Shown here: one piece after another, positions 1-64,000 of the stretch
Position numbering within the stretch: the stretch's first letter is position 1
How the letters are laid out: every line of letters begins with the position of its first letter
Virus record (IMG/VR): IMGVR_UViG_3300046318_000171
Span: 27,239 to 91,238 of that record
Length of the DNA stretch: 64,000 nucleotides
Reading direction: 5' to 3' (one strand)
Source of the DNA: a virus
Translations under genes and position numbers: made by a program
Notes under the pieces: generated by a model
Database searches by the model: none
What the model was told of the DNA's origin: nothing
Seen by the model: the letters and a program-made list of their open reading frames with translations, nothing else

Positions 1-16
1 CAAGAGCCTGCTGTAT

Positions 17-1144
17 GTGATGCCGTGCAACTCACGGTCGGTCAAGTCAATCGGCTTGTCAATGTACCGCAGAGTTGCTGCTGGCATTGTTGGTATGAGC
101 AATCGCCCAACATCAGCAGACCTCTGGCGTCACTTCCGCAACGAAGTCATTCGTCTAGAAGCACGTGCCAATGGCACAGACGAAGCGGTGTTGCAGCAGC
201 TCAAGTACAACAACTACGAGCAGTTCTGGTCCAAGATGAAGCAGGACAAGAAAGAGCGAGCCAAGGTTGTTGACCAAGCGGCTGTCGAAGCAATGTGGGC
301 AACCATCCCAATTGCTGAAGCAGGCACCGAGTCAAGTCGTGGCTGGGGTATCGAAGTCGAGACAGTTCGTGCTAACCAGACATCACGACCACGTGGTTGG
401 GAAGATGTGTACGACGGCTCACTGCCAGAGTCCGGTGGTGGTTGCAACTGTGGTTGCGACGACTGCTGCAATGGTGACCACTGCGACTACGAAGATGACG
501 ACTGCTTCGCCAACAGTGGTGGTGGTGAGTCAAGAGAGTTCGTCTCACCTATCCTGCGGTACTTCAACAGCAATGGTCTGCGTCAGTTGTGCGGTGACCT
601 TGGTGATGTCGAGCAATCTACAGCCCCAGGTATCCACGTTCACGTTGGTGCCGAAGACCTGACAGTCACAGACGTAGCCCGTGTGCTGTTTGCCTATGGC
701 GTAGTTGCTCCGTTCATCCAGCCGCTGTATCACCGCAAGGTGTTCGGTTACTGCCAAGAGATGCCCGGCAACAATGTCCAGTGGTGGCTGACTGCTGCTA
801 AGCGTCGTCTACAAGAGACAGGCAGAGTGCCACGACCTGCTGACATCTGCCACGAGCAGCCCGTCAACCGCTACCAAGATGTGAACACTCACGCCTTGGC
901 TGCACACCAGACCCTAGAGTTCCGTGCTATGGGTCCGTTCTACAACTACGAGCACCTAGTCCGTTGGGCTTGGTTCTGCCGAGAGATGTTGAATGTATCC
1001 CGACTCAACCTAGACCAGCGTGTCTGGACTAGTTGCGAGTCACTCACTGATGTCATCAATGTACTACGCAAGTATGGCTCAGAGTTCCCAACCGACAAGT
1101 CGCTGGCAGACACGCCAGCCGACACAAACACATACGAAGAATAG
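17..1144 (+). CDS. Putative amidoligase (COOH-NH2 ligase family), probably 5'-truncated by the window edge
   Basis: Motifs WGIEVE, DGSL, EFVSP, GIHVHVG, RYQDVN, TLEFR; the frame is open back to position 2. Confidence 0.85.
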   Translation: MMPCNSRSVKSIGLSMYRRVAAGIVGMSNRPTSADLWRHFRNEVIRLEARANGTDEAVLQQLKYNNYEQFWSKMKQDKKERAKVVDQAAVEAMWATIPIAEAGTESSRGWGIEVETVRANQTSRPRGWEDVYDGSLPESGGGCNCGCDDCCNGDHCDYEDDDCFANSGGGESREFVSPILRYFNSNGLRQLCGDLGDVEQSTAPGIHVHVGAEDLTVTDVARVLFAYGVVAPFIQPLYHRKVFGYCQEMPGNNVQWWLTAAKRRLQETGRVPRPADICHEQPVNRYQDVNTHALAAHQTLEFRAMGPFYNYEHLVRWAWFCREMLNVSRLNLDQRVWTSCESLTDVINVLRKYGSEFPTDKSLADTPADTNTYEE

Positions 1145-1153
1145 GAGATACTT

Positions 1154-2251
1154 ATGTGTGGTATCGCAGGCTTTAGCCTAAGTAAGACCAGCAAGATAAA
1201 ACCTCGACAGTTGTCGAACGCTTTGCTGGGTGCAATCGAGGACCGTGGCGGTATGGCTTCGGGCTTCGCTTGGCAAGACAATGAGCATATGGGGTTCTAC
1301 AAAGCAGCCGTCACCGGCTCTACCCTGTCGCTCAAGACAATGCCAAAGGATGTGCGTAATGTTATCTTGCACACCCGCCTAGCCACTCACGGCTCAACCA
1401 ATGACAACCGCAATAATCACCCAGTGCTCTCGCCTAACGAGGACATTGCGTTGGTTCACAACGGAGTCATTTACAACCACAACCAAGTACGCAATCAGTT
1501 GGGTATGACACTGCCAGATGTAGATACAAGTGTTATCCCTGCAATCATTGAGCAGCGTGGGCTTGACTCTATCAACGAGTTGGATGGTGATGCCGCAATT
1601 GCGTGGTTCAACCGCAAGGAGCACAACACTATGCACCTTGCACGCTACAAGCACTCACCGCTAGTTATGGCTCAGGTAGAAGACGGGTCATTCATCTTCT
1701 GCTCAACCGAGCAGTTGCTATGGCGTGTGCTTGTCAGTATGGACCTAATGCCAACGTGGATGGAGACAGCCAGCGAGCTGGACTACTTCACCATCCGTGA
1801 TGGCGTAGTGATGAGCAAGTCGATGTTGCCTGAACCTAAGTACAACGACTACTCGTACGACTACTCGTACTTCCGCCACCAGACAGCCGGTGCCAAGCCA
1901 AAGACTATCGGGTCTTCGTTTGCGTACTACGACGAGTGGGACGACGACTACACCCCGTATTCGTTCAACGGTAAGAACACCGACCGTGATGACGAGTTCG
2001 ACAATGACGACGACTATGCCGAAGACGACTTCAACACTGACAATGTTGTGCCGCTCAATCGTGCAAAGTTCTACACCGTCATCTACGACACCATCATCAA
2101 AGACCACGAGTACATCTACTACTACGGCGACGAAGAGAAGACGTGGAAAGACGAGTTGTTCATCTGGGCTAACGAGAACTACATCAAGTTAGTTGACTAC
2201 GGAGTAATCGACAAGGGTGAGTTGCTCTCAACCACTGACGAGTTGTTCTAG
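1154..2251 (+). CDS. Class II (Ntn) glutamine amidotransferase with an acidic Tyr/Asp-rich tail
   Basis: N-terminal MCGIAG, HTRLATHG, NNHP, HNGVIYN, DTS; SD AGGAG. Confidence 0.92.
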   Translation: MCGIAGFSLSKTSKIKPRQLSNALLGAIEDRGGMASGFAWQDNEHMGFYKAAVTGSTLSLKTMPKDVRNVILHTRLATHGSTNDNRNNHPVLSPNEDIALVHNGVIYNHNQVRNQLGMTLPDVDTSVIPAIIEQRGLDSINELDGDAAIAWFNRKEHNTMHLARYKHSPLVMAQVEDGSFIFCSTEQLLWRVLVSMDLMPTWMETASELDYFTIRDGVVMSKSMLPEPKYNDYSYDYSYFRHQTAGAKPKTIGSSFAYYDEWDDDYTPYSFNGKNTDRDDEFDNDDDYAEDDFNTDNVVPLNRAKFYTVIYDTIIKDHEYIYYYGDEEKTWKDELFIWANENYIKLVDYGVIDKGELLSTTDELF

Positions 2252-2257
2252 TTGCAA

Positions 2258-2295
2258 TGTCGGGCAGGTGCTTGTGCGTGAGTGCCTGCCCGACA
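2258..2295 (+). terminator. Strong intergenic hairpin (terminator or RNA processing site)
   Basis: TGTCGGGCAGG/CCTGCCCGACA perfect 11-bp stem, extendable with G-U pairs; no U-tract. Confidence 0.55.
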
Positions 2296-2327
2296 CAAAC
2301 ATACACGCACACGATAAGGAGATACAA

Positions 2328-2729
2328 ATGGAACAAACCACAGTAGCAGGCTTAGTAGCCACTACACCAAGACACCTAGTCACACAAGACGGGTTGCCAA
2401 TCACCTCGTTTCGTATGGCAGTACCAACACGCCGTTTCGACAGAACCACGAGCAAGTGGGTAGATGGCGAAACTAACTGGTACACAATCACAGCGTTCCG
2501 CCAACTAGCAATCAACCTTGTAGGCTCAATCAGCAAGGGTGAGCGTGTGCTAGTGCAGGGTAATTTGCGAGTGCGTGACTGGGACAACGGAGAGCGTGCC
2601 GGTACAAGCGTCGAAATTGAAGCGTTGTCAGTAGGACACGACCTGAACTGGGGCACAGCAGTGTTCACCCGCACCGTGCTAACGCAGGATGTAGACCCAG
2701 CCGCACAAGAACCACCATACGAGTACTAA
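2328..2729 (+). CDS. ssb: Single-stranded DNA-binding protein (actinobacterial SsbB-like OB fold)
   Basis: SFRMA..RRFD...W.DGETNWY, KGERVLVQG.LR.R.W, GHDL; SD AAGGAG before ATG at 2328. Confidence 0.92.
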   Translation: MEQTTVAGLVATTPRHLVTQDGLPITSFRMAVPTRRFDRTTSKWVDGETNWYTITAFRQLAINLVGSISKGERVLVQGNLRVRDWDNGERAGTSVEIEALSVGHDLNWGTAVFTRTVLTQDVDPAAQEPPYEY

Positions 2730-2735
2730 GGAGAA
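2717..2735 (+). repeat. 19-bp gene-junction repeat, copy 1 (ATACGAGTACTAAGGAGAA)
   Basis: Identical to 3941..3959. Confidence 0.85.
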
Positions 2736-2740
2736 AACAA

Positions 2741-3037
2741 ATGACTGATTTTGTGTGCAACAACTGTTCCTACGAATGTGATTGGGTAAACGAGCAGTAT
2801 CTATGCCAGACCTGTCTCAATGCTTACAGGTCAGGAGTGATAGAAACACGCTCCAACATTCGTTGGCAGTCCACACTCACACGAGAGATGGTTGACCATC
2901 TTCCTTGGGATGTGTGGTCAAGCCTAGAAGACGAACTCAACGAAGCAGTCGCAGAGTTGTGTGCGAAATACGGCGTAAGCGGAGACGATTACGGCGACGA
3001 AACAATCCAGATACTAGAAATAAAGGAGAACAAGTAA
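2741..3037 (+). CDS. Hypothetical protein, N-terminal CxxC..CxxC zinc ribbon
   Basis: SD and ATG; CNNC/CQTC. Confidence 0.75.
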   Translation: MTDFVCNNCSYECDWVNEQYLCQTCLNAYRSGVIETRSNIRWQSTLTREMVDHLPWDVWSSLEDELNEAVAELCAKYGVSGDDYGDETIQILEIKENK

Positions 3038-3234
3038 TGACCCCGTTTGAAAAGTACCAAGAAGCAATCCTAAAACAGTTCAACGCTTTCTTGCGGTCAG
3101 GTAATCGAGAGCCGGTAGACAAGTACGATGTGTACTTCCAGTCGTACCTAATCGGTTCGATGTCTGCTTTGGTTAGCGACGAGAAGTACGAACAGCACAC
3201 GGCATTTGCCCTAAGTGAATTGGAGAACAAGTAA
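3037..3234 (+). CDS. Hypothetical protein (start revised to ATG 3037)
   Basis: TAATG coupling with SD AAGGAG. Confidence 0.75.
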   Translation: MTPFEKYQEAILKQFNAFLRSGNREPVDKYDVYFQSYLIGSMSALVSDEKYEQHTAFALSELENK

Positions 3235-3443
3235 TGAGCAAAATCGTTTACTTCGTAGTAGGCGTAGACCTTGAAGCCAAGTCTGCGTTCATTGACGACG
3301 ACACTTTCCTTGCCAGATTCGACAAGGAAGAAGCCGTCTTCGACGACTCAACAGGTAAGTGGTCGGCAGACGACGACCTAGTGCTTTACAAAGAAGCACT
3401 AGAAATCCTCAACAACACACCAATAGCAAAGGACGGAAACTAA
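3234..3443 (+). CDS. Small acidic hypothetical protein
   Basis: TAATG coupling, SD GGAG. Confidence 0.75.
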   Translation: MSKIVYFVVGVDLEAKSAFIDDDTFLARFDKEEAVFDDSTGKWSADDDLVLYKEALEILNNTPIAKDGN

Positions 3444-3649
3444 TGACACTCGAAGAACTAGAAAGAGCAATCACCCGCTGGGGCGACATCACCTACCTAG
3501 GCGTGTACACACTACGCAAAGATGGTGCGTTCATCAAGATGGTAGTCAATGGTGCATCTAAGCAAGACATCGAAGATTACCTGCGAGATGAATACCCTGA
3601 CCACTTCGAAGAAGAGGACTGGGAAGACGAAGAGGAAGAAAGTGAGTAG
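3443..3649 (+). CDS. Small acidic hypothetical protein (start 3443)
   Basis: TAATG coupling; poly-Glu tail. Confidence 0.75.
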   Translation: MTLEELERAITRWGDITYLGVYTLRKDGAFIKMVVNGASKQDIEDYLRDEYPDHFEEEDWEDEEEESE

Positions 3650-3953
3650 ACCAACTATTCGCCTAGCCAACGACCTTGAAGCAGAAATCCTGCTTGGGTA
3701 TGTTGCTGAGTTGCTAGATGACGATAACGATGTAGTCACTGGGTTTGCCAGAGTAATGCTACTGAGAACCTATCGTCAACTAACCGAAGCACTAGAACTA
3801 GTAGACATAGGTGAATGCGACAACTGCGGACACCAATACGACACAAGTTCAAGAAATGACAGGTGCGGAGATTGCGGGCTATGCGGTGCGTGTTGCACTA
3901 GCGAGCCTGAGCACCAGCCAACACAAACACTCAAACCGCAATACGAGTACTAA
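3642..3953 (+). CDS. Hypothetical protein with Cys-rich C-terminus (GTG start 3642)
   Basis: SD GAGG; CDNC, CGDCGLCGACC. Confidence 0.7.
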   Translation: MSRPTIRLANDLEAEILLGYVAELLDDDNDVVTGFARVMLLRTYRQLTEALELVDIGECDNCGHQYDTSSRNDRCGDCGLCGACCTSEPEHQPTQTLKPQYEY

Positions 3954-3959
3954 GGAGAA
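3941..3959 (+). repeat. 19-bp gene-junction repeat, copy 2
   Basis: Identical to 2717..2735. Confidence 0.85.
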
Positions 3960-3965
3960 CAAATA

Positions 3966-4193
3966 ATGACAGTTGGAAGACTAATCAACCTGTTGCAAAC
4001 CCTGAACGAAGACGAGCCAATCGTGTTTCAGTTCTTGATTGCCGAGCACGTCAATTACTCAGCAGAAGACTTTGAACGTATCGCTGACTTCCTAAAGGAC
4101 AGCGGCCCGTTTGGAGAGGACATAGCACGAGTTCTAAAAGAATGGTGCGGAGAAGCATTTGACAACCTAGACGAGTGGGAAGAGGAGGACTAG
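3966..4193 (+). CDS. Small acidic hypothetical protein
   Basis: SD AAGGAG; MTVG.LI..LQ start typical of small phage proteins. Confidence 0.75.
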   Translation: MTVGRLINLLQTLNEDEPIVFQFLIAEHVNYSAEDFERIADFLKDSGPFGEDIARVLKEWCGEAFDNLDEWEEED

Positions 4194-4376
4194 ATGTCTA
4201 AGCACTACATCAAGGTACTAGTAGAGTACTGGTACGAGAGCGACAACGACGAGTTTGAGTCGTCAAGTGCAGCCGAGGAGTTCGGTTGGAACATTGACGA
4301 GCTCAACTACGGAAGCGTTCAATCAATCACCGTTGAGGAACTACCTAACGATGAAGAGGAAGAAGAGGAGAACTAA
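4194..4376 (+). CDS. Small acidic hypothetical protein
   Basis: Abuts the upstream stop; SD GAGGAGG. Confidence 0.75.
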   Translation: MSKHYIKVLVEYWYESDNDEFESSSAAEEFGWNIDELNYGSVQSITVEELPNDEEEEEEN

Positions 4377-4559
4377 ATGGGAATCAAGTACTACGTGCCA
4401 ATCAACCTAGACATTGAGGTTGAAGCAGACAACGCAGACAAAGCGTGGGAAGAAATCTACACCAAAATCAATGGGCAAATCATTGACCTAGTAGAAAGCA
4501 ACTTTGCTGGGGTGTCATTCGTTCTAGAAGTTGGCGAACCAGATGAGGTGCGTGACTAA
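4377..4559 (+). CDS. Small acidic protein (VEA.S..EA-type motif)
   Basis: IEVEADNADKAWE; SD GGAG. Confidence 0.75.
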   Translation: MGIKYYVPINLDIEVEADNADKAWEEIYTKINGQIIDLVESNFAGVSFVLEVGEPDEVRD

Positions 4560-4705
4560 TGGAAATCAAAATCGATGACACATCATGGAAGACCTTGTTC
4601 TATTCTCTCATGGAAGCAATTGAAGACAACGAAGACCTGATTGACTTGTACGAAGTGTTCGAACAAGCAGGAGCAGAACTCGACGCAGATGAGGAGGACG
4701 AGTAA
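4559..4705 (+). CDS. 48-aa acidic protein not in the ORF track (MEIKIDDTSW...)
   Basis: TAATG coupling at both ends. Confidence 0.7.
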   Translation: MEIKIDDTSWKTLFYSLMEAIEDNEDLIDLYEVFEQAGAELDADEEDE

Positions 4706-4950
4706 TGGCAAATCACACACACCTAGTCGTGGCATACGACCACGACACCAAGCAGTTCTGGTTCGATGGCGATGGTTCACGAGAGTGGATTCGCCGTCTG
4801 TTCACTCCTGAGACCAACACTTGGTCTGATGAGCAGGAAGAGTACATCGCTATCCCTGCCGAGCAGGAGCAAAAGGCAATCAACGCACTTGGAGCACTTG
4901 GTATCGACATTACTAACGATAGTGCACTGGTCTGGCAGGAGCAGGGATGA
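4705..4950 (+). CDS. Hypothetical protein
   Basis: Coupled; SD GAGGAGG. Confidence 0.75.
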   Translation: MANHTHLVVAYDHDTKQFWFDGDGSREWIRRLFTPETNTWSDEQEEYIAIPAEQEQKAINALGALGIDITNDSALVWQEQG

Positions 4951-5132
4951 GCAATGCCAACACAAACAAGGAGCATCAAATGGAATATGCAGTAGCAGTA
5001 GAGCGGGAACGTATCCTGCAAATACTAGAAATGAAATTGTCATCAATGATTGACAATGACCAATGGTCAATGACCCGTAACGAGTTCAACGACCTAATCG
5101 ATTACATTGCCAATGTAAAGGAGGATAACTAA
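4947..5132 (+). CDS. Small protein of the ERERIxxLLE family
   Basis: AVERERILQILE; ATGA overlap. Confidence 0.7.
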   Translation: MSNANTNKEHQMEYAVAVERERILQILEMKLSSMIDNDQWSMTRNEFNDLIDYIANVKEDN

Positions 5133-5230
5133 TGCAGGACACCTACATCCTAGACAAAATCATTGAGTACCTGGAGAACGGCGGGATACTCACCAAAGAA
5201 AACTATGAAACGTTCATCATTGAGTGCTAA
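5132..5230 (+). CDS. 32-aa hypothetical protein not in the track
   Basis: SD GGAGG, TAATG coupling. Confidence 0.55.
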   Translation: MQDTYILDKIIEYLENGGILTKENYETFIIEC

Positions 5231-5241
5231 GGAGAAAAAAA

Positions 5242-5499
5242 ATGATTAAGTATCAAGAACTAGGCTACAAATCGTACGTTACTGGTGACGGACACAGCGG
5301 TGTTGAGAGCGTAGTTGTATTCGACCCCGACGAGTTGTACGACCAGTACCCACAAGTGTGGGACATCATTGAGAACATTGCAGATTATTTCAAGTATGAC
5401 TTCGTGGTTGCTTTCCTAGAGCAGGACATGGAAGTACTGGAAGAAGCCGCAGCAGAGCACGGATTCGACATCTCGGTAGTTACAGACAAGGAGAACTAA
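5242..5499 (+). CDS. Acidic hypothetical protein (start 5242)
   Basis: SD AAGGAG. Confidence 0.75.
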   Translation: MIKYQELGYKSYVTGDGHSGVESVVVFDPDELYDQYPQVWDIIENIADYFKYDFVVAFLEQDMEVLEEAAAEHGFDISVVTDKEN

Positions 5500-5723
5500 T
5501 GACTAAGAAACAATTACTAAAATTCGCAAACGAACTGAGCGACACCGAAGAGACTGTAATTTTTGCTTACACAAAGTTCGACATTGACTACGAACGAGAG
5601 TACGATAACTTGCCACCGCTTACAGACGAGCAATGGGAAAAGTTCCGTTACTGGATGAACAAGTATGTCGATGTATCTAACGACTATCAAGACGCTTTAC
5701 ACTACGCACTAAAGGAAGGCTAG
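5499..5723 (+). CDS. Hypothetical protein
   Basis: Coupled; SD AAGGAG. Confidence 0.75.
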   Translation: MTKKQLLKFANELSDTEETVIFAYTKFDIDYEREYDNLPPLTDEQWEKFRYWMNKYVDVSNDYQDALHYALKEG

Positions 5724-5725
5724 AA

Positions 5726-5986
5726 ATGACTGAAGTAGCACTAAACCTGTGGGACGCTGACTTATACGGCGATGGCAGTGGCGGTAGAGGTATCAAACTT
5801 ACCGCTTATCAAATAGACGAAGACCTTGCTGTAAATTCGGCTGTGTTCATTAGCGTCAACTTGACTAAGGATGACCTACCTAAGCGGTATGTTGTAGACG
5901 ACGAGTGGGCTTACCCGGGCAGTAAGAAGTTCACTAAGTGGATGCAGCTGTTTATCGCTAAGCAGTTAGAAAGGAAAACAAAGTGA
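5726..5986 (+). CDS. Hypothetical protein
   Basis: SD and tight gene packing. Confidence 0.7.
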   Translation: MTEVALNLWDADLYGDGSGGRGIKLTAYQIDEDLAVNSAVFISVNLTKDDLPKRYVVDDEWAYPGSKKFTKWMQLFIAKQLERKTK

Positions 5987-6153
5987 GTGAGTTCAAAGTA
6001 AAGGTAGAACGCCACTACTCGTACGAAGTAGTCGTTGCCGCAGATAGTGCGGAACAGGCTAGGGAGTTAGTACGTGACTATGAAATCGAAGACCTGGAGT
6101 CATTTGAAACAGACGCCTGGTTTGACTTCAGTTTTGCAGAGGAGGTAAAGTAA
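5983..6153 (+). CDS. 56-aa acidic protein not in the track (VVAADSAEQARE)
   Basis: GTGA overlap; DpnD/PcfM-like motif. Confidence 0.7.
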   Translation: MSEFKVKVERHYSYEVVVAADSAEQARELVRDYEIEDLESFETDAWFDFSFAEEVK

Positions 6154-6347
6154 TGACAATTGAACACGAGTACGAAGTACGTTTCATTTTGGAACTATCC
6201 AACATCATCACGCTGGCTATTACCGCAGAAGAAGATGAAGAAGCAGCAATTGCACAAGCCGAAGACCGCTTAGCACTTGACGGCATCGATATCCAAAGTT
6301 TGGATGTGCTTGAAGTAACCGCAAAGAAAACAGGAGAGTACCACTAA
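6153..6347 (+). CDS. Small acidic protein
   Basis: Coupled; SD GGAGG. Confidence 0.75.
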   Translation: MTIEHEYEVRFILELSNIITLAITAEEDEEAAIAQAEDRLALDGIDIQSLDVLEVTAKKTGEYH

Positions 6348-6487
6348 TGACAGACACATCAACCTACACAGACGGTGAAGTACTAGACGCTATCTATGAC
6401 TTCATTGGTAACGGAGGAACACTAGGGCCGGATAACTTTGACGAGTTCATGGCTACCTTTGAGGAGGAAACAGATGGAAGCAAATAA
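6347..6487 (+). CDS. 46-aa acidic protein not in the track
   Basis: TAATG coupling; SD AGGAG. Confidence 0.6.
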   Translation: MTDTSTYTDGEVLDAIYDFIGNGGTLGPDNFDEFMATFEEETDGSK

Positions 6488-6671
6488 GATGATGCACTAC
6501 CAGTTCGTCAGTGATTACGCAGTAATCAAATTTACTGTGCCTGGTCGAACTGAATGGTCAGAGGAAGAGTGGGATTCAGCCGCAGACTCTGACCTAGTAT
6601 CATACGTACACAACCCAGAGCAGTACTACATGGATGACTGCTGGGAACTAGAGGAGGAAACAAATGAATAA
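6474..6671 (+). CDS. Small acidic protein (start 6474)
   Basis: SD GAGGAGG. Confidence 0.7.
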   Translation: MEANKMMHYQFVSDYAVIKFTVPGRTEWSEEEWDSAADSDLVSYVHNPEQYYMDDCWELEEETNE

Positions 6672-6822
6672 TACCGGAACAATAGCAGGACTAACTGCTG
6701 ACCTCAAAATCCTTCGTGCAGCGTATGCAAAAAGGAACTTGTGGTCTGAGGCTAGGGTAGTAGATTTGATTCTAAACAAAATCGTTGCCCCTTACGCAGA
6801 GGATGAGGAAACAAATGAGTGA
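6664..6822 (+). CDS. 52-aa hypothetical protein not in the track
   Basis: SD GAGGAGG; overlap geometry matches its neighbours. Confidence 0.6.
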   Translation: MNNTGTIAGLTADLKILRAAYAKRNLWSEARVVDLILNKIVAPYAEDEETNE

Positions 6823-7039
6823 ACCACAGGGCTACACACAGGCAGTTGTTGACATTTTGAACTCACAGCTTGGGCAGTCAATTACTCAAGCGTTCACGGC
6901 TGGTGAAGAACACGAGCGTAAACGCATCATCAGTTTGCTTAGTCACTTGCACGACGAGTATACTGACGACTACGGCTACACCATGGAATCCATGGCAATC
7001 TCTAACGCCATTGACCGTATCAAAGGAATCACAAAATGA
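6815..7039 (+). CDS. Small protein of the ERERIxxLLE family
   Basis: HERKRIISLL...AIDRIKG. Confidence 0.7.
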   Translation: MSEPQGYTQAVVDILNSQLGQSITQAFTAGEEHERKRIISLLSHLHDEYTDDYGYTMESMAISNAIDRIKGITK

Positions 7040-7160
7040 GTAAGCACAAACGTCAGTTGTCTGTACTAGGATGGGTAATCTACTTCCTAGGAAGAACAAT
7101 CAAAGTACTACTACACCTACAGAGCTCGATAATGATGGCTCAGGAACGGAGAAAAAAATA

Positions 7161-7523
7161 ATGGATGAAGAAAGATACCTGTCCCCAGAGAGCATGATGA
7201 AAATGATTGACGCTCTGGCTGTCGAAGTAATCAGAGCCGGTGAAGCGGAGTCATACCTAATCAACAACGAACTACTCACCAACGAACAGGTGACCACGGT
7301 AATGAAGGCCAACACCTTCCTGACTGTGTTCGCTACGTTGTTGCTACGCATTGTTGAGCGAGAGAAACCTGAGTTCGCCAAAATGATTTTAGACATCTGG
7401 ATAGACAGCCCAGTCAAGAACCTAGTACGCCTAGCCTTTGCTGAAGAGATTGAGGCAGCAGTTGCCCACATCGCTGACGGCATCAACGAACTAGAGCAGC
7501 TAATCAACCGCAAGGATGATTAG
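7161..7523 (+). CDS. Hypothetical helical protein (start 7161)
   Basis: SD GGAG, TAATG. Confidence 0.7.
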   Translation: MDEERYLSPESMMKMIDALAVEVIRAGEAESYLINNELLTNEQVTTVMKANTFLTVFATLLLRIVEREKPEFAKMILDIWIDSPVKNLVRLAFAEEIEAAVAHIADGINELEQLINRKDD

Positions 7524-7675
7524 TGAAGGCTATCAACGGAACTAAAGTGTTCGGGTGGTGCATGTTTCCTATGAGCGACGCCCAACACAAACTCTGTAAA
7601 CTAACCAACATCAATGCCGACGGCACTACACGCACCTGTGAATGCCCCTGCCACAAGGAGAAAACAAATGAATAA
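7523..7675 (+). CDS. 50-aa Cys/His protein not in the track (GWC..H..C..CECPCH)
   Basis: TAGTG coupling; metal-ligand pattern. Confidence 0.6.
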   Translation: MKAINGTKVFGWCMFPMSDAQHKLCKLTNINADGTTRTCECPCHKEKTNE

Positions 7676-7835
7676 AGACATCAAAGCACTGATAGATGGC
7701 TTAGCCGTTGGGCTAGGCTTTGTGGGTGTGACGGGCTTTGCAATAGACGCAAGCAAATGGCCCACACTATTCCTGCTTATCTCAATATCCATGGCACTAC
7801 CAATCGCAACACGACTAAAGGAACACGATGAGTGA
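7668..7835 (+). CDS. Small membrane protein (2 hydrophobic segments)
   Basis: SD AAGGAG; hydrophobic stretches. Confidence 0.65.
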   Translation: MNKDIKALIDGLAVGLGFVGVTGFAIDASKWPTLFLLISISMALPIATRLKEHDE

Positions 7836-8052
7836 TGAAAAAGAAATGCGCAAGATTCAAAAACTAGCCGAGGCGCAGGGCTGGACAGTTACCAAAACCA
7901 GTAAGAACCACACCAAGTGGCTATCCCCACTAGGCGGCATGGTAATCAGTTCCGCTACCCCATCTGACCGTAGGACCCTGACGCACCTTAAGCGTGACCT
8001 ACGTGTCAACGGCTTCATTGACATCACCCGACAGAACAAGAGGAGGAAATAA
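7828..8052 (+). CDS. HicA-like (dsRBD-fold) toxin-like protein
   Basis: AEAQGWTV..T.KNH.KW..P.G...S.TPSD.R pattern of actinophage HicA-like proteins. Confidence 0.7.
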   Translation: MSDEKEMRKIQKLAEAQGWTVTKTSKNHTKWLSPLGGMVISSATPSDRRTLTHLKRDLRVNGFIDITRQNKRRK

Positions 8053-8342
8053 TGGATGAACTAATAGACGACTCAGTCGACTTTACGCAAGCAAAGTGTG
8101 CGACTAAATCTGATGCTTGGGAAATCTTCTTCCCAGAAGGCAAGGAAGTACCAGCCAAGATTCGCTACGCTAAGGCCCTATGTGGTCAGTGCCCGGTTGC
8201 TATTGCCTGTCTTACCAAGGCTATGGGCATGGGTGCCGAACTACACGGTATCTGGGCCGGAACTACTCAGATTGAACGCAACCGTATGCGCAAGGACTTG
8301 AACTTGCTTGAGCTTCACGTCAAGAGTTTGCCAACATCCTAA
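8052..8342 (+). CDS. whiB: WhiB family transcription factor
   Basis: C..FFP..AKALCGQCPV..C..GIWAGT. Confidence 0.92.
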   Translation: MDELIDDSVDFTQAKCATKSDAWEIFFPEGKEVPAKIRYAKALCGQCPVAIACLTKAMGMGAELHGIWAGTTQIERNRMRKDLNLLELHVKSLPTS

Positions 8343-8351
8343 TGGGTAAAA

Positions 8352-8385
8352 GAAAACCCCCCTGTGTAATAGCAGGGGGGTTTTC
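8352..8385. terminator. Bidirectional intrinsic terminator between the convergent arms
   Basis: GAAAACCCCCCTG/CAGGGGGGTTTTC perfect 13-bp inverted repeat with A- and T-tracts on either side. Confidence 0.9.
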
Positions 8386-8394
8386 CACTAACGC

Positions 8395-10440
8395 TTATGC
8401 GTTGTCTTTAATCAACTTAATCTCACAAGCGTCTGTGGTGCAGTAAGCCTCGCCAATAGCGTCGATACCTAGTCCAGCATAGACTCCAGAGAAATCAATA
8501 GGGAACAACTGCTTTGAGTACTCATCATACACGTCCTCAGTAATCTGAGTGTACGGCATCTGAGGGTACGTGTCATTGCCCATAGGCAAGAACGACACAG
8601 TCTTCAACTGACCATCGTACATGTGCAGCGCAGTACCTACCGAGTCCGATTCCTTTTCAGCATCAAAGGTTACAGTAACCGACACCGAGTTGTCTGACCA
8701 GTAACGCTGTGCCTGAGCAGCCAACGCCATCTTCTCGTAGATTGAAACTTCCTTCTCTGAACGCTTAGCGTCAGACTTGATAGGGAAGAATACAACAGAC
8801 GTAGTGTCTGGAGACTCTGACGCCGGTTCAATACGGTACTGAGCCATCTTAAACAACGCCAACATAGGGTCGCTGTTCGAGAAACGAATAGCACGCAAGA
8901 AGAATTTACCACCCGCAGTCCAGTGAACACCTGGACTTTCGCCAGCCAAAATAGACACAGTGCCTGAAGGCTTAACCGTAGTCATCTTAATTGACTCACG
9001 GATACCTAGCCATTCACTGTACGTCTTGTCGTACTCCTTAACCACACCATAACCTTCATCCATCCACTCACGTAGAGTCTGCATACCACGGTTGTCTGCG
9101 AAGTTAGCCACGCCACTGATTGATGTACCAATGCGGCGGTTGCGCTGCATAATTGCGTTGGTCTCTTCCCAGTGGGTAGGTAGCAAGGTCACAGTCTTTG
9201 CGTAGAGGTAAGCAAACTTGAGGGTACGCTTGAAGTCCTCTAGGCTGTCGTGACGGTTCAAGTAGGTCTCAACCAAGGTGCACATCTCAAAGCTTTCAAG
9301 GCTCTGCTCTGCACAAGGGTTGTAGCCAACTACACGGCGGTCCTTGTTGTTTACCGGGTCGGCAAGACGGCCATACTTACGGCTAACATCCATCCAGATA
9401 ACTCCTGGCTCACCGTTACGAACAATTCCGTCAACAATTGGCGAGAAGTCAGTGCCAACACAAACATCAACGCTGTTGTTCGACATCCATGCCCAGCCTG
9501 GGTTGTTAGGGTCGTACGAGTTACGGTCAGGGAATACATCAGCGTTCTTAAGGTTCAAGAAGTCTGCGTCGTCAATACGGCCAATCAATAGCTCCGCTGA
9601 ACGACGTACGTTACCTGAAACTACACAGACACCAATCATGTTGCCGATGTCTGCAATGTCCTTACGAGTTAGCTGCTCACCAGCACGGCCAATGAACATC
9701 TTGCGGATGTGTGCGTGCAAACGCTCCAACGGCTCACTACCTGCTGCGGTTCCACCAAAGGTCTTGATAGGAGCACCGTATGGGCGAATCTGTGAGTAAT
9801 CAAACTCAATCAACTTCTGCTCTGGCTTTAGGAACGAGTTAATCAACGCTACGGTTGACTCCTGCCAGCCTTCACGAGTGTCTGGGATTTCGTAGCTAGA
9901 TACGCCTGATGGCTCGTAAATCTCGAACCCCTTGTCCGCACCCTTGTCATCGAACCCTACACCAACGCCTAGCATCGACGCTTCCATTAGGAAACCAAAT
10001 GGCTTGGCTGGGTTGTTCTTGGTCATTTCGTTAGTTGAAACAAACGCACAGTTCTGTAGGGCTGCTGAATTCTTCTGGGTGTTAACAATGTCAGTGCCCA
10101 TTACCCATAGGCCACGGCCCGGTGGAGTCCACTTCAAATTGAATAGGCGGTCAAACGCCTCTTTTGCTGATGCTGCCGCTTTTGCGTCGCTCCATGGAAG
10201 GCGGCTAGACTTAGCCCAGTCCTTCTGCAATGAATACATGCCGTTGATTACACGCTCACACACTTCCGCCCAAGTTTCCTTGGTGTCGTCTTCTTTCTTA
10301 CGGCTGTATGTTCTGAGGAATGTAATCTCGCCTACTGAGTTTCCTGCTACGTCTGCGTAACCAAACGGCGGCTTCTTGTCCTTGTAACCTGCGACGAACT
10401 CGCTCGCTAACTGGAATGAAAAATTAGTCATAACCACCAT
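8395..10440 (-). CDS. nrdJ: Class II adenosylcobalamin-dependent ribonucleotide reductase (monomeric RTPR type)
   Basis: PPGRGLW, NCAF, GNVRRSA, NPCAEQ, TVKPSGT, C-terminal CxxxxC. Confidence 0.93.
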   Translation of the reverse strand: MVVMTNFSFQLASEFVAGYKDKKPPFGYADVAGNSVGEITFLRTYSRKKEDDTKETWAEVCERVINGMYSLQKDWAKSSRLPWSDAKAAASAKEAFDRLFNLKWTPPGRGLWVMGTDIVNTQKNSAALQNCAFVSTNEMTKNNPAKPFGFLMEASMLGVGVGFDDKGADKGFEIYEPSGVSSYEIPDTREGWQESTVALINSFLKPEQKLIEFDYSQIRPYGAPIKTFGGTAAGSEPLERLHAHIRKMFIGRAGEQLTRKDIADIGNMIGVCVVSGNVRRSAELLIGRIDDADFLNLKNADVFPDRNSYDPNNPGWAWMSNNSVDVCVGTDFSPIVDGIVRNGEPGVIWMDVSRKYGRLADPVNNKDRRVVGYNPCAEQSLESFEMCTLVETYLNRHDSLEDFKRTLKFAYLYAKTVTLLPTHWEETNAIMQRNRRIGTSISGVANFADNRGMQTLREWMDEGYGVVKEYDKTYSEWLGIRESIKMTTVKPSGTVSILAGESPGVHWTAGGKFFLRAIRFSNSDPMLALFKMAQYRIEPASESPDTTSVVFFPIKSDAKRSEKEVSIYEKMALAAQAQRYWSDNSVSVTVTFDAEKESDSVGTALHMYDGQLKTVSFLPMGNDTYPQMPYTQITEDVYDEYSKQLFPIDFSGVYAGLGIDAIGEAYCTTDACEIKLIKDNA

Positions 10441-10603
10441 TTCTTGAATTGTCTGAATACCCCGATTGGGGGACTTCTATTGTCGGTGGTTTTACTCTAC
10501 AGTGCTTCTACTAATTTGGTCAAGAACCAAAATACTTCACCCAGTTTTGAATGCCATGCTGTTCCAACACTCAATACCGCCTAATATCAGATAGCCCGTA
10601 AAC

Positions 10604-12079
10604 CTAGTTCTCTATCTGATTACGGATAATCATGGTGGTTTTCTCTTCGCCTAACCCTGCCTGCTGGTCCTTAACGGCCTGCACACGGTCACCAAAAATC
10701 GCACTCAAAACACCCTGTCCAGCACTACGCTGCGCAGTAATCTGGATGAACTCTTTGTTCTCGTCCAGCTCTTTAATATTCTTCAACATCTTCTGATAAC
10801 GGTCAATCTCTTGCGACACGTTTGGGTCTGCGTATCCACCGTTCAATTCTTCTGCAAACCGCATAAACATTACTCTCTGGGCCTGCATCTCCAACATTGC
10901 GGTATTCAATGCACGCAACTGTTCAGGGGTCTTAACCTCTACTGGCAGACTAAACGCACAGGTGTTTTGCGGCTTAAATGCAGGGCAATTTGACGCTACA
11001 AAACAGGTGTCGCACTGGCGCAAACTGGTCACATTTGAACTAACAACAACGCTGTCTTTGAGGACATCAACACCGTTTTCGGTTTCCACAACCTGCTTGA
11101 CTTGGTACCCCAAAACAGGCATTGAAACGACCTCTTCTGGGTCTCTTTGGACCACTTCTGAGCGTTCAACTTTCCGCATCTCCGACCCACTGTTATTAGA
11201 CGACCCCCCACCCATTTCCATCAAACCCGTGTATAGGGTGTCGTCACTCTTATCAGATAGGAACGGGTTATTATTGGTTGTCATGTTGCCTTCTAACTGT
11301 AAATATGACCAAACGGCTACTTTAGTCGCTTCGGTTGTGTCGTCGTCTACGAACTTTTTGAAATCTAGCCCAGCTCGGTCCAACGTCGCCTTGTATCTCG
11401 GTCGGGCCTGGGCTTTCATTTTTTTTGGGTATCGAACCAGCTTCATTCCATCCCAAATGATTGTCTCACCATTTCTCATTGGTGACAACCACGACAGTGT
11501 GCTTGTGGTTGTAAACGGAATACTCCTCAGGTTATCCGGTTTGGCCACTGCAAGGCCGTGGAACCGTGTTTGATACTTTTGGACTAAACTACGTGTAATC
11601 CCCGCTAATGCCGTCACAGCGTCTACAGCGGCTCCTGGGAGGGCAATGTTCTGGTACTCCTCTGCCCACTGACTTATCACCGGCAAACCGTACGCTTCGT
11701 GCCACACCACCCACAACTTAGGGTCGTTCTCAAATGCGGCTCGTTGCTGCTTAATCCACGGCAATCCCATTACCTGGCTGTCAAACTCAACCCAGCCCTC
11801 AATACGGTCGTAATTTAGGGCGATAAACTCTTCATACTCGGCCGCATAATCCTCTAACTCGGCCCTTGACAGGTTGGCTTTATCCGCCTGAGTTGCCCCC
11901 GAGTCTACCCACACTTTCATCTCTGGCAGGAAATGCTCACCAATTAGATACGCCTTGTTCTTAGGCAACCCACGCTTCTTCAACCCCCAGTAATTCAACA
12001 TTACGTGTTGAACACCGCTCTTCTCCAATAGGGTGCGGTTTGACGGGATTTCTACGCCCCCAAAAATTACCCTACTCAA
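10604..12079 (-). CDS. TGT/DpdA-like TIM-barrel domain fused to a Cys4 and helical C-terminal domain
   Basis: VWVDSGA, WVEFD, VVWH, IALPG, RFHGLA, PF...S..SW; C-terminal CDTC..CP..C. Confidence 0.6.
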   Translation of the reverse strand: MSRVIFGGVEIPSNRTLLEKSGVQHVMLNYWGLKKRGLPKNKAYLIGEHFLPEMKVWVDSGATQADKANLSRAELEDYAAEYEEFIALNYDRIEGWVEFDSQVMGLPWIKQQRAAFENDPKLWVVWHEAYGLPVISQWAEEYQNIALPGAAVDAVTALAGITRSLVQKYQTRFHGLAVAKPDNLRSIPFTTTSTLSWLSPMRNGETIIWDGMKLVRYPKKMKAQARPRYKATLDRAGLDFKKFVDDDTTEATKVAVWSYLQLEGNMTTNNNPFLSDKSDDTLYTGLMEMGGGSSNNSGSEMRKVERSEVVQRDPEEVVSMPVLGYQVKQVVETENGVDVLKDSVVVSSNVTSLRQCDTCFVASNCPAFKPQNTCAFSLPVEVKTPEQLRALNTAMLEMQAQRVMFMRFAEELNGGYADPNVSQEIDRYQKMLKNIKELDENKEFIQITAQRSAGQGVLSAIFGDRVQAVKDQQAGLGEEKTTMIIRNQIEN

Positions 12080-12557
12080 AATTCAACGTTTCTGTTCTGC
12101 TCAGACGGGCGTCCTGCGTGCGCAAAATGTTCTGTTGCTTGATGGCCTCTTCGATGTCGTTCCATGCTCGAACCTTCTTTGGGGCATCCGGGCGGAACTC
12201 TACACGGGTGTACGATGGCACACCGAACATGGCGCTTGGGATACCCATGTCAAACGCATACGCCCATAATGATGGGTCGTTGGTGATAAACAAATCTACT
12301 GGCCCTCGGCTACGGGCGAACTTAATCTGGCGTTCTTTGAGGTTCTCGTCAACTAGGCTTACTGAACCGTCAACGATACGGTCATAATCTACTACCTTGT
12401 TGTTGTCCAACCAGTGGACTATCTCAGCTTCTGTGCCTGGCCCCATGAACGTCAATGCGTTGTACACGCTGAGTGTACCAACCATCAGGATTCCTGTTCC
12501 GATTGGTTCGTCTTTTTGACCTTTGAGTACGCCGTCTATGTCTACGAGTATTTGCAT
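12072..12557 (-). CDS. HAD-superfamily phosphatase-like protein
   Basis: N-terminal ILVDIDGVL (DxD motif I). Confidence 0.65.
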   Translation of the reverse strand: MQILVDIDGVLKGQKDEPIGTGILMVGTLSVYNALTFMGPGTEAEIVHWLDNNKVVDYDRIVDGSVSLVDENLKERQIKFARSRGPVDLFITNDPSLWAYAFDMGIPSAMFGVPSYTRVEFRPDAPKKVRAWNDIEEAIKQQNILRTQDARLSRTETLNFE

Positions 12558-12563
12558 GGTTTT

Positions 12564-12569
12564 ATCCTA
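12564..12569 (-). promoter_or_regulatory. -10 element TAGGAT, 6 nt before ATG (leaderless)
   Basis: TANNNT-N6-ATG, no SD. Confidence 0.55.
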
Positions 12570-13445
12570 TTGGTTGCGGTGCAACGCCGCCCGTCTAATT
12601 AACGTACTTGTTGACGGCAATTCAACTCCGTACAACTCCTGGGCGTTGCTGGTGAGGTAACGTCGCAACGACCTCAAATCTTGAACTGTTCCTGCACGCT
12701 TGCCTGCCTGCCAACGGTAGTTGTGGAAATCTCCGTACCCTGAACCTGTTGGCGAAAACGCCATTGAACGGTTCTCGTGAATCTGGGTGTACAATGCGTT
12801 GGCCTGCTGTGCAGCTGCGGTCAATCGAACTTCTGCGTTACGCTTCATCGGCTCATTGTGGGCCATCTGAATGTCGTTCACGGCCTGGGTTACCCTTGTA
12901 CGGGCCTGTGTGGCCTGCTGACGGTCGTTCTCGACAATCTGGTCCCACTCAGCGTTCTTAGGTGCCTGGGCGTTAGGGTCCGGTGTGACGGTCCACTCGT
13001 CGTACTTCAAATCGTACGCTGCGTATGGGTTAATCGTGCGGATGTCTGTCGCAATCGGGTTGACGTAAAATGTCAACTCGTAACCGTTCCAGTTCTCTGT
13101 CTGACCGTGCAATTCCTCGTGGAATTCTTCATTCATCTGCTCAGAGATTTCCTTGTCCAACAAACCTGCAAACTCTGGGTTTGCCTTGCGGAACTGAACG
13201 AAATCGACTCCGACCAAACAGTCTAGGTCACGTGGCTCACGTGCTGCTGACCACTGGTACGATACACCGCTACCTGCTAACCAGGCGTGTGCCCAAATGT
13301 CCGAGTGGCGGTACTTCAGCGATAGAAAATCTTTTAAAACACTCAACACACCTGTTCGTGCCCATGAGCGCAGGTGACGACTCTCAAACAACTTAGGGTC
13401 TAGTTCTTGCGCAGGGGCACTGAAATAGGACGTTGGAATAGTCAT
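12567..13445 (-). CDS. Pol-beta superfamily nucleotidyltransferase
   Basis: LAGS..SY.W...DLDC motif and third acidic residue in YELTFY. Confidence 0.75.
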   Translation of the reverse strand: MTIPTSYFSAPAQELDPKLFESRHLRSWARTGVLSVLKDFLSLKYRHSDIWAHAWLAGSGVSYQWSAAREPRDLDCLVGVDFVQFRKANPEFAGLLDKEISEQMNEEFHEELHGQTENWNGYELTFYVNPIATDIRTINPYAAYDLKYDEWTVTPDPNAQAPKNAEWDQIVENDRQQATQARTRVTQAVNDIQMAHNEPMKRNAEVRLTAAAQQANALYTQIHENRSMAFSPTGSGYGDFHNYRWQAGKRAGTVQDLRSLRRYLTSNAQELYGVELPSTSTLIRRAALHRNQ

Positions 13446-13451
13446 AGGACT

Positions 13452-13457
13452 ATTCTA
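13452..13457 (-). promoter_or_regulatory. -10 element TAGAAT, 6 nt before ATG (leaderless)
   Basis: TANNNT-N6-ATG, no SD. Confidence 0.6.
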
Positions 13458-13739
13458 TTCGGCTACAGTGGTGCTTTCTGGGTTAATTCCACGCTCTTTT
13501 AGCTTGTCCTTGATGACATCTGCTGGCGTAGTTACCGGCGGCATCAGGGTAGCAATGACCTTACTGGCCACACGGTCAGCCAACAACCCCATCTCAAACT
13601 CGTCAGCAATCTGCTTGGCGGCCTGGTACACGTCGTAGTTTGTTGCTACTCGTTCCGCTACCGGCATCTCTTCTGGCATCTCTGCGTACGAGGTTAGTGT
13701 GCCATCTTTGTTAACTGTGATTAGGAAAAAAGTCTCCAT
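13455..13739 (-). CDS. Hypothetical protein
   Basis: TAATG coupling. Confidence 0.75.
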   Translation of the reverse strand: METFFLITVNKDGTLTSYAEMPEEMPVAERVATNYDVYQAAKQIADEFEMGLLADRVASKVIATLMPPVTTPADVIKDKLKERGINPESTTVAE

Positions 13740-14308
13740 TAGTACATACCCATAATCTTTCTCTTTCGCTGAACTACTTCGCCGTGGTATGGGCAGAAGT
13801 GGCAGGTGTAAATCTTTGGACCATCTAGGTGCTCAGGCTTTGGCAGGCCCAGCTCTCCACGCTCTTTGGCGGTGTCTGGCAACAGACGCTTTGATGGTTT
13901 CTGGTAATCGTCGCAGTCATTCTTTGGCTGGTTGTGTTTCATCCAGCACTCCATTGCGTCTTCCGCAAACTGCATCTTAGTTTCGTAGAATGACTTGTCT
14001 GGGTCGATGTCGTCTAGACCTCGTGACCCGCCCTTACCCAACTGGTCAAGGACTGCCCTGCGCTCTTCTGGGTTGCCCCATACTTTTACTGGGACTTTAA
14101 ATAGTTTACCAACGTGTGGGTCGCCTGAAGGAAACTTGTGCTTCTCTAGGGCAATCTCTAACAGGTAATCCTGGTCTGAACGGCCTTCGTGGTCAGGGAG
14201 TTCTTCCCATGTCTCACAAACCATGCAACGTAGCAAACGGATGATGGGCCCCTCAATTGGTTTAGAACCAATCAGGGGCTTTCCATCCGGCGAAATCAAA
14301 CCACTCAT
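13739..14308 (-). CDS. Hypothetical Cys/His metal-binding protein
   Basis: CMVC, C..H..C, CHFCP. Confidence 0.75.
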   Translation of the reverse strand: MSGLISPDGKPLIGSKPIEGPIIRLLRCMVCETWEELPDHEGRSDQDYLLEIALEKHKFPSGDPHVGKLFKVPVKVWGNPEERRAVLDQLGKGGSRGLDDIDPDKSFYETKMQFAEDAMECWMKHNQPKNDCDDYQKPSKRLLPDTAKERGELGLPKPEHLDGPKIYTCHFCPYHGEVVQRKRKIMGMY

Positions 14309-14484
14309 TAAATGGCTCCGTGACGCTTAATCCACGCCTGACCTTCTGTGGTCTTCAGGTCCTGCTCACGCTTAGCTTCAAGAGCTCTCTGGGCCTTCTC
14401 GTGGGCCTCTGAACCGCTCATTGGTCGTGGTGCATCTCCACGGGTCCACATCATAATTCCTAGGTGGGGTGCTTCAGTGCTCAT
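14308..14484 (-). CDS. 58-aa protein not in the track (MSTEAPHLG...)
   Basis: SD AAGGAG; TAATG coupling. Confidence 0.7.
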   Translation of the reverse strand: MSTEAPHLGIMMWTRGDAPRPMSGSEAHEKAQRALEAKREQDLKTTEGQAWIKRHGAI

Positions 14485-14512
14485 GTTGTTCTCCTTATCA
14501 GTGATACGAATT

Positions 14513-14541
14513 AGTGTAACCAGTTAACGGCTTCCGCACAA
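14513..14541 (-). promoter_or_regulatory. SigA-type promoter TTGTGC-N17-TACACT
   Basis: Exact 17-nt spacing in an intergenic gap. Confidence 0.55.
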
Positions 14542-14552
14542 GGGGCGTAAAA

Positions 14553-15203
14553 CTACTTTAGTTTTGCTAGCGCACGACCGGCACGCTTTGCCTGACCTTT
14601 GGTCTTGTACGTGGTTTTTCCGCTTGATAGTTTAGCAATATTGTTAATCTTACCCTTACGAACGCCAGCTTTTGAGGCAGCAGTTTTCATTTCGTCAAGG
14701 GCAGTCGCAGACTCTGTGTGAGCTTTAGTGGCCAAGTTGTCTCTCTTTAACGCCGAGGTCTGACTGGCTGTAGACATGCGGCCTGCAGCGTGCTCCTGAG
14801 TGGCGTCTTTAAGAAGCATTCCTGTGGTAACCCGAGCTGAACTGCGGCGGCCTTCTTCTTGAGATGCCATTCGCACGTTACGCTCAGCACTAGCCTTGGC
14901 GGCTTTCTTAGGGGACACTGGCTTGGCTGGGCCACCAGAAAACACACCAGAAGACTTAACTAAACGGTCTGTGTTTCGCTGCTTCAGAGTGTTAGTGTTG
15001 CTGCGACGCTCAGCGATTTCACGGATGTCGCCTTTACCAGGGGCAGGAGGGTTCTTACTCAGGCTTTCCGCACGTACACGTGCATCAGTCTTTGGATTGT
15101 TGCCTGAGGTCGTGGTAGCAAAACCACGTGCCTTACCTAGGTCGTGAGCAGTCTTGACAGGAGTCGTTGCGCCTGTGCGGCGGTCGTAAAATTCAATTGC
15201 CAT
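14553..15203 (-). CDS. Basic Ala/Lys/Arg-rich low-complexity protein
   Basis: Composition. Confidence 0.75.
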   Translation of the reverse strand: MAIEFYDRRTGATTPVKTAHDLGKARGFATTTSGNNPKTDARVRAESLSKNPPAPGKGDIREIAERRSNTNTLKQRNTDRLVKSSGVFSGGPAKPVSPKKAAKASAERNVRMASQEEGRRSSARVTTGMLLKDATQEHAAGRMSTASQTSALKRDNLATKAHTESATALDEMKTAASKAGVRKGKINNIAKLSSGKTTYKTKGQAKRAGRALAKLK

Positions 15204-15205
15204 GA

Positions 15206-15418
15206 TTACTTACCTGGGTTTACCTGTGAGTCTTCTGGGAACTCGCTGGTAACGAATCCGTAACCCCAGAATGGGTTTAGTGACTGACGGTTGTCGGTGG
15301 TCTTGATGTCACCGTCAACGTCAACGACCTGTGTATCAGGGCGGACCTTGCGGTACTTACCGTCGGTTGAACCTTCGTGTAGGCTCTCGTTCATTGAACG
15401 ACTAGTGTTGACTGCCAT
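15206..15418 (-). CDS. Hypothetical protein
   Basis: ORF fills the gap in the operon. Confidence 0.7.
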   Translation of the reverse strand: MAVNTSRSMNESLHEGSTDGKYRKVRPDTQVVDVDGDIKTTDNRQSLNPFWGYGFVTSEFPEDSQVNPGK

Positions 15419-15431
15419 TTTTTCTTCTTTC

Positions 15432-17330
15432 TTAACGTAGAACGGTGGCGTTTACTCGTGGAATTCCCACGCCTGCCATAGTTTGAAGGGTTTCACGGTA
15501 CTTACCTACCAAGTCAGAACCTGCGCCTAGGTGAGCGAGGTCCTGCACGTGAGAGCTCTCTGACCCTGCTTTAGCGAGGTACTTTGCAGCGTCAGTAGTA
15601 CGGTCCATGGCTGTACGCATGTGTCCAGCCAAAATCTGTGGGTCAGCAGAATCGTTGCTCTTAAGGTAACGGCTGTGCTCCTGGAACGCTCCTAGGGCGT
15701 TGTTTAGGTGCTGAGCTACGCTAGGGTCAACGTCTACACCCTGGCCAACCAAGTCTCTGTACGACTTCTTTACAGCGGTAAAGTGGTCGTACATGTTCTG
15801 CATCTGGCTCTTAACACCAGGTGCGTACTTAGCGGTACGTTCATCAGTTGCTTGGGTATTCTTGGCTTGCTGGTTGGCGAAGATTTGTGCACGAGTCATC
15901 TCACGCAAACTTCCCCATGACGACTTACCTTCACGCTGCTGAGTTGCACGGATGTTTGGTGCGTAAGTAGCAAACGCCTCATCTTGACGTTGCTTCTTCA
16001 ATTCCTCAAGGTCTCTTGCGGTGTTCTTCTTGTCATAACCTACAGGAGCCATAACAGGCACTGACGTGTCCTGCTCTCTTGGAGATTGCGCACCAGGAAC
16101 GTTGATGTTGTTTTTCTTCAAGTATTCTGCTGGATTTTTTTCGACTTCTGCTCTTGCAAACGCATGAGATTGTGCGGCGCTTCTCTGAACCAAGTTCTGG
16201 TTTCCTGAAGCGTATTCTGTAAAACTACCCGCATTATCAAACTTGTTTACCGCTTCTTCGTATCGTGCTTGGTGGTCTGGAGATGGGAAAGCCAACTCAA
16301 GAGTTCCGTACCTAGTTGACCCACCAAAATCACGAGGAGTTGGGCGCACTGGAACAGGGTTGTTAGCGTCGAAGTGCTGCAAAGCTGCCTGCTTGATTAC
16401 TGGTGACATACCAGCAACAGGGGTGACTGTGGCTGAGCTACGGACCATACCGATTGTTCTAGGCGGAGTCTTTGCCTCGGTGTACGCCTGAGCCTCTAGT
16501 GAACGCTCGTAACGTTCACGGGCATGCGATGCGTGGTCTTCACCGTTAGGGAACAACTCACGAGTACCAAAAGGAGCACGGTTAGTCTCGTTGATTACGT
16601 CGCCAATTCCCTTACCCGAACCTTCTTTTCTGCGCATGTGCCCAACAATTTCGTTAGCAGCATCACCATAAGTGCGGTTTTGATTGCGGTAATTGTTAGT
16701 AAAATCTCCACCACTTTGGCCAGCGATTAGGCGTAGGTGGTGAGCAGCCATGCCGATAGCTTTTGCTGCCATGTTGAGGTGGTCACCCGGAGTTCGCAAA
16801 CGCTGGTTCTTAATCTCAGCGACATCGTTTCCAGACAATGCCTGTCCAGGAATTTCGGCGTCACCCAAGTGCAGGGCACCGTACAAACCTAGCTTAGCTC
16901 CACCACCAGTTTTCCAGTTAGTTCCCTTGCCACCACGGGCAACGTTTTCTGCGTCCGCAATGTGAGCGTATGCGTTTCCAAGTAGTGGGTGAACGTGAGA
17001 GTCTAGAAGTGCTCGAGTATCCTCGTCTGCGTTGTCGTGGTGCTCATCAGCAGCGTTACTCAGCTTAGTGATGAGGTCTGACATGTGCCCAAACAAATCG
17101 TTAGGCGCAGTACCTGTGCTAGCTGCCTCAGTGTACTCTGCGACACGGTCAACTTTTTTTGCCTCTGCAGCACCCGCAGCAATCTTGTTAGTCTTAGTGC
17201 CTTTAGGTGCCATTCCCTTTACTGCAGCACGAGTTAGGCGAGCGGCCTCTGCACGCTTGGCAGCTTCTGCTGGCGACTGGCCTTTTAGGTAGCCGCCGAT
17301 TCCGCCTTGATTACCATTGTTGGTTGCCAT
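15432..17330 (-). CDS. Large Ala/Gly/His-rich protein, possibly an internal virion protein
   Basis: 632-aa ORF, no recognised domain. Confidence 0.75.
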   Translation of the reverse strand: MATNNGNQGGIGGYLKGQSPAEAAKRAEAARLTRAAVKGMAPKGTKTNKIAAGAAEAKKVDRVAEYTEAASTGTAPNDLFGHMSDLITKLSNAADEHHDNADEDTRALLDSHVHPLLGNAYAHIADAENVARGGKGTNWKTGGGAKLGLYGALHLGDAEIPGQALSGNDVAEIKNQRLRTPGDHLNMAAKAIGMAAHHLRLIAGQSGGDFTNNYRNQNRTYGDAANEIVGHMRRKEGSGKGIGDVINETNRAPFGTRELFPNGEDHASHARERYERSLEAQAYTEAKTPPRTIGMVRSSATVTPVAGMSPVIKQAALQHFDANNPVPVRPTPRDFGGSTRYGTLELAFPSPDHQARYEEAVNKFDNAGSFTEYASGNQNLVQRSAAQSHAFARAEVEKNPAEYLKKNNINVPGAQSPREQDTSVPVMAPVGYDKKNTARDLEELKKQRQDEAFATYAPNIRATQQREGKSSWGSLREMTRAQIFANQQAKNTQATDERTAKYAPGVKSQMQNMYDHFTAVKKSYRDLVGQGVDVDPSVAQHLNNALGAFQEHSRYLKSNDSADPQILAGHMRTAMDRTTDAAKYLAKAGSESSHVQDLAHLGAGSDLVGKYRETLQTMAGVGIPRVNATVLR

Positions 17331-17533
17331 TACGCCATCTTTCCTTTAATTCTTTTTGCTCGCTTAATCTCAGCACAAGGAGAGCAAATACCTAAACGAC
17401 TGTACATGTACTCCGTAGGGTTCATCACAATACCGCATGATGGGCAAGCAGATGAGCCTTTATACAGGGTAGCATTTTTTGCGATTTGAAATGCCTGAAG
17501 TTCTAAAGTTAGAGCGCCGTCTCCGTCGTTCAT
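17330..17533 (-). CDS. Small zinc-ribbon protein
   Basis: CPSC..CSPC; coupled. Confidence 0.7.
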   Translation of the reverse strand: MNDGDGALTLELQAFQIAKNATLYKGSSACPSCGIVMNPTEYMYSRLGICSPCAEIKRAKRIKGKMA

Positions 17534-19332
17534 TACTCCCCAATCTTAGGCAGTGATGGGACGACTGTGCGGTCACGCATAGTTTCCTTTGCCATTGCCA
17601 TGGCTTGAGCAGTACCGCTTGCTCGGAGTACCTTGCGCAAATCTTTAGGAACCTGTCCTTGCCCCTCTACACCGGTGCCTGTTCCAGCAACAATGTGGTC
17701 GTGGGCTTCTTTGATTAGTGCGGTCATACCACCTGGGGTAATTCGCTCAATCATTCTAGGGCCAGATTTTTCTGGTTTTGCGGTAGATTTACGTGGCTTC
17801 TTAGCTTCAGCTGCTTCTTTAGCCAACTGGTCTTTGATAGACAACGACGGCCCCATTTCGCCAACCGGACGGTCAGGTCCTCCGGCACGAGTAGTTACTC
17901 CACCGGTGGTTTCTACTGGGACACCTACAGCGGCACGGCCAGCGTAAACTGCTCGCTGACCCTTACGAGTCTGGTTAAGGAATCCTTGAAGTTTAGGAAT
18001 GTCTGGGTGGTTAGACGAAACGGCTTTCAACTGAGTTAGCAGCTTGTTGCTGATAGGCTCCTGACGAAGTTTACCTGCAGTTTCTGAGTTTACAACTTTA
18101 CCGTTCTTAACAATAGGCTGTTCACGGTCTGTAGAAATAAACATGTGACCTGGCTTTGACAAAGCATCTTCTGGATTAAGAAGGTTGTTGTCCTTGTCGT
18201 ACCTAGCCAATAGCGGGTCGATGTCCTGGAGTGCCTGAACGTTTGTCTTGTTCTTCGGAACCTGTAGACCCTTAGTTTTTTTCTCTCCAGTAGGAGTGGT
18301 GGTCTCCTTGTAACGGACTGCGTTTGCTACATCGCTCATTTCGCTGTCTGAGACTGGGCTCTGCAAACCGTGCTTGCTAAGCAACGAACGGTTAAGGATT
18401 CCGTTAGCGGTCTTTAGGTGCTTAACTGCTTTAACGATGAAGGCGTGGTTGTCCGCCTGGTTTTTAAACTTAAACTTACCATCGCTACCCTTCAATCCAC
18501 TAAGAATAGACTGCGCCTCGACCAGGTTGTTATCTACTCCAAGCTTCTCACGAAGAACGTGTGCGCTTGCTTGCGTGCGAAGTTCTCCTGCGCTATCACG
18601 AGCAGTGTTTATCATGCTTCTGACTGAGCCAGCAGCCTTACCTTTTAGGGAATAGCCTTGGCTTATAGTGTCTGCAACGTTGGCACGACGGTCGTACTCT
18701 GACGCTTTTGAGTTTAGCTTTGAATCCAATCCGTCATAGTGCGCACGGATTCGGTCATGGATGTCCATGGCGACTTTCCATGCCTTGTCTGCTGCGCCTG
18801 CACCACTAAAAGTTTGGCGCTTAAATGATGGGCCAGACTTAACTGGAGTAGGAACAAACCCTTTGTTGTGCTCACACTTATCGGTGCTGCAACGGCCACG
18901 CAAGATGTGGTCAGTGATATGCTTAACAGCGTCTTCGGTAACACGAGACTTATAGATGTTGTCTTCAGTGTCAATCTTGTCTTCAAGAGAGCTGCCTTCT
19001 GCCTGCTTTTCTGCAGGAGTTCGGTAGTCTGGGCGGGTCCTGACACCGTCTAGGTCTATCTCAGATAGGTCAGTGTTCTGGGCTGTAGGTGCGGCCATGT
19101 CAGCAGTAGACAAGGTGCGGCCCGAGTCATACTCGTCAAATCCTTTGCCGCCAACTTTAATCTTGTCAGCGTCGGCCTCGCTCATAGCGTGGGCAGAGTC
19201 GGCCCTCTTACGGCCCTCTTCGGCCTTAGCTGCAGCAGTCGTCTCTGCAGTGTCGAGAATTGCCTCGCCACCTAAGACCTTTTGTGCTTCGCTTGCGCTT
19301 TTAAAGAGTTCGCTGCGACTTACTGAACGCAT
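17533..19332 (-). CDS. Large hydrophilic protein, possibly an internal virion protein
   Basis: 599-aa ORF, no recognised domain. Confidence 0.75.
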   Translation of the reverse strand: MRSVSRSELFKSASEAQKVLGGEAILDTAETTAAAKAEEGRKRADSAHAMSEADADKIKVGGKGFDEYDSGRTLSTADMAAPTAQNTDLSEIDLDGVRTRPDYRTPAEKQAEGSSLEDKIDTEDNIYKSRVTEDAVKHITDHILRGRCSTDKCEHNKGFVPTPVKSGPSFKRQTFSGAGAADKAWKVAMDIHDRIRAHYDGLDSKLNSKASEYDRRANVADTISQGYSLKGKAAGSVRSMINTARDSAGELRTQASAHVLREKLGVDNNLVEAQSILSGLKGSDGKFKFKNQADNHAFIVKAVKHLKTANGILNRSLLSKHGLQSPVSDSEMSDVANAVRYKETTTPTGEKKTKGLQVPKNKTNVQALQDIDPLLARYDKDNNLLNPEDALSKPGHMFISTDREQPIVKNGKVVNSETAGKLRQEPISNKLLTQLKAVSSNHPDIPKLQGFLNQTRKGQRAVYAGRAAVGVPVETTGGVTTRAGGPDRPVGEMGPSLSIKDQLAKEAAEAKKPRKSTAKPEKSGPRMIERITPGGMTALIKEAHDHIVAGTGTGVEGQGQVPKDLRKVLRASGTAQAMAMAKETMRDRTVVPSLPKIGE

Positions 19333-19694
19333 TAGATACCTTCCAAACCATTTCTTGTACTACCAGAATACCCTCCAGGACCGCCAGAAAACCACGAAAC
19401 TCGTGGCTCTACGTAAATACGGTCAATGGATACAACATCATCAATACCAATTTGAGGACGTTCACCCCACCCAAATCGTGGTGGGAAAAGTTGAATTTGA
19501 GGCAAGTTAGGGCGGACTTCTTCTTGAAGTACAGTTCCACGCATAGTGGCAACCATCAACGCTTGCTGAGTTAGGCGCTCTTCGTTAGATGACCAAGGGC
19601 CGTTATAGCTTGACTTAGGGCGTCCTTGCTGGTCCGTGAGGTTGTTACGCCACGGTTTTGTTCTATCGTAATTACCGTCGAATTCTCCAGCCAT
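19332..19694 (-). CDS. Hypothetical protein
   Basis: Coupled ORF. Confidence 0.75.
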   Translation of the reverse strand: MAGEFDGNYDRTKPWRNNLTDQQGRPKSSYNGPWSSNEERLTQQALMVATMRGTVLQEEVRPNLPQIQLFPPRFGWGERPQIGIDDVVSIDRIYVEPRVSWFSGGPGGYSGSTRNGLEGI

Positions 19695-19695
19695 G

Positions 19696-20229
19696 CTATG
19701 ACCACGCTGGCTTCAAGTATGCTAGTTGGTTAGCACGACGAACATCCATGGCCATGTCTTGGTCTGAACGCATGTTTGACTTGCCGTCATTAACTAGGTG
19801 AGGTGCAGGGATAAGGCGTAGGTCTTGGCCAGCCTTTGGAACCATCCAGACCAATGCGCCATTGACGTCAACCTGCTTGGCTTTCATCTGACGCTTGATG
19901 CCCATCTCTGCGTTAAACTCTGGGCTCCAGTAGTACGCAGATGGCTCAATACGCTCACCCTTGTGCACACCACGCTGGTATGACTTCTGACCTACACGGC
20001 TCTTGATTGAGTCGAGTAGGCGGTCATCACGACGTGAGCGGATAGTGCCGAGGTAGCCGTCAGGGTATTCTGCAGAAGGGACACGGCCAGTACCAATACG
20101 GATAGCGTCAAGCTCACCACGAGCGACAGGGGTTCCCTGGCCGCCTTGGTTGTTATAGCCGTTTAGCCCACCAGCACCTAGCGACTGCCAGTTCTGCTGT
20201 GGGCTAAAGTTATTGACCGCACCTGCCAT
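19696..20229 (-). CDS. Hypothetical protein (EYPDGYLGT..SRR.DRL motif)
   Basis: Coupled ORF. Confidence 0.75.
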   Translation of the reverse strand: MAGAVNNFSPQQNWQSLGAGGLNGYNNQGGQGTPVARGELDAIRIGTGRVPSAEYPDGYLGTIRSRRDDRLLDSIKSRVGQKSYQRGVHKGERIEPSAYYWSPEFNAEMGIKRQMKAKQVDVNGALVWMVPKAGQDLRLIPAPHLVNDGKSNMRSDQDMAMDVRRANQLAYLKPAWS

Positions 20230-20486
20230 TAAGGAATACCTGCTGGGTTAGATAGGGCGTCTTGACCTCGTGCACCGAATACACCTGTAGAGGTGTCTGC
20301 GCTGTAAGACTGTGGCTTGTTCGGGGCTAGTTGGTGTGTTTCAAACACGAACTGGTTACTCGAACGCTTGTTCTTGCTGTAACTAGCCCCAGGGATTTGG
20401 AACTGAACAGAGTTGTTCGGGTTACCCACGTCCATCTGCGAAGCAACGTGCGGCGAAGGAACTCCGTAAGGAGCAGTTCCCATCAT
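20229..20486 (-). CDS. Hypothetical protein (start revised to 20486)
   Basis: SD AAGGAG. Confidence 0.7.
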   Translation of the reverse strand: MMGTAPYGVPSPHVASQMDVGNPNNSVQFQIPGASYSKNKRSSNQFVFETHQLAPNKPQSYSADTSTGVFGARGQDALSNPAGIP

Positions 20487-20496
20487 GTGGCTCTCC

Positions 20497-20922
20497 TTAG
20501 AGGTAAGAAGCCTCGTTGCCGCTTTCGAAGTTAGGAACAGCACGGCCTGCAACTGAAGGGATAATGCGAGCATTAGCCATAGTTGGGCCAGCAGCTGGGT
20601 CTAGCTGAACGAAAGTGGTCTTAGGCTGAACCATGTAAGTTGCGCCAAGCACTTCGATGTTCTGGCGGTTCTGCTTGCTACCAGGGTTGGTAGGGTCTGC
20701 TGCCTGAACGTTCTTCTTAGGAACTAGAGTTCCCTGTAGTGCTGGGGCTGGAGCTGCTGCACCAATTGGTACACGAACGCTACCTGCTGCCGCTGCGTCT
20801 GAGTGAGCCTCGTCTGAGGTCTTGTGCATACGAGCCATTGATTTACCTGCCGCTTCTAGTGGGTTTGAGGGAATGCCTGAACGACGGCGCATGCCGTGTC
20901 CAACACTGTACTGAGTTGCCAT
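20497..20922 (-). CDS. Ala/Pro-rich hypothetical protein
   Basis: SD AAGGAG. Confidence 0.75.
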   Translation of the reverse strand: MATQYSVGHGMRRRSGIPSNPLEAAGKSMARMHKTSDEAHSDAAAAGSVRVPIGAAAPAPALQGTLVPKKNVQAADPTNPGSKQNRQNIEVLGATYMVQPKTTFVQLDPAAGPTMANARIIPSVAGRAVPNFESGNEASYL

Positions 20923-20942
20923 GAGGGCTCCTTTGTTCTCTA

Positions 20943-20950
20943 TAAGGATA
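20943..20950 (-). promoter_or_regulatory. Candidate -10 element TATCCTTA (also at 53789..53796)
   Basis: Same octamer upstream of two putative late gene blocks. Confidence 0.35.
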
Positions 20951-20958
20951 GAGCTTTT

Positions 20959-21255
20959 TTAGCTTACAGAAATGACAAACACAATTGCGCTGATGTCTCC
21001 ATCACGGCTTTCAATTGTGGTGAAACCAGGCTTCATGGTTAGGTCTAGACCACGAGGGGCTACATAGCCTCGTGCGATGGCGGCGGCCTTCACTGCTTGG
21101 TTTACTGCACCTGCACCTACGGCACGAAGCTTAACTTCACGCTTGTCGTAGATTGCGTGTGCAATTGCTGATGCTACTGATTGTGGATTTGAGCCTGCCG
21201 ATACACGGAGAAAGTCTTCCTCGGTGTTAGGTAGGATGGTCGGTTCTTCGGTCAC
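20959..21255 (-). CDS. spoVS: Stage V sporulation protein S (SpoVS) homolog
   Basis: LRVSAGSNPQSVASAIA...AVGAGAVNQAVKA.AIARGYVAP.GLDL. Confidence 0.92.
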   Translation of the reverse strand: MTEEPTILPNTEEDFLRVSAGSNPQSVASAIAHAIYDKREVKLRAVGAGAVNQAVKAAAIARGYVAPRGLDLTMKPGFTTIESRDGDISAIVFVISVS

Positions 21256-21317
21256 GATTGGTGTTCCTTTAGTTGTCGAATTCGTGTGCCATCCTCAACA
21301 ACAAGAATAGGGGAAAT

Positions 21318-21905
21318 TTAAGCTATTTGGTCCCTATACTTAGGGTCTTTTATTTGCTCTACAATCGCTTCTTCTATGGCTCCCAGGGAGTTACCGGATG
21401 CCAATCTGGCTAGGGCGTAGGAGTCTGCGGCGTTGTCGTCGTTGAACTCGATGCCCCAACGCTTGTAAATCTGCATCAACATTTCCTGCTTCTTAGCCGT
21501 ACCCTTGCCTGCAGCGTACTTCTTCAGGGTCATCGGGGGGATTTGGAGCGGAGTCCTGAGATGGTCTTGGTGGTCATAATCTCTAAAGTACAGCCACAAG
21601 GTCAGCTTGACGGTGGCGGCTAGTTCCCCTAGGACTAGGGCAGACTGGCTGGCTAGTACCGTACCCTCCATGGCTACGTCTTGGATGTAGTCGTCTTCTA
21701 CGGTACGCAACTTAGAGGTGAGCCATTTGCTGATGTCGTCCAGTCTTTGGACGCCTCGGTAGTCAGACTTGTACACCCAGGTGTTGAATTGGTCTGGAGC
21801 ATCCACGTTTAGGATGGTTAGAGCAAAACCAGTGAGCGACTGGTCTATACCTATCGCCACTGGTCCAGGTCTGAGGTTACCCCCGAATACCTTTTCTTTA
21901 CTCAT
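21318..21905 (-). CDS. ruvC: RuvC-like Holliday junction resolvase
   Basis: IGIDQSLTGF, VAMEG, LKKYAAGKG.A.K, DN.ADS. Confidence 0.85.
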   Translation of the reverse strand: MSKEKVFGGNLRPGPVAIGIDQSLTGFALTILNVDAPDQFNTWVYKSDYRGVQRLDDISKWLTSKLRTVEDDYIQDVAMEGTVLASQSALVLGELAATVKLTLWLYFRDYDHQDHLRTPLQIPPMTLKKYAAGKGTAKKQEMLMQIYKRWGIEFNDDNAADSYALARLASGNSLGAIEEAIVEQIKDPKYRDQIA

Positions 21906-22032
21906 AGTAGGTGTCTTCGTCTTCTTCTACCCAAGCAAAATACTTGTATGAGGCACACTCGTCGCAGTAATCTGCCCCGTTGTCGTGACCTTCAGTTCGG
22001 TAGCAACCTGTGCACATGTACTTTTCAGACAT
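21898..22032 (-). CDS. 44-aa CxxC protein not in the track
   Basis: CTGC..CDEC; fills the gap. Confidence 0.55.
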   Translation of the reverse strand: MSEKYMCTGCYRTEGHDNGADYCDECASYKYFAWVEEDEDTYYE

Positions 22033-22033
22033 T

Positions 22034-22351
22034 TTATTTCCACTCTTTAGGGGTGTCGTTGCAGGTATAGCAACGGTATAGAGAGGTCAGACCTACTTTC
22101 ATGTAGGTTTCTTGACCACAGTTTGGGCACTCTTCAATATACTTGGAAAGGTAGTCCTGGTAGTGCGTGTATGTTGCTGCGGCCTGTTTCAATAGTTCTT
22201 TACGCTGAGCGTAGTACTTCTTCCAGTTAGGAATCGGTATACGAATGTTAATGCTATTTGGCCACTTACGGCTATCTTTTCCGTTATATGTTTGGAAAAG
22301 GTGAACCCACGATAGAAGGTAGTAACGCACTGCGTTTAGCCATATCTTCAC
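22034..22351 (-). CDS. Hypothetical protein with C-terminal zinc ribbon
   Basis: CPNC..CYTC. Confidence 0.65.
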   Translation of the reverse strand: MKIWLNAVRYYLLSWVHLFQTYNGKDSRKWPNSINIRIPIPNWKKYYAQRKELLKQAAATYTHYQDYLSKYIEECPNCGQETYMKVGLTSLYRCYTCNDTPKEWK

Positions 22352-22611
22352 TTGTTTTCTCCCTTGATAGCAGCGATAGCCATAGTAAGCAAACGGCGTG
22401 TTTCTGCGTTCTCGGCTGTATCGAATAGCGGTTCAAGCAGTTCGATAATGCGTTCACGCTCAATTTGAAACAAAACCTCAGCCTCTTGATTGAAGTTGCA
22501 GTTACCCTCGCCAATTATGTTCAGCCGAAAACCTTTTAGGCTGTCATACCACAAATAGAAACTGTCATCATCCCGAGGCATGATGCGGTTGTATTTCATC
22601 AAGTCGCTCAC
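22348..22611 (-). CDS. ERERII..L / IKGENK family protein
   Basis: ERERIIELLE...AIAAIKGENK. Confidence 0.75.
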   Translation of the reverse strand: MSDLMKYNRIMPRDDDSFYLWYDSLKGFRLNIIGEGNCNFNQEAEVLFQIERERIIELLEPLFDTAENAETRRLLTMAIAAIKGENK

Positions 22612-22634
22612 TTGTTTTCTCCCTTGATAGCAGC
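22348..22634. repeat. 27-bp direct repeat TCACTTGTTTTCTCCCTTGATAGCAGC at 22348..22374 and 22608..22634; partial copy at 22808..22826
   Basis: Read directly from the sequence. Confidence 0.9.
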
Positions 22635-22811
22635 AATCAGTTTCTCTACGTAGTAATGCTCACGAGTGCAGAGTTCGCTATGAGTCATACTCCTGTGCTC
22701 TAGGTCTTTGGCTAATTTGATAATTTCCATCTCACGCTCAGTCCTGCCAAACTCGTAAGCGAACTCAGGGTCTAGCATGTTATCGTCTAGGTCATCGTAA
22801 AAAGTTCTCAC
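22608..22811 (-). CDS. ERERII..L / IKGENK family protein
   Basis: EREMEIIKL...LIAAIKGENK. Confidence 0.75.
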   Translation of the reverse strand: MRTFYDDLDDNMLDPEFAYEFGRTEREMEIIKLAKDLEHRSMTHSELCTREHYYVEKLIAAIKGENK

Positions 22812-23158
22812 TTGTTCTCTCCCTTGTCCATAAAGTTAGTCTGTCCATCAATCGTGGACACGCTAGGTTCTTGGACACTCTTTCCCTTGATAAGAGCGAT
22901 GTGAGAGTTTAGCGTTACAATCATTTCTTCCCAATGGATAGCAGTTGGCACAGCACCCCTGCTTTCAGCAGAACCCATTAGTTCTTTATAAACTAACTTT
23001 CGGTCTTCTAGCAGTTTGATAATGCGTTCACGTTCTAGTGACTCTCCCAAGCAGACAGGGCATACGTCCTCGTCAACACTAGTAAAGTCCCAACCATGTA
23101 CGTCACATACATAGTAGGTAGAGAACTCAGACACTACCTCACGCTTACGGTCACTCAA
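22808..23158 (-). CDS. ERERII..L / KGENK family protein with N-terminal Cys/His motif
   Basis: CDVH..CPVC; ERERIIKLLE; IALIKG; KGENK. Confidence 0.75.
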   Translation of the reverse strand: MSDRKREVVSEFSTYYVCDVHGWDFTSVDEDVCPVCLGESLERERIIKLLEDRKLVYKELMGSAESRGAVPTAIHWEEMIVTLNSHIALIKGKSVQEPSVSTIDGQTNFMDKGENK

Positions 23159-23307
23159 TTAAAACTACTCCCTTTGTGTTTTGGCATGTTATCAGTCTTA
23201 CACTTAGGGCAAGTTAATAGAACTGCCCCAGTAATGGGACAAGTGCCCCCTACGACAGGCTTATGCCCACGTAGGAAGCACCATGCTCCTTTTAGCCAGT
23301 TACTCAC
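23155..23307 (-). CDS. 50-aa Cys-rich protein not in the track
   Basis: C..GH..CP..CPKC; coupled. Confidence 0.55.
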   Translation of the reverse strand: MSNWLKGAWCFLRGHKPVVGGTCPITGAVLLTCPKCKTDNMPKHKGSSFN

Positions 23308-23677
23308 TAGGCCATTCACCGTCAAGAACCATCATAGCGATGATTGCGTAGTTAGCTAGGTCCAAGAATGAGTCCTTGAGACTTTCGTTCTCTGGTTTTG
23401 CACCTGAGTCTACTAGATTATTGATGCGGGCCATCTTGTCCCACATGCGCACACGCAACCCGTTGATAGGTCCGCCTGGGGCTAAGGCAATGTTCTTAGG
23501 TCCGTAATCCTTGTGCTTCTGTAGCAACACGGCCTTAGCGTGCTGAAACTTCTGCTGCACAGCCTCATTAAAAGCAGAATCGCTACCCTGTCTAATTAGC
23601 CCCAAAATCTCTTCGGGAAGGATGCTGATGTCCCCAATTAAACCCATCTCGCTGTCTCCAACTATGTGCTTTGCCAT
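23300..23677 (-). CDS. Nucleotide-modification-associated domain (DUF1599-like, all-alpha NTP pyrophosphatase-like)
   Basis: K..DYG..N...G..VR..DK..R..NL...ES..DS..DLANYA. Confidence 0.75.
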   Translation of the reverse strand: MAKHIVGDSEMGLIGDISILPEEILGLIRQGSDSAFNEAVQQKFQHAKAVLLQKHKDYGPKNIALAPGGPINGLRVRMWDKMARINNLVDSGAKPENESLKDSFLDLANYAIIAMMVLDGEWPSE

Positions 23678-23678
23678 G

Positions 23679-23855
23679 TTATACCTCACTCTTGATACGG
23701 ATGATGTCGACAATTTCGGCACCAAGGTCGCTAGACCATTTGTAAAACAATTCTGGCAGTCTGCGCTCTAGAACATCAGCGATTAGCTCCGCTGCCTTCT
23801 TTTCGCCTTCGGCCATTCCCTCTTCAAATCCTAGGGCGTAATCAAACTTACTCAC
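23679..23855 (-). CDS. 58-aa protein not in the track
   Basis: TAGTG coupling. Confidence 0.55.
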   Translation of the reverse strand: MSKFDYALGFEEGMAEGEKKAAELIADVLERRLPELFYKWSSDLGAEIVDIIRIKSEV

Positions 23856-24313
23856 TAAATGTATTCCTTCCGCAATGCTTTCGAGTCATTTGAGCGGCGG
23901 GTAATCTCACGGCTAACGAGAGACAAATCACGCTCATGGTTAGTCAGTAGCATCTCTACCAACTTACGATAAGCGTACTTTTCCTCGTAGTCCCTGTCAA
24001 GGTCCACGATGTCCTGGCTAACAGCAATCTCTGCCTTGACCGTGGTGACACGTTCGCCCTTTACTCCGGCACCCATGCGCTTGATAAGCATGGTGTTCTC
24101 AGCAAAGTCCTTCTTCTTAAGAAGGGCACGCTCTTCAAGCTGAGCCATGACCAACTGAGAGTTGATGTAATCAGTCCAAGCAGTCAGACGAGTAAACAAC
24201 TCGCCCAACTCCTCAGACGGAATAGCAGTAATGTCTGCTGGGAGGGTAACCTGTTCGTCGCTTGGTTTGACGAAGTGGATACCCCAACCAGCAAATTTTT
24301 CTAGTGCAGACAT
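23855..24313 (-). CDS. Coiled-coil protein, possibly a UvsY-like recombination mediator
   Basis: Helical, ends LVSREITRR; lies in the RecA/exonuclease module. Confidence 0.5.
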   Translation of the reverse strand: MSALEKFAGWGIHFVKPSDEQVTLPADITAIPSEELGELFTRLTAWTDYINSQLVMAQLEERALLKKKDFAENTMLIKRMGAGVKGERVTTVKAEIAVSQDIVDLDRDYEEKYAYRKLVEMLLTNHERDLSLVSREITRRSNDSKALRKEYI

Positions 24314-24413
24314 TAGTCCTCCTCAGACTTTTTTACGAACAGCAGAACGGCACCCCAAATAAGGGCGACCATGTAACCCACTGTTGCTCCCACAATAAAC
24401 GACCAGAAGTCCA

Positions 24414-25280
24414 TTAGTCCTCCTTGTAAGGGGCACACTGCTTGCAGGTGCCGCCGGGGTTGTTGTTGCAGTCTGGGGCTACTCCTGCCTCAACTGCGTC
24501 TACTACAAACTTAGCCTTATCGAAGATGTGACGAACCAGCTCAAAGTCACGCTTGACTGAGAACTCCTTGTATGACTGGTCAGCCTTCAACTCGTAAAGG
24601 AACACAATCTCGTTGATAGGTTCGTCGTTGTCGTCACGAACACCCATGCGGCCCATCAGCTCAAGGTACATCTGACCCTGAAGGATGTGGCTAGGGAATG
24701 GACGGCGTACGTTGCCCCACGCCTTCATGAAGTCGCCATCGGCGTCCATCATCAAGTTCGGTGCCTCTGCACGGATGGTACCTGGACCGATTGACTTAAT
24801 CTCAATCAGGGTGTCGTTACCCAATCCCTTGACCCAGCCGTCGGTGTGGCCCTTGATGCGAAGAGCGTCGTCGTGCAGGGTAACCTCACGATACTCAAAG
24901 ATGTCTTTGCTGCAGTTAGGGCATAGTACCGGTCCTGTGCCAAAGATAGAGAAGTCGCAGCCCTTGCAAGTAAAGCGACCGTATAGAACGCCCATCTCCT
25001 GGAAGTAACGCTGCCACTTGGCGTGAATGGCGTGGCCTGTGTCGAAAATGTTCTGTAGGCGTAGTGGTGGCTTTTCAGCAATCTTGGTGCGGCCGCTTAG
25101 TAGGAAGTACGACCCACGCTTACAGAAGTCCTTCTTAATGATTTCTGATGGGTGCAAAACCAAAGTGCTACGGTCTCCTACTGGACGTGCCAACAGGTGG
25201 CGCTCAATGTCGCCTAGAAGACGAGCAGGCTTTGCCTTAGCGTCTAAGAACTTTCTTAGTTCAGTCTTTGCTACGGTCAT
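24414..25280 (-). CDS. Cas4-like PD-(D/E)XK exonuclease
   Basis: HPSE..C, G..IH..WQ, GHTDG..IEIKS, Q.Q.Y, C-terminal C..CKQC. Confidence 0.85.
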   Translation of the reverse strand: MTVAKTELRKFLDAKAKPARLLGDIERHLLARPVGDRSTLVLHPSEIIKKDFCKRGSYFLLSGRTKIAEKPPLRLQNIFDTGHAIHAKWQRYFQEMGVLYGRFTCKGCDFSIFGTGPVLCPNCSKDIFEYREVTLHDDALRIKGHTDGWVKGLGNDTLIEIKSIGPGTIRAEAPNLMMDADGDFMKAWGNVRRPFPSHILQGQMYLELMGRMGVRDDNDEPINEIVFLYELKADQSYKEFSVKRDFELVRHIFDKAKFVVDAVEAGVAPDCNNNPGGTCKQCAPYKED

Positions 25281-25651
25281 TTGTTCTCCTTTTTATCTAG
25301 CTGAAAGATGTATTCCTTCAGCGTCATAGTATCTTTATAGTTCTTCCGCCACTTTCGCACAAGGGCGTTACGTTCTCTATGGCTTAGTCCGCCCCAGATG
25401 CCGTTACCAATGTCCTGGCTTACGGCGGTCCATAGGCACTCAGCTCTTACCGGACAAACACTACTTTTGTTTGGTCCAAAGCAATAGGTCTTTGCTTCAT
25501 CAGCAATCTTCTTGTAGAGCTCTTTGTCTCTTGGTGGGAAAAAGATGTTTACATCTACTAGAAAGTTTCCCTCGTCATCAACACTCCAGCAAGCGGCATC
25601 TGTGTACCACTCAAGGTCGCCGTCACGAGGAAGCAGGTTCTGAAGACTCAT
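25277..25651 (-). CDS. whiB: WhiB family transcription factor
   Basis: AAC..FFP..AK.YC...CPVR.ECL..GIWGGLS..ER. Confidence 0.9.
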   Translation of the reverse strand: MSLQNLLPRDGDLEWYTDAACWSVDDEGNFLVDVNIFFPPRDKELYKKIADEAKTYCFGPNKSSVCPVRAECLWTAVSQDIGNGIWGGLSHRERNALVRKWRKNYKDTMTLKEYIFQLDKKENK

Positions 25652-25958
25652 TTAGCTTATTCCACATTTCAAACAGGTCGGTCTCCAGGAGAATCACATA
25701 GTCTTCCCCGTCTAGATGGATTCCGAATATTGGCGTACGACCATCCATGATGGCCTCGTTAATAATCTTCTTCAGCTCGGCAGACTGAATAGTTTTAGAT
25801 TTCTTGCCAGTCCACTTATGCTCAACCAAAAGCTCGTTGTTGCGGACGTCTCCTTTACGAGACCAGAACGCCCCAGAGGCGGCCGTCGTGCTGCCACCAA
25901 TGGCTTTAGCAATACGTTTCTCATGCTTCTGGGACTGTTTCTGGCCTTCGGACTTCAT
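25623..25958 (-). CDS. Hjc-like PD-(D/E)XK resolvase/endonuclease
   Basis: E.RIAK..G..SGA..KGDV....VEHK. Confidence 0.75.
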   Translation of the reverse strand: MKSEGQKQSQKHEKRIAKAIGGSTTAASGAFWSRKGDVRNNELLVEHKWTGKKSKTIQSAELKKIINEAIMDGRTPIFGIHLDGEDYVILLETDLFEMWNKLNESSEPASS

Positions 25959-26173
25959 TAGATGCTTGCGTCAATCACGTGGTTCAAAGCAATGGTCAAA
26001 CCGTAACGAACACCGTCGTCAGTTGCGTACGCAATCGACTGCTGGATGCTGCGGATGACGTCATTGCGGAGTTCTTCCGCACCCTCGTGACGAAGGTCCT
26101 GGTTCTGTGACTCTACATACAAAGCGTAGTCGTTCTCTACCTGGTCCATGTATAGCTCCTTCATTCTACTCAT
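25958..26173 (-). CDS. Hypothetical protein
   Basis: Coupled ORF. Confidence 0.65.
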   Translation of the reverse strand: MSRMKELYMDQVENDYALYVESQNQDLRHEGAEELRNDVIRSIQQSIAYATDDGVRYGLTIALNHVIDASI

Positions 26174-27212
26174 CTGTTCCTCCTACGAAACTATCTGGTG
26201 TACTCAAGATTTTATCCTTAAGTTCTTCTAGCAAGTCTACCTCTTCACGGATAGAGTTGACAAGACCTTCTGAGCCCTGCCACTTGCGTTCTCCGTAATA
26301 GTACCAACCACCCTTGCGGTCCACAATACCCTTGATGATGGCAAGTGATGCGGTTTCCTTGGCGGTGTCGAAGTCACCGGCAGCGTAGATGCTGTGAGGC
26401 GAGAAGTAGAAGTCGATGTACGCTACACGCTGCGGTGGGGCGGTCTTGTTCTTGATAGTACGAATCTTGATGCGCTGGCCTACACGTACCTTGTTGTTAC
26501 CTGAGCCAGTCTCAATCCACTCGTCACGACGTACCTCTGAACGGGTAAAGAAAGCGTAGTTCTTGCCTTCTCCACCTGGAGTGGTGCGTGGGTCTCCGTG
26601 CATCACACCAATCTTCATGCGGTACTGGTTGATGATTAGACCGAGTATTGGGCGTTCGTCCTCCACCAATGAACGTTTCATGGCAGCGCCCACTACTCGG
26701 AAGAACTTGTTAGTGAGAAGAGCACCACGGCCGACAGTCATTTCGTCCATGTTCTTCTCCATCTCAGGAGCAGGGCTTAGGGCAGGAAGAGAGTCAATAA
26801 CAATAGCGTCGACTGACTTCGATTCAGCAAAAGCAATAACTGCGTCATAAGCTTCCTCCATGATGTTGGTTTCTACAACAATAACTCTACTAGTGTCTAC
26901 GCCACACATGTCTGCGTACTCTGGAACCCACTGCTCTGCAGCAACCCACACAGTGGTGTGCTCTGGGTTTAGTTTCTGGTTGGCGGCGATGGTTTTGAGA
27001 GCAATCGCTGTCTTACCGTGCGACGGCTCCCCGATAAGTTCGTTCCACTGGTTAGCAGGAAAACCACCACCCAGGCAGTAGTCAAAAGTAGTAGAGCCAG
27101 TAGTAATACGCTTGATAAGGTCTGCACGGATGTTCTCTCCTACAACTACGACGTTTTCTCCAAACCGCTTATTAATAGCGGCCATAATCTTTTTAGCTTC
27201 AGCATTAATCAT
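26166..27212 (-). CDS. recA: RecA/UvsX recombinase
   Basis: GEPSHGKT, IVIDS, INQ.R.KIG.M.GDP.TTPGG, KNK.APP. Confidence 0.95.
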   Translation of the reverse strand: MINAEAKKIMAAINKRFGENVVVVGENIRADLIKRITTGSTTFDYCLGGGFPANQWNELIGEPSHGKTAIALKTIAANQKLNPEHTTVWVAAEQWVPEYADMCGVDTSRVIVVETNIMEEAYDAVIAFAESKSVDAIVIDSLPALSPAPEMEKNMDEMTVGRGALLTNKFFRVVGAAMKRSLVEDERPILGLIINQYRMKIGVMHGDPRTTPGGEGKNYAFFTRSEVRRDEWIETGSGNNKVRVGQRIKIRTIKNKTAPPQRVAYIDFYFSPHSIYAAGDFDTAKETASLAIIKGIVDRKGGWYYYGERKWQGSEGLVNSIREEVDLLEELKDKILSTPDSFVGGTDE

Positions 27213-27438
27213 CTGTGTTGTCTTCCTTGTTCTGAGTGAGTTTGTCGGCTATTTCAAGCAGCTCGTCGATACTTACTACGTCTCGGTCATGGAGGATTGC
27301 GTTGTGAACAGCATCCCCAAGTACGTGTGAAGCCTCCAGCAAGCCATCCCGCTTACCAAACCTGTACCCGTCCTGATAGTGGCGAATAACATCCTCCATC
27401 CATTGTTCGTCTGTCCAGTTACTACCACTGCTCGTCAA
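27205..27438 (-). CDS. Hypothetical protein
   Basis: Fills the gap. Confidence 0.6.
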   Translation of the reverse strand: MTSSGSNWTDEQWMEDVIRHYQDGYRFGKRDGLLEASHVLGDAVHNAILHDRDVVSIDELLEIADKLTQNKEDNTDD

Positions 27439-27868
27439 GAGGCTCTCCTAGGTTTATCAAGGCACATTCTGATGCCTTTACTTCAATGAACTTTTCGTTG
27501 TTAGTGTAAATCGTATTCTTAATGATAGTTGGGGCTGCGGATAATAGCAAGCCCGGCACTATCATTGCGTGTGTTCTTTCGTGGTTAAAAGTCACAAAGA
27601 AAGTTCTGTGCGGGTCTTTCAGGAACTTACGCTTGCGGTCAGAGTAGTGAAGGGTGTCGTACTGAAACTTTGGGCCCTTCCAGTTGTGCTTTACCTCAAC
27701 TTCAAAGCTGGTGTCATCACCGTAAGGGTCTGTAGATAGCACGTCGATTCCGTACTGGTCTGGGTTGACCCAGGCCTTCCAACCGTTAGCGTCAAGCAAC
27801 GCAATCAGTAGGTCTTTGGCGTTATCGTCGTTGCTGTAAAGTTCAGGGCTAAAGGGCTTTCCGGCCAT
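27422..27868 (-). CDS. PD-(D/E)XK nuclease-like protein
   Basis: YGIDV....FEVEVK. Confidence 0.65.
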   Translation of the reverse strand: MAGKPFSPELYSNDDNAKDLLIALLDANGWKAWVNPDQYGIDVLSTDPYGDDTSFEVEVKHNWKGPKFQYDTLHYSDRKRKFLKDPHRTFFVTFNHERTHAMIVPGLLLSAAPTIIKNTIYTNNEKFIEVKASECALINLGEPLDEQW

Positions 27869-28254
27869 TAGCCGTCAATCCTTCCAATGATTCCCTGGGG
27901 GTTCCAGTTGCTAGTGACGTCATTGCCTGTGGCCTGTTTCGCCGCACCTTCAACGTGTGCGCCAGCAAGCCCACCAAAGCGGCTACCCGACTGCTCAAGC
28001 GGGTACCCGCAGTCGAAACACCGTGGAGCTGCATTCTGAATTGCCATGAAGTTAGCCGACCCGCAGTCAGGACACGAAGCAGTCTGCGAAGAGGACGGAA
28101 GCTGACGGGTTTGCGGCTGATTAGGCTGAAACGTGGGCATCGGCTGCAATGGCTGCTGCGATGGAGGCATCGGTATGTTGTTTACTGGACGACCAACTTG
28201 CGGCTGGTTGCCCTGCTGAGCTAACTTGTTTGCCCACCAATCTGCGTTGTTCAT
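27868..28254 (-). CDS. Pro/Gln-rich zinc-ribbon protein
   Basis: CPDC..CFDCGYP. Confidence 0.75.
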   Translation of the reverse strand: MNNADWWANKLAQQGNQPQVGRPVNNIPMPPSQQPLQPMPTFQPNQPQTRQLPSSSQTASCPDCGSANFMAIQNAAPRCFDCGYPLEQSGSRFGGLAGAHVEGAAKQATGNDVTSNWNPQGIIGRIDG

Positions 28255-28661
28255 TTCTTGTGCTCCTTAGGGATTTCTAGTAGACCCATGTCAATCAACT
28301 GAGAGATAGAGCCCATTAGCGCAGAGATAGAAATCTGCTCCATCATGTTCTTGCTCTCCAACCAGATTTCATCTGGAAGACCTTTTAACTCCTCGGCGGT
28401 ATTCAGCCTCTGAAACTCAGTAGAGCCTTCAGCAATTAAGTGTGAGTGAGAGTACAACACAGGGATAAGGTAAGAAATCTTCTCGACTCTTTTGTCGCTT
28501 TCCTTCTCTTCTTTGTGCTGCACTTCGTCGCTTAGAACGCTGCAACCAAGTAAGACGCTAAGTTCGTGAGCGTCGTTTATCTGTGAGTCCAGTATGAACC
28601 CACGGATGCGGCTAGACATGTCAGCCAACGTCAGCTTTGGCTTCTTCTTGCGCTTAAACAT
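28251..28661 (-). CDS. Hypothetical protein
   Basis: Coupled ORF. Confidence 0.7.
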   Translation of the reverse strand: MFKRKKKPKLTLADMSSRIRGFILDSQINDAHELSVLLGCSVLSDEVQHKEEKESDKRVEKISYLIPVLYSHSHLIAEGSTEFQRLNTAEELKGLPDEIWLESKNMMEQISISALMGSISQLIDMGLLEIPKEHKK

Positions 28662-30661
28662 TACTTAGCCTCACCCCACTTATCGACAACGTATACCTCG
28701 GCCTTTAGTGGGACAGTAATCTGAGACAAGGTAATGCCTTCCATAGAATTACGAATAGCCTCGGCCACTTCTTCCGCCCTGTCTTCCGGTGCAATAGTTA
28801 CAAGTTCGTCGTGAACTGTAAGAATAAGATTAACATCAGGCTCGTCAATAAAGCAAGAGTGTGCACGCACCAAAGCCAACTTCATCAAGTCTGCAGCAGA
28901 CCCCTGAATCATGGTGTTGAACGCCTGACGCTCTGCACGACCCAACATGCTGAAGTCCTTAGAGTTCAACTCAGGGATGTAGCGACGGCGACCAAACATC
29001 GTCTCAACAAAAGGAATAGGACCAGCCTGCTTAGCCTGACGAATAACCTTTGCCTTGTACTTCTCAATAGATGCAAACTTCTGCTCAAAACGCTTTAGCA
29101 AGTCCTTTGCCTCAGCCAAGGTACACCCGATAGATGACGCAATCTTGTCAGGCCCAACACCATACGAGATAGCGAGAACAAGTACCTTACCGGCTTTACG
29201 GTCAACGCCCATGGTGTCACCGATAGTCGTGTAAACGTCTCCACCAGTCAGGTAGTTCTCACAAAGAACAGGGTCAGCAGAGAACGATGCGATTACTCGT
29301 GGCTCAATCTGAGAGTAGTCGGCCACAACCAGTTTGTAGCCAGGAGGAGCTACAAACAGGTTGCGGACCAACTTGCCGTAATCTCCAGACGAGGGGATGT
29401 TCTGGAGGTTTGGTTCTGAAGAAGAGAAACGGCCTGTCTCTGCTCCGTGAGCCTTGAAGTTAGTGTGAACACGTCCGTTGATAAGCAGAGACTTCTTCTC
29501 AGTAATCTTCTCTTTACCATTGGTTGTGCGCTTTACAGAGCCCCCCGTGTAAGGAGTTACGTAAGTGGTCATGAGCTTGTTCAAGTCCTGGTACTCCAGT
29601 AGGGCGTCAACTAGTTCGTCTTTACCACGGTAGTACTCAAGGGCGTCAGCAGACACAGAGAAGTGCGCAGCAGTTAGGTCAGCGCCGTTCTTCTTAGCCT
29701 CTGCTCCCTTAGGGGTCAGCGTGTTCTTAAACTTAGGGTTAGGAGTGATGCGAGCCTTCTTGCCGTCTTCACCAACAAATAGAAGGTTCTGCTTGGCAGG
29801 AACCGAGTTGATAGCGAACGCCTTACCCGCAGCCTTGTAGCAACGAGCCTCGGCGTCCATCTTGCCCTTCTCGATTTCTTTAGCAAGAATCTCCAAGGCG
29901 TCCTGGTCGATGTACGCACCGGCAAGCTCCATGTCGCACAGAGCAGGGAGAACGTCCATCTCCAACTTCCAAACCTTCTTAAGGTTCCCTACAATCTTTG
30001 GCTCGAGTGCCTTGTAGAGTTTCCAAGTTACCTCAGCATCGATGCCCGAGTACTTAGCCACATCGCTAAACGAGTGAAGGGCAACGTTCTCTCCAACACC
30101 CTTCTCGACTTCAATACCTAGTTCACGCTTGACACACGCAGCAAGACCTAGGTCAAACTTGTTGAGGTTGTTTACAATGAACGCTGCCATAAGCGTGTCG
30201 AAGTGTGGCTTAGGTGGGACTGTGCCACCGTAGTACTTAGCAATTGACTTGAGGTCGAACTTTGCGTTGTGGGCAACCTTTAGGGCAGAACCAAACATGA
30301 TTGGCTTGATTGCGTCAAACACCTGGCGTGGGGTCAACTGTGCAGGAGCCTCGCCAAACTTAGCGGTCCACTTGCGCTGGTCCTTTGAGTAGTGGCTCTC
30401 TAGTAGCGGCTTGCCTTCAGCAAGACGGCGCTGGCCAGCAAGCATAAGTGGCTTGTCATACCCCACTAGTTCACCGTTAGGGTGACCCATAGGGATAACG
30501 TCGGTGCGGCCATCGGTCGCAAATGAAATCCAGCATACGTCATTGATAACTGGGTATAGACGGTCTTCGCCAATGGTCTCTGTGTCCCATGCGAACGCAT
30601 CTACTTTTGAATAAAAGTCTACGAACTCTTTTAACTGTTCTGGTGTTGTGATTATGTTCAT
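28661..30661 (-). CDS. polA: Family A DNA polymerase (3'-5' exonuclease plus polymerase domains)
   Basis: DTET, HNAKFD, TGRFSSSEPNLQNIP, ADYSQIE.R, K...LAISYG, IQGSAAD, VHDEL. Confidence 0.96.
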   Translation of the reverse strand: MNIITTPEQLKEFVDFYSKVDAFAWDTETIGEDRLYPVINDVCWISFATDGRTDVIPMGHPNGELVGYDKPLMLAGQRRLAEGKPLLESHYSKDQRKWTAKFGEAPAQLTPRQVFDAIKPIMFGSALKVAHNAKFDLKSIAKYYGGTVPPKPHFDTLMAAFIVNNLNKFDLGLAACVKRELGIEVEKGVGENVALHSFSDVAKYSGIDAEVTWKLYKALEPKIVGNLKKVWKLEMDVLPALCDMELAGAYIDQDALEILAKEIEKGKMDAEARCYKAAGKAFAINSVPAKQNLLFVGEDGKKARITPNPKFKNTLTPKGAEAKKNGADLTAAHFSVSADALEYYRGKDELVDALLEYQDLNKLMTTYVTPYTGGSVKRTTNGKEKITEKKSLLINGRVHTNFKAHGAETGRFSSSEPNLQNIPSSGDYGKLVRNLFVAPPGYKLVVADYSQIEPRVIASFSADPVLCENYLTGGDVYTTIGDTMGVDRKAGKVLVLAISYGVGPDKIASSIGCTLAEAKDLLKRFEQKFASIEKYKAKVIRQAKQAGPIPFVETMFGRRRYIPELNSKDFSMLGRAERQAFNTMIQGSAADLMKLALVRAHSCFIDEPDVNLILTVHDELVTIAPEDRAEEVAEAIRNSMEGITLSQITVPLKAEVYVVDKWGEAK

Positions 30662-30682
30662 GTTTGCCCTAAAGAAGATTAT

Positions 30683-30713
30683 AGGGGGCTGAGGTACAAA
30701 ACCCCAGCCCCCT
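30683..30713 (-). terminator. GC-rich hairpin between the ssDNA-binding gene and polA
   Basis: AGGGGGCTG/CAGCCCCCT stem. Confidence 0.65.
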
Positions 30714-30724
30714 TGGTGAGAGGA

Positions 30725-31375
30725 TTAAGCGACTAGTGCACGAGCAACGTCAAGCAACTCTTCACGAGGGCTGATGTAAATTGCTTTGGTGTCGTACTTA
30801 ACAGCCTTGGCCGCAACAGCGTCAAGGTCGTCCGCATCCAACTCCCACTCTTCAGCAAGGTCTGTGGCACGTACACGCTCAAGGGTGTACTGAGTGTCAC
30901 GGCCCATGCCTAGACGTGATACTGACCAGTAGTACTTGGTCAATGGTCCACGACGAGGGTCATCGCTGGCAGCCTGTAGCTGGCGTGCCATGGTAATAGG
31001 TACAGTCATAATCTGTACTTCAGGGGTTCCATCCGAGAAACCTAGGATGTTAAACGCAAAACGAGCACGAGGCTTGTCTCCTGCAATGGTGCATAGAGGG
31101 CACTCGTCACCTAGACAGACGAAAGACTTGCGGCCTTCACGGTCAATCCAGTGCTGTTCGTAAACCATAAATGGTGCGTCGTCAAGGAAACGTACTAGCT
31201 GTGCCTGGTCCGAGAACTTAAAGTCGGTGGCGTAAGCGTTGCTCTTTTCCTTTGGCTTTAGGAACGCAGATGCTGCTTCCCATCCAGCCTGTACTGTGGT
31301 GCCGTGCTTTGGCTTGGCATCTACGCTGTCTTCAGTAAGGTACTGGTCAGCATCAATAGTTGGGTTAGTAACCAT
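30725..31375 (-). CDS. Putative gp32-like ssDNA-binding protein
   Basis: VRFLDD.P...QHW...C...CPLC; next to polA. Confidence 0.65.
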   Translation of the reverse strand: MVTNPTIDADQYLTEDSVDAKPKHGTTVQAGWEAASAFLKPKEKSNAYATDFKFSDQAQLVRFLDDAPFMVYEQHWIDREGRKSFVCLGDECPLCTIAGDKPRARFAFNILGFSDGTPEVQIMTVPITMARQLQAASDDPRRGPLTKYYWSVSRLGMGRDTQYTLERVRATDLAEEWELDADDLDAVAAKAVKYDTKAIYISPREELLDVARALVA

Positions 31376-31426
31376 GGTGTTTGTTTCTTTCTAATCGGCC
31401 TTATCGGCATTTTGTCGGGGAGTCGG

Positions 31427-31900
31427 TTAACTCCCGGTTTCTTCCTTCCATCGGCGAACTAACGCCTCTGTGAGGTCTTCATGCTTTTTCCACTCTACAC
31501 GAGCAGAGCCAAGAAGTCTACGACGTGCAAACTCCTCGATAGCAATCTCAATGAGCTTTCGTGTGTAAACACGATTACCTAATACCTTTTTACCGTTTAA
31601 ACTCTTAGAGCGCAAGCGGTATGGAGCGTTAGGTATGTAGCCTTTTTTCTCCCATAGTCTAATAGTGACAATCTCTTTTTCCAAGGCCGCTGAAAGAGCG
31701 CCGATGGTAAACAGTTCTGTCTCTACTCCTTTGAGAGTTTTGATGATTGGGTCTGCGTCCCAACCGTTTGATTCTCCAATCGCTTTCTTCTTGCGTTTCT
31801 CAGAAAGCTCTGAAGGCTCACGGCGTGGCTGCTTAGACCCAGGTGCACGGTCTAGTCCCTCAAATGACTTGAGGATATCAGCTTCGCCACGAATAACCAT
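31427..31900 (-). CDS. MerR-like HTH DNA-binding protein
   Basis: FTIGAL..AL....TIR.WE.KG.IP...R.YT. Confidence 0.75.
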   Translation of the reverse strand: MVIRGEADILKSFEGLDRAPGSKQPRREPSELSEKRKKKAIGESNGWDADPIIKTLKGVETELFTIGALSAALEKEIVTIRLWEKKGYIPNAPYRLRSKSLNGKKVLGNRVYTRKLIEIAIEEFARRRLLGSARVEWKKHEDLTEALVRRWKEETGS

Positions 31901-31901
31901 T

Positions 31902-32348
31902 TTAACTCTTCAGTGTTCTTAGTGCCCAGACTACGTTACTAGGGAACATCTCGTCAAGCTGTTCCTCAGTAATCTTACCTTCGTAGAAAGCAGCCATCAA
32001 CTTATCTTCGTCTAGAACAGGAGTCATTACAAAAATTTCGTCCTTAAGTCCTAGCTCAGAAAGAATCTCGTCTGCCTTAGGCTCGTTGAGTTTACGAGTG
32101 ACACGGCGCTGCTTTTCCAAACGCACAATGCCGTCAATGTCAGAACCGAGTTCAAGCTGAACGTTGCCTCTGTCATCTTCGTAACCATCTTCATCTAGAT
32201 GGGCAAATAGTTTATCACGGAGCTCCTTTGAGCGGGTCTCCATCTGGTCAATGTTTTTCTTGACATACAGGTACTCTTTTACCTGCCCGGCGATGTCGTC
32301 AGGGTTTAGAACAATGTCACGCAGTTCTTCTTCAATTCTTTTTGCCAT
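31902..32348 (-). CDS. Hypothetical protein (coiled-coil N-terminus)
   Basis: SD GGAGG. Confidence 0.75.
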   Translation of the reverse strand: MAKRIEEELRDIVLNPDDIAGQVKEYLYVKKNIDQMETRSKELRDKLFAHLDEDGYEDDRGNVQLELGSDIDGIVRLEKQRRVTRKLNEPKADEILSELGLKDEIFVMTPVLDEDKLMAAFYEGKITEEQLDEMFPSNVVWALRTLKS

Positions 32349-32357
32349 TAGGCCCTC

Positions 32358-33923
32358 CTAATTTGATTTGCTAAGGAAGTCTATCAAACTTCCAACAGTA
32401 AGGTCAACCCCACCTTTTTCGTTGATACCAGCACCATCTAGGATGGCTCCGGCGATGTCGCTCTTCTGTTTCAACATATCGTACTGGCGTTGCTCAATGG
32501 AGTCAAGTACCAGTATGTCTTGGATTGTGATGCTTGGCCAGGTGCTAGAGGCCCTGTTAATTCTGCCGTTGCGCTGCACTGCAAGCCCGGCGCTCCAAGG
32601 TTGGTCGTAGTTTACAAGGAGGTTCGCTTGAGGTAGGTCAACACCATAACCACCAGCGTCACTGCTAACCAGAACACGGCAAGTTGGGCTCGTTTGGAAA
32701 GTGACTTTAGCTTCTTCTTTTTGTTTTGCATTCATTTCTCCCGTATACCCAACCGCCATGTATCCAGCGTTCTCCAGGTTAGCGACAATGTCCCATACTG
32801 AAGTAACGTAACTAGAGAATACCACGGCTTTGTAGCTTGGGTCGATGTCAAGATGGTCTTTTAGATAATCAATTAGAGTGTCACGCTTTGGGGCCTTAGT
32901 TAGTTCGTGAACCTTATCCGCCAAAGAATGGATGTAAGCACTGCCTTTTCCGTTGTGAGCCTCAAAGTTGCTGACGCTTTCTACCAGCGTAGAGAACCCC
33001 GAGCACAGCATTCGCATTGCGCCAATCCTTGACATGATTTGCCCCCGCAGTTCATTTGCCGGGTCTCCTGGGTCGTACTGTTGGCCGTAGTGTGACGCCA
33101 CATTAAACGATGAACCAAACATATCACGAGCCTCCGACAAAACAGTCTTTAGGTCTTCAGCGATTAGGTTGTAAAGTTTTTGAGACTTGCTGTCTAGCTT
33201 TACCAACAAAGGTTCACGGTAGATGGCGTCAGGAAGGTACGGCTTAACGTCGTCGTCTTTTTGAGACTTACGTACCGAAAAAGCTTGGAGCTTTGTGTGC
33301 AACAGTTCAAGGTTGCGGTAACGTTGGACTCCGCCAAAGTAGTTGCGGACTATGAACGTTTTGTCAAAGATGTCGAAGCGCCCAAGAACTTGAGAGTTGA
33401 CGAACTGCATGATGGAGAAAATCTCCTCAGGCTTTCCGTTCTCTATCGGTGTTCCTGTGAGTGCAAATCTGATAGGTATTCTTTTTGCAATCTCTTTAAC
33501 TCTTTTAGCTCGCTTAGCCTTGAATCCCTTGATAGCCGTAGCTTCATCACAAATGATTGCACTAAACGCAAAAGTTTTAATAGTATCCCAGTCATTTACA
33601 ACCTGTTCGTAGTTCATGATTACGTAGTCGTAATCGGTGTGTGTGTCGTATTGCGCTTGACGTTGCTTAGGGGTTCCGTCAATAACTATGGCGGTGGAGT
33701 CGCTAAACTTAGCAACTTCCTTTTGCCATTGGTATTTCAAACTAGAAAGGCACAGTACTAGAACGGTGTTCTTTACTTGCCCTGCGTCTCTCAGTGTTTC
33801 TACTGCAGCAATGGTCATAGGGGTTTTGCCCAAGCCCATTTCGTAAGCCACAAGGATGGTCTGTGTTTTGACCATCTTTGCTACTGCTTCTTCTTGGTAC
33901 GGTTTTAGTGTTCCCTTAAACAT
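32358..33923 (-). CDS. SNF2-family helicase (start revised to 33923)
   Basis: EMGLGKT, DEAT, LTGTPIEN, GYGVDL, QRNGRI.R. Confidence 0.9.
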   Translation of the reverse strand: MFKGTLKPYQEEAVAKMVKTQTILVAYEMGLGKTPMTIAAVETLRDAGQVKNTVLVLCLSSLKYQWQKEVAKFSDSTAIVIDGTPKQRQAQYDTHTDYDYVIMNYEQVVNDWDTIKTFAFSAIICDEATAIKGFKAKRAKRVKEIAKRIPIRFALTGTPIENGKPEEIFSIMQFVNSQVLGRFDIFDKTFIVRNYFGGVQRYRNLELLHTKLQAFSVRKSQKDDDVKPYLPDAIYREPLLVKLDSKSQKLYNLIAEDLKTVLSEARDMFGSSFNVASHYGQQYDPGDPANELRGQIMSRIGAMRMLCSGFSTLVESVSNFEAHNGKGSAYIHSLADKVHELTKAPKRDTLIDYLKDHLDIDPSYKAVVFSSYVTSVWDIVANLENAGYMAVGYTGEMNAKQKEEAKVTFQTSPTCRVLVSSDAGGYGVDLPQANLLVNYDQPWSAGLAVQRNGRINRASSTWPSITIQDILVLDSIEQRQYDMLKQKSDIAGAILDGAGINEKGGVDLTVGSLIDFLSKSN

Positions 33924-34884
33924 ACGCCTTTTCACCGAGTACTGACGACTTTGCATTCTGGATTCCCCATGCAATCTCGTCATCGGTGAGGTCGCCTGGG
34001 TCTTTCTTCCCAGTACTACCATAGTTGAAATACGAGAGGTTTAGGCCGTATTTACGGGCAAACTCCAGCATTTCTTTAGAAGCTTTCTTACCGGCGGTGT
34101 CGTTGTCGAAGGCAGCGATGATACGGTCAGAATAACGCAGCAACCTAATCTGCTCTGTGCTCGGTGACGAACCACAGATTGCCACGGCGCTCTTGACCCC
34201 TGCGCTAAACAGCCGTAGGCAGTCCAAGGGGGACTCTACAACCACAACTAGGTCTTCCTGCTGGTTATCTAGTCCAAAGAGCGTCTTGGACTTCTGAAGG
34301 CCTGTAGGACGGTTAAAAAAGGTTCGCTGCAGAGTACCCTTCTCCTGCCAGCCCATCAACTCGTTAAAGTGCGGCTCACGTAGCGGCAGAATCCAGTTGG
34401 CCTTCTTTGGGTCCCACATAACGTGGTACGCCTTGGCAGCCTCAGCGGTAATGTTCCTGCCGTCTAAAGCCTCCTGAGGTGGCTCCGTAAAAAGCACCAG
34501 ACGAGCCTCAGACATAGGAACAGGCTTTGGGTATGACTCCACATAGTTTGGTAGGGCCCGAACAATCTCCATAAGCTTCTCTGGGGAGACCTCAATCTTC
34601 CCAGCCAGCCATTCTTCCGCAGCACGGTAGGCGTACACCACACCAGTAGATGTCTTGGTGTAGAACTGCATGACATCGCAGACTAGGTGGAGGATGTTCC
34701 CCTTGTAGCCACAAGAAAAGCAGATGTGCATTCCAGACTCAAGGTTTATCCACCAAGATGGGGAGTGGTCTTCCCTACCTGTACGAGCAAAGTGCGCAGG
34801 GCACAATGAGTTTGCCTCAAGAGAACGCACGTCATACTCTAGACCTAGGTTCTCAAGAACCTCTTCGACATTAAACTGACGCAT
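33916..34884 (-). CDS. DNA primase (CHC2 zinc finger plus TOPRIM)
   Basis: CPAH..CFSC; VVES.LD; FDND.AG; KDPGD. Confidence 0.9.
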   Translation of the reverse strand: MRQFNVEEVLENLGLEYDVRSLEANSLCPAHFARTGREDHSPSWWINLESGMHICFSCGYKGNILHLVCDVMQFYTKTSTGVVYAYRAAEEWLAGKIEVSPEKLMEIVRALPNYVESYPKPVPMSEARLVLFTEPPQEALDGRNITAEAAKAYHVMWDPKKANWILPLREPHFNELMGWQEKGTLQRTFFNRPTGLQKSKTLFGLDNQQEDLVVVVESPLDCLRLFSAGVKSAVAICGSSPSTEQIRLLRYSDRIIAAFDNDTAGKKASKEMLEFARKYGLNLSYFNYGSTGKKDPGDLTDDEIAWGIQNAKSSVLGEKAYV

Positions 34885-36131
34885 TAGTTACCAAACGGAC
34901 TGCAGAACTTGCAACCAACCTGCTTTGATTCGTCGTGGAAACAACCAGTGTCCCAACGCCAAGTAATCGAGGTCTCTGATGGGGGGCAGTTACGTGCCTG
35001 AACAACCTTAAGCAAACGAATCTCGTCGTCTTCTTCTACCGGCTCAAGACCAAGGATTACGTCAGAGTCCTGAAAGAATGATGACGAGTAACCGATTGAG
35101 TCTGCCGACACCTTGCCACCCTTCATCTTCCAAAGAAGAGTCTGGGTAGAGATAACGATTGGGATGTTCAACTTCTGTGCCACACGCTTTAGACCACGAG
35201 TGATGTTAGTCAAAGCCTGTGGAGTGTTGGCCTCACCAGTCACCTGGTCAAGCATCAAGTACACACCATCTACAAACAAGATGTCAGGGTTCAACTGCTC
35301 GGCCTTGGCCATCAACGAGTCGATAGTCAAACCGTTCACCGCATCCACTAGGTGGAAAGGCTTCTCGGTCTTAAGGTCGTCAAGGCGCTTTAGCAAACGG
35401 TCTTCTTCGGCTGTCTGCAACTTGCCTCGACGGAAACGAGCGTTTGAGATGTGGGAACTCAACGATAAATAACGCTGTGTCTGCTCGTGGTTGTTCATCT
35501 CAAACGACTGGAACATAGGCACTAGGCCTGCGGCGTGAACGTTCTCCGCCATCTGCAAACAAATCTGAGACTTACCCGTCTTAGGTGGGGCGATAACAGT
35601 AACTAACTGCCCACCCTGCAAACCTGCGGTTGCCTCGTCGATTTTCTCAAAGCCTGTAGGGACACCCAGCAACTTGCTGTTCTGCACGTCCTGATACTCG
35701 TCCCAGAACTTGTCTGGGTTAGCGGTAACGTCAACGTGGGTGGTGCCAATGATGCCCTGGTCGTTGACGATAGTGACCGTCTTAGACATCTCGTTTAGGG
35801 CACCGTCGTGGTCGTTCATCTCAACCTTGGAGATAACCTGCTCGATACCGTTACGGGTCAGGGTGCGACGGCGGTAAGCCACCATCGTGTCAATCAGGTA
35901 CTCAATCGCATCTTCTACGTTAAGTACTTTAAAGTTAGGGAAGTTGTCCACCACAGTGACTGCGGTCGGAACCTCACGGTAGTTGGCGTAGTGCTCACGA
36001 ACGAACTTCCACACTCGGCGGAGGTCGTCGTCTACAATCCAGTCGTCCTTGATGCCACGCTCAAGAACAGGAATGATGTTGCGGTCAGCAATCACCTTAC
36101 TGACTAAGCGGTACTCGTTATCGTATGCCAT
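34884..36131 (-). CDS. dnaB: DnaB-like replicative helicase
   Basis: PTGF..ID..T.GLQ.GQL, PKTGKS, FEM, VDG, QDSD. Confidence 0.92.
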   Translation of the reverse strand: MAYDNEYRLVSKVIADRNIIPVLERGIKDDWIVDDDLRRVWKFVREHYANYREVPTAVTVVDNFPNFKVLNVEDAIEYLIDTMVAYRRRTLTRNGIEQVISKVEMNDHDGALNEMSKTVTIVNDQGIIGTTHVDVTANPDKFWDEYQDVQNSKLLGVPTGFEKIDEATAGLQGGQLVTVIAPPKTGKSQICLQMAENVHAAGLVPMFQSFEMNNHEQTQRYLSLSSHISNARFRRGKLQTAEEDRLLKRLDDLKTEKPFHLVDAVNGLTIDSLMAKAEQLNPDILFVDGVYLMLDQVTGEANTPQALTNITRGLKRVAQKLNIPIVISTQTLLWKMKGGKVSADSIGYSSSFFQDSDVILGLEPVEEDDEIRLLKVVQARNCPPSETSITWRWDTGCFHDESKQVGCKFCSPFGN

Positions 36132-36148
36132 GTTTGCCCTCTGTTGTT

Positions 36149-36565
36149 CTACAAGTTCTCTAGTTCGATTCCAGCGGAACCGTACCTAGCAACTCTTTCT
36201 CTTAAATCTATTACGCCCTTCAGGTTGGTCCTGTAAGGCAGTTCACCAATGAAGTCATCAATGTCGGTGTAAAGCTCAGCGTAGTTGAAGGGGTTACCTC
36301 CACGACGCTCCAGTTTATCCATTATCTTATCTAGCAGTTCTTCTGTCCAGAGCTCGTTAGCAAAACCCGCTAACTCAACTGAAAGACCGAACTTGGAAGC
36401 GATGTTCCATAGGTGTGATAGTGCTGGGTTGTTGAGGCCGCTAAACACACGTTCCTGGCTAGTACGCATCATTTTGCGACTGTCCTGGACGTAAGTCTCG
36501 GCCACAACATCCACCACCACGATAATACGTGGAGATGTCTCGTTAGAAATATCTCCGTTAAGCAT
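36149..36565 (-). CDS. Hypothetical protein in the replication module
   Basis: Coupled ORF. Confidence 0.75.
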   Translation of the reverse strand: MLNGDISNETSPRIIVVVDVVAETYVQDSRKMMRTSQERVFSGLNNPALSHLWNIASKFGLSVELAGFANELWTEELLDKIMDKLERRGGNPFNYAELYTDIDDFIGELPYRTNLKGVIDLRERVARYGSAGIELENL

Positions 36566-36873
36566 TAAAGGACTTCTACCTCACCGTGCTGAATAACAAA
36601 CGCACGCCACTTAGTAGGGTCCGCCATTGCAGTGATAGCCTCGTCGTCCTCTACATCTTCCGGTATCTGAACGGTGTAGTGACCGCCACCTTCATCCATA
36701 CGCTCTCTCACAAACTTGGTGTGGCGGCACTTTGCGGTGACACCAAACGCCTTGCAAGAACAACGGATTTTCTTGTGGAACTCAGCGTCAACCTCTACTT
36801 CAGCAACGCCGTCTTCGCTGATAAACATCTGTACTGTTCTCCAGGCAATGTCCATCTCTACTTCTTTCTTCAT
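36565..36873 (-). CDS. SWIM zinc-finger protein
   Basis: CSC.....CRH. Confidence 0.75.
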   Translation of the reverse strand: MKKEVEMDIAWRTVQMFISEDGVAEVEVDAEFHKKIRCSCKAFGVTAKCRHTKFVRERMDEGGGHYTVQIPEDVEDDEAITAMADPTKWRAFVIQHGEVEVL

Positions 36874-37592
36874 GCTCGTCTTAGGTCCTCTCCAATAATA
36901 CGTACTCTGGTAAATGCTTCGTGGGCGAAACTACCCATCGCCTCACCGTACTGTTTCTTCCAGTTATCACGGTTCACGTTGGTAGTAATGATAGTCGGTA
37001 AAGCCTTATCGTAGCGTGAACGGAGCACCTCGTCAAATGACGTGTTGTCGTACTCCGAGCCGTACTCCTTGCCCAAGTCATCCAAGACTAGAACACGGAC
37101 ATTCAGGCTGTCCTCCTTGCAGCGACCATGGAACCCTTCCATCTCCAACTGCATCAACTTCTTGGTCTCTGGCTCCGCATCAAACATCATCTTCTTGCGG
37201 CTCAGAAACTCTGGGAAAGTCATGTAGTAAATCGGGCGGCATTTCATGCCGTAGTCGTCAGGTTTCATCTGCAGAACTTCACGAGCCTTCTCGTCGTCCT
37301 CAGGGAGCATGCGAACAAACTCCATAGCAGCAGTCACAGCGTGGGTGGTCTTACCCAACCCAGGACCGCCGTCAAACAACAGCCCAACACCAGTACGGCC
37401 TAGGCCGCCAACCTGCTTGATAATCTCACCCTCGATTGCACGCTCCAACCAAATGTCGATGTCCTCGGGGAATCCACCTGTGCGCTCTGCAATGTCCTTT
37501 GGTTCCAAACCGATAAAACGGCTAGGAATGTTAGCGCCACGCAACAACCAGTGTTTCTTGTTGGGTGACAACTTACTAACGTCGTAACTCAT
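36870..37592 (-). CDS. DnaC/IstB-like AAA+ helicase loader
   Basis: GGPGLGKT, LVLDDLGKE, R.RY...PTIITTN. Confidence 0.9.
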   Translation of the reverse strand: MSYDVSKLSPNKKHWLLRGANIPSRFIGLEPKDIAERTGGFPEDIDIWLERAIEGEIIKQVGGLGRTGVGLLFDGGPGLGKTTHAVTAAMEFVRMLPEDDEKAREVLQMKPDDYGMKCRPIYYMTFPEFLSRKKMMFDAEPETKKLMQLEMEGFHGRCKEDSLNVRVLVLDDLGKEYGSEYDNTSFDEVLRSRYDKALPTIITTNVNRDNWKKQYGEAMGSFAHEAFTRVRIIGEDLRRA

Positions 37593-38554
37593 TAAGCCCT
37601 CCTAAGCTTTTCTTCGTACTCTGCTAAGTCTCTCCTACCAGGCATCGATTTGTCAAATCGTTTGCCATCCGAGGCGTAAATGTAATTCTCGTCCTTGTCC
37701 TCAGAGGTCATCTCCAAGTCCTCAGTAACCCGAGAAATGTTCATCGTAATGAAGTTCAAGAAGATACCGTGAGCCTTCTTAGGCGAACCCTTGATGGCTG
37801 ACAAGTTACGCTCGTCACCAAAGAAACGGTCCATAAGTTCCATCTCCAAAGTGGCTGACACCTCAAACCGTGAACGGTTAGCCGACAAAGCACCACGCAA
37901 AGCGTTGGTGTTCACCAAGCCAGGGATACCACGAATCTTGTCATAAACCCGAGACGAAAACTCTGAAGCAACATCCGCAGCAGTCCACTCCTCCTGAGGT
38001 CGCTGACGACGAGTCTTAGGGTCCCTCTTCGACACTGGCTTAGCCTTAGCCTGAACCTCGTCCTCCAACAAACCAAACCCTGCAATGCCTTCGTCATCGT
38101 CTTTCCAACGATTAACCACAGCAACCTCCTTCGATTTCGGGGCCCTAGCCCCTAAAGAATACGAAGTATTCTTTACTTTAGTAGTATCAGCTGTATCAGT
38201 AGTTATATCTATATCAGCTGTTGATGTTTCATCCGTGAGACATGGTAAAACACCCTCAATCTCGATGTCAACCCCCTTAGTTTCAGAAATGAAACATGGA
38301 GACAAAAGCTGGTACTTGTTCTTCCAGAACTTACCTAGGTTGCGCTTAGTACGATGGGTGTCAACTAACCCTTTATCCTCAAGACCAGACATGTCACGCC
38401 AAATAGTTGTACGAGACAATCCGGTAAGACCAGACAGGTCTTCCATAGTTAATTCAACAACGCCAGATTTGTTAGCGTGTCGAAACATCAAGGCGAGTAA
38501 ATAAAACTCGCTAGGCTTTAGACCTTTGTCTAAAACCTCGTCAGGTATCTGCAT
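37592..38554 (-). CDS. Replication initiator with N-terminal winged HTH
   Basis: L..LTGLSRTTIWR...LE.KGLV; directly upstream of DnaC. Confidence 0.75.
   Translation of the reverse strand: MQIPDEVLDKGLKPSEFYLLALMFRHANKSGVVELTMEDLSGLTGLSRTTIWRDMSGLEDKGLVDTHRTKRNLGKFWKNKYQLLSPCFISETKGVDIEIEGVLPCLTDETSTADIDITTDTADTTKVKNTSYSLGARAPKSKEVAVVNRWKDDDEGIAGFGLLEDEVQAKAKPVSKRDPKTRRQRPQEEWTAADVASEFSSRVYDKIRGIPGLVNTNALRGALSANRSRFEVSATLEMELMDRFFGDERNLSAIKGSPKKAHGIFLNFITMNISRVTEDLEMTSEDKDENYIYASDGKRFDKSMPGRRDLAEYEEKLRRA
38185..38299. promoter_or_regulatory. Candidate replication origin inside the initiator gene
   Basis: TATCAG x3 and two GTTTCA-N4-TGARACATGG palindromes, 54 bp apart. Confidence 0.5.
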
Positions 38555-38562
38555 AGTGCCCT

Positions 38563-38835
38563 CTAAAAGTTACGTCGATTAACCACAGTCGGCTGTGGCT
38601 GAGACATCTTGTCTACCACACCAATGACCACCAACGCAAGGAGACTCGCAGCCCCCGAAGCAACAAAAACAGGGAAACCCTTAAAATCCAAGTACCAGAA
38701 AGCCACCAGATTCAAAGGATACGTGCCCGCAATCTTAATGTACCGATAAAAACCGGCGGGCGTGATGAGTTCGATTAAGCCAAGAGCGAATGCTGTCGCA
38801 AGGGCTGAGATAACAGTTCCAATTAATAGTTCCAT
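38563..38835 (-). CDS. Small membrane protein (holin-like); leaderless
   Basis: 2-3 hydrophobic segments; TACCCT-N6-ATG. Confidence 0.55.
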   Translation of the reverse strand: MELLIGTVISALATAFALGLIELITPAGFYRYIKIAGTYPLNLVAFWYLDFKGFPVFVASGAASLLALVVIGVVDKMSQPQPTVVNRRNF

Positions 38836-38847
38836 GCAAGCAGGGTA

Positions 38848-40866
38848 CTACGAAATTCCGACGTATTCAAGCCCTTCATAAGTCGACACAGAAAATGGCG
38901 TACCAATAGGCATGTAGCCTGCAATGTTTGCAATCAGACGTGGAATCTTAATGCTCTTGTTTGGGTACAAGTATGAGATTGACTCGTCAGCAGTTCCAGC
39001 CCAACTTGCTCCATACGCTGCAGGAAATGCTCCATCAAAGTAATCGGTAGGAACATACCCAAGCTCAAGTTGAGCGCCGTCCAAATCAATTGTATTTCCA
39101 GTAGTAGTTCCTGACAGTACACAAGTAATAGCTGTGGTGTCAGCAAACTCCGCAGGGACGTACAGACTTACGTAGAATCGCTGCCAACTGCTAGTCAAGG
39201 TGATGTCGTCACTCTCAACAGTTACTGCGTCTAAAGTACCATCATCTGCAGACATTGACAGAGTCACTGTCTCAGTTCCAGAAGTGGTCTTTGCGTAAAT
39301 TGAGAAAGTGTAAAATGCTCCGACCGGAAGAGTAGCCGTGGTAACAGTAGTGTACGATGACGTTGACCCTGTGGTAGTTACTGACTGCAACATCTGCGAA
39401 GTGTCAACCGAGTAAGGGAATGTGCTGTCTTCTAAAGTGTTTCCGTCATCTACAATCGTCCACTCAGAGTTTGCTGTGTCAAATGACGGGTTGTTCAAAT
39501 AGTTGATTTTGCTTGGGGCAAGAAGAACGTTGACTCCACGAGCTTCTTCGTAGGATGGGGTGGAATCTTCATACAAAGCAAACTGAACCATGTCTAGGTA
39601 ATATGTTGCTGCTCCGCTAAACGCAAGTCTAATAGAAGCGTAAGTAGCTCCCTCAGGGGCAGTCCACGAATTAGAGGCGTTCTTCATCCAAGTGTTTGCC
39701 GTAAGGGAAAACGTTTGTTCGTCAGCAACTAAAGGCTCGCCTAGATAGTCGTACCAAACTACTCTTGCGGTGATACTTCTACTAGCAGTTGAGGTTAAGG
39801 CAAAGAACAGCACTTGGTAGTCTTCACCAGCAACCACGGGGATGCCCAAAGTTTTTGGCTTGTTTTCTCCGTTAGAGATAAAGCTGCTAGTACTAGAGGC
39901 AACCACTTTGCCGGTGTATGTCAAATCTGCAACCAAAGTCTCGCTGATGCTGTGGTGTACCGAGCCTTCTACAGAAATGGTGCACGCCCCACCAGGAAGC
40001 CAGTTTCCTACACTTTTGTAGAATGTGCTGTCCTGCATAGACAGCATTAGGTTCTTAGTTTGAGTTACGGTTGGCGCAAAACCAGTAAGGCTTTCGGCAA
40101 GGGTCTGCACTCCAAGAGCCGTTCCCTTGTTGTTGTGCAAGTATGTCGCTTCACGTACCAAACGCTTCATTGCTCGAAGTCCTAGCCCGTACTCGGAAGG
40201 AAGTCCTAGTTGAAACGCTTGTAAAGAGACTATTTCTGGTGGGGTAGATAGTCCCGAAAAGTTTGGCTTTAAAGCGTCAGCGTAAGTCAGCAACTCGTCT
40301 AGTGTTAGAGAAAAGCCTTTTAGAAAAGTGTAGAGAGTCGACTCAGGGTCAACATTGTCTAAAGGCGACTGGGTTGCTGTCGTGTATACTTTTGGAATCA
40401 AGTCCATGAATTTCTCATGGGTAGTTTGGTTAGCACTTCCAGCGAATGCGGTAGACCCATGGTCACTAGGGATAATTACCGACGCATCTCCTGCCTGGTA
40501 CCAGATGCCGTCATCTTTTCGCAACCACATGCGGTAATACGCAAATCTACCACCAATTAATGGGTAGTCGTTATTAGGGTCACTATCTAGGGTGTTGTCG
40601 TAGCCGTCAACGAACTCCGACCTAGAGAATACTCCTTCTAGGCCACTTTCTTCCCAAAGAATAACTCCGTCTTCTTGAGTTTCTGGGAAAGACACTTGGT
40701 TACGAACGAGTCTAACTGCGTTAAAAGTGCTGTTAAGAGAGGCCCAAGTTAGAAGAACTTTATCGTAGTCAATGGTAGTGGCAGTGAACGGCTGTACTGA
40801 GAATGACAGTCGTGACTGCTGGCCGTAGTAGCCACCAGCGTAGAGTACGTTATTATACTTAGGCAT
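38848..40866 (-). CDS. Baseplate wedge/tail protein (P2 gpI-like) with carbohydrate-binding-like repeats
   Basis: KGT..G...L.E.LTG; N.L.NPSF; jelly-roll type segments. Confidence 0.7.
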   Translation of the reverse strand: MPKYNNVLYAGGYYGQQSRLSFSVQPFTATTIDYDKVLLTWASLNSTFNAVRLVRNQVSFPETQEDGVILWEESGLEGVFSRSEFVDGYDNTLDSDPNNDYPLIGGRFAYYRMWLRKDDGIWYQAGDASVIIPSDHGSTAFAGSANQTTHEKFMDLIPKVYTTATQSPLDNVDPESTLYTFLKGFSLTLDELLTYADALKPNFSGLSTPPEIVSLQAFQLGLPSEYGLGLRAMKRLVREATYLHNNKGTALGVQTLAESLTGFAPTVTQTKNLMLSMQDSTFYKSVGNWLPGGACTISVEGSVHHSISETLVADLTYTGKVVASSTSSFISNGENKPKTLGIPVVAGEDYQVLFFALTSTASRSITARVVWYDYLGEPLVADEQTFSLTANTWMKNASNSWTAPEGATYASIRLAFSGAATYYLDMVQFALYEDSTPSYEEARGVNVLLAPSKINYLNNPSFDTANSEWTIVDDGNTLEDSTFPYSVDTSQMLQSVTTTGSTSSYTTVTTATLPVGAFYTFSIYAKTTSGTETVTLSMSADDGTLDAVTVESDDITLTSSWQRFYVSLYVPAEFADTTAITCVLSGTTTGNTIDLDGAQLELGYVPTDYFDGAFPAAYGASWAGTADESISYLYPNKSIKIPRLIANIAGYMPIGTPFSVSTYEGLEYVGIS

Positions 40867-40876
40867 TTACCGCTCC

Positions 40877-41206
40877 TTATACGTACTGGAGCCACACATC
40901 GCCGTTAGCACCGTCTCCTGAAGATGGGGCTGCGGTTGATGCGTTAATTCGTCTGAATCCAAATCCACTTGTTACTGACGACGAGTTGCTCTTGATAGTG
41001 GTTGTAAGAATAGACTCAATGTTTTCGATTCTTGCCTTGACAGTTCCCCACTCAGTAGTTCCCTGAAGTGAAGGAAGTACTCCAAGGGTAGCTTGGATAG
41101 CCTCAATTTCGTCGTAAGCCGTGTTTATGTCGGCGGCTACCACCAAATCTTGTAGGTCAACTTTACGTGTAAAGCTAACCTTGGTGGTTGGGTATGATGC
41201 GGCCAT
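40877..41206 (-). CDS. Minor tail protein
   Basis: V.A.DIN..YDEI.AIQ..LG; ends G.NGD.WLQY. Confidence 0.65.
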   Translation of the reverse strand: MAASYPTTKVSFTRKVDLQDLVVAADINTAYDEIEAIQATLGVLPSLQGTTEWGTVKARIENIESILTTTIKSNSSSVTSGFGFRRINASTAAPSSGDGANGDVWLQYV

Positions 41207-41260
41207 TATGTCTCCTAAGTATCTTGTTTAATTTTGCCAAATAACAAAGCTATTATCTGG

Positions 41261-41938
41261 CTATTCGGTGGTGTAAGTTCCCGATATGTGAAAGTTGTCA
41301 GCAGTGGACAAGTTCACGGGTACGTTGTGGGTAAAAGGCACGTCTTGACCGTTAGAGCTTGTAGACCTAAGGAGAACCTGGTTAGACCCAGCTAAAACAT
41401 GCCCTCCCATGGCGTACTCGTTTCCAGTAGAGATGTCGTGTAAGCAACCGTCTCTAAAAAAGTAGTTGTACTTTGATGGAAGGGGCAAGGTAAGGTAGTA
41501 CTGCCCGGTACCAAAACTAGTAATATTGTCCATGTCCACATCTACTCGAAAATGCACCAAGTTACCTGTTTTTATATAAGACCCGGTAAATAAAGGGGCA
41601 CCATTAAACGTAGGTTGCGTACCTAATGAGCCACCAGATACCGTATACGAAGTATCCGGTGGAGCAGGGGGGACAGTGCCAGAAAAAAGGCCTGCCCATA
41701 GGGGGAAAGATGGGTCCCCTCCTTCAAACATTATGAATACACCGTCACCAACGGATGGAGTAATTACCTGCGTATTAGACGGGGATGAGATTGGCCAAGC
41801 CCATCCGGTAACTTGGCTAGACAATACTTGAGGAACCTGTACTCTAATCCTGTTTTTTGATAGCGGGTCTCGGGTGTCAGCGACTACTCCCCGGTAAACA
41901 CCGTAGAATCTAACTTTTCCATCCGAATCTTTTATCAT
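41261..41938 (-). CDS. Baseplate spike protein (gp5/gpV OB fold) with fibre-tip-like C-terminus
   Basis: FYG.YRG.V....DP....RI.V.VP...WA.P...P.VGD.V...FE.GD...P.W.G. Confidence 0.85.
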   Translation of the reverse strand: MIKDSDGKVRFYGVYRGVVADTRDPLSKNRIRVQVPQVLSSQVTGWAWPISSPSNTQVITPSVGDGVFIMFEGGDPSFPLWAGLFSGTVPPAPPDTSYTVSGGSLGTQPTFNGAPLFTGSYIKTGNLVHFRVDVDMDNITSFGTGQYYLTLPLPSKYNYFFRDGCLHDISTGNEYAMGGHVLAGSNQVLLRSTSSNGQDVPFTHNVPVNLSTADNFHISGTYTTE

Positions 41939-43782
41939 ACAATTGCTGTAATCGTGTAGGTCTTAGAGGTGTAGTTGTCTTCGGCCAGCACAGTTACGGT
42001 CAAGGTGTTGGTTCCTGAAGCAAACGTGGCTGAGTAAGTGCTTCCTGAAACTAATGAGCCGTTGACACGTACAACAGAGTTGGCGTTACTCTTGGTCAAA
42101 CCAATTGTGGCGCTTCCCGCTGTAGCTCCAGTAATGTTGTAGTTAACAATGCTGGTGGTAAACGCTGGAGAAAGAGTTCCATTGTTAGTTGTAATTGCGC
42201 TCAGGTTGGCGTTGCTAGACGCCAAGGTTACACTCAAGCTACTTTCTTCAAACGTAAAGATTTCGTTTGCTGCCCCAACTAGGGTGTTTCTAGCCGCAGT
42301 GTCAGTTAGCCTGTACAGGTTTATGACTCGGGCATTGTAGACGCCGTTTATTGAACGGATGATTGACTCTACCTCTTCTGGGGTGATAATCGCCCCAAAG
42401 TCGGTGTAGTTGTATGAGTAGGCGGTAGTTAGCGCAGTCAAAATAGCCTGCTGAACTTCTGACTCCACAGCCTGGCTATCCAACGTGTAAAGAACTTCAA
42501 TTGCAGATGGCACGTAGGTCGGAGGAAGTACAGTCACCGTAGCGCCAATCTGAGTACGATTTACAAACGCCTCTTCTACCGCTGCCTTAAGTGGGGCCCA
42601 TTCAGTGGTTTTAAGAACTAACTCACTAGACACCATGTCGTATAGCGGGTACAGGACTCCGTCGTTATCGTTTTGAGATGGACCAACGTAAAGGTTTACC
42701 GATGACCAGATGTCTGCTTCAGCATTAGCTTTTCCTACTTCGCTTACAGTAAGTGCGATGCTTGAGTAGTCGGTTAAAGATACTGCACGATTGTTGGCCG
42801 CCAACGCCAAAGGTGCGTTGATTCTAATCTGAGTGTTGCTTTCAGGCTCAATACCTCCACTACCAACGGTCGTGTTCTCAACTGCTAGCGAACTAGAAAC
42901 AGCCGACGTTTGTGAGTCGGTAAGACCTGGAATCTTGATAATAGTGTCAAGAGTGGTTGTCGGTATGTTTCCAGAAACACCGCCTCCCACCACGTAGTCT
43001 GCCTTTATGACAGAGGTAGACGGTGGGATAGCCCCAGAGACACCGTCTCCAAATGTAATGTATACGTAGTTGTCTGCGTCTGTTGACACTGAGAACACGG
43101 TGTCCTGTGGTCCGTAATCAGCGATGTGGGTTGCACGGGTCCAAGGCTTAGTGATACTGCCTGTCTTTACGTAAACAACTACCGAACTGTCAACTACTTG
43201 GTTTTCTGAAAGAATGAATGTTTGTTGTGGCAATCCGTCTGAGATTCCAATGAGCTCTCCGGCTACGTCAAACTCATCTTCCGCTTCGTTGCCGTCACGT
43301 TGTGAAATGTTCTCCCCGTGGTAGGCAGTTACTTCGGCAAAATCGTTTGCTGGAACAGTGAGTTCTACTAGGGTGGTGAAGATTACTTGCTCTACAACAT
43401 CGTTGTTTGACACATCTCCAGATAGTTGGGTAAACGCAGGCAAGACGATGTCTGAGTCTGAGGTGTTAGTAACTTTTATCGTAGCGTATGCGTTCTGGTA
43501 ACTAGTCGGGGTATAGCCGTACACAGCAGCCAAGTCTAATAGGCTTTGTCGTTGCGTGGCTGTAAGAAGGAACCCTTCGTTAGCAACACGGTCGATGTAG
43601 TAAGCCACAATATCGCCTACGTAAGCAAACGCCTCAACCATAGCCACACCGAAGTCAGCCGGGTCTTGTCCTGTCCACTCTTGGATTTTACTATTAATCC
43701 TGGTAATTAGTTGCGACCGCAAGGAGTAGTAGTCACGACTTGTGTAGTCTACTGAGATTGGTGCATCGGGGTTGGTCGTCAT
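41935..43782 (-). CDS. Baseplate J/gp6-like wedge protein with C-terminal cadherin-like domain
   Basis: DYT.RDY, D.G...E.FAY.GD, FGDG..G.IP, RAV...DY. Confidence 0.9.
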   Translation of the reverse strand: MTTNPDAPISVDYTSRDYYSLRSQLITRINSKIQEWTGQDPADFGVAMVEAFAYVGDIVAYYIDRVANEGFLLTATQRQSLLDLAAVYGYTPTSYQNAYATIKVTNTSDSDIVLPAFTQLSGDVSNNDVVEQVIFTTLVELTVPANDFAEVTAYHGENISQRDGNEAEDEFDVAGELIGISDGLPQQTFILSENQVVDSSVVVYVKTGSITKPWTRATHIADYGPQDTVFSVSTDADNYVYITFGDGVSGAIPPSTSVIKADYVVGGGVSGNIPTTTLDTIIKIPGLTDSQTSAVSSSLAVENTTVGSGGIEPESNTQIRINAPLALAANNRAVSLTDYSSIALTVSEVGKANAEADIWSSVNLYVGPSQNDNDGVLYPLYDMVSSELVLKTTEWAPLKAAVEEAFVNRTQIGATVTVLPPTYVPSAIEVLYTLDSQAVESEVQQAILTALTTAYSYNYTDFGAIITPEEVESIIRSINGVYNARVINLYRLTDTAARNTLVGAANEIFTFEESSLSVTLASSNANLSAITTNNGTLSPAFTTSIVNYNITGATAGSATIGLTKSNANSVVRVNGSLVSGSTYSATFASGTNTLTVTVLAEDNYTSKTYTITAIV

Positions 43783-44189
43783 AGGAACTCCTCGTAAATA
43801 GGTGCGTCACCAGCGATGTACGCCAGTCCAACAGTTATGGTTACTTCTTCTTGGTTAGGTAGTGCATAGGTGACATCCGCTGAAACAAGAGTGTCTTCGC
43901 TAAAAGTCACGTCAACTTCCTGCAATGTAAGGGCCGGTAAAAATTTAGCAAAAGCCGTGTAAAGTTCTCGCTTTGTAGCATCAGCAACTACCTGTCTACC
44001 ATTGAAAGTTGCGTATGGTATCTGAGTACCAAAATCTGTTCGCATTACTCGCTCTCCAACAGTGGTTCCGACTACAGAGCGTACTTTGTCCGCCCAAATT
44101 TTAGTTTGGTCTTTTGTACTAGAGACGTTTCCATAAGAGTCAATCGAGAAAGGTAGAGAGATAGCTCGCTCAATATTTTGGTTAGCCAT
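43779..44189 (-). CDS. gp25/gpW-like baseplate protein
   Basis: T..GERVMR.DFG. Confidence 0.88.
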   Translation of the reverse strand: MANQNIERAISLPFSIDSYGNVSSTKDQTKIWADKVRSVVGTTVGERVMRTDFGTQIPYATFNGRQVVADATKRELYTAFAKFLPALTLQEVDVTFSEDTLVSADVTYALPNQEEVTITVGLAYIAGDAPIYEEFL

Positions 44190-45487
44190 TAGCCTCTCCT
44201 TTCAGATATAGGGCTGGTTTTCCATCTAGCTGGGGTTCTATTAAATCCTTGGTTGCCCTGTTTAATTATAGGAGATTTAACTTCTAGCCGAGTGCCTTGT
44301 TTAGCCGCTCTTTTTTGCTTTTTGGAAATTAACGCAGCGTTTAGGTCTACTACCCCCACTACTCCCTGCGGGTCTTGCCTGAGAGCACCTTGCTTTGTGC
44401 GGCCAATTCCATCTGTGGCCACCACCGCTTCGATTTGGTAGTCCCCAATCTTGTGGAACATGTGGTGAACTTCTTTGATAATCCAGTACCCGTCAGTAGC
44501 CTCTCCAGTTCCAGCAATAAATACTGGGCTAAAAGGGCGAATTCTAGGGTCGCCCTGACCCACGATTTTAGCGGGCATAGTCATGCGTGCAGCCGTTGCC
44601 GCTCCTTCAGCCATAGAGACGGCTGCAGTGTGGCTGTTAACTACTTGACCCGTTTGGTATTCGTCAAAAAGAACGTCGTTAACAGAACTGCGCAACGCTT
44701 TGCCAGAACGATTAGGGGTCTTCTTACTTTTAAAAATTTTACCGGTAACAGGGTCTACGCCACTCACTACCTTATTAGTTCTGTTTACGGCCTGGCCCTC
44801 GATGTGCTCTCCTCGTAAAACTTGAAGAGAGTCCAAAGTGCGGTCAATAGCTTGAGAGTTCATTGGTTGGTCGGTGTTGAAGAAGTTTAGAACTGGGGCA
44901 GAACTAGACTTGGTGTCTATAAGATTGTCTAGTTTTTTAAAGTAAAAAGTGGTGCCCTCTACCACTACCGCAAAGCCAATAAGTTTTGCTTGCTCTTGAA
45001 TCCATTCCCAAATAGAGTGCCCAGAAACTACTAGTTGGTCAAACTTTCGTGCGTGGCTGTCTCCTACAAAACTAAATCCGTATGGACGAACTAGCTCTGC
45101 GACTGCTTGAGGAATAGTCTTGTTTTTAAATACCTTAGTAACTTTTTGCTTAAGAGGGTAGGAGGACGCCACACAATGAACCTGCATGGTTTTCTCACGG
45201 CCTGTCTTGTTACTGACAGAGACGTAAGATACATACCCCACCCATTCATTGCGATGCGTACCTTGCGACCATCTAAACACCATAGGCACTCCGGTCTTCA
45301 GAGTGTTCGCCCAAACCGTGCTTGGCACAGGGTACTCAAGAACCAACACGTCATGATGGTTTTGTTTCTGGTACAGGTCTGCTCGTCTTGGTATTTTGCC
45401 TAAAGACGGTATAGTAGGGAACTCCACAGAGATAGAAGTACTTCTGCGGTATTTTCCTGCTTCAACAATGTTAGGGCTATCAGTCAA
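44189..45487 (-). CDS. Baseplate hub (gpD/gp27-like)
   Basis: Position; W..I...A...GF; GDP.I.P; G.W.I..V.H. Confidence 0.75.
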   Translation of the reverse strand: MTDSPNIVEAGKYRRSTSISVEFPTIPSLGKIPRRADLYQKQNHHDVLVLEYPVPSTVWANTLKTGVPMVFRWSQGTHRNEWVGYVSYVSVSNKTGREKTMQVHCVASSYPLKQKVTKVFKNKTIPQAVAELVRPYGFSFVGDSHARKFDQLVVSGHSIWEWIQEQAKLIGFAVVVEGTTFYFKKLDNLIDTKSSSAPVLNFFNTDQPMNSQAIDRTLDSLQVLRGEHIEGQAVNRTNKVVSGVDPVTGKIFKSKKTPNRSGKALRSSVNDVLFDEYQTGQVVNSHTAAVSMAEGAATAARMTMPAKIVGQGDPRIRPFSPVFIAGTGEATDGYWIIKEVHHMFHKIGDYQIEAVVATDGIGRTKQGALRQDPQGVVGVVDLNAALISKKQKRAAKQGTRLEVKSPIIKQGNQGFNRTPARWKTSPISERRG

Positions 45488-45749
45488 CTGGAATCCTAAG
45501 AGGAGTGCCTGCAGGAATTGAGAACGGGCTAATTACTTCCGGGTTAAAGTCCATAATTCTCCACCATAAAGATGGGCTTCCAAGAAGACTGTTTGCTACT
45601 AAATCAATTCGGTCTTTCTCTCGCCAGGTGTAGGTGTAGTACCGTGATGAATCTGTAGGAAATGTACGAAGAACAGCAATAGACGGCCCTGCATTAGTTT
45701 CTATTGCAATAATGTTTCCCGTAGCGTATCTGCTATCTACAAAAATCAT
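45480..45749 (-). CDS. gpX/LysM-like baseplate protein
   Basis: DRID.VA...LG....WW.I.D.NP....P..I..GT.LRIP. Confidence 0.85.
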   Translation of the reverse strand: MIFVDSRYATGNIIAIETNAGPSIAVLRTFPTDSSRYYTYTWREKDRIDLVANSLLGSPSLWWRIMDFNPEVISPFSIPAGTPLRIPVD

Positions 45750-47083
45750 TTTCTGTTCTGGCTCCTTCTGTAGTCTTCAGACCCAACGCTTCCTGGGGTT
45801 AGTAGTGGAGTCACGGTGCCCGCTGGTGCCGGGTTAGTGCTCTGGTAGTCTGGTAGGCGGCTGCAAGTAATGGCTACGTTGCTAAACAAAGGAACCATGC
45901 GGTTGTCAAAAATAACGTGCTCTACGTTTATTCCAGTAATAAATACTAGGTAGCGCATGTTTTTACCTAAGTGCAGTTCTACTGGACGGGCTCCTAGGAA
46001 GCCCATGTCTGCAGTTCCGCCTCCCAAGAAGCTATAGTCACGTAGAGAGCTCTTCATGGTGTAGCCCATGATAGTTCGTAGAAGAAACTCTAGGTCGTAC
46101 ATGGTGCCCATGTTGTAAATTGCTTTTTGAGTTTTTTCATCTAAAATAGCTTTTTCTAGTCCGTATGCATTTCTAGACTCTGGTCTCAAAGTTCCTGGGG
46201 CACCACCGCCAACCTCGTCTTCACGCCAGTAGTGCTTCATGTCATACATACGATTTATCAAAAGTTGAAATTGAATAGTACTTTGAGTTACACCAGTACC
46301 AACTAGGTTAAAGTTATCCTGGCCCGAAGCCTCAAAGTTAGGGTCAACCAATGGGGTTCCAGCGTAAGCCATGCTGATGCTTCCCGGGTTGTACTGAAAC
46401 CTAAAAGCGTGTGGAGGCAGCGCCTCATTGGTGCCCAGCAATCCTTTGTCAGCATCTTCTGGCTTAAATCCAGTCGATAGGTCTTTCCAAGTAATAAACA
46501 TGCCTTTACTCGACTTGCCGTTAGCCCAAAGTTCAAGGGCAGAAGTCAAGCCAATGTTTGGCTTGTTGTTTTCTACTGCGCTTCCGAGCGTAGTAGTGTT
46601 GGCTTTTTCTAAAAGAAATTCCGACCTAGAAGTAAAGTACGCCTCATCAACTGACCCAACATTGTATCGGAGCTTGGTGTCCACAGGAGGTTTAGGTGGA
46701 ACAACAGGTTTTTGGTTTTTATTTCCAGCCCCAGTGGTAGTGGTCGTAGTAGTAGGCTTGGGAGTGTTGGCCTGTAGTTGTGAAGTGACTATTGCTAAAG
46801 AACTACTGCGGCTTTTAAGTCTTGAAAGTAAAGCGTCAAGATTGAAATCGGCAATAATTTTGTCTCCAGAAGTAGACGACGGAGACGACTTAACGATTTC
46901 ATTTTTTATAATGCTTCGTTTAATGTCGGCTATCTCACCTTCTAAAAGAATTTTTCTAGTAGTAAGCCTATCGACTATGTACTTTGGAGTAGGCGTGTCG
47001 GTCCTAGTACCACTAACTACTCTGGCTACGGCCTTGTCTCTAGAGTCAAGCCTTAGACTACTACCATCATTTCTACTACCCAT
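45746..47083 (-). CDS. Tail tube initiator-like protein
   Basis: F.FQYNP..I; H..FD.RMVP; follows the tape measure gene. Confidence 0.6.
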   Translation of the reverse strand: MGSRNDGSSLRLDSRDKAVARVVSGTRTDTPTPKYIVDRLTTRKILLEGEIADIKRSIIKNEIVKSSPSSTSGDKIIADFNLDALLSRLKSRSSSLAIVTSQLQANTPKPTTTTTTTGAGNKNQKPVVPPKPPVDTKLRYNVGSVDEAYFTSRSEFLLEKANTTTLGSAVENNKPNIGLTSALELWANGKSSKGMFITWKDLSTGFKPEDADKGLLGTNEALPPHAFRFQYNPGSISMAYAGTPLVDPNFEASGQDNFNLVGTGVTQSTIQFQLLINRMYDMKHYWREDEVGGGAPGTLRPESRNAYGLEKAILDEKTQKAIYNMGTMYDLEFLLRTIMGYTMKSSLRDYSFLGGGTADMGFLGARPVELHLGKNMRYLVFITGINVEHVIFDNRMVPLFSNVAITCSRLPDYQSTNPAPAGTVTPLLTPGSVGSEDYRRSQNRK

Positions 47084-49413
47084 TATGAGGCTCCCATGCT
47101 GTGGATACGGTTGTCTTCTTCAAGGTACTCTTTAACCCGTTTCGCAAACTTACGTGCTTCAGACTCAGACGCCTGACCAATTGTTAGGTTAATAGTTACA
47201 TTATTTCCGGCTTTTTTGCCGCCAAACACCTTGTCTTTACGGTAATCTTTTGCCACATCCGCAGGAAGAATTGCTTCTCCTTGGTGGACGTTTACTGGGC
47301 CGTCTTGAGTTACGTTGAGCATACCTTCAGAAGCACCACGTACATTTGACAAGTACCTGCTTCCCATGCTGCGGCCAGTAATTTGTCCGTAAGCTCCTCC
47401 GACATTAGAAGTGGCTGAGCTAACTGCGCTTGATGCAGCTGCTGCTGAAGAGTTCACTTGGACAGCTGAAACTTGAGCCCCACCCTTGACTCCAGAAGTA
47501 CCTGCGCTAACTAGGTCAGGAGCTGGTGCCGAACCAGGAGCGAACAATGAGTTTCCGGTCTCTCCCCATGTAGACGCCTGCAAAGCAGAAGCGGTAAATC
47601 CGATTCCTAGGTAAGGTGCAGGGTTAATTCGTGCGCCTCCCTGCCAAAGTTCAAAGTGAAGGTGAGCACCAGAGGTCTGTGTGCCAGTGTTTCCAGAGTA
47701 AGCAATGATGTCACCTTGCTTTACGGTAGAGCCCGCTGGGGCTACTTTACGACTTAGGTGAGCGTACTGAGTAGCAAAGTTTTCTGCGTGGCTAACTCGT
47801 ACTACGTTTCCAAGCGCCCCACTGTCGTTGTACGATACGGTTCCGTCTGCCGCTGCCACAACTGGAGTTCCTTCAGAAACTCCATAGTCAATTCCGTGGT
47901 GCCCTTGGCTTCCCCACAGCCCGCCTTTTTGTCCAAAGTGGGCAGTAATAGCTCCTTTAGTAGGGGCCATAAGTTTCAGCCCACCAGTTCCGTTGCTAGT
48001 ACCTAGGCCAATAGTGCTAGAGTCACCACCTGCACCTACCATGTTTGAGATTCCGGCAACCGCTAGACCACCTAAAGCACCAACACCAGCACCGACCAGA
48101 GTACCAACTCCTGGCCCAAAGAAAGAACCGATTGTTCCACCGAGCATTGCACCAGAAAGTGCAGCACTACCAAAGTCCATAGCGTCCATTGCTTCACCGC
48201 TTTGCCCTTTGGAGTAGGCACTTGCAGCTGACATTCCTAGGCCAATAGTTCCTCCCGCAATACCGAACCCTTTTACTCCTATGTTTTTTGCTACGGAACC
48301 AAAACCCTTTCCACCACCACCAGCAAGTTTATTAATTGCGCTCATGGTTAACATTGAGCCACCGATACTGGCCGCACCAGAAACCAAAGACCCAGCAGCA
48401 GACAATGCCCCACCACCAACTTGACTTCCTGCCAAAGCGGCAGCGTAGGAGTTTAGAGAGCCAAATGTAGCTGCAAGGTCACCAGAAATAGCGTTCAGGG
48501 TGTCTAGGTGGTCTGCAGCAGTTTGTAGTCCGGCAAGGTACTGCGACTCCGCTTTGCTTTGCGCACCAGTAGTCGAAGAGTTAATTTGGTAAGCAGCGTT
48601 AAACGGGTTGTCGTTACCAGCAGCCGCCATCGACGCACGAATCTTGTCCATAGCCTTGGGGTCAGACAAGTCCATGGTGTTGCCCTTAGCACGTTCAATC
48701 ATGTATTGAGAGAACATCGCCTGCTGGTCTTCGCTCAAACCAGACGCTTTAATTGTGGCACCTAGAGCACCACGGTAAAGAGAATCACGAGTTTGTTCTA
48801 CAGTTGCCTTGCCTCGACCAGCGGTGACTCGTTGAGCCAACTGTTCAAAGATTTGTGCTTGAGTAAAAGCCTTACCTGTGCGGGCATCAGAAGTAGATAT
48901 GCCAAAGTTACGCATCATCATGGCTGAAGTAGCGCCCGTGTTCATGCCTGCAATGGCAACCGCAGCTTTATCGGTTTCCATGTTCAGGTACTTAGTGGCG
49001 TTACCTGCACCACGAACCACGTTCATGTACTGGCTACCTGCTGCTGAGCTGAAATTAACGCCCATGTTAGAAAGGTTCTGGGCAACCATGGCGTCTACGC
49101 CAACCGAGCTCAGCCCACCGGCAAGTCCACTAAAGGTGGCTTGAGAAAGACGCTGGCGGTTAATGCCGCCCATCATTCTTGAGGAATTGTAGTACCCACC
49201 AGCACGAGCAACAGTCCCAGCAACATCCGGCATCATACTGAAGCCGCCAGAAACCATGCCGCCAATAGCCCCTAGAGAGCTAGAGAGAATGTTGGCTTTG
49301 CCCATGCCGATAGCAGAGCCGCCAAGGATGCCCATGGTCTTCTCAGCTTGAAGACCGAGTTTCTCCACGGCTTTAGTTAAGCCAGCAATTTCGCTAAGTG
49401 GGTCTTTAGCCAT
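47083..49413 (-). CDS. Tape measure protein with M23 peptidase domain
   Basis: Ala/Gly-rich; H.GIDYG, YAHL, SGNTG..S.G.HLHFE; VH.GE.ILP. Confidence 0.88.
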   Translation of the reverse strand: MAKDPLSEIAGLTKAVEKLGLQAEKTMGILGGSAIGMGKANILSSSLGAIGGMVSGGFSMMPDVAGTVARAGGYYNSSRMMGGINRQRLSQATFSGLAGGLSSVGVDAMVAQNLSNMGVNFSSAAGSQYMNVVRGAGNATKYLNMETDKAAVAIAGMNTGATSAMMMRNFGISTSDARTGKAFTQAQIFEQLAQRVTAGRGKATVEQTRDSLYRGALGATIKASGLSEDQQAMFSQYMIERAKGNTMDLSDPKAMDKIRASMAAAGNDNPFNAAYQINSSTTGAQSKAESQYLAGLQTAADHLDTLNAISGDLAATFGSLNSYAAALAGSQVGGGALSAAGSLVSGAASIGGSMLTMSAINKLAGGGGKGFGSVAKNIGVKGFGIAGGTIGLGMSAASAYSKGQSGEAMDAMDFGSAALSGAMLGGTIGSFFGPGVGTLVGAGVGALGGLAVAGISNMVGAGGDSSTIGLGTSNGTGGLKLMAPTKGAITAHFGQKGGLWGSQGHHGIDYGVSEGTPVVAAADGTVSYNDSGALGNVVRVSHAENFATQYAHLSRKVAPAGSTVKQGDIIAYSGNTGTQTSGAHLHFELWQGGARINPAPYLGIGFTASALQASTWGETGNSLFAPGSAPAPDLVSAGTSGVKGGAQVSAVQVNSSAAAASSAVSSATSNVGGAYGQITGRSMGSRYLSNVRGASEGMLNVTQDGPVNVHQGEAILPADVAKDYRKDKVFGGKKAGNNVTINLTIGQASESEARKFAKRVKEYLEEDNRIHSMGAS

Positions 49414-49422
49414 GACACATCC

Positions 49423-49575
49423 TTAAATCTTTCCAAACTCCCTAGCCATCTCTAGCCAGTTAGTACGTTCTCTTGGGCTCAACTGCTTGATTTCTTCAAG
49501 CGGCCACCCGTGTAGCTCAGCGATTAAATGCCATTCTCTAAAAAGAGAGTTGTAATTTAAAACACTAGAATTGAA
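49423..49575 (-). CDS. Start-less +1-frame extension of the tail assembly chaperone (…HGWPLEEIKQLSPRERTNW…)
   Basis: Open 50-codon frame filling the gap up to the tape measure SD; no start codon before the motif. Confidence 0.65.
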   Translation of the reverse strand, partial: FNSSVLNYNSLFREWHLIAELHGWPLEEIKQLSPRERTNWLEMAREFGKI

Positions 49576-50380
49576 ACAAAGCTCCGAGAGTAATCGGAAC
49601 CACTACCTTTCCACCACAATCAGGGCAGTCAATAGTTACATCGTCAAACTGTGGGCCCGGGGCACGCTTAGATAGTTCTTCACCAATCTTGCGGCGGTCC
49701 ATGATGCCCAAGTTCTGAATCTGAGTCTTGCTGATGACAGGGCTTCCATCAATCTCCAAGACAGTCTGTTCAAGAAGAATGGTCTGAAGTTCAGCCATGG
49801 TCTTGTCAGTATTAGCCGTAATTTCCTTCTGAGTGTACCCAGTAGGAAGCTGCACTAGGAACTCTTTGTCTTTGCCAAACACTGTAAAGCGTCGGTCAGT
49901 CACTGGGTCTACAAGAACCTTTGACTTGATGTCAGTGTCGACATCTACCTCGACTTCTTTGCTGTCGTTGCAACCAGAGCACCAACAAATAAGCGTGGCG
50001 TGAGGCCCAAACGTTGCTTTGTAAATCCCAACAAGAAGAGCGTCACGGTCACCCGCTAGCATCTTGTCCAAGATTTCTTCAGTAGCCTTTTCTTTACCTA
50101 CTGAAACTACTCCACGGTTCAAGATGGTAGGGAAAGCTTTGCTAAGGCTAGACGCCTTAGTGATTACTTCTTCGTCCCTACCTGTTAGCTCTCGAACCTC
50201 TGCGGTCTTGACGACCTCCCCAGCGGAACTTACGTAGCCGCCAGGGAGAGTCACCAAGGTTTCCGAAGGAGGAGTGATAGCAGCTGGTTGAACGGTTGTT
50301 TCTGGTTCAGCAGTTGCTTGTGCAATCAAATTGTTTGCCATCGCAGGGTTTACCGCTGCGTTTAGAGAATTTGTAGTCAT
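49565..50380 (-). CDS. Tail assembly chaperone (T4 gp26/gp51-like)
   Basis: VRELTG.DEE, GDRD.LL..I...TFG, two CxxC; between tube and tape measure genes. Confidence 0.8.
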   Translation of the reverse strand: MTTNSLNAAVNPAMANNLIAQATAEPETTVQPAAITPPSETLVTLPGGYVSSAGEVVKTAEVRELTGRDEEVITKASSLSKAFPTILNRGVVSVGKEKATEEILDKMLAGDRDALLVGIYKATFGPHATLICWCSGCNDSKEVEVDVDTDIKSKVLVDPVTDRRFTVFGKDKEFLVQLPTGYTQKEITANTDKTMAELQTILLEQTVLEIDGSPVISKTQIQNLGIMDRRKIGEELSKRAPGPQFDDVTIDCPDCGGKVVVPITLGALFQF

Positions 50381-50396
50381 TTATTTGTCCTTGTTA

Positions 50397-51017
50397 TTAA
50401 GCGTCGAATGATGCTGCAGTGGTGTTCTCGTCCGCTGCCCACTTGATGTCGAAGCCTTCGTGTACGAGAGTTAGCTGCTCTACCAAAATAGCGTTGTCAC
50501 CAGCGTTTAGGTCTGAGTAAGCAACTGAGGTTGGCCAGCAGTTGTATACCTGGAAACGCATAGCTACGTGGTCATCGGCAGAGGTGTTAGTTCCGTTGTC
50601 AGCGCCTGAACCAGCGATTGGGTGCGATAGCACCTGAATCTCTAGGTCAGCACGGAAGTTCTGTGCCTGAGTGCCAGCAGAACCACCCTGAACGGTAGCA
50701 AACAACTTACGCATCCAGTCCCAGTGCTGCTTAGTACCGAGAACGACACCACGCTGCAAGGTGATAGGGGCGAAAGTGGTCTGACCAGGAATCTGGTGAA
50801 CAGTGGTGTTGTACCCACCTTCACGGTAAGGGATTGAGTCAGTAGTCACTGACAGACCCGAAACCGAAGTGAATCCAACGGTAATGCCCTTAGGGACATT
50901 AGCGTACCAATCAGCACCAGCGTCGCTAGGCTTCAGTGGCTTGAAAGTAACCAGGAACCTAAAGTTTCTGATTGGGTCGGTCGCAATTGACGAACGATTG
51001 TTAATGATAGTAGGCAT
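50397..51017 (-). CDS. Tail tube protein (gp19-like)
   Basis: DP.RNFRF, GF..VSGL, YREGG, PG......ITL.RG, CWP, E.LTL.HEG. Confidence 0.93.
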   Translation of the reverse strand: MPTIINNRSSIATDPIRNFRFLVTFKPLKPSDAGADWYANVPKGITVGFTSVSGLSVTTDSIPYREGGYNTTVHQIPGQTTFAPITLQRGVVLGTKQHWDWMRKLFATVQGGSAGTQAQNFRADLEIQVLSHPIAGSGADNGTNTSADDHVAMRFQVYNCWPTSVAYSDLNAGDNAILVEQLTLVHEGFDIKWAADENTTAASFDA

Positions 51018-51035
51018 TTATTCCTTCTCCTTCGA

Positions 51036-52532
51036 TTAGTTCGAGGTCTTCTGGCTGAGGCTAATGACCACAAACTCAGTAGGGTACTCAAGAGCAACAC
51101 CGACTTCAATGTGGACTTCACCAAGAGCGATGCTGTCCGCAGTGTTGTTTTCAGCGTCTACCTTAACGAAGAATGCGTCCGCTGAAGTTGCGCCACGGAG
51201 ACCTCCTGCGTTGCGGTAGTCGTTCAAGAACACAGTCAGGCTAGTGCGGAGACGTGCCCACAACTTTTCGTCGTTGTTCTCGAAGAGTGCAAACTGAGTT
51301 AGGTCGTTGAGCTGCTTCTTGATGTAAATCAAGCTGCGGCGCATGTTGACGTAACGGTTAGCGGTTCCATCCTGCTTAAGAGTGCGAGCACCCATAGACA
51401 CGATTCCAGCACCAGGCAAGTTACGCAAAGCGTTTAGCGGCTTAGCGGCTGCATTTAGGCTGTCTAGCTCTGCAGAAGTGAACGCCTTCTCCAAAGCGAT
51501 AGCTCCACGTACAGTTGCCTGAATACCAGCAGGAGCCTTGAAAGGACCAGTCTGGCGGTCAGTCTGAATGTAGAGTCCAGCAATTGCTGCCGAAGGACCT
51601 GACTTACGTAGCGACTGTGAGCTGCGGCCTAGCGGGTCCTGAACAAAAATGTTCGGGAAGTAGACAGCTGCGTTTGCAGAAGCGGTAAGGCCACCTGCGT
51701 AAGTAACTGCGTCTGAAACAGAAAGGTCAGGAGCGGTGTCTAGAACAGCAAAGCCGTTGTTAGCATCTGCCCAAGCAATCATCTCTCCCTGCACGGTTTC
51801 AGCGTCTGCGTCGCTAAGTACTGAGAACAGTTCCGGAGCGAACAACACCAGTGGGCGGTCAACAGCCGAGAAGTCAGCAATAACGTCAGAGTAGTCGTCT
51901 ACGTCCGCAGCAGTTCCGTTTGAACCACTGGTTAGTGGTAGGACTGCGTTGGTAGGTGCGTTTGCAGTATCGCTAAGGGTCATGGTGATGTACGACGACG
52001 AGTAACCGATAACGGTAGGAGCGAAGTCACTTGAAGTTGAGTTGTTAAACACAACGTTTGAGAACTGCTCAAGAACGATGTCGTTGGTTACGTCGCTTCC
52101 AGTTCCTGACACAGTCTCCTTGTAAACAGTTACGTTGAAGTAACCTGAGACAGCAGCAGCAGTAATCTGGACACGTAGGTTGTTTCCGTCAGCGCCCTTG
52201 TTCTTAGCAGTAATGGTACCAATGGTTCCGCTTACTGCCTTAGGGATGTCTACGTCAGCAGCTACAGCGTCTGAGTGTAGAACACGGCGAACGTAAAGTT
52301 CGCTTCCGCCATTCTGGAAGAACTGGCCAACTCCAAAAGTAGCTGGGTGGGTAACGTCGTATCCACCAAACTTCTTTACGAAGTCGTACCATGATGTGAC
52401 CAAGGTCACGGTTTCTGGTCCTTGTGCAAATGTACCAAAAGCAGCACCCGCAGCGTTTGCGGTGCCTGATACAGCGACAGGAGCAGGAAGTAGACGTTCA
52501 GTAATGTAAACGCCTGGACGACTGTAAGTCAT
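51036..52532 (-). CDS. Tail sheath protein
   Basis: PGVYI.E, FFQNGG, KAPAG, GARTL, YVN.RR, FENND..LW, P.EFV. Confidence 0.95.
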   Translation of the reverse strand: MTYSRPGVYITERLLPAPVAVSGTANAAGAAFGTFAQGPETVTLVTSWYDFVKKFGGYDVTHPATFGVGQFFQNGGSELYVRRVLHSDAVAADVDIPKAVSGTIGTITAKNKGADGNNLRVQITAAAVSGYFNVTVYKETVSGTGSDVTNDIVLEQFSNVVFNNSTSSDFAPTVIGYSSSYITMTLSDTANAPTNAVLPLTSGSNGTAADVDDYSDVIADFSAVDRPLVLFAPELFSVLSDADAETVQGEMIAWADANNGFAVLDTAPDLSVSDAVTYAGGLTASANAAVYFPNIFVQDPLGRSSQSLRKSGPSAAIAGLYIQTDRQTGPFKAPAGIQATVRGAIALEKAFTSAELDSLNAAAKPLNALRNLPGAGIVSMGARTLKQDGTANRYVNMRRSLIYIKKQLNDLTQFALFENNDEKLWARLRTSLTVFLNDYRNAGGLRGATSADAFFVKVDAENNTADSIALGEVHIEVGVALEYPTEFVVISLSQKTSN

Positions 52533-52576
52533 CGTTGTCTCCTAACTAGGTTGATTGTTAAAGTATGGGGGCCGAA

Positions 52577-53224
52577 TTATATTGCGGTAGTAGTAAACGT
52601 TCCTGAACCAATAAAGTCAGGGTCTCCTGGCCTTCCGCCAGCATCTGTGGCGTTAGGTTCGTCTAGGTGTACTTCTTGTACCTTGTATAGCGTACGCAGG
52701 GTACCTTGAGAGACCTCGCTAGAGACTCGTACAGTAATAGCGTTTATGAATAGGCGCTTTGCCTGTTCAGTGGCGTCTCGTTTTGAGACACCCATGACAT
52801 CCATGCGTCGGACAGTTCCATCGTCCAACTTTAGGATGCCAAATCTTTGAGGTAGTTTTTGAAAGTTAATCTGAGTAAGTAGCTCACGGTCGTGGCGTGG
52901 GTGACGGCTGTACACCGTTACTTGGTAGTCAATGTTTACCGGAATAGGAATGTCAACTTCAAATCGCTGGTCCGCAGTCAAGCCATCCGGAGACAAATAG
53001 TCTTTGCCGGTCCATCCACGCATTTCACGCTCAGGGTCACGCATGATGTCAATCATGTCAATAGTGACGTAAGGGTAAAGCTGTGGGGTCAACTCTTGGT
53101 CAGGCTGACCAAAGTACACACGAACAGCACGGTCTGTGTCTTGACCGTCAGCCTTTTGGTCGTGCACAACCATGCCTAGAAGTGCGTCACGAAGAGCTTT
53201 GTCTTCTGATAGAAGAAAGGTCAC
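52577..53224 (-). CDS. Tail terminator/completion protein
   Basis: YP.VTI, P.P..IDYQ; upstream of the sheath gene. Confidence 0.65.
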   Translation of the reverse strand: MTFLLSEDKALRDALLGMVVHDQKADGQDTDRAVRVYFGQPDQELTPQLYPYVTIDMIDIMRDPEREMRGWTGKDYLSPDGLTADQRFEVDIPIPVNIDYQVTVYSRHPRHDRELLTQINFQKLPQRFGILKLDDGTVRRMDVMGVSKRDATEQAKRLFINAITVRVSSEVSQGTLRTLYKVQEVHLDEPNATDAGGRPGDPDFIGSGTFTTTAI

Positions 53225-53532
53225 TTCTTACCTCCCATGTGCTTGCCAAGACTCTCTACAAACTTAGAGCCTGCACCCGCAGGGTTGTTGTTGTACTTGC
53301 GGATAGTAGCAGTTGGGCGCTTAGACTCGTTGCCAAACTCGTGGGTAAGGGCGTCGCCCATGTACTTGTCGTGAACGTACACGTTGAACTTATTGTCGTG
53401 AAAACGCACGTGGAGGTTGTCTACAACCTTTTGGTCCCAGCCATGCGAAATGGCGCTCTTACGAATCTCACCTTCCATAAACTGGGCGGTGTCGTGAGCG
53501 GCGCTGTGAAGGTTATTAAGTATGCTTCTCAA
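53221..53532 (-). CDS. Putative neck/head-tail protein
   Basis: EFG....P.A.IR motif; position. Confidence 0.5.
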   Translation of the reverse strand: MRSILNNLHSAAHDTAQFMEGEIRKSAISHGWDQKVVDNLHVRFHDNKFNVYVHDKYMGDALTHEFGNESKRPTATIRKYNNNPAGAGSKFVESLGKHMGGKK

Positions 53533-53723
53533 GGCTTCTTACCTGAATGGGATTTTGGCTGCTGGAATGTGTTCCGCACATAGCCTGAGACTAGTTGCCC
53601 AAACATCGCTTCCTGGCGGTTATTAGGGCGGTAGCCCCCAACACCACGAAGAAACTCTTCCTTTTCTTGGAACACGAGGTAGTCGTTAACTCGTTTCCAC
53701 CAAGGGTTGAAGTTGGAACTCAT
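53529..53723 (-). CDS. Hypothetical protein (start revised to 53723)
   Basis: SD AAAGGA. Confidence 0.6.
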   Translation of the reverse strand: MSSNFNPWWKRVNDYLVFQEKEEFLRGVGGYRPNNRQEAMFGQLVSGYVRNTFQQPKSHSGKKP

Positions 53724-53828
53724 CAGCAAAATCCTTTTCAGGTGCAAGCTACATACGTAGAGGGAATCCCGCACGGAATTCCATACCTTAAGGATAAGGA
53801 TTATTGGAGAGGATTAAACGCTAAATGT

Positions 53829-54179
53829 CTACTTCTTTAAGTAGTCGTTGTTCTGGTGCGTCTTCAGAGAGTGGCAGTTATGGCACAAAGTCTGGTAATT
53901 AGACGGGTCGTTGTTCTTCTTATCGCCATCAATGTGGTCCACGCAAAGCTGGACTGAGTGTTCTGGGATGAAGCCGCACCACTCGCAAAGCTCCCCTTTA
54001 TGGAACACCCAAGGGCGCTCGGTGGCTTTCTGGCTAGTCTTAAAAGCGTGCTTACAGCGCCAGTAGGGGGTTCCGTCAGGCTTTACATTGCCGCTAGGGC
54101 GTAGGGCTACCTGCAATCCACAAAGGGTACAGTCCCCAATCATAGCCTCTGGGTCAACGTTGGTAATCTTATGGCGCAT
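53829..54179 (-). CDS. HNH endonuclease (start revised to 54179; leaderless)
   Basis: CEWCG..L.VDHIDG...NN...N.Q.LC.NCH..KT; TGcTACCCT-N6-ATG. Confidence 0.85.
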   Translation of the reverse strand: MRHKITNVDPEAMIGDCTLCGLQVALRPSGNVKPDGTPYWRCKHAFKTSQKATERPWVFHKGELCEWCGFIPEHSVQLCVDHIDGDKKNNDPSNYQTLCHNCHSLKTHQNNDYLKK

Positions 54180-54196
54180 GGGTACAGGGTAGCAAA

Positions 54197-54222
54197 AGAG
54201 GCCCCTGTTGCCAAGGGCCTCT
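54197..54222 (-). terminator. Intrinsic terminator after the basic-protein cluster
   Basis: AGAGGCCC/GGGCCTCT stem followed by TTT on the - strand. Confidence 0.7.
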
Positions 54223-54237
54223 GATGTTTGTGTTGGA

Positions 54238-54552
54238 TTACTTCTTTTTAGACTTGCAGTGTGCGCATTTTCCGCATGAGCACTTCTTGGCTTCACGCTT
54301 GTTTTCAGCCTTCTCGCCCTTCTTGCCTTCAGCCTTTTCGTGAGCAGAGTGCTTCTTGATGCCCTTGATAATCTTGGCGTCAATCTTCTTGTCTTCAGCC
54401 ATGGTCTTAGGCTTCTTCTTGTCGCCGTGCTCTTTGTCCTTCTTCTCGAACTCACGCTTCTCAGCAGGAGTCAAGCCCTTGGTCATTTTGGCGTCTTTTT
54501 TCTTGTCTTTTTCCTCGGTGTACTTACCTTTTAGGAATGCTGGCTTAGCCAT
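54238..54552 (-). CDS. Lys-rich protein with C-terminal CSCGKCAHC
   Basis: Composition. Confidence 0.75.
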   Translation of the reverse strand: MAKPAFLKGKYTEEKDKKKDAKMTKGLTPAEKREFEKKDKEHGDKKKPKTMAEDKKIDAKIIKGIKKHSAHEKAEGKKGEKAENKREAKKCSCGKCAHCKSKKK

Positions 54553-54555
54553 TGT

Positions 54556-54810
54556 TTATCTGCCTGTCTTTGGTCGGTAGTTCTTTGCTCGCCTGCTTGT
54601 GTCTTTAGGGTCTGCATGCGGGTTCATTACTGGAGGAGCACCCTTGATGCGTGCTTTAAGGTCGGTGACCTCTGCCTTGACCTTGCGACCCAAAGTGGTC
54701 TGACCAAGAGTCTTTTTTGCTGGCTTAGCGACTGGTTTAGCAGCTGGCTTGGCGGCAGGCTTAGCTGCTGGCTTCTTTAGATTAACTGGTTTCTTCAAAT
54801 TAACAGCCAT
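54556..54810 (-). CDS. Histone H1-like Lys/Pro/Ala repeat protein
   Basis: KPAA repeats; VNLKKP x2. Confidence 0.75.
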   Translation of the reverse strand: MAVNLKKPVNLKKPAAKPAAKPAAKPVAKPAKKTLGQTTLGRKVKAEVTDLKARIKGAPPVMNPHADPKDTSRRAKNYRPKTGR

Positions 54811-55001
54811 TATTTGCCTCTCTTAATTCCGCTGTACTTCTTACCTTTAGCAACCTTTTTGCCCATGCCTGATTCGGCAGAGCTTCCCTTAGGAGCAGGC
54901 TTAGGAGCGTACTTCCCTATACCCTCTTTAGCTAATCCCTCGTCTATTTTCTTTTTTACCGCTGCGTTTGCCAGTCGGGTCGGTACTTTTTTAATAGCCA
55001 T
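54810..55001 (-). CDS. Lys-rich small protein
   Basis: SD AAGGAG; coupled. Confidence 0.7.
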   Translation of the reverse strand: MAIKKVPTRLANAAVKKKIDEGLAKEGIGKYAPKPAPKGSSAESGMGKKVAKGKKYSGIKRGK

Positions 55002-55050
55002 TAGTTGGCTCCTTCTGTTCTTTACCGCATGTGCAGTTTCCGTTACACAT
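54991..55050 (-). CDS. Possible 19-aa Cys peptide MCNGNCTCGK...
   Basis: Exactly fills the only gap in the cluster; weak SD. Confidence 0.35.
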   Translation of the reverse strand: MCNGNCTCGKEQKEPTNGY

Positions 55051-55054
55051 TACT

Positions 55055-55285
55055 TTACCACTTTCTGTTCTCTTTGAGTTGCTTCTCAGCAAGTCGAAGC
55101 TTGTCTAACTTAGCCTGAGAACTAGCAATAGCCCCTTCATTGCCACTTCCCTTGGCCTTAAGCAAGTCTTGTTCAGCAGACTGACGCTTACGCTTGACCG
55201 CCATAGGGGCAGTGATTCTGCGCCACCCCTCGCCCTTAGGGAGCAAGGTGTCAGGCGATGTCTTAATCCTAGTGACTCTAGCCAT
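55055..55285 (-). CDS. Basic small protein
   Basis: Coupled. Confidence 0.7.
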   Translation of the reverse strand: MARVTRIKTSPDTLLPKGEGWRRITAPMAVKRKRQSAEQDLLKAKGSGNEGAIASSQAKLDKLRLAEKQLKENRKW

Positions 55286-55578
55286 TACTTACCCGCCCTA
55301 CGCTTGTTTTCTTTGCCAACATTTTTCTTGTGGCTCATAGCCCGAAGGTTGCTCTTAGAGTCGTTCTTCTTGTTGTTGTCTTTGTGGTCTACGTCAGTGT
55401 CCTTAGACAACTTGCGGCCGGTGTGCTGCTCGTAGTCTTCACGAGCCTTGTTCTTAGACTCAGTACGCCAACCGTCCTTAGTCTTAACTTTCCAGACGTA
55501 AATCTCACGGCCACCGTTTTGCTTAGAGCCCTTATACGGGCCAAACTTCTTACGGGTACCAATCTTTACTTCAGCCAT
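55285..55578 (-). CDS. Basic HNH-motif protein
   Basis: DVDHKDNN..ND..SNL. Confidence 0.75.
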   Translation of the reverse strand: MAEVKIGTRKKFGPYKGSKQNGGREIYVWKVKTKDGWRTESKNKAREDYEQHTGRKLSKDTDVDHKDNNKKNDSKSNLRAMSHKKNVGKENKRRAGK

Positions 55579-55814
55579 TAGCGGTGCCTCGCTGCCTTTT
55601 CTGCAATCTTTTTAGGTTGTGGGACAAACTGCTTGCCCTTTTTATTTCCTTTAGCTTTAGCCCTGTTAGTAGCGGCCTTCTCTGCAGGCGTCAGGTCTTT
55701 CCAAGCTTCCTTAGGAAGGTAGCGCTTTTTGCCCTTAGACGGCTTTCCGTCTGAGGTTCCCCACTCTTCCTTAGTCCACTTATCCAGGGACTTCTGCGAT
55801 TTTGCTTTAGGCAT
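55578..55814 (-). CDS. Basic small protein (W.KE.W...RYLP..AW motif)
   Basis: Coupled; composition. Confidence 0.75.
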   Translation of the reverse strand: MPKAKSQKSLDKWTKEEWGTSDGKPSKGKKRYLPKEAWKDLTPAEKAATNRAKAKGNKKGKQFVPQPKKIAEKAARHR

Positions 55815-56005
55815 TAGTTCTTGTAGCCTCCGCCAGCCTTCTTGTATTCAGAAGCCAAAAGTTGGGCCTTACGGGCAGACCACTCGCCTGGGTCTCCACC
55901 CTTGGTTCCAGCCTTAATCTTGTTAAACAACTGCTTACGCAGACCAGGCTTGGTGTAGTTACCTGCCTCGTTTACCTTAGACTTTGATTTTTTAGCGGCA
56001 GGCAT
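55814..56005 (-). CDS. Basic small protein (YTKP.LR...WSARKAQ.L...YK..GGGY motif)
   Basis: TAATG coupling at 56005. Confidence 0.75.
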   Translation of the reverse strand: MPAAKKSKSKVNEAGNYTKPGLRKQLFNKIKAGTKGGDPGEWSARKAQLLASEYKKAGGGYKN

Positions 56006-56313
56006 TACCACTTCACCTTGTCAGCCCAGTAAGCTGCTGACATCTTTCCCTTAGCAATGTTCTTGGCGTGACGTGCCTTGAATGACTCACGGCGCTTACG
56101 ATAAGACTCAGACTCACCTTCTTTTTTAGGGGAGCCCTTAACGCCTTGCTGACCAAAACGAATGGTCTTAATTTGGTCGCCTTCTTTAGCCACAACCACG
56201 TGCGACTTCTTCGCTCCTGGAGTAGCCTTAGGCTTGTTGTAGCCCGTCACACCCGCACGAGCTAGACGTGGGTCCTTAGCCTTACCGTGGTGCTTCTTCT
56301 TGTGTTCAGACAT
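56005..56313 (-). CDS. Basic small protein (IRFGQ..R..F.ARH...AAYWA...W motif)
   Basis: Coupled; motif recurrent in aquatic phages. Confidence 0.8.
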   Translation of the reverse strand: MSEHKKKHHGKAKDPRLARAGVTGYNKPKATPGAKKSHVVVAKEGDQIKTIRFGQQGVKGSPKKEGESESYRKRRESFKARHAKNIAKGKMSAAYWADKVKW

Positions 56314-56486
56314 TACTTTCCCTTTCCAGGAGTTTCAATTTTTCTAGGACGCTTCATAGCAGGCTGGCGGGCAGGGTTCTTAGGAACAGCGCCTTTGTGA
56401 ACCTTGTCATTGACCTTCTTAGGTCCACGACCAATGTGGTCTTTAGGATTCTTTTCGTTTGTTACGGCTTTGTGTTCTCTTGCCAT
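56313..56486 (-). CDS. 57-aa basic protein not in the track
   Basis: SD AAGGTG; TAATG coupling. Confidence 0.65.
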   Translation of the reverse strand: MAREHKAVTNEKNPKDHIGRGPKKVNDKVHKGAVPKNPARQPAMKRPRKIETPGKGK

Positions 56487-56598
56487 TCTTCACCTTCTTG
56501 GGTAGTTTTCCTTTAGGAGTATGGTCTTCCCACTCCTTGGCCATCCCTGGATTATTAGCATACATCCAGGCACGTTGGGCTTGTGACTTAAACGGCAT
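56443..56598 (-). CDS. 51-aa basic protein not in the track (MPFKSQAQRAWMYA..P..AKEW..HTP...LP)
   Basis: TAATG coupling; recurrent phage microprotein motif. Confidence 0.7.
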   Translation of the reverse strand: MPFKSQAQRAWMYANNPGMAKEWEDHTPKGKLPKKVKNGKRTQSRNKRKES

Positions 56599-57047
56599 TA
56601 GTCGTACCAAATGCTGTTGCCTGTAAGAATCCAGTCATTAGTAGCAATCTTAATCAGGCGGGTAACGCACGTTCCTGTAGAGCCCATGTAGTTGGTGCTT
56701 GTGCCATTTCCTTCGCCGTAAACATTAGAGCGAGTCTCAGAGGCGTCATGGGTTTGTTCACGCATCATAATGGTTGCGTCTATAGTCACAAAGGTAATCA
56801 CTGTACCAATAGGAAACGCCACAGCAGCGTTAGCAGGTACAACAAAATCCTGGTTATAGTTATTCTCGTCTTTAGTTACAACGATAAAAGTTCCCGCATC
56901 AGCCAAGGTAAGGGCGATGTCCGTGCTTGTTGAAACAACGGGGTTTCTAGTGCTTGGCTTGAGGGTGTTGGTGTCTAGGTAATCCAAAGCAGTGTTGAGG
57001 ACGTCGCCCCAGCCGGTCTGTCCATTGGTAGGTTTTACAAGTGCCAT
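56598..57047 (-). CDS. Small fibre/decoration-like protein
   Basis: VP.NA.VAFPIGT..; LIK.AT..W.L.G. Confidence 0.6.
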   Translation of the reverse strand: MALVKPTNGQTGWGDVLNTALDYLDTNTLKPSTRNPVVSTSTDIALTLADAGTFIVVTKDENNYNQDFVVPANAAVAFPIGTVITFVTIDATIMMREQTHDASETRSNVYGEGNGTSTNYMGSTGTCVTRLIKIATNDWILTGNSIWYD

Positions 57048-57049
57048 TC

Positions 57050-57664
57050 TTACGCTCCGTAAGGTCCTGAGCTATAGCCGCCTGCGCCATAGCCACTGAT
57101 TCGTGGTTCATTTGTTGCGGCCAAGGCGTACCGCTGGAACTGAGGGTCGTTTACAAGCTCTTCTGGGTTTACCTGGTTTAGGTCCACGGTAACTACCGAC
57201 CAACGGTAGCCGAACGAACCACGAGGCAAAACACGAGTAGGAACGAACACTTCGCCACGGTAAAGGACACGGTCCTTAATGTGGTTGTTTGAGTCTGTAA
57301 TCAAAGACGGTAGCAAACGCTGCACATCGCCTACGTTCATTACCAAACGTAAGGTGTCGGCAACGTAGAAACCACGTTCGTTCATGATGTTGGTACCACG
57401 AACAAACTGCGCCATCATAACCGGAAACTTGAACGGGAGCATCCATCGACGACCTTTACCGGCAACGCTAGAAGACACGTCATAAATCTCGTCTACAATG
57501 TCGTTGTAGTTTTCTTCTAGGTAGTAATCTTGCCAACGGAACCAGTCAACTTCGACACCAACGGTGCCGCCGAGTTCTTCGGCCATACCTTCGTACATAG
57601 AGAAAGCTTCGTAATCCATGTCAAATCTGGAATTACGGTCTCCGCTTTCTTTTCCACCACGCAT
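57050..57664 (-). CDS. Putative head-closure/neck protein
   Basis: D.IYD..G..W; KDR..Y.G.VF; position; function inferred. Confidence 0.5.
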   Translation of the reverse strand: MRGGKESGDRNSRFDMDYEAFSMYEGMAEELGGTVGVEVDWFRWQDYYLEENYNDIVDEIYDVSSSVAGKGRRWMLPFKFPVMMAQFVRGTNIMNERGFYVADTLRLVMNVGDVQRLLPSLITDSNNHIKDRVLYRGEVFVPTRVLPRGSFGYRWSVVTVDLNQVNPEELVNDPQFQRYALAATNEPRISGYGAGGYSSGPYGA

Positions 57665-57672
57665 AAAGTCTC

Positions 57673-57975
57673 CTAGTTAGCCTTACCTACGCTGTGCAGG
57701 TAGTTGTGCTCAAACTGCTTTAGGTGCCCAACGGCGCTAATAAATCCGTACAAAGCAGGAGTTTGGTCTCCGCCTACAACCGGGATAGTCAGGCTGTTTG
57801 CTACATTTGCTGCGTACTCCATTAGTTCGTCTGCAACGTACGCTTTGGCTTTTGCAAGAAACTCAGGGTCTTCATCTACGTAGTCCAGAAGCTGGCCAAA
57901 CTGGTTAAAGAAAAGGATTTCATCCTCACCTTGAACTACTGGTCCTTGAAATGTTGTTACGAATTTATACTCCAT
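57673..57975 (-). CDS. Hypothetical protein (start revised to 57975)
   Basis: TAATAATG junction. Confidence 0.65.
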   Translation of the reverse strand: MEYKFVTTFQGPVVQGEDEILFFNQFGQLLDYVDEDPEFLAKAKAYVADELMEYAANVANSLTIPVVGGDQTPALYGFISAVGHLKQFEHNYLHSVGKAN

Positions 57976-57977
57976 TA

Positions 57978-58142
57978 TTACCACTTTCCTAGAGGGCACG
58001 TTGCATCATGCACCTTTGTCTTTACGTTCATAAAGCACATGCATTCTCGGCATTGACGGGTTGGTTTAAAAAACTTTTCACAGTTCTTGCAAATTTCATA
58101 ACGGACCTTAGGGTCTTTAATCTGCTCTTCTTTTTGTTCCAT
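57978..58142 (-). CDS. 54-aa six-Cys protein not in the track (R..IC..C...QC..C.CFM..K.K....CP.GKW)
   Basis: Clear paralog of 61075..61323. Confidence 0.85.
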   Translation of the reverse strand: MEQKEEQIKDPKVRYEICKNCEKFFKPTRQCRECMCFMNVKTKVHDATCPLGKW

Positions 58143-58147
58143 TAGTC

Positions 58148-59284
58148 CTACTTGAGATAGAAGTTGTCTAGGGTTGCGCTTTGTGAGTAGCTTGATGGCG
58201 CAACTAGTATCCCTGCCTTAGACGTTTTGGTCGGGGTTGTAGCGGCGTAAGTGTTGCTGTTTAACAGGATGTCTTGTCCTGCGGCTCCGTAGGCACTGAC
58301 TGTGATGTTGTCGTTTGATGTAACTACTTTAATGCTACGCACTGCTGCTGAATGAGAGTACGTGGCTACAGCGGCTACTGTTCCCGAAGTATTCTTTAGG
58401 ATACGGGTGTTGTAAGAGCCAGTGACAGTCTCTGTAGCGTCATAGGTGATTGTTGCAGTACAGTAGTCCCCATTTCTTGTGCCACTGTCAGGGCAAGTAG
58501 GATACGTTGAAATGGTTCTACACGGGTCGCTTCCACCCGAAGTGCAAGTAGAGCCGTTGAGTACTCGGCAGTTAGGTTCTCCGTTGTAAATCAAATAAGT
58601 AGCGCCACCAGAGCACGCATAAAGAGTTGCCGGAGTCTGGCAGGTGTTGTTGATACACGAACCACCAACTGCCTGGCATTGAGGGCCACAAGATTCTCCA
58701 GTAGGCTCCCAGCCTTGGTAAGTGTAGAGCAAAGACGGCTCGTAACTGTAGTACGCAGCAGTGTAAACACCGTCATTTGTAACCACTGCTGGAGAGTATG
58801 TAGTAGACGTAGTGGTGCAGGTAGTCCCGCTCAAAATACCGCCGCTTGGGCAACTGTAAGAGGTCGTAGAAGTGGCGGATGTAACTGCAGCCCACCAGTT
58901 GCTTGAGTCAGTGACCCAAAATGCAACTCCAGGACCTGCGCCTGTAGGAACATCCACTCGGGCATCCACGTCAGTCAACTCTGACACAGCGTCTAATGTA
59001 GCCAAAGGATAACTTGACGCACTTGTGCTGGTAGTAGCTTTGTTGCTAGAGATTGCCCAGCTGCCAGAAGTAGCAGTCCAAGAAGCAACTAAATTAGAGG
59101 TAGTTCCCAAAGAGCTGGCGTCAGTCCTGGTAAAGTCGTCTTTGATGACGGCAGAAAACCACTCTTTCCATACGCCGTCTACTTTTACATAACCTTTTTT
59201 GGCAGCTTTCCACGTTCCAGAAACTTTTACGTAGGCAGAATCAGCGACCTTATAGGTGTCGCTAATTTTGATAGAACCAGGCAT
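58148..59284 (-). CDS. Thr/Ser-rich fibre/receptor-binding-like protein with a 12-Cys central insert
   Basis: YVKV.G.WK N-terminal repeats; D.F.R lectin-like sandwich; CP.GG.L.G..C motifs. Confidence 0.7.
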   Translation of the reverse strand: MPGSIKISDTYKVADSAYVKVSGTWKAAKKGYVKVDGVWKEWFSAVIKDDFTRTDASSLGTTSNLVASWTATSGSWAISSNKATTSTSASSYPLATLDAVSELTDVDARVDVPTGAGPGVAFWVTDSSNWWAAVTSATSTTSYSCPSGGILSGTTCTTTSTTYSPAVVTNDGVYTAAYYSYEPSLLYTYQGWEPTGESCGPQCQAVGGSCINNTCQTPATLYACSGGATYLIYNGEPNCRVLNGSTCTSGGSDPCRTISTYPTCPDSGTRNGDYCTATITYDATETVTGSYNTRILKNTSGTVAAVATYSHSAAVRSIKVVTSNDNITVSAYGAAGQDILLNSNTYAATTPTKTSKAGILVAPSSYSQSATLDNFYLK

Positions 59285-59307
59285 GGGGGAACCTCCGTAT
59301 CTATCAA

Positions 59308-60348
59308 TTATGCCCTGTAGAATTCCAAATTACGGGCTAACCGTTTGTCAGTTGGGTTTAGTTCTAGGGCTTTTTCACCCCAAGCAATTGCTTCTTTTTT
59401 GTTTCCCAGGTAGTAGTGGGCTAGTGCCCCAAGGTCGTAAGGTAAATCTCCCCAAGCAAACTCTTCGCAAAGATAGTCGAGTGGTTTATCCACGATGTCG
59501 ATTGCCTGTAGGGCGTAGCGCAAGCAGTTAGCCCAATCCTGTTTACCATACAAGTATTGGGCCATCTCAACCAAGGCTTCACGACGGCCAGGGGCTTCAT
59601 CGGCTGCCTGTTCCAGATAAAGATGAGCAAGGTCTGGCAAACACTTAGCAAGATACCTGCAGGATGCGGCCCGTTCTGGGCCCCATGTAGCTTTAGGGTT
59701 TTGTAAATGACGCTTGAACATGTCAGCGGCTTTATCGTACATTCGGTTGAAGAAGTACTCCCGAGCCAGGTAGTACTGGTTACGGTCGTCAGTAGGGTCC
59801 TCAGCGACAGCAAGTTCTAAAAGAGGGAAGTACTGTCCACGACTCTTAGTAGGGTCTGGATGATGGTGGATTTCTAGCCCAATCCACTCCTGAACTTCTT
59901 GGATACGGTCAGCAACGATTACTTCGTGGACGGGGTGCTTCCAGCGGTATCCGTGTCTTCTGTGGATTTTATCTCCGCCGTATTGAAGACCAGGCTCATC
60001 ACCGTTCCAAGACCAGGTGTACTGATAGCGAGGACGAGTAGTTTCTGGCTTAATTTGCTCAAGATGTTCACGCCAGCCTTCAACCAGGACTTCATCCATG
60101 TCCAAAGCAACACAAATATCGATATCATCAGGGAGAAGCCCCAAAGAAATATTCCTAGCATCGTCAAAGCGCCAAGGGTTAATACTACCAGTGGCAACAC
60201 TAACACCCAGTGCAGCCGCTCTAGCGACTGTGCCGTCACTTGAGCCAGTGTCAAGAATGAATCGATAATCCGCCTCTTTCGCACTTTCGGCCCATCGTTC
60301 AACAAACTGTTCTTCATTTTTAGCAATTGTGTACACCGCAACTTTCAT
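59308..60348 (-). CDS. GT2 glycosyltransferase with TPR domain (SunS-like architecture)
   Basis: I.KNEE, DTGS.DGT, F..ARN, LD.DE, VHE; C-terminal TPRs. Confidence 0.9.
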   Translation of the reverse strand: MKVAVYTIAKNEEQFVERWAESAKEADYRFILDTGSSDGTVARAAALGVSVATGSINPWRFDDARNISLGLLPDDIDICVALDMDEVLVEGWREHLEQIKPETTRPRYQYTWSWNGDEPGLQYGGDKIHRRHGYRWKHPVHEVIVADRIQEVQEWIGLEIHHHPDPTKSRGQYFPLLELAVAEDPTDDRNQYYLAREYFFNRMYDKAADMFKRHLQNPKATWGPERAASCRYLAKCLPDLAHLYLEQAADEAPGRREALVEMAQYLYGKQDWANCLRYALQAIDIVDKPLDYLCEEFAWGDLPYDLGALAHYYLGNKKEAIAWGEKALELNPTDKRLARNLEFYRA

Positions 60349-61082
60349 TATTCTCCAAATGTTAACTTCATACGTTCTTTGGCTGCTACCAGCTGGTCTT
60401 CAGAGATGTCATTAGAAATTCCAACTCTACCCAGCTCAGCCGCCGTTACCGCAACCACAGCAGAGCCACCAAAAGGGTCTAGAACCACGTCTCCTTTTTT
60501 GGAAAACATCTCTATTAGCCTTTTGGGTACTTCTTTGTTCATAGCGTCAATGACCGGGAACCTAGACGATAAAGCCAAGTCTACTGGGTCGTTCATGTTG
60601 TTAAACGGTAAATTCCAAACCGGATTGTTGTACTTTCTAACTACAAACGGATTGTGATAAAGGTCCGTAGGAAAGGCGAAGTGGTGCCAAGTAGTCAGGG
60701 CGCTGTCAGCAATCTTTTCAACTAAGGTGTAGTCCATAGTCGGGTCTTCGCCATAACTATTCTGGATAATCTTCTCTACGTGCCTAAATTTTGACTTGTT
60801 TACAATTTCTAAGACTAGCCTGATGTCTATGTGGTTGTTCGGGCCGTTTGCAATGAAGAAGCTTCCGCTAGGCTTAAGTACTCGCTGAATCTCAAGTACA
60901 GACTGCAGCAGTAGTTTCAACATCTTTTTATCGCTGCCAGAGTTTATCTGCTCGTCAGCATCCCCACCGTATCGTTTGACATCCACCCCAAAGTATGGCG
61001 GGTGAGTGATTACCAAATCAACAGAGTTGTCAGGAAGAGCCAGCTTTCGGGCGTCTCCATGCATCAAGTGAACCTTATCCAT
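60348..61082 (-). CDS. N4/N6 amino-methyltransferase (beta-class order, HPPY variant)
   Basis: GDA..L...SVDLVITHPPY; RVLKP.G; VLDPFGGS. Confidence 0.85.
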   Translation of the reverse strand: MDKVHLMHGDARKLALPDNSVDLVITHPPYFGVDVKRYGGDADEQINSGSDKKMLKLLLQSVLEIQRVLKPSGSFFIANGPNNHIDIRLVLEIVNKSKFRHVEKIIQNSYGEDPTMDYTLVEKIADSALTTWHHFAFPTDLYHNPFVVRKYNNPVWNLPFNNMNDPVDLALSSRFPVIDAMNKEVPKRLIEMFSKKGDVVLDPFGGSAVVAVTAAELGRVGISNDISEDQLVAAKERMKLTFGE

Positions 61083-61323
61083 TATTTTCCTCCTTGAATC
61101 CAACATCGCCTAGTTCTTCTGCACCCCATTTGTGCACTGGGCACTCGGAGTTAGGCAGTTTAGTTTTTGCAGGCATAATGCACCCGCACTTTAGGCACTG
61201 CTGGGTCAGGGAAACAAAGAACTCACAATCTTTGCAAATCGCCATTCTTCTGCTTGCTATTTCTTCTGTAACTCTACCGATGTTCTTGTTAAACAAATCC
61301 CAAGGTCGTGAAGGCCTATTCAT
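61075..61323 (-). CDS. Six-Cys small protein
   Basis: R..IC..C...QC..CGC.M..KTK....CP..KW. Confidence 0.85.
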   Translation of the reverse strand: MNRPSRPWDLFNKNIGRVTEEIASRRMAICKDCEFFVSLTQQCLKCGCIMPAKTKLPNSECPVHKWGAEELGDVGFKEENNG

Positions 61324-62275
61324 CTACTCTATACTCCTTAGGAATGTACCCACCAGCGGCTGCTCCATGTTTCAAGCTTATCTTTGCGTAACGCTCGTAG
61401 TTCTTTATTTTCTCTCGATTTGCGGGATTGTTGACGTATGCTTTATACCCAGCAATCTGTCGAACATCAAACTCATTCCTCAGAGACGGCTTTAAGTACT
61501 CGGTTACAAACGTGCGCTTACCTCCGTACTTGTTTCGGTCATCACCGTTTAGGTGGGTGATTGGGAACCACTTTAGGTTAGGAAACACCAAAGAAAACCC
61601 CATGTCGTACAACTCTACGGAGTAAGCCACTTCTTCATCGTAAAACATTCTGTCTGGGCTAGACCCGGTGTTCCTACCAAACTGTCTGTCACCAAAAGCA
61701 CAAGCGGCGTTAAACTTCACCGCTGGGTAGAACTTGTCTGGGTTGTCTTCTCCTAGTGGGTAGTCGCCCCACTTAGGAATGGCCATTACCCACAGACTGC
61801 CAGGCTCGTAAAAAGGGTAGGCGGTACGCTCCATGTTTTGCATAGGCTTACGCTCTGGGTGGTACTTGTAAGTCCCAATGTAGTTAGTCATAACCACTTT
61901 GTCGCTGTTAGCTGCCACCTTAGCCTCTTCGTAAAGAGTTATCATGAACTCATCCCAATCCTGAGAGAAGTGGGTGTGGCAGTCTACCTGAAAGAAGTAG
62001 TCCTCATCTTCGTACAGAACTTCGGCTCTGATGCGTCCTTTACCCACACCTAATTCTTCAAATGTGTTCTTTTTAATCTTGGTAAAAGAGGCTCTTACTC
62101 TAGGGTCGTTTAACTTAAGAAGTTTCTTGTACTCGTTGCTTTTTACTGCTGCAATTCCTACGCCCACACGAATTCTTTCTGGGTACTTTGCAGCACTCAG
62201 AGCGTTCAACACCGACGGCAGTATCTCCGTGTCATCCATGGCTGCCATCGAAACAAAGATAGTTGCGTGGCTCAT
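61316..62275 (-). CDS. GT60/Gnt1-like polypeptide HexNAc transferase
   Basis: IFVS.A...D.E...., A.YPE....G, G.G.GR...LY..EDY..Q.D.H..F...WD, F..EE. Confidence 0.8.
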   Translation of the reverse strand: MSHATIFVSMAAMDDTEILPSVLNALSAAKYPERIRVGVGIAAVKSNEYKKLLKLNDPRVRASFTKIKKNTFEELGVGKGRIRAEVLYEDEDYFFQVDCHTHFSQDWDEFMITLYEEAKVAANSDKVVMTNYIGTYKYHPERKPMQNMERTAYPFYEPGSLWVMAIPKWGDYPLGEDNPDKFYPAVKFNAACAFGDRQFGRNTGSSPDRMFYDEEVAYSVELYDMGFSLVFPNLKWFPITHLNGDDRNKYGGKRTFVTEYLKPSLRNEFDVRQIAGYKAYVNNPANREKIKNYERYAKISLKHGAAAGGYIPKEYRVDE

Positions 62276-62928
62276 TGGAACTTCTTTTTACTCCAGAACT
62301 TCTGGCGGTACCAGCCCAACGGGTGGGTGAACACCTCGTGCTGCATCGGGTAGTCGTAGGCCTTTCCGTTATCATCCACGGACATCGACCATGACTCCCG
62401 TTTAAAAGGGATTATTTGGATTAGAGGAGTTCCTGCAGGAATTACGCCTTCAAAGTCGTCTCGTATTACAAAAGGAAAGTTAACAACAACCGGGTGCTTA
62501 TCGGTGTCCACAATTCCAGAAAAACAATGAAACGGCAAATCCTCTCGGTTCTGAGGGTGAATAAACAGGCAGCTATACCCCTTAGGAGTTTTAATGTGGA
62601 AGTTGTTTATCCACTTGTAAGGCATCGAGTTGAACTCATCTGGGATAACTACGTCTGCTGTTTGACTAGGGGCGTGGTGACTGACTACTTCAAACACGGC
62701 GTTAGTCCAAAAGCCTCGCTCTTTTGAGTAGCTGACATCCACAGGCAGAGCGATGACATACCCCGCTGTCAAAGAGTCTAGGAAAGGCACGCAACGTTTT
62801 ACGCTGGACACCCTGTCGTCAGACACAGGCTTCATCTTCCTGAACCAGTCTGGAACCAGCCTGCTCATTGGAAATGGGCGAAGAATTTCCACTTGAGGTT
62901 TAGTGGAGTGAAACTTTATCTTAGGCAC
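62272..62928 (-). CDS. dUTPase-fold-like protein (DUF6065-like), paralog 2 (GTG start 62928)
   Basis: K.CVPFLD....GY; TP.GYS.L..HP.NR; SGIVDTD; I.AGTP..QIIP.KR. Confidence 0.75.
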   Translation of the reverse strand: MPKIKFHSTKPQVEILRPFPMSRLVPDWFRKMKPVSDDRVSSVKRCVPFLDSLTAGYVIALPVDVSYSKERGFWTNAVFEVVSHHAPSQTADVVIPDEFNSMPYKWINNFHIKTPKGYSCLFIHPQNREDLPFHCFSGIVDTDKHPVVVNFPFVIRDDFEGVIPAGTPLIQIIPFKRESWSMSVDDNGKAYDYPMQHEVFTHPLGWYRQKFWSKKKFQ

Positions 62929-63256
62929 CGTGGTTATGTCCGTTGTGTTCTGGGGCCTTAAAGTCCTTGCCATCCCAAGTCCAGCCAATAGTTGGAATTA
63001 CGCCAGTCTCTTCAAACTCGACAAAAGACGGCTCACTCAACAAGAGCGCAGCCATTCGGTTCTCCGTGTGGATTACCTCCTCAACACGTCCATCCAACAC
63101 GATAGCGATGTGGTTAATTTTTACCGGAGGGGGCGGTGCTGGGATGTCCATAACAGCAGGAAGCTTAACTTTAGTTCCTACAAGTTTATGGATTCCCATT
63201 TTTACTAAGTCCCAAGTAGAGAGCTTTACTACTTCTTGAATTTGACTCTGGTCCAT
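62921..63256 (-). CDS. Small protein, possibly a fibre assembly chaperone
   Basis: A...DG.V..V; P.IGW.WDG..F..P pattern. Confidence 0.6.
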   Translation of the reverse strand: MDQSQIQEVVKLSTWDLVKMGIHKLVGTKVKLPAVMDIPAPPPPVKINHIAIVLDGRVEEVIHTENRMAALLLSEPSFVEFEETGVIPTIGWTWDGKDFKAPEHNGHNHGA

Positions 63257-63945
63257 TAGTTGTACTCCTTACGTACCCAACGCTTTTTCTTGTAAGTGTT
63301 CTTTGGCTGCCTTACTAGCGTGCCCTGTTTTCCGTACTCGTTGACTAGTGACTGGTCGTACTTGGCCAACCAAGACGCTCGTTTAATAGGGATTATTTGA
63401 GCGATTGGGGTTCCTGCTGGGATGGTGCCAATAAAGTCTGCTTTTAAATAGAAAGGAACGTTGCCATTAGCCCAGAACTTGTCGCTGTCCATGATTCCAG
63501 ACATCGTAGTAAACGGCAAATCGAATCTGTTTAGTGGGTGGCAAATCAGGGCGCTCCATCCACGGGGTAGCCTAAGACCCCATTCGTTAGCCCATACTAG
63601 ATGGTTATCTAGGTGACCCGCTGGGGTGGGGATTAACTCACCTAATTCTTTAGGTCTTTCAGCAACAAAGTGACCCAGCTCTTCTGGGCCGTTCCACCCA
63701 AGACGCAGCGTGCCGTCATCATTTCTAGAAACATAGATGTCTACAGGGGTTACGAGGGTGTACCCACTAAGCATGGCGTCCAAGAATGGTACACAAGTTT
63801 TAAGGCCGTGCTTCTCCACGCCATCTCGCTTATCTACAAACGTGGTTTCCGATTTGCGGTACCACTCTGGTAGGAAGTGCTTGATGGCTAGGGGCTTGCC
63901 TATTTGAACTCTAGTGTTCTGAGAAGTAAAGGTTATGAACTTCAT
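63256..63945 (-). CDS. dUTPase-fold-like protein (DUF6065-like), paralog 1
   Basis: K.CVPFLD....GY; HP.NR.DLPF; SGIMDSD; IPAGTPIAQIIP.KR. Confidence 0.75.
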   Translation of the reverse strand: MKFITFTSQNTRVQIGKPLAIKHFLPEWYRKSETTFVDKRDGVEKHGLKTCVPFLDAMLSGYTLVTPVDIYVSRNDDGTLRLGWNGPEELGHFVAERPKELGELIPTPAGHLDNHLVWANEWGLRLPRGWSALICHPLNRFDLPFTTMSGIMDSDKFWANGNVPFYLKADFIGTIPAGTPIAQIIPIKRASWLAKYDQSLVNEYGKQGTLVRQPKNTYKKKRWVRKEYN

Positions 63946-64000
63946 TTAAGTGCTCCATGTTAGTTAGTCTATTCGATTGTAACTGAGTCGATTGTGTTTA

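Follow-up and report, generated by a model that had tools for sequence, protein, structure and literature searches.

A DpdA-family barrel protein and its co-directional gene block in a freshwater phage related to Streptomyces phage BRock

A preliminary description of the window, the whole 64,000-nucleotide stretch of phage DNA analysed here, pointed out six genes just upstream of an RNR and proposed that a nucleotidyltransferase (NTase), a HAD phosphatase and a TGT-fold protein might act in one pathway. The question raised by this locus is whether these proteins still have the chemistry suggested by their folds, and whether their linkage reflects a common function.

The gene block and its inheritance

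The window belongs to a complete 91-kb genome with DTR; the source is a freshwater phage that is collinear with Streptomyces phage BRock and distantly related to it. All six ORFs first described are present on the minus strand, tightly packed (Table 1), and the RNR does lie directly downstream, separated from p491 by a 163-nt gap. In related phages the RNR is present in 60/80 loci, downstream of p491 wherever it is found, and in BRock it is located about 20 kb from the block; it is a downstream neighbour and not part of the module. As to the promoter reported in front of p58, the TTGTGC-N17-TACACT sequence is indeed there, in a single copy in the genome; it matches the consensus at 3/6 and 4/6 positions, under the threshold of a consensus scan, and promoter-like sites in the region are not more numerous than in shuffled sequence. 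It is a possible candidate promoter at most.

Table 1. Features of the block and of its flanks (positions in the window)
Feature	Position	Strand	Basis or remark
Promoter-like TTGTGC-N17-TACACT	14513..14541	-	read directly from sequence
RBS AAGGAG	14491-14496	-	between promoter-like site and p58 ATG
p58, small protein, 58 aa	14308-14484	-	ORF; poorly conserved
p189, Cys/His protein, 189 aa	13739-14308	-	ORF and orthologue alignment
p94, small acidic protein, 94 aa	13455-13739	-	ORF; position equals BRock gp41
p292, Pol-beta-superfamily nucleotidyltransferase, 292 aa	12567-13445	-	motif and model fold
p292 domains: N-domain about 18-155, helical-bundle C-domain 160-292			
p161, HAD-like protein, 161 aa	12072-12557	-	stop overlaps p491 start
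p491, TGT/DpdA-like protein, 491 aa	10604-12079	-	model fold and HMM
p491 N-domain, residues 1-267, TGT/DpdA-type TIM barrel	11279..12079	-	Foldseek, VIA, family HMM
p491 low-complexity linker (about 268-350) and Cys4/helical domain at the C-terminus, with NGGYADP	10604..11278	-	
Class II (B12-dependent) RNR	8395-10440	-	Pfam RNR_Alpha, RNR-II_ins_dom; phrog_367 E 2e-139

Of 518 IMG/VR relatives found, the 80 that were examined keep the gene order of the block. The order is likewise kept in five Streptomyces phages of the BRock type and persists at identities as low as about 30%. The collinearity with BRock spans the whole genome, and the linkage is due to vertical inheritance within this collinear phage backbone; therefore, the conserved order alone does not show a common function and the linkage is not independent evidence for one pathway. 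In BRock and GiJojo an endolysin and another gene sit inside the block. The papers searched gave no description of the block, which had not been recognised as a described system at first sight either.

The DpdA-type barrel protein

The assignment of p491 as TGT/DpdA-like is supported by both model and profile comparisons: the protein consists of a barrel with the TGT fold, homologous to the phage DpdAs CAjan gp35 and BCD7 gp21, and of a Cys4/helical C-terminal domain fused to it. The modelled N-domain (pLDDT about 75-92) matches TGT in Foldseek (E 8e-7, probability 1.00) and ArcTGT/TGT in VIA, with Z 17-18 over 266-275 residues, within residues 1-283, and rmsd 3.3-3.8. The family HMM detects CAjan DpdA at E 9e-11, and BLASTP connects CAjan DpdA with BCD7 at 8e-11. 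Moreover, p491 matches phrog_887 (E 1e-57), which includes BCD7 gp21 and BRock gp36, and belongs to the same family over the full length, C-terminal domain included. The C-terminal half is modelled poorly (pLDDT below 50) and its sequence is conserved among BCD7, the BRock-like phages and the window phage; a cluster of four cysteines, C356xxC359x5C365x8C374, is located in this separate domain. In comparison to the 306-aa CAjan DpdA, p491 adds a 220-residue linker and Cys4/helical C-domain.

Bacterial TGT and ArcTGT (1q2r, 1iq8) share the barrel with p491, and its DSG and F-D motifs align with D89 and D143 of E. coli. In contrast, the identity is 10-14%, the structural CxCxxC...H zinc site, which lies in a C-terminal insertion of the barrel, does not occur in residues 1-290 and the presumed nucleophile Asp is missing; Pfam TGT (PF01702) gives no match to p491 or elsewhere in the genome.

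Across 190 sequences there is little or no variation at D/E59, S60, G61, E98, D100, H174 and W197. In the D-S-G motif, VWVD59SGA aligns with FLDSGA of CAjan and TDSGG of E. coli, and position 59, the general acid/base (D89 in E. coli TGT, Asp95 in DpdA), is occupied by D in 165 sequences and by E in 25. The base-recognition segment E98-F-D100 is invariant and corresponds to E. coli D143 and DpdA Asp130, with an uncertainty of 1-4 residues in the D100 register versus CAjan, while H174, conserved in 188/190 sequences, aligns with KLHAFG of CAjan. CAjan DpdA and p491 have in common the DSG Asp, the His after a K/R-x-H-G/A strand and an S-x-S-W segment.

The nucleophile position is different. The segments YSCDSSSW of CAjan, FTGDSTTW of BCD7, ESVASTSW of GiJojo and TTTSTLSW of the window phage fall in one register, in which Ser193 of p491, at W-4, takes the place of the sole Asp that CAjan and BCD7 carry in this part of the strand. 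We take this Asp to be the nucleophile that terminates the last barrel strand (E. coli D264 position), a mapping based on the alignment to CAjan/BCD7 and on the model strand 191-194 and not on a residue-level superposition. Among the 190 sequences, position 193 is S in 171, T in 17, A in 1 and D in 1; BRock has Ser and GiJojo Ala, and the single Asp is that of BCD7, the sole member here with adjacent folE/queC/queE/queD. No conserved acid is found at positions 189-197 and 200. In DpdA, the mutation to Ala of the putative nucleophile Asp or of Asp95 abolishes guanine exchange (PMC10164549); a mutation of CAjan's own Asp was not found in the literature. The additional invariant acids E10, E98 and E205, placed at barrel strand ends, or the Ser/Thr itself could support another catalysis.

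A second difference from phage DpdA of the DpdA1 type (CAjan gp35, phage 9g) is the base supply: the preQ0 synthesis genes FolE, QueD and QueC are not found in the complete genome. A further one is that p491 has conserved p161, NTase and p189 neighbours. The 14-kb BCD7 locus examined has no homologue of p292, p189 or p161 (tblastn E <=1) and the whole BCD7 record none of p292 or p189 at E <=1e-3; the BRock-like phages, in contrast, have the whole block in common with the window. Hutinet et al. 2019 listed the BRock homologue as a DpdA singleton and that of BCD7 with the preQ0 pathway, and considered a functional divergence of singleton DpdAs possible.

The neighbouring proteins

The junction between p161 and p491 is overlapping or <=20 nt in 68/77 loci, an arrangement that indicates translational coupling of the two genes. 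The DxD motif attributed to p161 is present in the window copy (motif I, D6-I-D8-G-V), and what fails is its catalytic meaning, since the HAD nucleophile varies: in 70 orthologues position 6 is E in 29, S in 23, D in 15, V in 2 and Q in 1, and position 8 is D in 55, N in 6, E in 6, S in 2 and Q in 1. Because the first Asp is not conserved, the DxD does not argue for a HAD phosphatase, and p161 cannot be a general phosphatase step. An Atlas lead to HAD families (0.88) hints at the fold, as does the annotation of GiJojo gp179 as 'hydrolase' in GenBank; Pfam, NCBIfam and PDB profile searches gave no match, and p161 is probably a pseudo-HAD. Its C-terminal motif PxYxxxExRPDAPxxxRxW is invariant across the orthologues. 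The metagenomic protein P0343 joins the C-half of the NTase to the C-half of p161, whose N-terminal half is missing altogether.

The p292 protein is a Pol-beta nucleotidyltransferase, and its catalytic site is intact, as the GS..DLD..E pattern had suggested: among 70 homologues with 30-87% identity, no variation is seen at G58, S59, D73, D75 (in D73-L-D75), T125, H223 or R226, and almost none at E123. In the AF2 model (pLDDT 95), residues ~18-148 align with 1ylq, 1no5 and 8xeo with Z 6.2-6.5 over 89-94 residues, a modest value, yet the match runs along the minimal-NTase chains in full and fits the motif. In addition, BFVD gives a match to an 'NTase domain' phage protein (E 8.5e-8) and PF01909 is annotated in 12-33% of the members of Atlas clusters; Pfam, PHROG and NCBIfam searches with p292 gave no match. 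With Pol-beta NTases whose second domain is helical (the minimal NTases 1ylq and HI0073, MNT; ANT(6), LinB, AadA, CD-NTases) it shares the GS...DxD...E motif, the N-domain fold and the two-domain layout, while the invariant H223/R226 and the N-terminal LDPxLF motifs are its own. The Foldseek matches to ANT(6), CdnE, LinB, CdnD, CCA and AadA are weak (E 0.03-0.5), with TM-scores of just about 0.2-0.26, also against full-length ANT and CD-NTase structures, and they do not single out one subfamily among CD-NTase, CCA-adding, MenT/AbiEii and ANT enzymes.

The p292 family forms a clade specific to phages, with 431 clusters at 50% identity, and it also occurs independently of the barrel, as part of multidomain proteins containing GNAT, 2H and ParB domains; moreover, a 139.8-kb contig carries a p292-family NTase and no p491 homologue. 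Due to these barrel-free NTases, to one relative in which the NTase is absent and to extra genes between NTase and p161 in 16/74 relatives, the tie of the NTase to the barrel is weak.

Concerning the small proteins, the Cys/His character of p189 is confirmed by six Cys (C28xxC31, C120, C132, C168xxC171) and two His conserved across 65 orthologues, BRock gp42 and GiJojo gp175 among them; it has no Pfam or PHROG match and is probably a two-zinc protein. The p94 gene is found in 68/80 loci with 29-64% identity and its alignment has little conservation, and p58 is detectable in 4/80 related loci, with no family match in profile searches.

Possible roles of the block

The idea of a single pathway composed of NTase, phosphatase and base exchanger is not supported: the nucleophile varies in p161 and is replaced by Ser/Thr in p491, the linkage is vertical, and the NTase family is found also apart from the barrel and is absent from one relative. 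The explanation that we prefer, held at about even chances, is that a DpdA-derived guanine-recognising protein, coupled to a pseudo-HAD partner, no longer carries out canonical 7-deazaguanine exchange. In this reading, the block, with its six genes in one direction and inherited vertically with the backbone of BRock-like actinophages, is built around a DpdA-family protein that has left canonical DpdA chemistry. In particular, p491, probably with p161, would no longer swap guanine for 7-deazaguanine through a covalent Asp intermediate; the retained pocket would recognise or flip guanine in a nucleic acid, most likely DNA, in a role other than exchange, such as protection, counter-defence or presentation of the base to another enzyme. 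The NTase would be the sole conventional catalyst of the block, acting on the p491 substrate or independently. Eukaryotic QTRT2 is a TGT-fold paralogue that has lost its catalytic residues and is kept as a binding subunit, the partner of catalytic QTRT1; unlike this pair, the window phage encodes no catalytic DpdA or TGT.

Alternatively, p491 could still be a working DNA or tRNA transglycosylase with another nucleophile or a non-covalent mechanism, the base being host-made or salvaged and the NTase and p161 making or trimming the base or nucleotide. The strong conservation of p491, whose base pocket and DSG motif seem complete, the invariant acids at its strand ends, the tight packing of the block and the existence of singleton DpdAs dependent on host preQ0 agree with this proposal. 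However, it is unlikely, since Ser/Thr is in place of the CAjan/BCD7 Asp in 188/190 sequences, a mutation of the putative nucleophile Asp abolishes exchange in DpdA, the preQ0 genes are missing and p161 cannot be a general phosphatase step; furthermore, GATC and CGCG are completely purged from the genome, and four 6-mers from that of BRock, which is not expected with a broad guanine modification.

It is also improbable that the genes are unrelated neighbours in a conserved early/middle array, in which the NTase would act by itself in counter-defence or on RNA ends, p161 and p491 would form a pair of their own and p189, p94 and p58 would be unrelated small proteins. The genome-wide collinearity with BRock, the genes placed inside the block of BRock and GiJojo, the insertions in other relatives, the NTase-less one, and the NTase-like domains in other architectures and p491-free genomes are in line with such an array. 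Against it, p292 and p189 are confined, among 50,697 phage records, to the five BRock-like phages with the full-length p491 type, P0343 unites parts of the NTase and of p161, and the gene order persists in distant relatives.

A closer cooperation, in which the barrel and the pseudo-HAD would form a guanine-flipping reader handing DNA or RNA guanine to the intact NTase, is considered quite unlikely; if true, actinophages would have a nucleotidyl-type modification of nucleic acids not known before, or a new mechanism of counter-defence. Finally, it is highly improbable that p491 is a catalytically dead TGT-like protein that binds G34-type anticodon loops, with the NTase repairing or extending RNA 3' ends against host tRNA nucleases: the fold matches TGT and ArcTGT, both acting on tRNA, NTase-like domains occur in fusions with phosphoesterases of the 2H/LigT type, a class involved in RNA end healing, the sole tRNA of the genome is a tRNA-Asn(GTT) of TGT-substrate type and BRock carries RNA ligases, PNK and 29 tRNAs, but the nearest sequence relatives of p491 are DNA-acting phage DpdAs and not tRNA TGTs, Pfam TGT does not match, the RNA ligase and PNK genes of BRock have no homologue in the window phage genome and the single tRNA is perhaps a coincidence.

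A proposal in the literature takes DpdA as a signature of 7-deazaguanine modification in DNA (PMC10516641), and the BRock homologue is annotated in GenBank as 'queuine tRNA-ribosyltransferase' or 'dpdA-like TGT'. The p491 clade is large (1707 protein clusters, 518 IMG/VR loci) and is devoid of the Asp at the DpdA nucleophile position and of a phage-encoded base supply; therefore, in actinophages and freshwater phages modified DNA is probably predicted too often from the DpdA annotation. At the same time, a strongly constrained guanine-type pocket, a conserved partner and an intact NTase point to an unstudied activity, and since BRock-like phages are cultured the question is directly testable.

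Arrangement and inheritance of the gene block

The phage genome, from IMG/VR, is complete (91,238 bp, direct terminal repeats), and the window is its stretch from base 27239 to base 91238. The six co-directional open reading frames (ORFs) of the preliminary description are confirmed, all on the minus strand; neighbouring genes overlap or are at most about 10 nt apart, with a gap of 68 nt upstream of the block and 163 nt between p491 and the ribonucleotide reductase gene. The sequence TTGTGC-N17-TACACT, ascribed to the block as its promoter, is indeed present at 14541–14513, before an AAGGAG ribosome-binding site. It is at most a candidate promoter: it matches weakly, has no second copy in the genome, and promoter-like sites in the block region are not in excess over shuffled sequence.

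Genes of the block and the reductase gene next to it (window coordinates; p numbers give protein lengths in aa)
Gene	Position	Strand	Description
p58	14308–14484	-	ORF
p189	13739–14308	-	ORF
p94	13455–13739	-	ORF
p292	12567–13445	-	ORF; Pol-beta-type nucleotidyltransferase (NTase)
p161	12072–12557	-	ORF; "HAD" protein
p491	10604–12079	-	ORF; TGT-like
Class II ribonucleotide reductase	8395–10440		beyond p491

In the record p491 is called as a protein of 465 aa (P0130), whose start lies 26 codons downstream of that of the longer ORF (window 12001–12079). The orthologues start at an upstream TTG, ATG or GTG and the residues missed by the shorter call include the invariant F6, G8, E10 and S13–T16; from these alignments, the true gene is likely the longer ORF overlapping p161. 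The stretch just upstream of the block (window 15432–19332) encodes a basic protein of 216 aa and a pair of large proteins of low complexity, rich in Ala, Lys, and Gly (632 and 599 aa). BRock has no counterpart matching any of them, and the basic protein, the only one scanned, matches no Pfam or PHROG family.

The structural and replication genes are collinear with those of Streptomyces phage BRock (identity of 61% for the major capsid protein, 58% for the portal, 52% for the terminase, and 36% for the DNA polymerase) and the BRock-like myoviruses are therefore distant relatives of the phage. Among its close relatives are records titled "uncultured Caudovirales phage UFOVP". A blastn search of the block against phages gave zero matches. 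Conserved linkage in related phages, the check named in advance, was found: IMG/VR yielded 518 relatives, and the 80 examined, whose p491 identity is 58–77%, retain the order p189-p94-p292-p161-p491. BRock and the related GiJojo have the same four recognisable genes in the same order, interrupted by an endolysin gene and one extra gene; p292 and p189 are confined, within 50,697 phage records, to five BRock-like phages, all with the full-length p491 type. Since the whole genomes are collinear, the linkage is inherited, and represents retention, not independent recruitment.

p161 and p491 are the most closely spaced pair: in 68 of 77 loci they overlap or are no more than 20 nt apart. Extra genes separate p292 from p161 in 16 of 74. 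Locus L014 (IMGVR_UViG_3300032327_000479) keeps p189, p94, p161, p491, and the reductase, with p94 directly followed by p161 and p292 not found anywhere in its 14 kb. A reading in which the block is no more than a syntenic array of unrelated neighbours is unlikely. In a subset of relatives (L019, L022, L025, L034, and L040) the p292–p161 and p161–p491 intervals contain additional small genes (115–169 aa).

The TGT/DpdA-like barrel

Searches of Pfam, NCBIfam, and PHROGs with all the proteins of the block region matched only the reductase and p491, the latter with phrog_887 (E 1e-57), and PDB sequence and profile searches with p292, p161, and p491 found nothing. The Pfam TGT family has no match in p491 or in the records of BRock and the Bacillus phage BCD7, and Pfam gave nothing useful on the GiJojo and BCD7 homologues. 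The claim of a TGT-fold protein was borne out by structural comparison: the model of residues 1–267, which is reasonably confident, is a predicted barrel that matches bacterial TGT in Foldseek (E about 1e-6, probability 1.00) and ArcTGT/TGT in VIA (Z 17–18 over 266–275 residues). Comparison by hhalign of the p491 family with E. coli TGT alone or with a six-sequence TGT alignment gave no link, the profiles being too shallow; the sequence link to studied phage DpdA was made through CAjan gp35, which is matched by an HMM of 190 family N-domains (E 9e-11) and matches BCD7 in BLASTP (8e-11).

In a single register CAjan reads YSCDSSSW, BCD7 FTGDSTTW, GiJojo ESVASTSW, and the window TTTSTLSW. The Asp, sole acidic residue of this strand segment in CAjan and BCD7, is taken as the nucleophile because bacterial DpdA no longer exchanges guanine once its putative nucleophile Asp is mutated. 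The putative nucleophile position is Ser193 in the window p491, and across the 190 sequences it is occupied by S in 171, T in 17, A in 1, and D in 1, the lone D being that of BCD7. In the same set, the conservation of the DSG-motif acid (D 165, E 25) and of E98-F-D100, H174, and W197, invariant or nearly so, suggests that the base pocket is kept. No CxCxxC...H zinc motif of the TGT type is present; the barrel is followed by a low-complexity linker, a Cys4 cluster, and a helical domain, a region common to BCD7 but missing in CAjan.

QueC, FolE, and QueD are not encoded in the complete genome. Hutinet et al. 2019 listed BCD7 YP_007005872 as a DpdA accompanied by FolE, QueD, QueE, and QueC; BRock APC46298 is one of their DpdA singletons, a kind that in their view may have diverged in function. 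On sequence grounds p491 is a DpdA-family barrel with neither an Asp at the putative nucleophile position nor a phage-encoded base supply.

In the 91-kb genome GATC and CGCG are never observed, against about 245 and about 185 expected, respectively, and depletion extends to AGCT and ACGT; in BRock, GAGCTC, CAGCTG, CCGCGG, and CTGCAG each have a count of zero. Such gaps are the signature of strong restriction-site avoidance rather than of chemical protection, which argues weakly against broad guanine modification. Exchange could persist through another mechanism with a base supplied by the host; with the apparent pocket on one side and Ser193 and the site avoidance on the other, this is improbable. 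A tRNA-directed system is very improbable. The window has no tRNA genes; the only one of the genome, tRNA-Asn(GTT), lies outside the window at 21018–21092 of the whole genome. Asn(GTT) is one of the four anticodon types acted on by TGT enzymes, which may be a coincidence.

The p161 protein and the nucleotidyltransferase

The DxD motif attributed to p161 as a HAD protein is present in the window copy (D6-I-D8-G-V), but of 70 orthologues, those of BRock and GiJojo included, only 15 have D at the first position (E 29, S 23, V 2, Q 1); at the second, 55 have D and the others N, E, S, or Q. The invariant part is the C-terminal PxYxxxExRPDAPxxxRxW, and the sole support for a HAD-like fold is an Atlas lead (0.88). 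In the metagenomic protein P0343 (277 aa) the C-half of the NTase is joined in frame to a p161-like C-half and the motif-I half is missing. This protein may be a natural fusion that links both families, or else the product of a deletion or an artefact of assembly; extended fusions of p161 were sought without a hit, which is weak evidence. The variable motif I, together with P0343, makes a conserved phosphatase function appear unlikely. p161 is a translationally coupled partner of the barrel whose HAD-type nucleophile is not conserved; complex prediction with the p491 N-domain returned "no answer" (score 0.00), which counts neither for nor against binding.

The Pol-beta NTase was upheld by its motif and by its N-domain fold. 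Across 70 members with identities as low as 30%, G58, S59, D73, D75, and T125 are invariant and E123 nearly so; H223, R226, and several Gly of the C-terminal half are invariant too. The AlphaFold model (pLDDT 95, pTM 0.88) has a predicted N-domain that aligns with the minimal nucleotidyltransferases 1ylq, HI0073, and MNT (Z 6.2–6.5); full-length Foldseek matches are weak and comprise ANT(6), CdnE, LinB, AadA, and CCA-adding enzymes among unrelated helix-rich proteins, and BFVD holds more phage proteins with this fold, one named NTase-domain protein. p292 is an intact NTase.

Its family comprises 431 clusters at 50% identity (exhaustive HMMER search). The domain also occurs within multidomain proteins of 557–2850 residues with GNAT acetyltransferase, 2H/LigT phosphoesterase, and ParB-N domains, and one NTase-2H protein is encoded on a 139.8-kb viral contig without a p491 homologue; the family is therefore not dependent on the barrel. 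Searches for related loci with single distant NTases as query gave none. Seven homologues (P0250, P0269, P0270, P0284, P0295, P0312, and P0334) carry a Ser/Thr/Ala/Gly-rich low-complexity insertion of roughly 115–200 residues just ahead of the YEVTFY strand, or just behind it in P0250; these were considered as inteins and rejected, being low-complexity loops. Among the small proteins, p189 conserves six Cys and two His and matches no known family, and p94 and p58 are poorly conserved.

Reading of the block

A single pathway of NTase, phosphatase, and base exchange, as first proposed, is not supported, given the unconserved p161 nucleophile, Ser193 at the putative DpdA nucleophile position, and the inherited linkage. 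In the preferred reading, to which about an even chance is given, the p491 barrel, with p161, would have given up base exchange and would recognise guanine in some role other than exchange; the NTase would be the sole conventional catalyst of the block.
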